Origin: Dehalococcoidia bacterium
GTDB lineage: Bacteria; Chloroflexota; Dehalococcoidia; Lucifugimonadales; UBA2962
Length of the DNA: 28,613 nucleotides
Reading direction: 5' to 3'
Assembly: GCA_963579815.1 (NCBI GenBank)
Contig: CAUZIR010000001.1
Span: 1 to 28,613 of the forward strand
Shown here: piece after piece, positions 1-28,613 of the stretch
Numbering within the stretch: the stretch's first letter is position 1
Layout: each line of letters opens with the position of its first letter
Position numbers and translations under genes: made by a program
Notes under the pieces: model-generated
Seen by the model: the letters and a program-made list of their open reading frames with translations, nothing else
Database searches by the model: none
Told to the model about the DNA's origin: nothing

Positions 1-1391
1 ACCGTAACTACCGGGAGATTGAAGCGCACCAGAGTGTCCAACTCCATCGCATTCATGCCCATGGACCCGTCGCCGTGCAGCACCAGCACCTGCGTGTCGG
101 GCTTGGCCAGCTTGGCCCCCATGCCGTAGGGCAGGCCCACACCCATCGTCCCGGTAACGCCGGAGTTGAGCCGATGGCCGGGCACGTAAGTGTTGATCGA
201 CTGGCGAGCGAAGTGAAGAATCTCGTTACCGTCCACCGACACAATCGCGTCGCGGTCGAGGAAATTGTTTATCTCGTTGCACAGCCTCAGCGGGTGAATG
301 GGCGACTGGGACGAGGTCAGCAGTTCCTGCATCTGTCCAGACTTTTTGTCCTGATAGTCCGACAGCTTGCTCACCCATGGCGACTCGCGCCTGCCAGCGA
401 AGTCGGTGCTGCGCGCCTCTGCGGCGTCGGTAAGCTGGCGTAACGCCACCCCGGCGTCGGCGACGATGCCCAGCTCGCAGTCCCGGTTGTGGCCAATCTC
501 GGTCGCATCAATGTCTATCTGGATGATCTTGGCGTCGCGAGCAAAGCGGCCGCCGTACTGCATCATCCAGTTCAGTCGTGTGCCCACCACCAGCACCACG
601 TCCGCCTCCCTTATAGCCGTGCTGCGCGAGGCCGGGAACGCCAGCGGGTGGTCCTCCGGTGCCAGCCCGCGCGACATGGGTGCCGTGTAAAAGGGCGTAG
701 AAGTAACGTCCACAAAGCGCTCGAACTCCGAAGCTCCGCCAGAGAAAAACACGCCGCCACCGCCGAACACAATTGGGCGTTCTGCGCTCGCGAGCATGTC
801 TACTGCCTTATCTATGGCTGCGGGATCTGCGGCCGGTTTGGACCTTTCGACGGCCCTGCTAGGCCTTATCGCCTCGTCCTCTTCCACCTCTTCGTACAGC
901 ACGTCCGCGCCGCAGTCTATGTAGACGACTCCCGGCTTGCCGGACGTAGCCTGCCTGAAAGCAGTGCTGATAATTTCCGGGTAGCGAGCGGCCTGCGTGG
1001 GCTGGTGCACGTACTTGCACAGGGGCTCGAAAATGCCCATCTGGTCGACCTCTTGGAACGCCCCCCGGCTTATCTCGTGCACCGGCCCGGCACCGCCCAG
1101 GATGATCATGGGAGCGCAGTCGATAGACGCCGTGTAAGCGCCGGTCAGCAAGTTCAGGGTGCCGGGGCCGGAAGCGGCGGTGCAGACGCCGGGCTTGCCG
1201 GTAACGCGGGCGTAGGCGTGGGCGGCGAAGGCAGCGGCCTGCTCATGCCTAAAATCGACCGTCTTTATGCCCAGATCCTGGGCCGCCATAACCAGGTCGA
1301 AGTTAGGACCGCCCATCAGGTAGAACAGCACCTCTACCCCTTCCTCTTTCAGCGTGCGTGCTATCAGGTAGCTGCCAGTCACGGTGCCCAT
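1..1391 (-). CDS. Thiamine pyrophosphate-dependent enzyme, acetolactate synthase-like superfamily (possibly 2-hydroxyacyl-CoA lyase/oxalyl-CoA decarboxylase-like); 3' end runs off the window
   Basis: Not in the ORF track (open to the window edge). Manual translation from ATG at 1391 (SD AGGAGG at about 1397-1402): MGTVTGSYLIARTLKEEGVEVLFYLMGGPN...FRHEQAAAFAAHAYARVTGKPGVC...SGPG, and the TPP-binding motif GDGSMGMNAMELD near position 60. Confidence 0.9.
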   Translation of the reverse strand, partial: MGTVTGSYLIARTLKEEGVEVLFYLMGGPNFDLVMAAQDLGIKTVDFRHEQAAAFAAHAYARVTGKPGVCTAASGPGTLNLLTGAYTASIDCAPMIILGGAGPVHEISRGAFQEVDQMGIFEPLCKYVHQPTQAARYPEIISTAFRQATSGKPGVVYIDCGADVLYEEVEEDEAIRPSRAVERSKPAADPAAIDKAVDMLASAERPIVFGGGGVFFSGGASEFERFVDVTSTPFYTAPMSRGLAPEDHPLAFPASRSTAIREADVVLVVGTRLNWMMQYGGRFARDAKIIQIDIDATEIGHNRDCELGIVADAGVALRQLTDAAEARSTDFAGRRESPWVSKLSDYQDKKSGQMQELLTSSQSPIHPLRLCNEINNFLDRDAIVSVDGNEILHFARQSINTYVPGHRLNSGVTGTMGVGLPYGMGAKLAKPDTQVLVLHGDGSMGMNAMELDTLVRFNLPVVT

Positions 1392-1640
1392 AAGTTCCTC
1401 CTAATCGCCGAAATTGGGGGCGCAAAAATTAGTGTCGTCAAAATTGGCCGAAAGCGTACCACAGCATCGGCCGTAGACCCCGGTTTAGTCGGGCGCGGAC
1501 GAGTCCCGCTCGGAATGGGTTAGACTACGCACCCTCAAGAATTCTGAAGGTAAAAAGATAAACGAAAAGGCCGTCCCCTGCATGTTTTAGGCACATGTCG
1601 TAAGCATGTTCATGGGGGCGGACAGCACCGGGAGGCAGAA

Positions 1641-2825
1641 ATGCGCAGGTCCGCATTACCCGCATCTTTCCTTATTGTGGCTCTTTTATTGACCGTGGCG
1701 GTCGCATGTACAAGCGACGCGGCTGCGCCCTCCGGCGGAGAGACCGCAAGTGACACCGTTGGCTCCGACACGGCCAAGGTCACCCCGGCCGGACCCGGCA
1801 AATTTGTCGCCACCGACAAAATGGTGGACGCCCGCGGATACCACGCCGCCGTCAGAATGGCGGACGGCAGGGTCATGGCCATCGCGGGTAAGAGCCGCGG
1901 CGGTGCGTCCGCCTGGAAAGCGTCGTCCATTGAGGCGACCGCCATCTACGATCCGGCAACTGGCGAGTGGACCGACTCCGCCATTCTCTCAACCGTGCGG
2001 GAGGCTCCGACCGGCCACCTTTTGCTCGACGGCCGGGTCATCGTCATCGGTGGATCGGCGCTGAGGCAGGAGCCGCTTGTCAGCTCCGAGGTTTACGACG
2101 CCGCTGCCGACACCTGGACAGAGGTCGCTCCCATGTCCATAGGGCGCTGGCGACACGGCTCGGTAATGTTCCAAGACGGCCGAATAATGGTGGTAGCGGG
2201 CGAGACCAACGACCTTGTGCTCGTCGCCGAGGCGGAAATCTACGACCCGGCGACCGACACATGGACAGCCGCCGGAGCGCTCAACGAGGCTCGGGCTCTG
2301 CACACCGTGACATTGCTTAATGACGGTCGGGTGCTGGTGGTAGGTGGCGGCAAGCGCGACTCGCCATACATCAAGACACCTGAAATATGGGACCCGGCAA
2401 CGGGCTTATGGGAAGAGGGCGCACCCACGCAGGCCGCCCACTCTGCGCACACCGCTACCTTGTTACCTGACGGCCGGGTGCTGATAACGGGCGGCAAAGG
2501 GAAGGTGACGCTGACCGAAATCTACGACCCGGAAACCAACACCTGGACAACGCTGGCCCCACTGTCTGAGTGGCGGGCCGAGCACGCCGCCGTGCTGTTG
2601 GCCGACGGCCGAGTCATGGTCTCCGGTGGCGTCGGCAAGGTCGCAACAACGGACCTGTTCGACCCGGCCACCGACACCTGGACCACCGGTGCAAACATGG
2701 TCGAGACCCGCTATGCGCACTCGATGACACTGCTTAATGACGGCAGAGTCCTGGTTATCGGCGGTAACTCCACCGACGGCGACCAGCGTGGTGTAACCAC
2801 CGAAGTAGAGGTGTGGGCTCCCTAG
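1641..2825 (+). CDS. Kelch-repeat (seven-bladed beta-propeller) lipoprotein
   Basis: Signal peptide ending in lipobox-like VAVA-C; seven repeats of R-x-x-H-x-x-x-LLxDGRVLVxGG...IYDPxTxxW; SD GGAGG upstream. Confidence 0.85.
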   Translation: MRRSALPASFLIVALLLTVAVACTSDAAAPSGGETASDTVGSDTAKVTPAGPGKFVATDKMVDARGYHAAVRMADGRVMAIAGKSRGGASAWKASSIEATAIYDPATGEWTDSAILSTVREAPTGHLLLDGRVIVIGGSALRQEPLVSSEVYDAAADTWTEVAPMSIGRWRHGSVMFQDGRIMVVAGETNDLVLVAEAEIYDPATDTWTAAGALNEARALHTVTLLNDGRVLVVGGGKRDSPYIKTPEIWDPATGLWEEGAPTQAAHSAHTATLLPDGRVLITGGKGKVTLTEIYDPETNTWTTLAPLSEWRAEHAAVLLADGRVMVSGGVGKVATTDLFDPATDTWTTGANMVETRYAHSMTLLNDGRVLVIGGNSTDGDQRGVTTEVEVWAP

Positions 2826-2861
2826 TGCCTCCAAATCTGTCCTCCATGACCCCTTCTCGCA

Positions 2862-4217
2862 TTGCTTGACTGCGTAATTATTGGCGGTGGCCCGGCAGGC
2901 CTGGCCGCCGCCACCACCCTGTCCGAGGCTGGTGCCGACTTCGTATTGCTCGAAGCCCAGCACGTCCTGGGCGGCAGGGCCCAGAGCGGAGCGCTTTCGG
3001 ACGGCACGCCCATCGAGCGGGGTGCCCAGCAGATACACGGCCCCACCATCACGACCTGGGAATACCTGCTTCGCCACGGCATGACCACTCACTATCTCGT
3101 GCCCGGCATCAAGGGCGTGGACGCGGTCTTCGCTGGCGGCCAGTGGACCGGTGGCGACGCACTGCGTAAAGAGGCCTATCGCCTTCTAATGGACGCCCTG
3201 GTTCACCGTTTCGGGGACACGAAGTCCGACGACATATCGGTCCATCAGGCCCTCGTGGACGCAGGTCTCCAGGGCGATCAACTAGCGGCGGCCGACGGGC
3301 GATTCAACGTCCTGTGCCCCATCCCTCCCGACCAGCTTTCGTCTCGTGCCGCGGCCGAAGCCCTGCGCTTCAACGGCACCGGCCTGCCCAACTTCGCCAT
3401 CGTCGAGGGCTACAGCGAGCTATGGCGGCGCATGGCGGGGTCTTTCGAGGCGCGCATACGCCTGGACACCCCTGTGACGGCTATTGACTGGAGCGACGAC
3501 GGCCCGGGCGTGACCGTCACAACTCCCTCCGGTGAGCACAGGGCGGCCACCGGCCTAATAACCCTGCCGGTAGGAGTGTTACAGGCTGCCGGCGTTTCCT
3601 TCCAGCCCGAGCTGCCAAAAGGCAAAGCCGAGTCAATCGAAGGCCTGGTAATGGGCCCCACCATCAAGGCATTTGCCGAGTTCAAACGGGCGTGGTGGGA
3701 AGACAGCCTCGGCAACGTAGCCGGTTTCAGAAACGTCGACTCGGTCTTCCACGGCTGGGAGTCCCTGTTTTGGGACCGCCCCGGCCCGCCCGTACTCAGC
3801 GCCATGATCGGCCTGCGCGGTGCGGAATTGAGTGGCGACGAAGATGCAGTGAAGTCGGCCTTCTTGGCCGACCTTGCTGACATGTTCCCAGGCATAGATA
3901 TCGAAGCCGAGATAGTGCAGCTAGAGGTATGGGACTGGACCGCCGACCCCTACGCCGGTGGCAGCCTCAGCGTGGCCCAGGTGGGCGGACAGGCCCTACG
4001 CGAAGAACTGGCCTGGCCGACGCCGCCACTGTTTTGGGCCGGGGAAGCTACTTCGACCAACGGCAACGCCACCGGTGTGCACGGCGCTCTGGAATCGGGC
4101 AGGCGGGCCGCACAGGAAGTGCTGCACGCCCTCCGTCCCCTCTATGCGACGGATCCCGACTCGCGCCTCGACTGGCGAGCCCAGGTGCCCAGGCCCACAT
4201 TTACCGCTGGCCGCTAG
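2862..4217 (+). CDS. Flavin-containing amine oxidoreductase (monoamine oxidase family)
   Basis: N-terminal GGGPAGL...EA...GGR dinucleotide-binding motif, ERGAQ, C-terminal WAGEAT...GVHGALESGRRAA; TTG start uncertain. Confidence 0.85.
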   Translation: MLDCVIIGGGPAGLAAATTLSEAGADFVLLEAQHVLGGRAQSGALSDGTPIERGAQQIHGPTITTWEYLLRHGMTTHYLVPGIKGVDAVFAGGQWTGGDALRKEAYRLLMDALVHRFGDTKSDDISVHQALVDAGLQGDQLAAADGRFNVLCPIPPDQLSSRAAAEALRFNGTGLPNFAIVEGYSELWRRMAGSFEARIRLDTPVTAIDWSDDGPGVTVTTPSGEHRAATGLITLPVGVLQAAGVSFQPELPKGKAESIEGLVMGPTIKAFAEFKRAWWEDSLGNVAGFRNVDSVFHGWESLFWDRPGPPVLSAMIGLRGAELSGDEDAVKSAFLADLADMFPGIDIEAEIVQLEVWDWTADPYAGGSLSVAQVGGQALREELAWPTPPLFWAGEATSTNGNATGVHGALESGRRAAQEVLHALRPLYATDPDSRLDWRAQVPRPTFTAGR

Positions 4218-4232
4218 TAGCTTCGCCCGCCG

Positions 4233-4590
4233 TTATTGAGCCGAGTCCATGATGCCCGTGAGAACGGAGCGGACCTCGTCTCGGCCGAAAGGCTTTACCA
4301 GCAGCCCGTCTGGTTCAAACCTGCGGGCGTCCATCATAAGAGCCGAATCCGGATAACCGGTCATAATCACGACCCTGGTCGTGGGGTCGGCTGCCTTAAT
4401 TGCTAAAAGCGCCTCTGGACCATGCATCCCAGGCATAACCAGGTCCAGGAAAACAGCGTCGTAGTGCGCGCGTTGAGCCTCCTCCACCGCCCAATCTCCC
4501 GACCCAACCGACACGCACTTCCACCCCTCTACGTGGTTCGTCGTCCACTACCAGGGCCGAGAACGTCCCGGGCGATATGTCGAATCTCAT
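4233..4590 (-). pseudogene. Stand-alone response regulator receiver (CheY-like) with internal deletion and frameshift
   Basis: N-terminal SALVVDDEP is in one frame (ORF 4396-4596) and VEGWKCVSVGSG...FLDLVMPGMHG...IMTGY...LVKPF in another (ORF 4233-4514); the helix-1 segment between them is missing; junction near 4533. Confidence 0.75.
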
Positions 4591-4844
4591 GGTCATTTGG
4601 GGTAGTTGAAACGTCCGACTTTTTACACATTATCCGGCCTGTCTAACGAGTCTATGACGGCCAGCCAACAATTTCGTTTGCACTTTGTGAGCCCCAAGAA
4701 ATTGAACGTTCCTTAATGCATTTAGCGCGCGTCATCGGCCCGGCCCGGCCCAACATGGGGGCCGCGCGGGTCGGGTTGGCGTGGGCAGCCGTTGCCCCCC
4801 GAAACGTCCACGGAAACGCTCCATTGTTGTGCCCTCAACTCGTC

Positions 4845-4853
4845 TGGTATACT
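4845..4853 (+). promoter_or_regulatory. Putative sigma70-type extended -10 promoter of the molybdoenzyme operon
   Basis: TGGTATACT (TGn plus TATACT) about 146 nt upstream of the TTG start at 5000. Confidence 0.5.
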
Positions 4854-4999
4854 GGCCGCGGTTTTCGGGTCCGAGGAGGGCCCGGCACGGCGGTAAGGGG
4901 TACTCATCTACGCGGTCCCGGCTAGCTCCGGGTTCTTCGCGTTCCGGTGCGCACGCTTCGTCGCTGAATCTGTGAGAACCACGCCAAGGAGGCGGACCA

Positions 5000-5872
5000 T
5001 TGAAGTGGATTGACTATCACAGGCCCTCATCTGTCGATGAAGCCATAGGACTACTGAGTAAGTACAAAGGGAAGGCCCGATTGTTGGGCGGCGGCACCGA
5101 CCTGCTCGTCCAAATGCGAGGCGGCAAGTACGAGCTTGACGCCGTTATCGACGCCAAGCACATCGAAGAGCTGAACGTCCTTTCGTACGACTCGACCAAC
5201 GGCTTGATCTTGGGAGCGGCTGTTCCCTGCTACAAGCTCTACGGCGACGAAGCCATAGCTGCGGCGTACCCCGGGTTGATGGACTCCGCGACGCTCATCG
5301 GTGGCATCCAGATACAGGGTCGCGCAACTCTTGGCGGCAACCTGGTAAACGCCGCTCCCAGCGGAGACGGCATTCCCGCGCTAATCGCCCATAGCGCCAC
5401 GGCGAAGGTCGTCGGGCCCAACGGCTCGCGCGACATCCCCGCAGAAGACGTCTGCACCGGTCCCGGAAGGACCCAGCTGGCAGACGACGAAATACTGGTG
5501 TCCATTAACGTACCCGCCCCGGCCAAAGGTTTCGGCGCCCGCTACGTTCGGTTCATCCCCAGGAACGAGATGGACATCGCCGTCGTCGGCGCTGGCGTCT
5601 CGGTAACCCTGAACAACGGGACCATAAAGTCCGCCAGAGTAGCCCTCTCGTCGGTCGCGCCCACACCCCTCTTCGTCGAGGCCGCTGGTGCAGCCCTGGC
5701 GGGTAAAGAGCCAACGGACGCGAACATACAGGCAGCCGCGAACGCGGCGAAAGACGCCGCCACTCCAATTACGGACATGCGCGGCACAGTCGAATACCGA
5801 AAGCACCTCTGCGAGGTCCTCACCCGCAGGGCGCTTCACACCGCCATTGAGCGCGCGCGGGAGGCCAACTAA
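5000..5872 (+). CDS. Xanthine dehydrogenase/CoxM family FAD-binding medium subunit
   Basis: LLGGGTDLLV, IQGRATLGGNL, RNEMDIAVV, PITDMRGTVEYR motifs; SD AAGGAGG before TTG. Confidence 0.93.
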   Translation: MKWIDYHRPSSVDEAIGLLSKYKGKARLLGGGTDLLVQMRGGKYELDAVIDAKHIEELNVLSYDSTNGLILGAAVPCYKLYGDEAIAAAYPGLMDSATLIGGIQIQGRATLGGNLVNAAPSGDGIPALIAHSATAKVVGPNGSRDIPAEDVCTGPGRTQLADDEILVSINVPAPAKGFGARYVRFIPRNEMDIAVVGAGVSVTLNNGTIKSARVALSSVAPTPLFVEAAGAALAGKEPTDANIQAAANAAKDAATPITDMRGTVEYRKHLCEVLTRRALHTAIERAREAN

Positions 5873-6361
5873 ATGTCCGGCAAGAAGGTCCACGTAACAA
5901 CAACATTGAACGGCGAGGCCGTGGAGTTCCTGTGTGAGCCACGCCAGAGCCTGCTCGAAGTCCTGCGGGACGTAGTCCAGCTCACCGGAGCGAAAGAGGG
6001 CTGCAACGACGGCAACTGTGGCGCATGCACCGTCAACATGGACGGGCGTATCGTCGACAGTTGCCTGGTTCTCGGCGTCGAGGCCGAGGGCGCGAGCATC
6101 GGCACAGTAGAGGGCATCGCATCCCCCGAGGGCTTGCACCCCATCCAGCAGGCGTTCCTAGAGCACGCTGCGCTGCAGTGCGGCATTTGCACACCGGGCT
6201 TCCTCGTAGCGTCCAAGGCGCTACTGGAAAAAGAGCCCAACCCGTCCGAAGACCGCATCCGCATGTGGCTCGCGGGCAACCTGTGCCGCTGCACCGGCTA
6301 CGACAAGATCGTGCGTGCAGTAATCGACGCCGCTGGCCGCATGGCAGGTACAACAGCCTGA
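5873..6361 (+). CDS. Xanthine dehydrogenase/CoxS family (2Fe-2S) small subunit
   Basis: GAKEGCNDGNCGACTV...DSC and QCGICTPG...GNLCRCTGY cluster-binding motifs. Confidence 0.95.
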   Translation: MSGKKVHVTTTLNGEAVEFLCEPRQSLLEVLRDVVQLTGAKEGCNDGNCGACTVNMDGRIVDSCLVLGVEAEGASIGTVEGIASPEGLHPIQQAFLEHAALQCGICTPGFLVASKALLEKEPNPSEDRIRMWLAGNLCRCTGYDKIVRAVIDAAGRMAGTTA

Positions 6362-6485
6362 TTTGGTAGATACTAGACCAAACAAGTAAAGAATTGCTCG
6401 AAGGAAAGAGCGTCGACGCAGTCGAGGCGGAGGTGGGCCCACCGGGGCCCGAACGAGTACACCCGAGCGAGCTACAGGGGAGACG

Positions 6486-8789
6486 ATGACAACCACCTAC
6501 GAGCCCAACCAGGTTCTTTCGAACGAAACTTTCAAGGTAGTCGGCACCCGGCCCATCCGTCACGACGGTGCCGACAAGGTCACGGGCCGCGCCAAGTACG
6601 GTGCCGACTACACGGCTTCCGGGCTGCTGCACGGAAAGACTCTGCGCAGCCCGCACGCCCATGCGCGCATCAAGTCCATCGACACCTCTAAGGCAGAGGC
6701 GCTCGCCGGCGTAAAAGCCGTCGTCACGTCAAAGGACTTTCCTCCGACCAAAGACACCGCAGACTTCGGGCTGGGCGCCCAGCCCATGGACCGCTTCCGG
6801 GGCAATCTGCTAGCAGGCGACAAAGTCCTCTACCGGGGCCACGCCATCGCGGCAGTCGCCGCCACCAGCCCCCACATAGCCGAAGAGGCTATCGCCCTGA
6901 TCGAGGTGGACTACGAAGTTCTGCCCGCCGTCTTCACAGCCCCCGAGGGCATGGCCGACGACGCACCCATTTTGCTTGCCGACCTGACAACCCAAGAATT
7001 CGGCAAAGACACCGGTCGCAAGTCCAACATTGCCGACCACTTCCAGCACAAAATGGGCGACCTCGACAAGGGGTTCGCCGGTGCCGACGTGGTCATTGAG
7101 CGGTCCTTCGACACCAAAACAGTGCACCAGGGCTACATCGAGCCCCACAACGTCACTGCGCTGTGGAACGACGACGACCGCATCCACATCTACTCCAGCA
7201 CCCAGGGTTCGTTCGTCGTCCGAGCGTCCGTTTCTGAGGCGCTGGCGGTCCCGGTCTCCAAAGTCCGGGCGACGCCAATGGAAATCGGCGGCGGTTTCGG
7301 CGGCAAAATCAACGTCTACGGCGAGCCCGTGGCCGCACTGCTCTCCAAGAAGGCCGGCAACAAACCCGTCAAAATCGTCATGTCCAGGGCAGAGGTATTC
7401 GAGGGCACCGGCCCCACCGCCGGCTCCCACATAACCATCAAAATGGGCGCAACCAAAGAAGGCAAAATCGTCGCCGCATCGGCCGACCTTCAGTTGGAGG
7501 CGGGCGCATACCCTGGCTCACCCGTTGGTGCTGCTGCCATGTGTGTGTTCTCCGCCTACAACGTGGACAACGTCGTAATCGACGGCTACGACGTCGTCGT
7601 TAACAAGCCCAAGACCGCTGCTTACCGGGCCCCTGGGGCGCCCAACGCCGCATTCGCTGCCGAGCAGATAGTCGACGAGCTGGCCGAGAAGTTGAACATC
7701 GACCCCATCGAATTCCGTCTCATGAACGCCGCCAAAGAGGGCGTGCGTCGTGCGGACGGACCCATCCACCCGCGCATCGGTTGCGTAGAGGTGCTCGACG
7801 CCATGAAGGCGCACAATCACTACTCTGCCCCCATCACCCCCGCCAAAAACGGCGGCAAGACGGGACGCGGCGTGGCCATCGGGTTCTGGTTCAACATTGG
7901 TTTCGCATCCTCATGCAACATAACCGTTAACAACGACGGCACCATCAACCTCATCGAAGGCTCGACCGACATCGGCGGCAGCCGTGCATCGATTGCCATG
8001 CACGCGGCCGAAGTCCTGGGCATCACCGCTGAAGAGGTTCACCCGCAGGTCGTCGATACCGACTCCATCGGTTACACGGCCATCACAGGCGGCAGCCGTA
8101 CCACCTTCGCCACCGGTTGGGCGGCCTACGAGGCGGCCAACGACGTGAAGCGACAGGTAGTCGCCCGAGCGTCCAAAATCTGGGGCGTAGACCCGGACTC
8201 GGTGGAAATGGTCGACGGCGTCATCCGCTCCAAGACCGACACTGAACTGAACATGACGTTCAAGGAACTGGCCGCCCAGATCAACGCCACCGGCGAGCCC
8301 ATCATCGGGCGTGCCGCAGTCGACCCGGCCGGTGCCGGGGCGTCTTTCGCTGGCCAGATAGTCGATGTCGAAGTAGACCCGGAAACTGGCAAGACCGACG
8401 TACTGCGCTTCACCATGGTTCAGGACGCGGGCAAGGCCATCCACCCCAGCTACGTAGAAGGCCAAATGCAGGGCGGGGCCGTCCAGGGCATCGGCTGGGC
8501 GCTGAACGAGGAGTACTACTACTCCAAGGACGGCAAAATGGACAACGCCAGCTTCCTGGACTACCGCATGCCCACAACCCTCGATATTCCCATGATCGAT
8601 ACGGTCATCGTCGAAGTAGCCAACCCCGGACACCCGTACGGGGTGCGAGGCGTTGGTGAGGCGCCCATAGTTTCGCCGCAGGCAGCTATTGCCAACGCGA
8701 TCCAGGACGCCACCGGCAGGCGCATGACATCCCTTCCGATCAATTCGGTGGCAATAATGGAAGCCAGTTGGGCCGCTGGGGCGAGCTAA
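6486..8789 (+). CDS. Xanthine dehydrogenase family molybdopterin-binding large subunit, copy 1
   Basis: DKVTGRAKY, RSPHAHA, HQGYIEP, STQG, GGGFGGK, AYRAPG, GGSRTT, EGQMQGG, RGVGE (catalytic Glu). Confidence 0.95.
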   Translation: MTTTYEPNQVLSNETFKVVGTRPIRHDGADKVTGRAKYGADYTASGLLHGKTLRSPHAHARIKSIDTSKAEALAGVKAVVTSKDFPPTKDTADFGLGAQPMDRFRGNLLAGDKVLYRGHAIAAVAATSPHIAEEAIALIEVDYEVLPAVFTAPEGMADDAPILLADLTTQEFGKDTGRKSNIADHFQHKMGDLDKGFAGADVVIERSFDTKTVHQGYIEPHNVTALWNDDDRIHIYSSTQGSFVVRASVSEALAVPVSKVRATPMEIGGGFGGKINVYGEPVAALLSKKAGNKPVKIVMSRAEVFEGTGPTAGSHITIKMGATKEGKIVAASADLQLEAGAYPGSPVGAAAMCVFSAYNVDNVVIDGYDVVVNKPKTAAYRAPGAPNAAFAAEQIVDELAEKLNIDPIEFRLMNAAKEGVRRADGPIHPRIGCVEVLDAMKAHNHYSAPITPAKNGGKTGRGVAIGFWFNIGFASSCNITVNNDGTINLIEGSTDIGGSRASIAMHAAEVLGITAEEVHPQVVDTDSIGYTAITGGSRTTFATGWAAYEAANDVKRQVVARASKIWGVDPDSVEMVDGVIRSKTDTELNMTFKELAAQINATGEPIIGRAAVDPAGAGASFAGQIVDVEVDPETGKTDVLRFTMVQDAGKAIHPSYVEGQMQGGAVQGIGWALNEEYYYSKDGKMDNASFLDYRMPTTLDIPMIDTVIVEVANPGHPYGVRGVGEAPIVSPQAAIANAIQDATGRRMTSLPINSVAIMEASWAAGAS

Positions 8790-8851
8790 TAGGCGTCCAG
8801 ACCGGGACCCAATCGAGCCGAGCATAGGAATACAGGCGGAGTAGGGAGTAG

Positions 8852-9154
8852 ATGGCTACAGTCTTCATACCGTCACTCATGCAGGACCTAACGGGCGGTC
8901 AACAAACCGTTGATACGCCCGGTAGCACTGTGCGAGACATCATCAACGCCCTAGAGGGCGAATACCCTGGGATGAAGACCCGTCTAATGGACGGGTTTCG
9001 ACTGAAGGGGAACATAACTGTTGCAGTAGATGGCGAGGTCAGCCCCATCGGGGTCCTCGCCGAGGTCGGAGAGACCAGCGAAGTGCATTTCCTCCCGGCA
9101 ATAGCCGGAGGTGGCGCCAGAGACCCTAACAGGGACGCCAAAAGGAGCCTTTAG
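8852..9154 (+). CDS. MoaD/ThiS-like ubiquitin-fold protein with a C-terminal extension after the GG motif
   Basis: MATVFIPSLMQDLTGG...VAVDGE...VHFLPAIAGG followed by GARDPNRDAKRSL; SD AGGGAG upstream. Confidence 0.85.
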   Translation: MATVFIPSLMQDLTGGQQTVDTPGSTVRDIINALEGEYPGMKTRLMDGFRLKGNITVAVDGEVSPIGVLAEVGETSEVHFLPAIAGGGARDPNRDAKRSL

Positions 9155-9159
9155 AAACA

Positions 9160-11466
9160 ATGACCACCACTTACGACCCGAACCAGGTCCTTTCGACCCA
9201 AGAGTTCAAAGTCGTCGGAACACGGCCCATCCGACCGGACGGTGCCGACAAAGTAACCGGCAGAGCCAAATACGGCGGCGACTACAACGCCACCGGGCTG
9301 CTGTACGCCAAGGTGCTGCGTAGCCCCCACGCTCACGCCAACATCAAGTCCATCGACACGTCAAAAGCCGAGGCACTGCCCGGCGTAATGGCAGTCGTCA
9401 CCGGCGCGGACATGCCCAATACTCGCGAGACCGACCCGGCCGACTTCGGCCTTGGCCCTCAACCGATGAAGTACCTGCGCAACAACGCCATCGCCAGGGG
9501 CAAAGTCCTGTACAGCGGCCACGCCGTTGCCGCTGTCGCAGCAGTCAGCACCCACGTTGCAGAAGAGGCCATCGGCCTCATCGAGGTGGACTACGAAGTG
9601 CTGCCCGCCGTCTTGACCGTCGGCGAATCCATGAAAGACGGCGCGCCGGTACTGCACGCCGACCTGTTCACCACCGAGTTCGGCAACAAGACCGACCGCA
9701 ACACCAACGTTGCCAACCACTTCCAGCACAAAATGGGCGACCCGGAAAAAGGCTTCGCCGATGCCGACGTCGTTGTCGAGCGTGAGTTCGACACCGCCAC
9801 CGTGCACCAGGGCTACATCGAGCCCTTGAACATCACCGCCCTTTGGAACGACGACAACCGGGTGCACGTGTACATGAGCACCCAGGGCCCGTTCCAGTTC
9901 CGAGACGCCATCGCCTTGGCCCTCGACCTGCCCCAGTCGCAGGTTCGGGTCACGCCCATGGAAATTGGCGGCGGCTTCGGGGGCAAGTTCCCCCTGTACC
10001 ACGAATTAGCAGCAGTCCTGCTGTCCAAAAAATCTGGCCAGCCGGTCAAAATCACCATGACCCGTAAAGAGGTCTTCGAGGGTTCCGGCCCGACGCCCGG
10101 CTCGCATATGCGAGTGAAAATTGGCGCCACCAAAGAAGGAAAAATAACCGCCGCCAAGGCCGAATTGGCCTTCGAGGCAGGTGCCTTCCCCGGCTCCCCC
10201 GTAGACGCTGGCGCAATGTGCGTTTTCGCCGCCTATGACATTCCCAACGTCGTCATCGACGGCTTCGACGTCGTCGTCAATAAGCCCAAGACGGCCGCAT
10301 ATCGCGCCCCCGGTGCTACTCACGCAGCAATGGCCGCCGAGACCGTCGTGGACGAAATCTGCGAAAAGCTCGGCATCAACACTCTGGAATTCCGGCTGCA
10401 GAACTGCTCCAAAGAGGGCACACGAAGGGCAGACGGTCCCGTAAACCCCAAAATCGGCGGCATCGAGACCCTCGAAGCGGTCAAGGCCCACGATCACTGG
10501 AACGCACCGTTAACACTCGCCAAAAACGGCGGAAAAGTAGGCAGGGGACTCGCCTTCGGCTACTGGTTCAACGCGGGCCTGCAGTCCGCAGCTACCATCA
10601 GCGTTAACGCCGACGGGACAATCAATCTCCTCGAGGGCAGCCCGGACATCGGAGGTAGCCGCGCCGCCATCGCCATGCAAGCGGCGGAAGTGCTCGGCAT
10701 CTCCATGGAAGAGGTCAACCCGTCGGTGGTCGACACCGACTCCATCGGCTTCTCCTTTGGTACGGGCGGCTCCCGCACGACTTTTGCGACGGGATGGGCG
10801 GCATATGAGGCCGCCAACGACGTCAAGCGACAGCTCGTAGACAGGGCCGCCAAGATCTGGGGCGTAGACCCCGACTCGGTCGAAATGGAAGAGGGCGTCC
10901 TGCGCTCCAAGACCGACACCGAGCTGAACATGAGCTTCAAAGACCTGTCGGCCCAGCTAAACGAGACCGGCGGCCCAATCGTCGGCAGAGGCGCAGTCAA
11001 CCCCCCGGGTGTTGGCGGCGCGTTCGCAGTCACCGTGGCCGACGTAGAAGTGGACCCGGAGACCGGCAAGGTCGACGTACTGCGCTTCACCATCGCCCAG
11101 GACGCGGGCAAGGCCGTACACCCCAGCTACGTCGAGGGACAGTTGCAGGGCGGGGCCGTGCAGGGCATCGGTTGGGGCCTGAACGAGGAGTACTATTACT
11201 CCAAGGACGGTCACCTCGACAACGCCAGCTTCCTAGACTACCGCATGCCCACGGCGCTGGACCTTCCCATGATCGACACCATCGTCGTAGAGGTGGCCAA
11301 CCCCGGTCATCCTTACGGCGTACGAGGCGTCGGTGAAGTCTGCATAGTGCCGCCCCCGGCAGCGCTGGCAAACGCCATTCATGACGCCGTCGGGGTACGC
11401 ATGGAAGTGCTTCCCATGAACCCGGGTGCGGTCATGGACGCCCTTTGGAAGCAAGACGGCAGCTAG
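9160..11466 (+). CDS. Xanthine dehydrogenase family molybdopterin-binding large subunit, copy 2
   Basis: Same motif set as copy 1 (HQGYIEP, STQG, GGGFGGK, AYRAPG, GGSRTT, RGVGE); colinear paralog. Confidence 0.95.
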   Translation: MTTTYDPNQVLSTQEFKVVGTRPIRPDGADKVTGRAKYGGDYNATGLLYAKVLRSPHAHANIKSIDTSKAEALPGVMAVVTGADMPNTRETDPADFGLGPQPMKYLRNNAIARGKVLYSGHAVAAVAAVSTHVAEEAIGLIEVDYEVLPAVLTVGESMKDGAPVLHADLFTTEFGNKTDRNTNVANHFQHKMGDPEKGFADADVVVEREFDTATVHQGYIEPLNITALWNDDNRVHVYMSTQGPFQFRDAIALALDLPQSQVRVTPMEIGGGFGGKFPLYHELAAVLLSKKSGQPVKITMTRKEVFEGSGPTPGSHMRVKIGATKEGKITAAKAELAFEAGAFPGSPVDAGAMCVFAAYDIPNVVIDGFDVVVNKPKTAAYRAPGATHAAMAAETVVDEICEKLGINTLEFRLQNCSKEGTRRADGPVNPKIGGIETLEAVKAHDHWNAPLTLAKNGGKVGRGLAFGYWFNAGLQSAATISVNADGTINLLEGSPDIGGSRAAIAMQAAEVLGISMEEVNPSVVDTDSIGFSFGTGGSRTTFATGWAAYEAANDVKRQLVDRAAKIWGVDPDSVEMEEGVLRSKTDTELNMSFKDLSAQLNETGGPIVGRGAVNPPGVGGAFAVTVADVEVDPETGKVDVLRFTIAQDAGKAVHPSYVEGQLQGGAVQGIGWGLNEEYYYSKDGHLDNASFLDYRMPTALDLPMIDTIVVEVANPGHPYGVRGVGEVCIVPPPAALANAIHDAVGVRMEVLPMNPGAVMDALWKQDGS

Positions 11467-11516
11467 GGAGCTATGGCAGCAAGTCACTGAGCCCTTTGGT
11501 AACGTTCTGATCTGGC

Positions 11517-11550
11517 AGGGAGCCGGGGCATCGCTCCGGCTCTCTCTTTG
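11517..11550 (+). terminator. Possible intrinsic terminator or attenuator after large subunit 2
   Basis: 12-bp stem AGGGAGCCGGGG (11517-11528) / CTCCGGCTCTCT (11534-11545) with G-U pairs and a 5-nt loop, followed by a weak CTTTGT tract. Confidence 0.5.
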
Positions 11551-11580
11551 TAACAAGGTTTTTCTTTCGGGAGCGCACAA

Positions 11581-12510
11581 ATGCCTTCTAGCGACTTTCA
11601 CGGCGTAATAACCCCTCTACTCACCCCCATCACGCCGGACGAAAAGGTGCACGAGCCATCTCTCCGCAGCCTGGTGGACTACCAGATCGACAACGGCGTC
11701 TCCGGCCTGTGGGCCTCCGGCACCACCGCCGAGTTCGCGTCATTTACCGAGTCTGAGCGTATCGCCAGCATCGAAATCGTGGCCGACCAGGCGTCGGGTC
11801 GCGTACCCGTCATCGCCAACATCACCATGCCCAGCACCGCTCTCACAATTGAGCTTGGCCGCAAGGTCGTGGGCCAGGTCGGTGCTGTCGCCGCAACGCC
11901 CCCCTACTACTACCCGCACTCCCAGGAAGAGCTAAAGACCCACTACAGGCTAATTAGCGACGCCCTCGGCACCCCGGTGTGGGTGTACAACATCCCCCAA
12001 ATGCACAAAACGCCCGTAGCACCGGCCACCGTGGCCGATCTGGCCTTAGAAGGTGTCGTCGAAGGCATCAAAGACAGTTCCGGAGAGGGTGAGCTGCTGG
12101 CCGAATTGCACGTCCTGCGAGCCAGTAAAGGGTTCGAACTGGTTTCAACGCTGGGCACCATGCTTCGTGCGACAACTGGCGCGACCATCGGCGCACAAGG
12201 CATCATCCCTGGCCTGGCCAACGCCATCCCGGCCATCCTGTCACGGGCGTGGGAAGCGGGCCGCGTTGGGGACACCGAAACGGCCCGGACGTGCGACGCG
12301 CAGATCATGGCCGGTCTCAAACTGCAAACGCTGGGCCAGAGCGGCAGCAGCGTACCGGGCTCCGTCTACTCCGGTCTCAAAGCAGCCCTGGTGTATATGG
12401 GCGTCATCGAAACCGGCCACGTCACCGCGCCGTTCATGCCCCTAACCGACGAAGAGCGGGCTCAGATCCCCGGCATTCTCAAGGGCCTTGGGCTGGACGC
12501 TGGCAACTAG
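11581..12510 (+). CDS. Dihydrodipicolinate synthase/NanA family class I aldolase
   Basis: GVITPLLTP, SGTTAEF (GxxGE-like), VYNIPQ (Tyr), GIKDSSG (Schiff-base Lys). Too divergent to call dapA. Confidence 0.88.
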   Translation: MPSSDFHGVITPLLTPITPDEKVHEPSLRSLVDYQIDNGVSGLWASGTTAEFASFTESERIASIEIVADQASGRVPVIANITMPSTALTIELGRKVVGQVGAVAATPPYYYPHSQEELKTHYRLISDALGTPVWVYNIPQMHKTPVAPATVADLALEGVVEGIKDSSGEGELLAELHVLRASKGFELVSTLGTMLRATTGATIGAQGIIPGLANAIPAILSRAWEAGRVGDTETARTCDAQIMAGLKLQTLGQSGSSVPGSVYSGLKAALVYMGVIETGHVTAPFMPLTDEERAQIPGILKGLGLDAGN

Positions 12511-12536
12511 TTTCCAACTAGTGAAGACACTCGGGT

Positions 12537-12542
12537 TATAAT
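12537..12542 (+). promoter_or_regulatory. Putative -10 element upstream of the methyltransferase
   Basis: Consensus TATAAT in the intergenic region; no convincing -35. Confidence 0.4.
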
Positions 12543-12627
12543 CGGGGTAAGCCCGCGACCTTGGTTTGGTGTGGATGTGAATTGGCGGCAGTGGCGGGCA
12601 CCCCGGCCGTCGGGCATTAGGAGTCTC

Positions 12628-13446
12628 ATGAGCAACGAAGAATTTAACTTCGCGGCGTTTTCGGCCAACCCCTTCTACCAGAAGCTGACCGACAGGCTCA
12701 TCGAGCTTGCCGAGGTCAAGGACGGCGAGCGCATCGTCGACCTGGCCTGCGGCACAGGCCTGGTTACGCGTCGCATCATCGCCAACCTGAGGGACGCCCG
12801 CGACACCGTCATAATCGGCGTCGACCATTCGGCCACAGCCCTGAAGCAGGCCGTTGCCGACCTGAAAGACGTCCGCGACACGGCCGTCATGTTCGTGCAC
12901 AGCCAGGTAGAGCACGTCTCCGACGCCATCAAGGACAAGGTAGACGTGGTGTTTTTCTGTAACGCCATCCACTACGTCCCGGACAAGGGCGAGTTGCTGG
13001 ACCGCATCGCTGGCACCATCAAGCCTGGCGGCAAGCTGGTGTTCAACACCTCCTTCTACGAAGGACCGGTCGACGAGGCCACCCGCCTCTTTTTCCGCAA
13101 GTGGATGTTCAAGGCGCAGCGCATACTTCGCCGAGAACACGGCCTGTCCATCCAGCGGCTGGAAAAAGTCGAGTCCCGCAAGCAGCTAACAGTCCAGGAC
13201 TACAGGGACCTTCTGGAGAACCACGGCTTCAAAATAGCCAAGGAAAAGGTCGACGCGGTCAAGGTGCCCTTGCAGGGGTGGCTGGACATCTCGGCGTTCT
13301 CCGACTTCATCGAGGGAGCAATGCCCGGCGTGCCGCTCGACAAGGCCTCCCTGGCGCTGAAAAAGGCGGTTCGCGAGACGTTCGAAGAGATGAAGATCTC
13401 CCACACGACCCGCAACTGGCTCGACGTAGTAGCCGTCAAGCTCTAA
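12628..13446 (+). CDS. Class I SAM-dependent methyltransferase
   Basis: IVDLACGTG motif I, IIGVD, FFCNAIHYV; start reassigned to ATG 12628 (MSNEEFNF) because of SD TAGGAG. Confidence 0.88.
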   Translation: MSNEEFNFAAFSANPFYQKLTDRLIELAEVKDGERIVDLACGTGLVTRRIIANLRDARDTVIIGVDHSATALKQAVADLKDVRDTAVMFVHSQVEHVSDAIKDKVDVVFFCNAIHYVPDKGELLDRIAGTIKPGGKLVFNTSFYEGPVDEATRLFFRKWMFKAQRILRREHGLSIQRLEKVESRKQLTVQDYRDLLENHGFKIAKEKVDAVKVPLQGWLDISAFSDFIEGAMPGVPLDKASLALKKAVRETFEEMKISHTTRNWLDVVAVKL

Positions 13447-14501
13447 AGAAGTTGGGGAAGCAGCACTATCTTCCCCGCTTCGCCGCTGGCTAGCAGGTCC
13501 ATCGCCTCGGCGACGCCCTCCAGTGGCATGCGGTGGGTAACCAACGGTGCCAGGTCCACCACGCCCGTCTCCAGTAGCAGCCGGGTCTTGTACCAGGTCT
13601 CGAATATGCGCCTGCCGTTGAGGGCCAGAACCGTCAGGTTCTTAAAAATCATGTCCTCGGCCACGTCAATCAGTACGGGCTTGGACGGAATTCCAAACAG
13701 GTTGACGTAGCCACCCCGGCGCACGCCTTTGAACGCCCCGTCTATCGCTGCCGGGGCCCCGCTCATCTCCAGGACTATGTCCACCCCGTAGCCGTCCGAC
13801 TGGGCCAGCCAGACGGCCGTCTCTTCGCCTGTGCCGAGTTCTGGCTTAAAGACCTCGTCCGCGCCCATCTTGCGCGCAAGGTCGAGGCGGTAGTCGTTCA
13901 CGTCCGAGGCGACAACCCGTGAAGCGCCCGACGCTTTAGCGATGGCGATGGAAAACAGCCCGATGGGGCCGCAACCCAGCACGCCGACACTCTGGCCGGT
14001 CAGGTCGTTGGCCAGGGCCGAGAACACCGCGTTGCCGAACGGCTCCTGCAACGTCGCTATCTCCGGCGGCAGCTTGTCGCGGTCCGTATGCCACAGCACC
14101 TTCTCGGGAATCGCGACGTACTCGGCGAAACAGCCGTCCCGGTCCACGCCGAGAATTTTGGTTTCCGGGCACATATGCGCCTGGCCCGTGCGGCACTGGA
14201 AACACACCCCACAGGTGACGTGGCTCTCGGCGGAAACGAAGTCGCCCACGCCCGCGCTCTCAACGCCGGGGCCGATCTCCACCACCGTCCCGGCCAGTTC
14301 GTGGCCCATGGTGATGGGCGGTTTTAACCTGTTGGCGCTCCACTCGTCCCACAGCCAGATGTGCAGGTCGGTTCCGCAAATGCTGGCCGCCTCCACTTTT
14401 ACCAACACTTCACCGGGCCCTATCGCCGGGACAGGGATCTCCATCAACTCGGCCCCTGGGCCGGGGCCCAGTTTTCGCACCGCGCGCATAGTTCCGTTCA
14501 T
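13443..14501 (-). CDS. tdh: L-threonine 3-dehydrogenase (Zn-dependent MDR family)
   Basis: ASICGTDLHI, GHELAG, VSAESHVTCGVCFQCRTGQAHMC, QEPFGNAV, GCGPIG, LEMSGAP, INGRR-like LNGRRIFETWY. Confidence 0.85.
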   Translation of the reverse strand: MNGTMRAVRKLGPGPGAELMEIPVPAIGPGEVLVKVEAASICGTDLHIWLWDEWSANRLKPPITMGHELAGTVVEIGPGVESAGVGDFVSAESHVTCGVCFQCRTGQAHMCPETKILGVDRDGCFAEYVAIPEKVLWHTDRDKLPPEIATLQEPFGNAVFSALANDLTGQSVGVLGCGPIGLFSIAIAKASGASRVVASDVNDYRLDLARKMGADEVFKPELGTGEETAVWLAQSDGYGVDIVLEMSGAPAAIDGAFKGVRRGGYVNLFGIPSKPVLIDVAEDMIFKNLTVLALNGRRIFETWYKTRLLLETGVVDLAPLVTHRMPLEGVAEAMDLLASGEAGKIVLLPQLL

Positions 14502-14544
14502 CGACAGATACCGTCCGTAGTTAGTTTCATTGGTGTTTTATGGC

Positions 14545-15462
14545 TTAAAAGATTGCCAGAGGGTTCACCGGCGAGCCGGTGCCGCCCTCGAAAACGAGAG
14601 GAGCGCAAACCAGCATGAACTCGTAGCGGCCCGTTGCCTCACATGCGTTTGCCAGGGGTTCCAGCAACGCGTTGTCCACCATGGCCAGGCCGTACGCGTT
14701 TATGGCGCCGTGCACCGTCACCGGCAGGTCGTACTGGTTGGGGGCGGCGTCCTCCATGTCCCAGACAAGCAGGCCCACGTCGTTGTCCTTAAAGAACGGC
14801 AGCGTCGAGCCGTCCAGGCCGGGGTACGGCTCGCCAATCGGCGCATAGTAGCCGCCGTTTGCCTCGGCGTATTGCTCCCGGCCACAGTGAATGATCACCG
14901 CGTCGCCGGGCTCTAGAGTGATGCCTTCAGCGGCCACAATCTCTTCCAGTTCCCAGCCATGCACCGGAGTGTCCATCCTGACGAAATCGCCCCCCCTTTG
15001 CTTGGGCACGTCCAGTAGCACACCCCGGGTCACGATGCCGTCGCGCCACGCCTCGACGCCGCCGAACTTTGCGCCGTCAAAAGTCAGCGCCGTATTCGGA
15101 TCGTGTCCCTCGAACATGCCGTCGGCGTCCCAGAAGTGGCTGAGCGCGTCGATGTGGGTGACGGAGAAGCCATGCTGGAAGACCCCCAGGTAGTCCATGG
15201 CGGCACCGACGTCGTCACTAACCTCAATGGTCTTTACGAACTGCTGCACGGGTTGTGGGTTATCTGGCGCAGGCTCGGTCGGTAGGGCACGGCTGAGCGA
15301 CACGGTCTGTCCCGTTCGCACCAGCCCGGCCGCCTCGCGCCGTTTGGCGGGCGTGATCAGGTTCGTCGTCCCCGCGCTCGGGTTGTCTGGCCAACGACCC
15401 CAGTTGCTGCGGTCCTTCAGGTACCCGGCTATCTCGTCTTTACTCGGCAGGCGTCTGTCCAC
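14545..15462 (-). CDS. Cyclase family (kynurenine formamidase-like) metallohydrolase, copy 1
   Basis: NWGRW...N.ITP, HGFSVTHIDALSH metal motif, TRGVLLDVP, GTGSPVNPLAIF; GTG start at 15462 preferred (SD GGAGAG); TTG 15477 is in frame. Confidence 0.88.
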   Translation of the reverse strand: MDRRLPSKDEIAGYLKDRSNWGRWPDNPSAGTTNLITPAKRREAAGLVRTGQTVSLSRALPTEPAPDNPQPVQQFVKTIEVSDDVGAAMDYLGVFQHGFSVTHIDALSHFWDADGMFEGHDPNTALTFDGAKFGGVEAWRDGIVTRGVLLDVPKQRGGDFVRMDTPVHGWELEEIVAAEGITLEPGDAVIIHCGREQYAEANGGYYAPIGEPYPGLDGSTLPFFKDNDVGLLVWDMEDAAPNQYDLPVTVHGAINAYGLAMVDNALLEPLANACEATGRYEFMLVCAPLVFEGGTGSPVNPLAIF

Positions 15463-15569
15463 TAGCGTGCTCTCCAATTCAACTTTTTACCCCGATGCCT
15501 CCCGGTTCTTACGGAAGAGGAGGGGGCTGGCAACTCACCCTAACAGGCTCGCCTGTGCCCGCTGTGTAA

Positions 15570-16503
15570 CTACAGAATCGCTACCGGGTTGGCGGGCGAG
15601 CCTGTGGCTTCGGTAATGACGAGCGGGTTGAGCGTGAGCATAAACTCGTATCGATCTGCCTCCTCGCATGCCTGAGCGAGGGGCTCCAGCAACGCGTTGT
15701 CCAGCAGCGCCACGCCGAAGTAGAACAGGGCCGCGTGCACGCTCAGCGACAGGCCGTACTCGTTCGGCCACTGGTCCATCATGTCCCAGCCAACCAGAGC
15801 TACATCTGTCTCCTTAATGAACGGCAGGCAGCTAGAGTGCAGCCCGGCCCAGTTACCCGGCCACTCGGGGTGCCCCGCCCAGCGGCCGTCATGGTCCCTG
15901 GCGAAGGCTTCTCTACCCGAGTACACCAGTAGCGCGTCACCAGAGCCTAGAGTCACGCCCTGCGCGGTCGCCGCATCCTCAAGTTCGCGTCCGTGCACAG
16001 GCTCGTCATACGTAACGTATGGCGTGCCCCGCAGTTTGGGGATGTCGAGTAGCACGCCCCTGGTCGTCAAGCCCTGCGCCCACTCCTCGATGCCCCCGTA
16101 GCGCACGCCCTCACCCCGTATCTCCACGTCCGGGTCGGCGCCCGTCCCACATGCCGTCCGGGCTCCACATGTGCCCCAGTCCATCCACATGAGTGTGAGA
16201 AGTCCCGTGGAAGGCGACGCCGATGTAGTCGTGAGCGGAGCGCCAGTCGCCTATGTACTCGTCAACGGTGTAGGTGAAGCGCTGGGCCGGTTGAGAGTTC
16301 TCCGGTTTCGGCTCCGTCGCCCAGGGTCGGGCGAGCGACACCGCTCGTCCGCTTTTCACCAGCGCCGCCGCCTCGCGCCGCTTCTCATCCGTGACTAGGT
16401 TTATCGCCCCGGCCGCTCCCCGGTCACCCCACCTGCCCCAGTTGCTGTTCGCACGCAGGTAGTCGAGCACCTCGTCCGCACTGGAAAATCTCTTCGCGTC
16501 CAA
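15570..16503 (-). pseudogene. Cyclase family metallohydrolase, copy 2, split by a single extra base
   Basis: ORF 16111-16527 gives the N-half (NWGRW, HGTSHTHVDGLGH) and ORF 15570-16190 the C-half (TRGVLLDIP, ATGSPANPVAIL). Removing one base at 16137/16138 restores GMWDGRDPDVEI, colinear with copy 1 GMFEGHDPNTAL. Confidence 0.8.
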
Positions 16504-16644
16504 TAGCGTTCCCCTCTCTCGTGTCACTTTCTTCGGACACTTTTTACAGATATGGCCGAGGCTATTGTGGTGCGGCCGGGCCTGTCAACGGCCCCGCTGC
16601 TAACCGGGAGACTCGTAAAAGCGCGAGTGCGGGTAAAAGTCCTC

Positions 16645-17724
16645 CTAGGCCCAGTCGAAAGAAGAAACCCAGGCCAACCTCGTCAAACGGCTGCCACTGA
16701 GCGGCCCCGAAGTCGCTTCGCCAGAGAACGGGTCCCACGCCGACCCCGTTTGCGAGTCAAAAAAGTTGTCGGCACCTGTGCCGAAGGTAAGTGGCCCGTC
16801 CCGGCCGGGGGGCGTGGCGAGGTAAACATTCACCTCGCGTGTCTCGGAGTCCACGAACACCACCACGGGCCTGTCCCCAACCCGGTCGTTCACCACTCCC
16901 GCCTCGGCCACATCCGGGTATCGGTATGCGCTGGCGTCCGTGCCAGCCGTGACACCGATGACGAAGAAGTCGGTGCCGCCCGTCGACTCGAAAACGCCGA
17001 TACGCGCGCTCCCCTCCACTGCAAGCACCTGTGTCTCGGGATGCCGGGCCACCCAGCTACTGAAAGGTTCAATGCCGACCGGTATCAGGTCGAGCCGTGT
17101 ACCAGCAAGCTCGCCCTGAATGGCCGCCCCCCACGGCTGCGACCAGACGGAGCCCGACTCGTGGTCCCACCAGGTCATTGCTCGCATGAACAGCGCGCCC
17201 TGGTTGCCGAGCGTCAGCACCCTGTCTCCCACCCGCCGGTCATGCACGAGACCGGTATAGCAAATCGGTCACCAGGTGACGAGTATCGGTATGCCCCCAA
17301 CCTCGTCATTGACCATCTCCCTCCATTGCAAGTAGCGAATGGGGTAGGCGCGGGAGTCGCCATTAATGGAAACCCCCATCACTAGGTCGTCTGGCTCAAG
17401 GCCCGACTCGGCGGGTCGCACGAACTGCGGGTCGTAGATCGGCTCAATCGAGTCCCGCCGCAGCAGCTGGCGGAAATCGTCCAGCTGGCGCGGGTCACCC
17501 CCAGACAAGATGCTCTCAAGCAGAGTGGCAGCCCCGGTCACTGGCGGGCCTGTGGACTCGGCGACAGAGTCGTCATGCGGCAAGCCGTCCCCGTGTCCGG
17601 AGGCGCCCGGCATCCCCGACTCGCCCGGCATACTGGGCTCACCGCAGGCCGCAGCCGCCATGAGCACAACCAGGCCGACCGCCAGGGCGACCATCTTGCC
17701 GCCCCCTTTGGGGTTATGAGCCAA
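16645..17724 (-). CDS. DUF3179-family lipoprotein, probable selenoprotein (UxxC), with TAG at a probable Trp codon near the C-terminus
   Basis: ORFs 17269-17724 and 16645-17247 are in the same frame, joined by TGA at 17271-17269: ILVTW-TGA-PICYTG. Family-like motifs DSIEPIYDPQF, SRAYP, WREMVND, WDHESGSVWSQ; lipobox AAAA-C. Start may be ATG 17694. Confidence 0.8.
17236..17271 (-). promoter_or_regulatory. SECIS-like hairpin following the in-frame UGA of the DUF3179 gene
   Basis: mRNA sense: UGA CCGAUUUGC UAUA CCGGUC UCGUGCAU GACCGG; 6-bp upper stem starting 14 nt after UGA, G-containing apical loop. Confidence 0.65.
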
Positions 17725-17871
17725 CGGCCCGGACCTTATCTGGACGAAGTAGGAACTTCATAAAAGATACGTTCATCGCTAACACTGTGGTTAGATGACG
17801 TATGGACCCGGAAGGGTACACGTGGCGTCGGTTTTCCGGCGCCACTGCTCGTCGGGCAATCGGAGCAAGCG

Positions 17872-17880
17872 TGGTATAAT
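17872..17880 (+). promoter_or_regulatory. Extended -10 promoter of rpsF-ssb-rpsR
   Basis: Perfect TGGTATAAT 93 nt upstream of the rpsF start. Confidence 0.65.
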
Positions 17881-17973
17881 CCGCGTTTGTCACCAGCGTC
17901 GTAACCTGACCGGGCAGGCGTACCCTGGCTGGCCGCTTTTTACGAAGACTGAAATAGAGATAGAGATATAGAT

Positions 17974-18270
17974 TTGGCAACCGATAAACTAAGAGACTAC
18001 GAGCTTGTCGTGATACTCAGCCCCGAGGCTACAGAGGCCGAGGTGGATGGGTCCAACCAGAGCACCTCCACGTTCATTACCGAGCGCGGCGGTACGGTCG
18101 GCGAGACCAACAGCTGGGGTCTGCGCCGCCTGGCCTACCCCATCAAGAAGTTCACCGAAGGCAATTACGCCGTTACGCGATTTAGCCTCGACCCCCAGGG
18201 TGCCCAGGATCTTGGGCAAACCCTGGAGACGTCGGAGCAGGTCCTGCGGCACCTCATCGTAAAGGTGTGA
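17974..18270 (+). CDS. rpsF: 30S ribosomal protein S6
   Basis: RDYELVVILSP...WGLRRLAYPIKK..EGNY...VLRHLIVK. Confidence 0.96.
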   Translation: MATDKLRDYELVVILSPEATEAEVDGSNQSTSTFITERGGTVGETNSWGLRRLAYPIKKFTEGNYAVTRFSLDPQGAQDLGQTLETSEQVLRHLIVKV

Positions 18271-18274
18271 ACCC

Positions 18275-18757
18275 GTGAGCATGAATAAAATCCTCGTGAT
18301 CGGGAACGTCGGAACCGACCCCGAAATGAGGTACACCCCCAGCGGAACGGCCGTAACCTCGTTTACCCTCGCGACCAATCGCGTGTACACCACCTCTGCC
18401 GGTGAGAGACGCGAGGAAACTGAGTGGTTCAGGATCAGCGCCTGGGGCAAACTTGCCGAGCAATGCAACAACTACGTCACCAAGGGGATGAAAATATACG
18501 CCGAGGGCAGGCTCAAGTCCGACACTTGGACCGGCAACGACGGGCAGACGCGAGTTAGCCTGGAAATCAGCGCCGACAAAGTCCTGTTCCTCGACCGCGC
18601 CGGCCAACAAGATGGCGGCCAGCAAGGCGGCGGCCAGCAGGGCAGCGGCCAGTCAGGCGGCGGCCAACAAGATGGTGGCCAGCAGGGTGGCGGCAACGCG
18701 GGCGGCGGCGCTCCGGCCAGTGGAGGCTCCGACAACCTCGAAGATCTGCCCTGGTAG
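18275..18757 (+). CDS. ssb: Single-stranded DNA-binding protein
   Basis: NKILVIGNVGTDPEMRYTPSG, ETEWFRISAWGKLAE, EGRLK, Gly/Gln linker, acidic tail EDLPW; start GTG 18275 or ATG 18281. Confidence 0.96.
   Translation: MSMNKILVIGNVGTDPEMRYTPSGTAVTSFTLATNRVYTTSAGERREETEWFRISAWGKLAEQCNNYVTKGMKIYAEGRLKSDTWTGNDGQTRVSLEISADKVLFLDRAGQQDGGQQGGGQQGSGQSGGGQQDGGQQGGGNAGGGAPASGGSDNLEDLPW
18602..18706 (+). repeat. Tandem 15-nt repeat (7 degenerate units) encoding the SSB GQQxG linker
   Basis: Units ggccaacaagatggc, ggccagcaaggcggc, ggccagcagggcagc, ggccagtcaggcggc, ggccaacaagatggt, ggccagcagggtggc, ggcaacgcgggcggc. Confidence 0.9.
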
Positions 18758-18886
18758 CTCTGGGCCTGGCAACCCGGCCCCCCCATTACCCGGAATGTGG
18801 CAACCTACAAGAGCAACTAAAGTAACCCCCAGTAGCCCCCAAACCGGGGCGACAACGATTCCGACAAACACGAGGAGTTTGAATAG

Positions 18887-19186
18887 ATGACACAGCAAAG
18901 GTCAGGCGCCGGCGGTGGACGGCGCGGTGGCGGTCGAGGCCGGTTCTACGCTCGCAGGAAGGTGTGCGGCTTCTGCGTAAACAAAGTCAAGCACATCGAC
19001 TACAAGAACATCGACGTTTTGAAAAACTACGTCTCCGACCGGTTCAAAATGGACGCACGTCGCAAGACCGGCACCTGCTCGCGGCACCAGCGTGCCCTGG
19101 CGTCGGCCATCAAGCGGGCGCGCATCATCGCCCTGCTTCCGTTCAGCCCGGCTCATACCGGCGTGTACGCTGCCCCTCGTCGGTAG
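18887..19186 (+). CDS. rpsR: 30S ribosomal protein S18 (Zn-motif, C+ type)
   Basis: RRKVCGFC...IDYKNIDVL...[29 protein letters not shown]. Confidence 0.96.
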
Positions 19187-19231
19187 TCGCAGGTCGCAAC
19201 CACAACCCAAACAAAACCCAACTAAAACTGG

Positions 19232-19258
19232 GCCCCCAACCAAAACCGCGTTGGGGGC
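19232..19258. terminator. Strong hairpin after rpsR, possible terminator or mRNA stability element
   Basis: 9-bp stem GCCCCCAAC / GTTGGGGGC, 9-nt loop; no clear U-tract on the + strand. Confidence 0.45.
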
Positions 19259-19417
19259 GTATTACTCTTAGTAACTATCAATTGCCAGTACCCCGAATTT
19301 GCCGGTATGGCCAATTCGGCAAGGCCAACCGACCGGGACGAGGCTCCGAGTGGAGTTAACTCTAGGCTCGCCTCTACACATGCATAGAGGCGGCTGCGCC
19401 CGGACAGGAGCGTAGGC

Positions 19418-20617
19418 GTGGAAGACAACCCCATCGAAAACCAACCCCCAGGCGAAACCACCGACCCCAGCACCGGCCCCAGTGCAGCCGCCAGTGCGGC
19501 CCCGAGCGTCGGGCGGGCCGTGCTGAGGAACGTCGCTGGCGACCGTCGAAGGCAGATTGTACTGGGGCGTACCAACCGGTCCAGGCAACGCCTCAAGCTC
19601 ATGGCCATAGGGCTCGCCCTGCTCGTCATCGCCGGAATCCTGACGGCGGGCTTCGTAATCTCATTCGTGCTGCCTCCCCGCCAGTCCCTCGTTAGGGTCA
19701 ACGACGTCACCTACTCCCGTGGGGACCTCGTCGATGCGCTCCGGGCCCAGCAGGCGCAGTCGCGACTGTTCGGCCTCGACTTCCAGGCCAGCCAGGAAAT
19801 CTTCGGGGCCCTGCACCTTTTCGTCGAAGACGAGATACTTTCGCAAATAGCGGCCAAGTACGGCATTTCGGTAGAAGAAGAAGAGATCGACCGGCTTATC
19901 GAAAGCGATCTTCTTGCCACCGACCTGCGTCTCACCCCCGATGCCCTCAGCGTCAACTTCGACGAACTCTACGGCCAGCGGCTGAACGAACTGCAGGTGT
20001 CCAGGGCCGACCACCGCAAGCTAACCGGCAGGTCCCTACTTCGTTCCAAGTTCCGCGAATTTGTGGGCGAGCAGGTTCCTCGAATAGCAGAGCAAGTCCA
20101 CTACCACCGCATAGTCATGACCGTCGGCACCGAAGTAGACATCATGCTGGTCAAGCTCAAGGACGGACTGGCCGAGGCGACCACCCCCGAACAGCGCCAG
20201 GCCGTCTGGCGAAATATCACCCGGGAGTTCTCGCTGGACGAGCCGGAAGTAGTCCGACTGGGTGGGGACATCGGCTGGATGCCGCTCGAGTCTACCGACG
20301 TCTACGCCGAGACAATTCTCGCCCTGGAAATTGGCAAGGTTAGCGCACCAATTACGGACATTGAGAGCCCCAAAGTCGTCCTATTCTTCATGATCTCAGA
20401 GGTCGATGCGGCTCGGGAATTGCAAGCGGAAGACCTCGAAGACATGAAGTCCCGTGCCTTGCAAAACTGGATCAACAAAGAGCGGGACAACCACATTATT
20501 AATGCGGCCTTCGACTCCGACATTTACACGTGGATGCTCGAGCAACTCGCCCAGACGGCAATTGCCACGCCCACCGTGCAGGCCAACCCCTTCGCCAATA
20601 CGGGAGGAGGGTTCTAA
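19418..20617 (+). CDS. Membrane-anchored SurA/PrsA-like foldase (SurA N-terminal plus degenerate PpiC domain)
   Basis: Single TM segment (LMAIGLALLVIAGILTAGFVISFVL), LVRVNDVTYSRGDL, GGDIGWMP rotamase-like motif; SD CAGGAG before GTG. Confidence 0.72.
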   Translation: MEDNPIENQPPGETTDPSTGPSAAASAAPSVGRAVLRNVAGDRRRQIVLGRTNRSRQRLKLMAIGLALLVIAGILTAGFVISFVLPPRQSLVRVNDVTYSRGDLVDALRAQQAQSRLFGLDFQASQEIFGALHLFVEDEILSQIAAKYGISVEEEEIDRLIESDLLATDLRLTPDALSVNFDELYGQRLNELQVSRADHRKLTGRSLLRSKFREFVGEQVPRIAEQVHYHRIVMTVGTEVDIMLVKLKDGLAEATTPEQRQAVWRNITREFSLDEPEVVRLGGDIGWMPLESTDVYAETILALEIGKVSAPITDIESPKVVLFFMISEVDAARELQAEDLEDMKSRALQNWINKERDNHIINAAFDSDIYTWMLEQLAQTAIATPTVQANPFANTGGGF

Positions 20618-21100
20618 ATGGTCAGGCCTCGCAATCTAGGCCACGTCGTACTCAGGGTGCGAAACGTGGACCGGGCACAGACCTTCTACACCAGCCTCCT
20701 GGACCTCGACGTCATGGCCCGCTACGGGGACGACGCGGTGTTCCTTAGCTCCGGTAACGACTCCTCCCACGAACTCGCTCTCATGTCGGTGGGTGAGGAC
20801 GCTCCCGGCCCCGAGTCCAACCGGGTTGGCATGTACCACTTCGCCTGGCGTTTCGCAGAACTCGCTGATCTTCGCGCCCTGCGCACCCAACTGGCAGAGG
20901 CCGGGGTAAAGGCGGGTGTGGGCAACCACGGCATCTCTATTGGCATCTACTTTTTCGACCCCGACGGCAACGAAATAGAGTGCTACTTCGAGCTACCTAA
21001 AAAGCACTGGCCCTCCGGCGACATCTTCGCCGGACAGTACTTCCCTGACGGCCTCGACACCGACCTGGCCAAAGTAATACAGGCGGCAGTGGCAAGTTGA
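20618..21100 (+). CDS. VOC (glyoxalase/extradiol dioxygenase) family protein
   Basis: LGHVVLRV...FYTSLL, HELAL, GMYHFAW, NHG..IGIYFFDPDGNEIE. Confidence 0.88.
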   Translation: MVRPRNLGHVVLRVRNVDRAQTFYTSLLDLDVMARYGDDAVFLSSGNDSSHELALMSVGEDAPGPESNRVGMYHFAWRFAELADLRALRTQLAEAGVKAGVGNHGISIGIYFFDPDGNEIECYFELPKKHWPSGDIFAGQYFPDGLDTDLAKVIQAAVAS

Positions 21101-21486
21101 AAAAGCCTGAGGTCTACAGCAAAAAGGCCCAGTTCTACTGCAAAAAGGGCTGAACAACCTGTAAGAGAGCGCGTGAGACGCTCTCAGGCCTGGGTGTGGA
21201 GCTGACCGAGCGCGACATGTTCAAGCACCCTCTGACAGAGGCTGAACTTGGGGCGCTAATTGGCGGCCGACCCGTGCGGGACTTCTTCTCGTTTAAGAGC
21301 CCATCGTTCCGCAAACTCGGGCTGGACCGCGAAGGGCTCACCGACTCCCAGATGCTATCGATGATGTCTGGCGAACCGCGCCTCATACGGCGGCCCCTGG
21401 TCGCCATACTCTCCGGTACGGGCGTCACGGGGAACCACGTCATCGTGGGTAACGCCGCCGCCGCCTTCGAGCAGGCCTTCGGTTAA
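21097..21486 (+). CDS. ArsC/Spx-like thioredoxin-fold protein, probable selenoprotein (UxxC), 129 aa
   Basis: Frame of ORF 21196-21486 extends upstream through TGA 21151-21153 to TTG 21097: MKKPEVYSKKAQFYCKKG-TGA-TTCKRARETLSGLGVELTERD...PLT..EL...KSPSFRKLGL...EPRLIRRPLV. Confidence 0.82.
21151..21188 (+). promoter_or_regulatory. SECIS-like hairpin following the in-frame UGA of the ArsC/Spx-like gene
   Basis: UGA ACAA CCU GUAA GAGAGCG CGUGAGA CGCUCUC AGG: perfect 7-bp upper stem, 7-nt G-containing loop, bulge and short lower stem. Confidence 0.7.
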
Positions 21487-21511
21487 CTGCAGCCCGCATA
21501 CTTGCTTGTAG

Positions 21512-22105
21512 CTACTTGGCAGCGCCGTTTACGGCGGCCCCTGCTTCGGCCTCAACATCGCTGCCCAGGGCGTCAATACCCCTGCGTACCTGGCCCAGCA
21601 TCTGCGACAGTCGCTCCTCAATGCTAAACAGCACCTCGCGTGAGTACTGGTCGGCCCCCTCGCGGCGAACGGCTGCGGTAGACTCGGCGTCATCGACCAG
21701 GCTGAACGCCTGCTGCTGAGCATCCTGGACAATGTCGTTGCCCTGCCTGTGGGCCTCGTCCTTGATCTCCTGAGCCTTTATCTCGGCCGACTTGACGATC
21801 TCAGACTCTTCTACCAGCGACGCATGCTCATTGCGAGCCGACGTGGTGATGGCCGAGACCTCCTGATTCGCCGACTCTCGCAGGCGCTTGGCCTCAAGGT
21901 ATGCCTGGTTGACGATGCTCTCTTTTTGCTTGAGAACCTCACCCGCCTCCAACACGTCGTGGGGGACAGACTCCCGCAGGCTGGCGGCAATAGCAGCCAG
22001 CTTGGCAGAGTCCACCATTGCCCTTTTGCCCATACCCAGGACCTTGGTTGAATTCCTGGCAAGCTCATCCAGCTCGTCGAGAATATTGTCTATCGCGTGT
22101 GACAT
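21512..22105 (-). CDS. DivIVA/SepIVA-like coiled-coil protein typical of the coaD neighbourhood
   Basis: IDNILDELDEL...AMVD...LRESVPHDV.EA..VL...E...A coiled-coil pattern; directly after coaD; ATG 22105 with SD AAGGAG. Confidence 0.65.
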   Translation of the reverse strand: MSHAIDNILDELDELARNSTKVLGMGKRAMVDSAKLAAIAASLRESVPHDVLEAGEVLKQKESIVNQAYLEAKRLRESANQEVSAITTSARNEHASLVEESEIVKSAEIKAQEIKDEAHRQGNDIVQDAQQQAFSLVDDAESTAAVRREGADQYSREVLFSIEERLSQMLGQVRRGIDALGSDVEAEAGAAVNGAAK

Positions 22106-22126
22106 CCGGCTCTCCTTCACTCGTAC

Positions 22127-22606
22127 TCAGTTGCTCAGTTTCTGCTGCAAAAGACCGGCCACCCCGGGGGGCACCAGGCCTTCCACGTTGCCGCCCAGTC
22201 GGGCGACCTCCTTAATCCGCGATGAATGCATGAACTGGTGTTCCAGGGCGCTCATTACGCACACCACGTCCACATCCGGGGCGAGGCTCCTCCACATGTG
22301 AGCCATCTCGAATTCGACCTCGAAGTCGAAGCCAGCGCGGAGGCCGCGGAGAATGAACCAGGCACCCACCTCGCGGGCGAAATCGACCGCCAACCCCGAA
22401 AACGGCAACACCTCAACGTTCGGCGTGCCCTTCAGCGACTCGGCGAACATGTCCACCCGTTCCTCAGTCGTAAACATCAGCGACTTGGGCGGGCTGTCGT
22501 AGACCCCAATCACCAGGTGGTCGAACAGCTTGGCCGCCCGTTTGGCCACGTCCACATGCCCCTTGTGTACCGGGTCGAACGTGCCCGGGTAAACGGCGTT
22601 AGCCAT
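22127..22606 (-). CDS. coaD: Pantetheine-phosphate adenylyltransferase
   Basis: AVYPGTFDPVHKGHVD, ILRGLRAGFDFEVE, HSSRIKEVARLGG. Confidence 0.96.
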   Translation of the reverse strand: MANAVYPGTFDPVHKGHVDVAKRAAKLFDHLVIGVYDSPPKSLMFTTEERVDMFAESLKGTPNVEVLPFSGLAVDFAREVGAWFILRGLRAGFDFEVEFEMAHMWRSLAPDVDVVCVMSALEHQFMHSSRIKEVARLGGNVEGLVPPGVAGLLQQKLSN

Positions 22607-23222
22607 GGGAGGCCACCAGTGCGTAAATCGAAATAGACGATCCCCCGTAGCGCCTCGTGCGGCCCAAACTCAACCGTCCATACGAAGCAGCTAAAGTCCG
22701 GTCGGAGCCGTGCTCGGCAATCACCGTGGCGTCATCGCCCAAAAGCGGCCCTCCATTCAGTCCGGCACTCAGTCCGTTCATGAGGTCATCCCAGGGATCG
22801 TCATCGTACGGCGGGTCTATGAAGACCAAGTCGTATGGACGACCACTTTGGCCAGCTATGTTGGAGCCCACCCCCGCCCTGGAGCCAAGCAGACTGGCCC
22901 GCGATACGACCGCCTTTTCCGCCCTGGCTCTTATCACCCTGGCCAGGTCGTCGTACCCGAGCGATCTGATATTCGCGTTGATCGTGCTGCATGCTCTGGC
23001 ATCCCCCTCTACGAAGTCGGCGCTTGCCGCTCCTCGACTGATCGCCTCCAGGCCCATGGCCCCGGTCCCTGCATACAGGTCCAACACCCTGGCCCCCTCA
23101 ACCTGGCCTCCCAGAATCGAGAAAATGGCGGCTCTCACTTTTTCCGTCGTCGGCCTAAGCCGACTCTTCGGCACCTGGAGCCTCCGGCCCCTGTCTTTAC
23201 CCCCGGAGATTCGGGAACTCAT
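22599..23222 (-). CDS. rsmD: 16S rRNA m2G966 methyltransferase RsmD family
   Basis: RISGG..RGRRL, RPTTEKVRAAIFSIL, LDLYAGTGAMGLEA, DLVFIDPPY, RRYG; ATG 23222 with SD GAGG. Confidence 0.92.
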   Translation of the reverse strand: MSSRISGGKDRGRRLQVPKSRLRPTTEKVRAAIFSILGGQVEGARVLDLYAGTGAMGLEAISRGAASADFVEGDARACSTINANIRSLGYDDLARVIRARAEKAVVSRASLLGSRAGVGSNIAGQSGRPYDLVFIDPPYDDDPWDDLMNGLSAGLNGGPLLGDDATVIAEHGSDRTLAASYGRLSLGRTRRYGGSSISIYALVASHG

Positions 23223-23285
23223 CAGCCTCTTTTCACCGGTCAACATCCCGGCGCGGCCCCGTGGTCAGCCGTAGAGAGTGACCGG

Positions 23286-23294
23286 ATACTAGCA
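23286..23294 (-). promoter_or_regulatory. Putative extended -10 promoter of rsmD-coaD
   Basis: Minus strand TGCTAGTAT (TGn plus TAGTAT). Confidence 0.45.
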
Positions 23295-23444
23295 GCGGGA
23301 TCGCCAGCATAGAAGTAGTTTTTATACAAGTTTTAGAAAATGTCTAGCATTTGTCCTTGAACTGTTAATGCATAGGTCAGTTAGAATTGGACTTCGATTG
23401 GACACCCCGACCGGGCGCGTCCGGCCGGACACGAGGAACCGAAA

Positions 23445-23924
23445 ATGACCATGAATAACCGCCTTGTTCACTACCTGACCGAAGACGGCGTAAAAAAACT
23501 CGAACAAGAACTGGTGCACCTTCGCAAGGTACGTCGGCCAGAGGTTGCCAGCCGGCTGCATGAAGCAGTCGACTCCGGCGAGGGAACAGACAACGCCGAC
23601 TTCGAAGAGTCCAAAAACGAGCAGGCGTTCGTCGACGGTCGCATACAGGACATAGAGAATATCCTGGCCACTTCACGAGTTGCCCATCACGATCCCAAGT
23701 CGCGAAATATCGTCGAGATCGGTTCGACAGTCACCGTCGCAGGCCAGCACGGTAAGAGGCGCATTTACCAGATAGTCGGCAGCGCCGAGGCGGCCCTACT
23801 GGAGAACAAAATCTCCAACGAGTCTCCCCTGGGCCACGCCCTGGTGGGCGGCAAAAAGGGAACCGAGGTTGGTTACGAGACCCCCTCCGGACACCAAAAA
23901 CTCACCATAAAGAAGATTCAATGA
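23445..23924 (+). CDS. greA: Transcription elongation factor GreA/GreB family
   Basis: YLTEDG...ELVHL...RRPEVA.RL, NADFEESKNEQAFVDGRI, IVGSAEA...ISNESPLGHAL; the acidic tip loop is atypical. Confidence 0.88.
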   Translation: MTMNNRLVHYLTEDGVKKLEQELVHLRKVRRPEVASRLHEAVDSGEGTDNADFEESKNEQAFVDGRIQDIENILATSRVAHHDPKSRNIVEIGSTVTVAGQHGKRRIYQIVGSAEAALLENKISNESPLGHALVGGKKGTEVGYETPSGHQKLTIKKIQ

Positions 23925-25480
23925 TGGCCCCAGATGGCGAAGCCCCTCTGCAAACCGACCTGGTTCAAGTAAGGCGAGACAAGCTAGAAAAGCTGCGTGC
24001 CCGGGGCATAGACCCTTACCCGCACTCCTTTACCCGTACCCACACCAGTGAGCAGGCACGGGCGCTACTGGCAGACGCCGAGAGCGAATCCAGTGACTCT
24101 GGCGACCCAGCCAACCCCGCGCGCGCAGAGACCGTGACCATCGCGGGCCGCATGATGGCCGTGCGCGGCATGGGCAAGGCTACTTTCGTTGACGTGAAAG
24201 ATCCGGACGGCCGAATCCAGGCCCTGCTCCGGCGCAACACGCTGGGCGATTCGTACGAGCTGCTCGACGACCTCGACATCGGCGACTGGATAGGCGTGAG
24301 CGGGCCGGTCATCCGCACCCGCACGGGCGAGGCCACGGTGGAGGGCCAGACCCTGACCGTCCTGTCCAAAGCAATTCGGCCGCTGCCAGAAAAATGGCAC
24401 GGCCTGGCAGACACCGAGGTCAGGTTCCGGCAGCGCTACCTCGACCTCATCGCCAACGACGACGCCCAGCGGGTGGCGGTGCTGCGCTCGAAGATCGTCT
24501 CATCCATGCGTCGCTTCCTCGACGGGCAGGGCTTCATGGAGGTCGAGACCCCCGTACTCGTACCGGTCGCTGCTGGCGCCATGGCCCGGCCGTTCGTAAC
24601 CCACCACAACCAGCTAAACGCCGACCTGTTCATGCGTATCGCCACCGAGCTATACCTCAAACGACTGATCGTCGGTGGCCTGGAAAAGGTCTACGAGATA
24701 GGCAGGGTGTTCCGTAACGAGGGCGTGGACTTTTACCACAACCCCGAGTTCACCATGATGGAGAGCTACCAGGCCTTCGCCGACTACAACGACGTTATGG
24801 TCATGGTGGAGCACATGGTGTCTACCATCGCAAAAGAGGCGTTGGGCAAGCTGACCGTCGAGTTCGACGGCAACGAGATCGACCTGACTCCGCCGTGGCC
24901 CAGGCTCAGTCTGCGCCAGCAACTTATCGAGCACGCCGGGATCGACTTCCTCGAATACTCCGACCTCGACTCCCTCGCCACCAAGATGCGCGATATGGGC
25001 CTGGACACCTCCGGTCAGATTAGCTGGGCGGGACTGTTGGACAAAGCAGTATCGGACACAGTCGAGCCAAAGTTGATCCAGCCGTCATTCCTTATCGACT
25101 ACCCGGTGGAAATGTCACCTCTCGCCAAGAGGCACCGAGACGACCCGAGAGTCGCAGAACGCTTCGAAGGGTTCGTTGCCGGTATGGAGATCTGCAACTC
25201 GTTCACCGAACTGAACGACCCGGTCGACCAGAGGGTCCGATTCGAAGAGCAAGAGGCCCTTCGCGTCGCCCTGCAGGATGCCGAGAGCGAAGAGCCCAAA
25301 GAGGGTGGAGAGGCGGAAGAGGTCTACGACCGGCTGGACGAGGACTTCCTCGTGGCCATAGAGCACGGCATGCCACCGACCGGTGGGCTGGGCCTAGGCG
25401 TCGATCGTCTGGCCATGTTGCTATCGGGCCACCGCTCCATTCGCGAGGTCATCCTCTTCCCCCAGTTGCGGCCCCGCTAG
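23921..25480 (+). CDS. lysS: Lysine--tRNA ligase (class II)
   Basis: RGMGKATF, LPEKWHGL.D.E.RFRQRYLDL, FMEVETP, RIATELYLKRLIVGG, FRNEG...HNPEFT, HGMPPTGGLGLGVDRL. Confidence 0.98.
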   Translation: MMAPDGEAPLQTDLVQVRRDKLEKLRARGIDPYPHSFTRTHTSEQARALLADAESESSDSGDPANPARAETVTIAGRMMAVRGMGKATFVDVKDPDGRIQALLRRNTLGDSYELLDDLDIGDWIGVSGPVIRTRTGEATVEGQTLTVLSKAIRPLPEKWHGLADTEVRFRQRYLDLIANDDAQRVAVLRSKIVSSMRRFLDGQGFMEVETPVLVPVAAGAMARPFVTHHNQLNADLFMRIATELYLKRLIVGGLEKVYEIGRVFRNEGVDFYHNPEFTMMESYQAFADYNDVMVMVEHMVSTIAKEALGKLTVEFDGNEIDLTPPWPRLSLRQQLIEHAGIDFLEYSDLDSLATKMRDMGLDTSGQISWAGLLDKAVSDTVEPKLIQPSFLIDYPVEMSPLAKRHRDDPRVAERFEGFVAGMEICNSFTELNDPVDQRVRFEEQEALRVALQDAESEEPKEGGEAEEVYDRLDEDFLVAIEHGMPPTGGLGLGVDRLAMLLSGHRSIREVILFPQLRPR

Positions 25481-26205
25481 GCAGGCCCAGTGGCAGGCCT
25501 CTCGCCCACAAGTATCGCCACCGACCCGAATGCCAGCCGACGGCCGTCGATGCGCTCCAAACCGGCCGCACCCATGTCACTCGCCAGGCCATCGTAGGTG
25601 AAGCCGACTGCGGACTCGGGCAGGTAAGTGTAGGCGTCGCGGTCCCCGGCAAAAACCAGCCCCAGGACAGGCGCGACGGCCCTGAAGGCGAAGGCGAACA
25701 GGCCCGCTACCGGCCCCGCGCCACGAGCGGAGAAGATATCCAACACCACCAGTCGGCCGCCCGGCCTGAGCACTCGCCCGATCTCGGCTAGAGCCGCTGG
25801 CCCGTCGATGAAGTTGCGCATGCCGAAGCCCACCGTCACCAGGGCAAAGCTATCGTCTTTGAACGGCAGCGTGTGGGCGTCTGAAAGCGCCACACCTACC
25901 CGGTCCACTCTGTTCGCCCGGTGCAACTTATCGACCCCTATTTTCAGCATCGGTGCCGAGAAGTCTGTGGCGACCCACTCACCCCAATCGGCCGCATCCA
26001 GCGGGAAGTCGAGCGTACCGGCTGCCAGGTCGAGCGCCGGGCCTTCGGCCTTCAGGCCGTCTAGCGCCAAGGCCAGGGCTTTGCGACGCCAGGTGTGGTG
26101 TCGGCCGCCGGACATGAGGGCGTTCAGCAGATCGTATCGGCCGGAAATGCGGCCGAACATCCCGACTACATAGTCCGCCCTCTCCCGGCCCCGCAGAGTG
26201 GCCAA
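25477..26205 (-). CDS. menG: UbiE/MenG family quinone C-methyltransferase
   Basis: VVGMFGRISGRYDLLNALMSGGRHHTWR, LDLAAGT, DAHTLPFKDDSF, VGFGMRN, YTYLPES. Confidence 0.82.
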   Translation of the reverse strand: MATLRGRERADYVVGMFGRISGRYDLLNALMSGGRHHTWRRKALALALDGLKAEGPALDLAAGTLDFPLDAADWGEWVATDFSAPMLKIGVDKLHRANRVDRVGVALSDAHTLPFKDDSFALVTVGFGMRNFIDGPAALAEIGRVLRPGGRLVVLDIFSARGAGPVAGLFAFAFRAVAPVLGLVFAGDRDAYTYLPESAVGFTYDGLASDMGAAGLERIDGRRLAFGSVAILVGERPATGPA

Positions 26206-26208
26206 GTG

Positions 26209-27774
26209 CTAGCCCTCGACCAGGCTCTTGATCGACAGGGGGAGTTCGGGCAACAGGTCACCGGCTACCGCGCCCGCCTCGCCCATCCGGGCCCGGACGC
26301 TCTCCCCCGCCGACCCGTGTAGGAACACCCCCAGCGCCGCCGCCTGCTCCGGTGGCGCGCCCTGGGCGAGCAGACCGACAATCACTCCCGCCAGCACGTC
26401 GCCGGTGCCCGCAGTCGCCAGCGCGGGGTTGGCAAACGGGCTGACCATCGCTTTGCCATCTGGGCTGGCAACGACCGTGTAGGCGCCCTTCAGCACAACG
26501 ACCTTGTTCCACTCGCGAGCCGCGCGTCGAGCCTGCTCAATGCGCTCGGCGCCCTGTGGCCTGGCATGGGTGCCTGTCAGGCGTCGCATCTCCCCGGCGT
26601 GGGGCGTGACCACGGCAGGGGACGAGATGCGAGCGTGCCAGTCGGGCGTCTCGGACAGCAGGTTGAGGCCGTCCGCGTCGATCACGATCGGCGGCAGGTC
26701 GGCCCCCGACAGCAGCAGCTGGGAAACCATCTCGCTCGTGCCACCTGCGCGGCCCAGTCCGCAGCCTACTAGCAGAGCGCTGTAGCCCGATAGAGCGGCA
26801 AGTACCTCGCTGGCGCCGCCGGAGTAAATGCCGCCTTCTGGCGTCTCTGGCATGGGCAGGTAGGTGATGTGGGGCGCGGCCGTTGCGATAGCCATTTGTA
26901 TTCCGGTCGGCACGGCTGCGGTGACCAGCCCCGCGCCCGCTCTGCTCGCCGCCGCTGCCGCCAGATACGCTGCGCCTACGTAGTTGCGGCTCCCGGCGAC
27001 GACCATCGCCTTTCCGAAGCTGCCCTTGTGGCCGCTGGTGGGTCGCAGCGGCAGGGCAGAAGCCGCCCAGTCCGGTGTAATGAGCGACAAGTCTACGTTG
27101 TCGTCGAGGCCGGGCGGCAGACCTATGTTCTCCACCGACACCAGCCCGCACAGGTCGGCCCCCGGCAGGGCGCAATGGCCGATCTTTGGGTACCCGAGCG
27201 CTACGGAAAGATCTGCGGCCACAGACGCCGGGTCGGCTTCGGCCGTGTCGGCGTTCACCCCTGACGGCAGATCGACAGCCAATAGCAGCAGTTCAGGCCG
27301 TCCATCTCGCGCCTGTGCAAGAGCTGCCATCTGGGCCACGAGGTCGCCCGATATGGGCCGGGAAGTCCCGGTCCCCAGTACCGCATCGACTACCAGCGCT
27401 GCCCCAGCCAACTCGTGTTGAAGGGTGACCTGGTCGGGGTCGTCTTCGGCACGAATCACCGGGACCGACCCGGGCAGGTCCTCAGCCTTGGGGTGCGGCG
27501 GTTTGTTGGCCGCACTCAGGTATACGGAGATTTTGGCGCCCCAGGCCGCAAGGTGACGGGCCGCCACCAGGCCGTCGCCGCCGTTGTTACCGGGCCCGGC
27601 CAGCACCAGCACCGGTGCGTCCTGCATTCCGCCGTCTTCGGCTGCACCCAGCGTCCTGCGGCACGTTTCAGCCACGGCAAGGCCAGCGGCCTCAATGAGA
27701 GCGTCGGTGCTGACCCCGGCGGCCTCGGAGCGGCGTTCGATCTCGGCCATCTGGGCCGACGTGACGATTCTCAA
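26209..27774 (-). CDS. nnr: Bifunctional NAD(P)H-hydrate epimerase/dehydratase
   Basis: GPGNNGGDG, DAVLGTG, DLPSG, HKGSFG, GSRNYVGAA, DADGLN, TPHAGEM, LATAGTGDVLAG; start reassigned to TTG 27774 (MRIVTSAQM). Confidence 0.93.
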   Translation of the reverse strand: MRIVTSAQMAEIERRSEAAGVSTDALIEAAGLAVAETCRRTLGAAEDGGMQDAPVLVLAGPGNNGGDGLVAARHLAAWGAKISVYLSAANKPPHPKAEDLPGSVPVIRAEDDPDQVTLQHELAGAALVVDAVLGTGTSRPISGDLVAQMAALAQARDGRPELLLLAVDLPSGVNADTAEADPASVAADLSVALGYPKIGHCALPGADLCGLVSVENIGLPPGLDDNVDLSLITPDWAASALPLRPTSGHKGSFGKAMVVAGSRNYVGAAYLAAAAASRAGAGLVTAAVPTGIQMAIATAAPHITYLPMPETPEGGIYSGGASEVLAALSGYSALLVGCGLGRAGGTSEMVSQLLLSGADLPPIVIDADGLNLLSETPDWHARISSPAVVTPHAGEMRRLTGTHARPQGAERIEQARRAAREWNKVVVLKGAYTVVASPDGKAMVSPFANPALATAGTGDVLAGVIVGLLAQGAPPEQAAALGVFLHGSAGESVRARMGEAGAVAGDLLPELPLSIKSLVEG

Positions 27775-27800
27775 AAGACCAAACACCGGCGGTTTGCCAT

Positions 27801-28178
27801 TTAGAAGTTCGGCAGGGTGCTTTCGGCCACCACGAAGGCGATACCGAACTCGTTGGAGTGAGACAGGGAAACGGCGATCTGCTCTATACCCATGCGCTTG
27901 GCGTGGGCGGCCGCCTTGCCGTGCAGCGCAATGGAGGGGGCGCGGCCAGGCCGGCGTACCACCTCGACGTCCTTCCACGGCACGCCTCGTATGCCGGTAC
28001 CGAGCGCCTTCATTACCGCCTCTTTGGCCGCGAATCTTGTGGCCAGCTGTGGCGCGCGCCCACGGCAGTAGCGCTGCTCCCCCTTGGTGTACACTCGGTC
28101 GAAGAAGCGCTGCCCGTACCGCTCGGCCACCCGTTTGACCCGCGGAATCTCAATCATGTCCACGCCGTTAACTAGCAT
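27801..28178 (-). CDS. acpS: Holo-[acyl-carrier-protein] synthase
   Basis: GVDMIEIPR, RFAAKEAVMKALGTG, VSLSHS. Confidence 0.95.
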   Translation of the reverse strand: MLVNGVDMIEIPRVKRVAERYGQRFFDRVYTKGEQRYCRGRAPQLATRFAAKEAVMKALGTGIRGVPWKDVEVVRRPGRAPSIALHGKAAAHAKRMGIEQIAVSLSHSNEFGIAFVVAESTLPNF

Positions 28179-28237
28179 TTTGTACAGTCAGATTCTACGC
28201 CTACCCGTTGCTCTATTTCTCCTCTCGACCGCAGTCG

Positions 28238-28243
28238 TATAAT
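28238..28243 (+). promoter_or_regulatory. Putative -10 element of folD
   Basis: TATAAT 20 nt upstream of the folD ATG; SD GGAGG follows. Confidence 0.5.
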
Positions 28244-28263
28244 CGGCTCGGCTGGAGGGTTCA

Positions 28264-28613
28264 ATGACGGCAGACATCATAGACGGCAAGGCCATCGCGG
28301 CCGAAGTGCGTGGCGAAGTGGCCGAAGGCGTGGCCCGGCTGAAAGCCGAAACAGGCATCGCGCCTGGCCTGGCGGTAGTGCTCGTTGGTGAAGACCCGGC
28401 GTCGCAGGTCTACGTGCGCAACAAGCAAAAGGCGGCGGCCGAGGCGGGCATGGTGGCCGAAGACCACAAACTCCCCATCGACACTGCGGCCGAAGTGCTG
28501 AGATCAAAGATCGACAGCCTCAACGCAGACCCGTCGGTGCACGGGATACTCGTCCAGTTACCCTTGCCGGACCACCTAGACGAAAAAGAGTTCATCCAGC
28601 GCATCGCTCCGGC
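28264..28613 (+). CDS. folD: Methylenetetrahydrofolate dehydrogenase/cyclohydrolase, truncated by the window end
   Basis: Manual translation: [15 protein letters not shown]...[23 protein letters not shown]...[17 protein letters not shown]. Confidence 0.95.

Follow-up and report, generated by a model that had tools for sequence, protein, structure and literature searches.

DUF3179 proteins have been catalogued as a selenoprotein family with the motif UxxC/T (PMC9312934, 2022; PMC13188914, 2026), and both of these reviews credit Zhang and Gladyshev 2007 (PMC1976440). In line with this, the product name in use at NCBI is 'DUF3179 domain-containing (seleno)protein', as found for the SAR202 protein P0008, which is 44% identical to the protein described here over 97% of the query. 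The two reviews and the NCBI name agree with the sequence-only reading of the locus, which had held that the selenocysteine (Sec) trait of the family is not new, and because DUF3179 is already listed as a selenoprotein family, the finding is an ordinary one in this respect.

The gene analysed here is a new, mis-split member of this known family, encoded on the minus strand of a 28,613-nucleotide stretch of DNA from a Dehalococcoidia bacterium (contig CAUZIR010000001.1 of assembly GCA_963579815.1), the whole of which is called the window. It resembles the described members in belonging to the same Pfam family, in having Sec as the first residue of U-x-x-C with Cys in the homologues, and in the presence of a hairpin downstream of the UGA. 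It differs from them in that the copy of the window was unannotated, being split, and in that a TAG removes its last 15 residues; otherwise, it is the same in kind.

The second system for comparison is fdhF of Escherichia coli, in which a hairpin inside the coding sequence also follows the UGA, with a G and a U in the apical loop; the genome of the window likewise has selA, selB, selC and selD. In contrast to fdhF, the stem of the window is a plain one of 6 bp with an 8-nt loop in which these bases are G25/U26, and the binding of SelB to it is something that we infer. In fdhF, the loop bases are G23/U24, which places them 2 nt nearer to the UGA, and the stem has a bulged U.

From the evidence presented below, we consider it very probable that the locus is one minus-strand gene for an exported, probably lipid-anchored DUF3179 protein, in which the UGA at 17269-17271 is decoded as selenocysteine.

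One reading frame with an internal TGA

Translation of the minus strand from 16645 to 17724 yielded a 151-codon frame, the TGA at 17269-17271 and a 207-codon frame, and the frame never shifted. In the list of open reading frames for this strand, the 151-codon frame (17269-17724) was accompanied by a 200-codon ORF (16645-17247) in the identical frame. The gene thus runs from a TTG start to a TAG over 359 codons with one internal TGA, and it was recovered as one 359-residue match in a six-frame search of the genome. The peptide across the TGA reads GGIPILVTW-U-PICYTGLVHDRRVG, or ILVTW-U-PICYTGLVHDR in its shorter form. When the whole product was compared with the Pfam model of DUF3179 (PF11376), it scored 206 bits (E 1.1e-60) against a gathering cut-off of 27 bits, with a domain that spans the TGA, whereas no model was matched in a search of NCBIfam. 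Therefore, the claim that two ORFs in one frame are separated by a single TGA was borne out by the translation and by the domain. The in-frame TGA is assigned to U152, and its partner in the UxxC motif, Cys155, is encoded by the TGC at 17260-17262 and is nearly invariant in the alignment (A3). Two candidate starts can be read directly in the sequence within 17692-17724: the TTG at 17722-17724, which gives an N-region with two Lys, and an ATG at 17692-17694 with AAGGGGG 7 nt upstream.

The conservation of the TGA was followed in 40 related genomes by six-frame search, and a DUF3179 protein was present in 26 of them. Nine of the genomes were further members of the genus, and in eight of these the top match had exactly one internal TGA (40-72% identity); in seven of these eight the coverage extended from residues 12-59 to 359; the ninth genome yielded a short fragment only. 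One TGA was also found in many homologues from other families of the order. The column was constant, VTW-U-P[IL]C, and the paralogues without TGA read TYCPLC there, as had been anticipated from the VTYCPLC-like CxxC of the family. A wider sample of 80 further loci was taken from public genomes of Dehalococcoidia, Anaerolineae and Acidimicrobiia and from single Gemmatimonadales and Acidobacteria MAGs, and among its 87 motif sites the same column was TGA in 79 and TGC or TGT in the other eight. The UGA is, as in other selenoproteins, conserved in orthologues and aligned to Cys in homologues. The comparison of homologues proposed with the sequence-only reading therefore gave TGA, not TGC or TGT, in the relatives, and Cys in the more distant paralogues.

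The prediction that standard gene callers split the gene in two was confirmed by the protein database, in which only a 200-residue C-terminal part of the product (P0002) is present, together with comparable halves of its relatives. In a collection of 5.8 billion proteins, roughly half of the 120 matches listed were half-length fragments of about 200-240 residues. The gene callers thus treat the TGA as a plain nonsense codon, and if they were right, the two frames would be the remnant of a dead Cys-type DUF3179 gene. However, a column that is TGA 79 times and TGC or TGT eight times in practice rules out a nonsense mutation: the same codon is found in the same column in 79 genes of 40-78% identity, both halves of the gene are under purifying selection, a conserved and covarying hairpin follows, and the genome contains the complete Sec machinery. 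A dead gene is, on these grounds, very improbable.

The genome of the window is a 74% complete MAG of 1.79 Mb in 290 contigs. A tRNA-Sec was detected with 65.1 bits (cut-off 47), and ARAGORN also called it as tRNA-SeC with the anticodon TCA; selA (525 bits), selB (351 bits) and selD (371 bits) were all found over their curated cut-offs. The SelD protein itself is encoded with a TGA in its active-site peptide CAGUASK (contig C33, 6754-7674, locus L020). The search for the Sec machinery, which had been named as a check on the selenoprotein assignment, was consequently positive for tRNA-Sec, selA, selB and selD in the same genome.

A genome-wide reassignment of TGA, to Trp as in code 4 or to Gly as in code 25, would explain the open frame without any involvement of Sec, and TGA is indeed the stop of only one of the 14 confidently identified genes of the window. 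Nevertheless, rpsF in the window stops at a TGA exactly where its Pfam domain ends, and TGA closes 299 of the 1001 long open frames of the genome, so that TGA is not reassigned genome-wide. As, in addition, the homologues have Cys, and not Trp or Gly, aligned to the in-frame TGA, and the genome encodes tRNA-Sec, selA, selB and selD, such a reassignment is hardly conceivable.

The hairpin downstream of the UGA

From the UGA on, the mRNA reads UGA-CCGAUUUGCUAUA-CCGGUC-UCGUGCAU-GACCGG. It contains a SECIS-type hairpin (17236-17255, minus strand) with a perfect 6-bp stem, detected by folding and by comparison of homologues, which lies inside the coding sequence over the codons for TGLVHDR. A hairpin right after the TGA had been described from the sequence; the perfect hairpin is there, but it begins 13 nt after the UGA and is not strictly adjacent to it. 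When folded as a single sequence it was no better than shuffles (z -0.43), and an Rfam scan of 16500-17900 with E up to 10 gave no match, a result that carries no weight as bacterial SECIS elements are poorly covered there. The hairpin needs comparative support, and its significance comes from the comparison of homologues only.

In every TGA gene, a hairpin was found at a constant distance from the UGA, with a stem of 6-8 bp that is specific for the clade. Three versions of the stem were distinguished: CCGGUC...GACCGG, which corresponds to the peptide GLVHDR; CGGGCAU-CGUGU-AUGCCCG, with the peptide GIVYAR; and CGGCGAUG-GUC-CAUCGCCG, with the peptide AMVHRR. In the GIVYAR group, 98.6% of the cells pair and two pairs are changed on both sides (G-C to C-G and G-C to A-U). 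The covariation score of this group was reached by none of 500 shuffles, and pairing dropped to 17-51% when the register was slid. As non-synonymous substitutions, these double changes also alter the peptide (Gly/Ala to Ala/Gly and Gly/Ala to Asp/Val), so that the pairing of the RNA shapes the sequence of the protein.

The codons of the TGLVHDR group gave a similar picture. Among 37 distinct TGA genes with this peptide, the stem codons ACC, GGT and CGG were present in all 37 and GAC in 35, while the loop codons varied (CTC/CTG, GTG/GTT/GTC and CAT/CAC). Four Cys genes with the TGLVHDR peptide used GGG/GGC and CGC/CGT/CGG codons and formed no hairpin, and in six Cys paralogues of the relatives the hairpin was absent at the corresponding place. 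In the same genome as the window, the selD and ArsC-like genes have hairpins 11-13 nt after their UGA. The downstream hairpin expected of a bacterial selenoprotein gene is thus present with comparative support, as it is kept in the TGA genes and its stems covary, and it extends beyond the single sequence in which it was first noticed.

The hairpin at 17236-17255 is taken to be the SECIS of the DUF3179 gene on the strength of these comparisons. During reading of the mRNA, SelB with Sec-tRNA(Sec) would bind this hairpin, 13 nt downstream of the UGA, and the bound SelB would deliver Sec in place of termination, giving U152-P-I-C155.

At two loci, three DUF3179 paralogues were found within about 3 kb (L082 at 1939, 3216 and 4437; L085 at 1939, 3216 and 4421). 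In each case two of them are Cys-type and one is Sec-type; their motif peptides are nearly the same, and the hairpin is in the Sec copy only. Separately, an ArsC/Spx-family gene was observed on the plus strand of the window at about 21100-21486 (Pfam ArsC, 1.4e-9). Its upstream extension through a TGA reads KKG-U-TTC, with a 7-bp hairpin (GAGAGCG...CGCUCUC) 11 nt after the UGA, and from these features it is probably a second selenoprotein of the window.

The C-terminal TAG and the state of this copy

The stop at 16645-16647 is a TAG that takes the place of the conserved second Trp in the C-terminal DWAW motif. This motif could be located in 32 other genes, and Trp occupies the position in each of them, so that a stop is seen only here. 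Orthologues read FDWA-W-EDFFPHSRFYQPSR where the gene of the window has TAG, and the C-terminal end of the orthologue P0005 is ...FDWAWEDFFPHSRFYQPSR. The TAG corresponds to a single G-to-A change (TGG to TAG), sits 15 codons before the ancestral stop and removes the last 15 conserved residues. Behind it, at 16590-16644, the former tail EDFYPHSRFYESPG and the former stop (TAG, 16590-16592) can be read in frame and are conserved by comparison with P0005. The length of 359 aa given in the sequence-only reading is therefore right as a count of codons up to the TAG, but this TAG replaces a conserved Trp and the old frame runs for 14 conserved codons more, to 16590.

The D-W-A-W-x-D-F-[FY]-P tail of DUF3179 proteins is thus missing from the product, although it is readable behind the TAG, which, judged from these letters, shows damage or error and not a different family. 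As the 14 codons behind the TAG stay in frame, are conserved and end at the ancestral stop, the change would be very recent or a base-call error. The TAG would accordingly be either a recent nonsense mutation or a wrong base, and the product is therefore slightly truncated unless the base is wrong. A second copy with the TGG allele was absent from the assembly of the window. Pyrrolysine at the TAG was also considered and rejected, as no PylS was found above the cut-off and the column is Trp in the homologues; the PylS search matched solely the window's own lysyl-type tRNA synthetase of class II (24.7 bits).

The TAG could also be a sign that the gene, while a true selenoprotein gene in its lineage, is decaying in this genome, and that the loss of the W-EDFYPHSRFY tail leaves the product crippled or unstable. 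Of the 33 genes with a located motif, only this one has a stop at the DWA-W column; the tail belongs to the Pfam model (match 16627-16962, with 1 TAG); a conserved Trp column is interrupted by an extra TGA in a second DUF3179 paralogue of the genome; and the adjoining cyclase gene is frameshifted. Decay is nonetheless a rather unlikely explanation: the codons after the TAG remain in frame and conserved up to the ancestral stop position, the gene is otherwise intact, the truncated protein is modelled with confidence up to residue 359, and a base-call error is possible in a MAG of 290 contigs and 74% completeness.

The second Sec-type paralogue is encoded on the minus strand of contig C27 (5396-6319, locus L053), with the motif TW-U-PLC and a hairpin of its own. 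Its extra TGA lies in RSL-U-SHF, and by-eye alignment places it at the Trp of S-x-W-S-Q (W194, invariant in A3); like the TAG, it is a G-to-A change in TGG, and the orthologues of the genomes G004 and G005 have one TGA only. The neighbour of the PF04199 cyclase family (15570-16527, minus strand) is split by a frameshift near 16117-16142 (GGGCGCCGACCC, not a long homopolymer), and its pieces align end to end with an intact paralogue at 14545-15477 with 50% identity. Together, the TAG, the frameshift of the cyclase gene and the extra TGA on C27 suggest assembly errors or gene decay in the MAG.

Predicted fold and putative function

The N-terminus of the product, (M)AHNPKGGGK-MVALAVGLVVLMAAAA-C27, fits a loose lipobox pattern. 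At 17644-17691, the hydrophobic signal segment VALAVGLVVLMAAAA is followed by a lipobox-like AAAC ending in Cys27 (codon 17644-17646), and the pattern was found in 13 of 18 orthologue N-termini. The assignment of the protein as a lipoprotein, made from the sequence, is in keeping with the hydrophobic segment and the AAAC and with their counterparts in the orthologues, although the pattern fitted is a loose one, and the protein is probably exported and lipid-anchored. The Gly/Pro/Ser-rich linker (17485-17643) that joins the membrane anchor to the folded part is predicted to be disordered (AlphaFold2 pLDDT < 50 for residues 1-69 and 78-81).

The rest of the protein consists of two DUF3179 repeats, for which hhalign showed mutual homology (99.8%, E 3e-28). 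Repeat 1 (residues about 105-235, 17020-17412) carries U152-P-I-C155, and repeat 2 (residues about 245-359, 16648-16992) is without CxxC. This is the arrangement of DUF3179 proteins, two homologous repeats of which the first has a T-[WY]-C-P-L-C type motif, here TW-U-PIC. The AlphaFold2 model, built on 55 sequences, had a mean pLDDT of 82, with values > 90 for about residues 82-359; it is nearly all beta, and U152 is predicted to end a strand at 145-152.

When the model was compared with known structures by VIA-align, nearly all of the 45 best rows were Rieske domains, with a maximum Z of 9.1. Repeat 1 matched the Rieske domain of 1z01_A (Z 6.5), and repeat 2 matched Rieske ferredoxins over 92-97 residues (Z 8.7-9.1). 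Foldseek also returned Rieske proteins, with probabilities of 0.95-1.0 in alignments of about 100 residues. Each repeat superposes over 91-97 residues on Rieske [2Fe-2S] domains such as those of 3gce (carbazole dioxygenase ferredoxin) and 2qpz (naphthalene dioxygenase ferredoxin), but, in contrast to these, the Rieske ligand boxes CxH / CxxH are absent from the DUF3179 product, and the Pfam Rieske model (PF00355) gave no match up to E 10. The comparison with a Rieske profile by hhalign was not significant (probability 1-10%), and a sequence profile search of the PDB gave a chance match only (E 1.7). Thioredoxin folds had no rows among the matches listed by Foldseek or VIA-align, and the model, being nearly all beta, does not have the CxxC at the start of a helix that characterises that fold. 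As judged from the model, DUF3179 shares a Rieske-like fold and is not a cluster-binding Rieske protein.

UxxC was at first equated with Rieske box II, but a tentative correspondence with box I is indicated instead by the hhalign alignment, itself non-significant, and by the place of the FDxxTG-like WDHESG (186-191). The predicted layout of the protein is given as a signal/lipobox segment, a disordered linker and two homologous beta-rich Rieske-like repeats without iron-sulfur ligands, in which the Sec/Cys pair would lie just past a strand of repeat 1. Matches to the Rieske domain itself numbered 61 in a genome of the same order (G018), mostly in open frames of 420-640 residues, compared with 1-3 in its relatives, so that Rieske-type oxygenases appear to have expanded greatly there.

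The genes around the locus were also inspected. The neighbours in the window are rpsF-ssb-rpsR, which is divergent, and two cyclase-family genes, with housekeeping genes and the ArsC-like gene farther off; no thioredoxin-like neighbour was present in the window. Clustering of the flanking ORFs of 80 loci yielded no conserved partner gene, only antisense ORFs and local synteny (rpsF-ssb-rpsR and a leuB-type dehydrogenase). A single terminator-like site was found in the region, inside the coding sequence, a number within chance expectation.

The extracytoplasmic CxxC/UxxC oxidoreductases fed by CcdA/DsbD are similar to the DUF3179 protein in that it too is predicted to be exported and membrane-tethered, with a Sec/Cys pair two residues apart. 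They differ in that DUF3179 is without a thioredoxin fold, and in that searches of four near-complete genus genomes for CcdA/DsbD and VKOR were negative. Specifically, neither CcdA/DsbD (PF02683), nor DsbD_2 above its cut-off, nor VKOR was detected in the genus genomes G003, G005, G006 and G007 or in G015 of the same order (92-96% complete), each of which has several exported CxxC/UxxC DUF3179 genes. A search for PF02683 (DsbD_TM) in the genome of the window, which is 74% complete, was likewise negative.

With low confidence, the selenol/thiol pair may be the working site of the protein outside the cytoplasmic membrane, acting either as a redox-active selenylsulfide or as a site for a soft metal. 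Redox chemistry, for which the chances appear about balanced, is judged somewhat likelier than metal binding. The latter, a tentative alternative, would give U/CxxC the role of binding a soft metal such as zinc or copper, with a degenerate Rieske-type domain as its scaffold, in place of redox catalysis. In two related genomes (L139, 3050-7041; L140, 2012-6963), Fur, ZnuA and an ABC-3 permease are immediately followed, in one orientation, by a DUF3179 gene of the Cys type, and a Fur-like gene adjoins the Sec-type copy in locus L035. The fold in the model is that of a metal-cluster domain, no CcdA/DsbD or VKOR that could recycle a redox pair was found in the genus genomes searched, and DUF3179 has been tabled beside the metal-handling selenoproteins MerT, P-type ATPase and CobW-like proteins. 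However, the two znu-linked loci are close kin, with Fur proteins 76% identical, and so count as one event; the other 80 loci are without metal genes in their 3-kb flanks, and the Fur-ZnuA-ABC-3 context does not recur among them. In addition, a single CxxC provides two ligands, and there is no further invariant Cys or His in the alignment. The gene order at L139 and L140 suggests that some DUF3179 proteins may be linked to metals.

A more specific and unlikely proposal is that DUF3179 consists of two degenerate Rieske-type domains in tandem, with a loop near the old cluster site rebuilt as Cys/Sec-x-x-Cys. In the organism of the window, the selenolate-thiolate would then serve surface metal handling, for example the capture or buffering of zinc or copper, and the protein would not be an oxidoreductase fed by CcdA. 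This reading of surface metal handling is put forward for the genus because no CcdA/DsbD or VKOR was found there. Between redox chemistry, which is still preferred, and metal binding, the fold, which resembles that of Rieske domains, and the lack of CcdA in the genus genomes searched narrow the options for the function of DUF3179 without settling them.

For the family as a whole, the DUF3179 genes offer a clean textbook case of an RNA element that moulds protein sequence, with three clades, three stems and three peptides. The main value of the gene described here is the correction of its annotation. As standard gene callers cut the DUF3179 selenoprotein gene in two, too few selenoproteins are counted for marine and subsurface Chloroflexota.

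Follow-up and report, generated by a model that had tools for sequence, protein, structure and literature searches.

One forward-strand frame of the window, by which we mean the whole stretch of 28,613 nucleotides of Dehalococcoidia DNA that was analysed, runs from a TTG codon through a single in-frame TGA to a TAA stop at positions 21484-21486 (Table 1). When the TGA is translated as selenocysteine (Sec, U), the product has 129 residues, with a U19-x-x-C22 motif inside the segment FYCKKG-U-TTCKRARETL near its N-terminus and the segment PRLIRRP near its C-terminus. A sequence-only reading of this DNA had remarked that the called 96-aa ORF lacked an N-terminus and that the same frame stayed open upstream through one TGA; translation bears this out, and the N-terminal segment is found in the read-through product exactly as it had been written.

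Table 1 Features of the locus (positions in the window).
Feature	Positions	Strand	Basis or remark
Predicted full selenoprotein gene, ArsC/Spx-fold product	21097..21486	+	129 codons plus TAA; translation, Pfam, structural model, orthologues with the same TGA
TTG start codon	21097..21099	+	Sole in-frame ATG, GTG or TTG upstream of the TGA
Diverged 21-nt tandem duplication, 2.3 copies	21100..21147	+	Tandem Repeats Finder: period 21, 81% matches
Cys15 (TGC), four residues before U19	21139..21141	+	Lineage-specific column
In-frame TGA, read as U19, first residue of the U-x-x-C redox motif	21151..21153	+	TGA in 79/80 species loci; aligns to Spx Cys10
Cys22 (TGT), predicted partner of Sec in U-x-x-C	21160..21162	+	Invariant column (alignment A3); aligns to Spx Cys13
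Putative SECIS hairpin, 7-bp stem and 7-nt apical loop	21165..21185	+	Fold; pairing conserved with compensatory changes
Called 96-aa ORF, GTG start	21196..21486	+	ORF list; truncation without strand 1 and active site
R98-R99-P100 ('RRP'), inside PRLIRRP	21388..21396	+	Invariant columns (A3); aligns to LLRRP of Spx

In the alignment, the TTG codon falls on the ATG start of G004, the closest relative, whose protein is 81% identical to the window's product, and on the TTG start that G005 has. The upstream VOC/glyoxalase-family gene ends in a TGA (21098-21100) that overlaps this TTG in the sequence GTTGA, an arrangement that suggests translational coupling. The relatives mostly possess an ATG located 8-12 codons before the TGA, often after a purine-rich, Shine-Dalgarno-like stretch. 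On the opposite strand, an ORF of 102 residues (window 21135-21443, -) lies entirely within the gene and turns up in 42 loci; most likely it just shadows the conserved sense frame, given the high GC content of the DNA.

The beginning of the protein is peculiar to this genome. The tandem duplication adds seven N-terminal codons, so that KKPEVYS stands ahead of KKAQFYC, and the alignment shows this 21-nt insertion after the start to be specific to the source genome and missing from the two closest relatives, G004 and G005. A weak TTG start combined with a recent seven-codon duplication makes expression less certain here than in the relatives. Another insertion, in a loop near residue 104, is common to this species and G004 in the alignment. 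The extra cysteine four residues before the Sec position, to which the sequence-only reading had drawn attention, is indeed present, but it does not hold as a feature of the family: among the relatives of the same order its column carries Cys only in the source genome (G000), G002, G004 and G005 and mostly Trp in the others, and in a set of 80 species it is again Cys in the same two species (L036 and L107) and mostly Trp elsewhere. We rejected Cys15 as a third redox residue of the family since most relatives carry Trp at this position.

The source genome (1.79 Mb in 290 contigs, 74% complete, 62% G+C) encodes SelA (432 bits), SelB (351 bits) and SelD (371 bits), all above curated cut-offs, and aragorn detected a tRNA-Sec with anticodon tca on its contig C122. 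The search for Sec machinery, which had been proposed as a check on the selenoprotein assignment, thus returned selA, selB, selD and the tRNA. The selD gene itself (contig C33:6754-7674, locus L012) carries one in-frame TGA, and its product is probably also a selenoprotein, as in many Sec-using bacteria. Elsewhere in the window (16645-17724), the sequence-only reading reported a DUF3179 gene whose UxxC motif includes an in-frame TGA and has a hairpin after it. TGA serves as an ordinary stop in this genome, terminating 287 of 1000 long ORFs as well as the overlapping gene directly upstream; a genome-wide reassignment of TGA to Trp or Gly was therefore rejected.

We found a homologue in 26 of 40 relatives of the same order, and each intact one contains exactly one TGA, always in the same column. 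The orthologue of G002 (L034, about 1415-1755) is split over two frames, with two TGAs in its N-terminal piece, and represents either a pseudogene or an assembly error. A broader scan with one genome per species yielded 80 loci, nearly all of them titled Dehalococcoidia, SAR202 cluster or Chloroflexota, in which the Sec column holds TGA with a single exception, the TGC of L060. Together, the conservation of the TGA column and the covariation of the helix described below lie far beyond chance. Searching 1.8 billion representative proteins with a profile, we retrieved full-length CxxC homologues (P0038, P0040, P0041, P0043, P0047 and others), which, with the TGC of L060, supply the Cys/Sec pairs that an alignment of homologues had been expected to reveal. 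One further homologue, P0039, has Trp at the Sec column (YYFWNR-W-SSCRK) and is extended by 30 residues at its N-terminus; instead of a genuine Trp variant, it looks like the product of gene calling with TGA translated as Trp. A Cys paralogue sought in the source genome (74% complete) with the same query was not found. Another Sec-type member, L109, sits on a 12-kb contig (CAYWRV010000053.1, titled uncultured Smithella sp.) that was assigned to a Desulfobacterota bin, which could be due to mis-binning or to transfer between phyla.

The stretch preceding the called start behaves as coding sequence. In a set of 84 distinct sequences, variability is greatest at the third codon position, ahead of the TGA as well as from the TGA to the called start. 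Comparison with four congeners gave a dN/dS of 0.20-0.27 over codons 8-33 and of 0.16-0.29 over the gene as a whole; judging from these alignments, the part of the frame that precedes the called start is evidently under purifying selection.

The stem of the hairpin that follows the TGA consists of GAGAGCG (21165-21171) and CGCUCUC (21179-21185), forming seven perfect pairs that enclose the loop CGUGAGA (21172-21178). A spacer of 11 nt separates it from the TGA, with the stem beginning at the 12th base, which confirms the perfect 7-bp hairpin previously placed '12 nt' after the TGA. As a single sequence, the local region folds unremarkably (z = -1.66; 13 of 200 shuffles fold equally well), so that the case rests on covariation in the comparison with relatives. 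Within the genus, the 7-bp helix is 100% paired (70 of 70 cells), with one compensatory double change from G-C to A-U and an alternation of G-U and A-U at another pair. Ten other genera of the order use the same 3' arm with a 5' arm located four bases further downstream, which gives a 7-bp helix with a 5-nt loop. This second helix is 97% paired, three of its pairs have changed on both sides, and none of 500 shuffles covaries as strongly; if the partner is shifted by 1-3 columns, pairing falls to 36-64%. In several of the compensatory changes, an altered Arg/Lys codon is accompanied by a synonymous change in a Leu codon, a combination for which coding constraint alone would be an insufficient cause.

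In both hairpin architectures the loop starts with [C/A]-G-U, the G being invariant and the next U nearly so. The minimal SECIS element of Escherichia coli fdhF is an upper stem-loop located 11 nt from the UGA, whose loop G and U are essential, and the layout of the window's hairpin fits this model. Scanning positions 21050-21300 against Rfam at a permissive E-value returned no SECIS family but only a chance flavivirus stem-loop (E 2.3); such a blank is expected for short bacterial SECIS elements and carries no weight against the Sec reading.

The read-through product passes the gathering threshold of the Pfam ArsC family (PF03960; 48.8 bits against a cut-off of 24), in agreement with the family membership that the sequence-only reading had given it. 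An AlphaFold2 model built on 18 orthologues (mean pLDDT 86) matched Spx, YffB and ArsC structures in Foldseek with probability 1.00 and TM scores of 0.6-0.86. The Spx of Bacillus subtilis was the best solved relative in a search with the orthologue profile (85 bits, E 2e-23) and also ranked first by Foldseek E-value. U19 and C22 align to Cys10 and Cys13 of Spx, and the RRP triplet is invariant in alignment A3, as anticipated from the Spx-like placement of the motif and its conserved C-terminal Arg-Arg-Pro. In the model, U19-T-T-C22 sits in the loop that connects strand 1 to helix 1, at the site of the Spx CxxC, and the product of the 96-residue ORF would possess neither strand 1 nor the redox motif.

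Comparison with the more specific NCBIfam models gave scores below the cut-offs of every named family considered. TIGR01617 (Spx/MgsR) was the top match, yet it reached 57 against a cut-off of 75, and two other Spx/MgsR models were missed by a larger measure (NF002459, 45.3 against 123; NF009885, 25.5 against 152). The same applied to the arsenate reductase models (TIGR00014, 30.5 against 106.05; NF007456, 29.2 against 242) and to NF041106, the 'ArsC family (seleno)protein' (ArsC_rel_Se_1; 27.1 against 85).

We annotated the gene neighbourhood over 81 loci, leaving some smaller groups aside. The annotated groups comprised a SurA-like protein, homoserine dehydrogenase, a short-chain dehydrogenase, a CoA-transferase and a VOC protein; from ORFs read by eye, what we take to be CoaD and RsmD also recur. 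Commonest of all are the first four of these groups; the SurA-like protein, which is membrane-anchored, precedes the gene in the same orientation at 42 of the 81 loci. In the window it corresponds to a 399-residue membrane-anchored protein (19418-20617, +) with sub-threshold matches to the SurA N-terminal domain, and the VOC/glyoxalase-family gene (20618-21100) stands between it and the selenoprotein gene in both the source genome and G004. A functional partner was sought across the 81 loci and none was found, so that the neighbours give no functional clue.

Taken as a whole, the locus is very probably a single gene (21097-21486) for a Sec-decoded, cytoplasmic thioredoxin-fold protein of the ArsC/Spx/YffB family. 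Translation would begin at the TTG at 21097, probably by coupling with the upstream VOC gene, whose stop overlaps this TTG, and the ribosome would pass the UGA at 21151 without terminating. SelB with Sec-tRNA(Sec) would bind the hairpin at 21165-21185, 11 nt downstream, and selenocysteine would be inserted. In the resulting protein, U19 and C22 most likely alternate between a selenol/thiol form and a selenenylsulfide. It is the comparison with relatives that shows the Sec decoding; the chemistry we infer.

Selenocysteine is generally kept at catalytic redox sites. On that basis, we consider it moderately likely that the protein is a catalytic reductase acting on a disulfide or another redox substrate, that is, a selenol/thiol oxidoreductase; an arsenate reductase or an RNA-polymerase-binding regulator appears less likely than such a catalytic role.

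The regulatory possibility, according to which an Spx-like protein binds the C-terminal domain of the RNA polymerase alpha subunit (alpha-CTD) and uses the U-x-x-C selenenylsulfide as a transcriptional redox switch, is unlikely in our view. It draws on the primacy of B. subtilis Spx in both the profile and the Foldseek comparisons, on the alignment of U19 and C22 to the Spx redox pair, and on TIGR01617 being the best NCBIfam match. However, the protein falls below the cut-offs of TIGR01617 and NF002459, and it ends near Spx residue 115, so that it is devoid of the C-terminal tail. In Spx, Gly52 is important for alpha-CTD binding; here the loop at this site is two residues shorter, and the Gly52 column contains Pro, Ala or Ser. 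Moreover, Sec is usually reserved for catalysis and not for sensing. The stronger proposal that this protein is the Spx analogue of the Dehalococcoidia, binding RNA polymerase with the U19-C22 selenenylsulfide as its redox switch, seems quite improbable. If true, it would be the first known selenocysteine-dependent transcription factor and would make the control of stress genes in the SAR202 lineage dependent on the supply of selenium.

That the protein is an arsenate reductase of the glutaredoxin-coupled ArsC type which depends on selenium is very improbable. Membership of Pfam ArsC and the literature label 'Arsenate reductase 2' would favour it, and the invariant Arg99 aligns by eye with Arg94 of the R773 ArsC, which we take to be the catalytic residue of that enzyme. 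Nevertheless, the scores against TIGR00014 and NF007456 are far from their cut-offs, and profile matches to solved ArsC structures are far weaker than the match to Spx (46 against 85 bits). No arsenic-resistance gene occurs among the annotated neighbour groups over the 81 loci. The motif is UxxC, whereas the Global Ocean Sampling (GOS) selenoproteome table gives UxxS for the ArsC-proper type (PMC2398784).

Finally, it is scarcely credible that the TGA is a true stop, with a real 96-aa ORF starting at GTG 21196 below a decaying upstream likeness (or, in a variant, with Trp/Cys suppression of the stop): all gene callers report the short ORF, the only start in the source genome is a TTG and the N-terminus there is duplicated, P0039 shows W at the Sec column and the G002 relative is frameshifted, but the 96-aa product would be deprived of strand 1 and the entire active site of its fold, the TGA column, upstream starts, purifying selection and compensated hairpin are conserved across 80 species, and the source genome has a complete Sec machinery.

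The sequence comparisons thus indicate that the gene of the window is a real selenoprotein gene of a marine-type (SAR202-like) Dehalococcoidia bacterium. Neither this kind of protein nor its decoding mechanism is new, the selenoprotein family having been catalogued since 2008, and the main value of the present analysis consequently lies in mending an ORF that gene callers have cut short. The truncation is widespread: for the Sec-type genes of the family, the public protein collection holds only versions of 78-104 aa without the active site, and the profile search of 1.8 billion representative proteins retrieved many fragments of about 70-105 residues that start after the Sec site. With a dedicated Sec-aware model, each genome of an abundant ocean lineage would regain one selenoprotein. 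Within the Dehalococcoidia/SAR202 branch, Sec is used nearly without exception (79/80 species sampled), and its near-universal presence in an Spx-like protein suggests that the lineage depends on selenium for some redox task. A literature search combining SAR202 and selenocysteine returned no paper on the topic, as judged by title or abstract.

Among characterized proteins, B. subtilis Spx (PDB 1z3e, 3gfk, 6gho, 7f75) has the same fold (TM 0.69-0.79), its redox pair in the same columns and the LLRRP segment in common with the window's protein. The differences are the replacement of Cys10 by Sec, the missing C-terminal tail and the shorter, non-conserved Gly52 loop; in addition, the window's protein comes from the Chloroflexota and Spx from the Firmicutes, and the NCBIfam cut-offs for Spx are missed. 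YffB (PA3664, PDB 1rw1) and the glutaredoxin-coupled ArsC of R773 (PDB 1i9d) also have this fold and the Arg-Pro motif, with a TM score of up to 0.86 by target for 1rw1 and profile scores of 50 bits for YffB and 46 bits for ArsC. Both presumably rely on a single active-site Cys (of the CxxS or CxxM type), without a UxxC/CxxC pair. NF041106 serves genome annotation as a model of ArsC-family selenoproteins; it scores the window's protein below its cut-off, and its failure to capture this branch fits the truncated ORFs under which the branch is consistently annotated.

In 2006, a list for Deltaproteobacteria already contained ArsC-like selenoproteins (PMC1794560). The GOS selenoproteome of Zhang and Gladyshev included an 'Arsenate reductase 2 (UxxC, cd03032)' in 2008 (PMC2398784), and a 2022 review has an entry for an 'Arsenate reductase-like protein, COG1393, UxxC' (PMC9312934). 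The sequence-only reading was therefore correct that Sec-containing ArsC-like proteins had been annotated earlier. Like the protein of the window, the GOS 'Arsenate reductase 2' has an ArsC-family domain and Sec as the first residue of UxxC. By an unscored comparison by eye, at least three GOS reads (JCVI_READ_1318105, 1121231 and 1095390070075) carry the conserved blocks of the family, namely YYTW.K-U-STC, ERD[IF]F.DP[LF]S, RSPx[VF]KK and EPRLI[RK]RPL (PMC2398784). The GOS group is nonetheless mixed, its other visible reads being of a different type (G-U-T-[ST]-C ... LRAPT). Whereas the GOS paper gave neither taxonomy nor function for the group (PMC2398784), the member found in the window belongs to a high-GC Dehalococcoidia genome, and it differs from the GOS group in its duplicated N-terminus and in the register of its hairpin.
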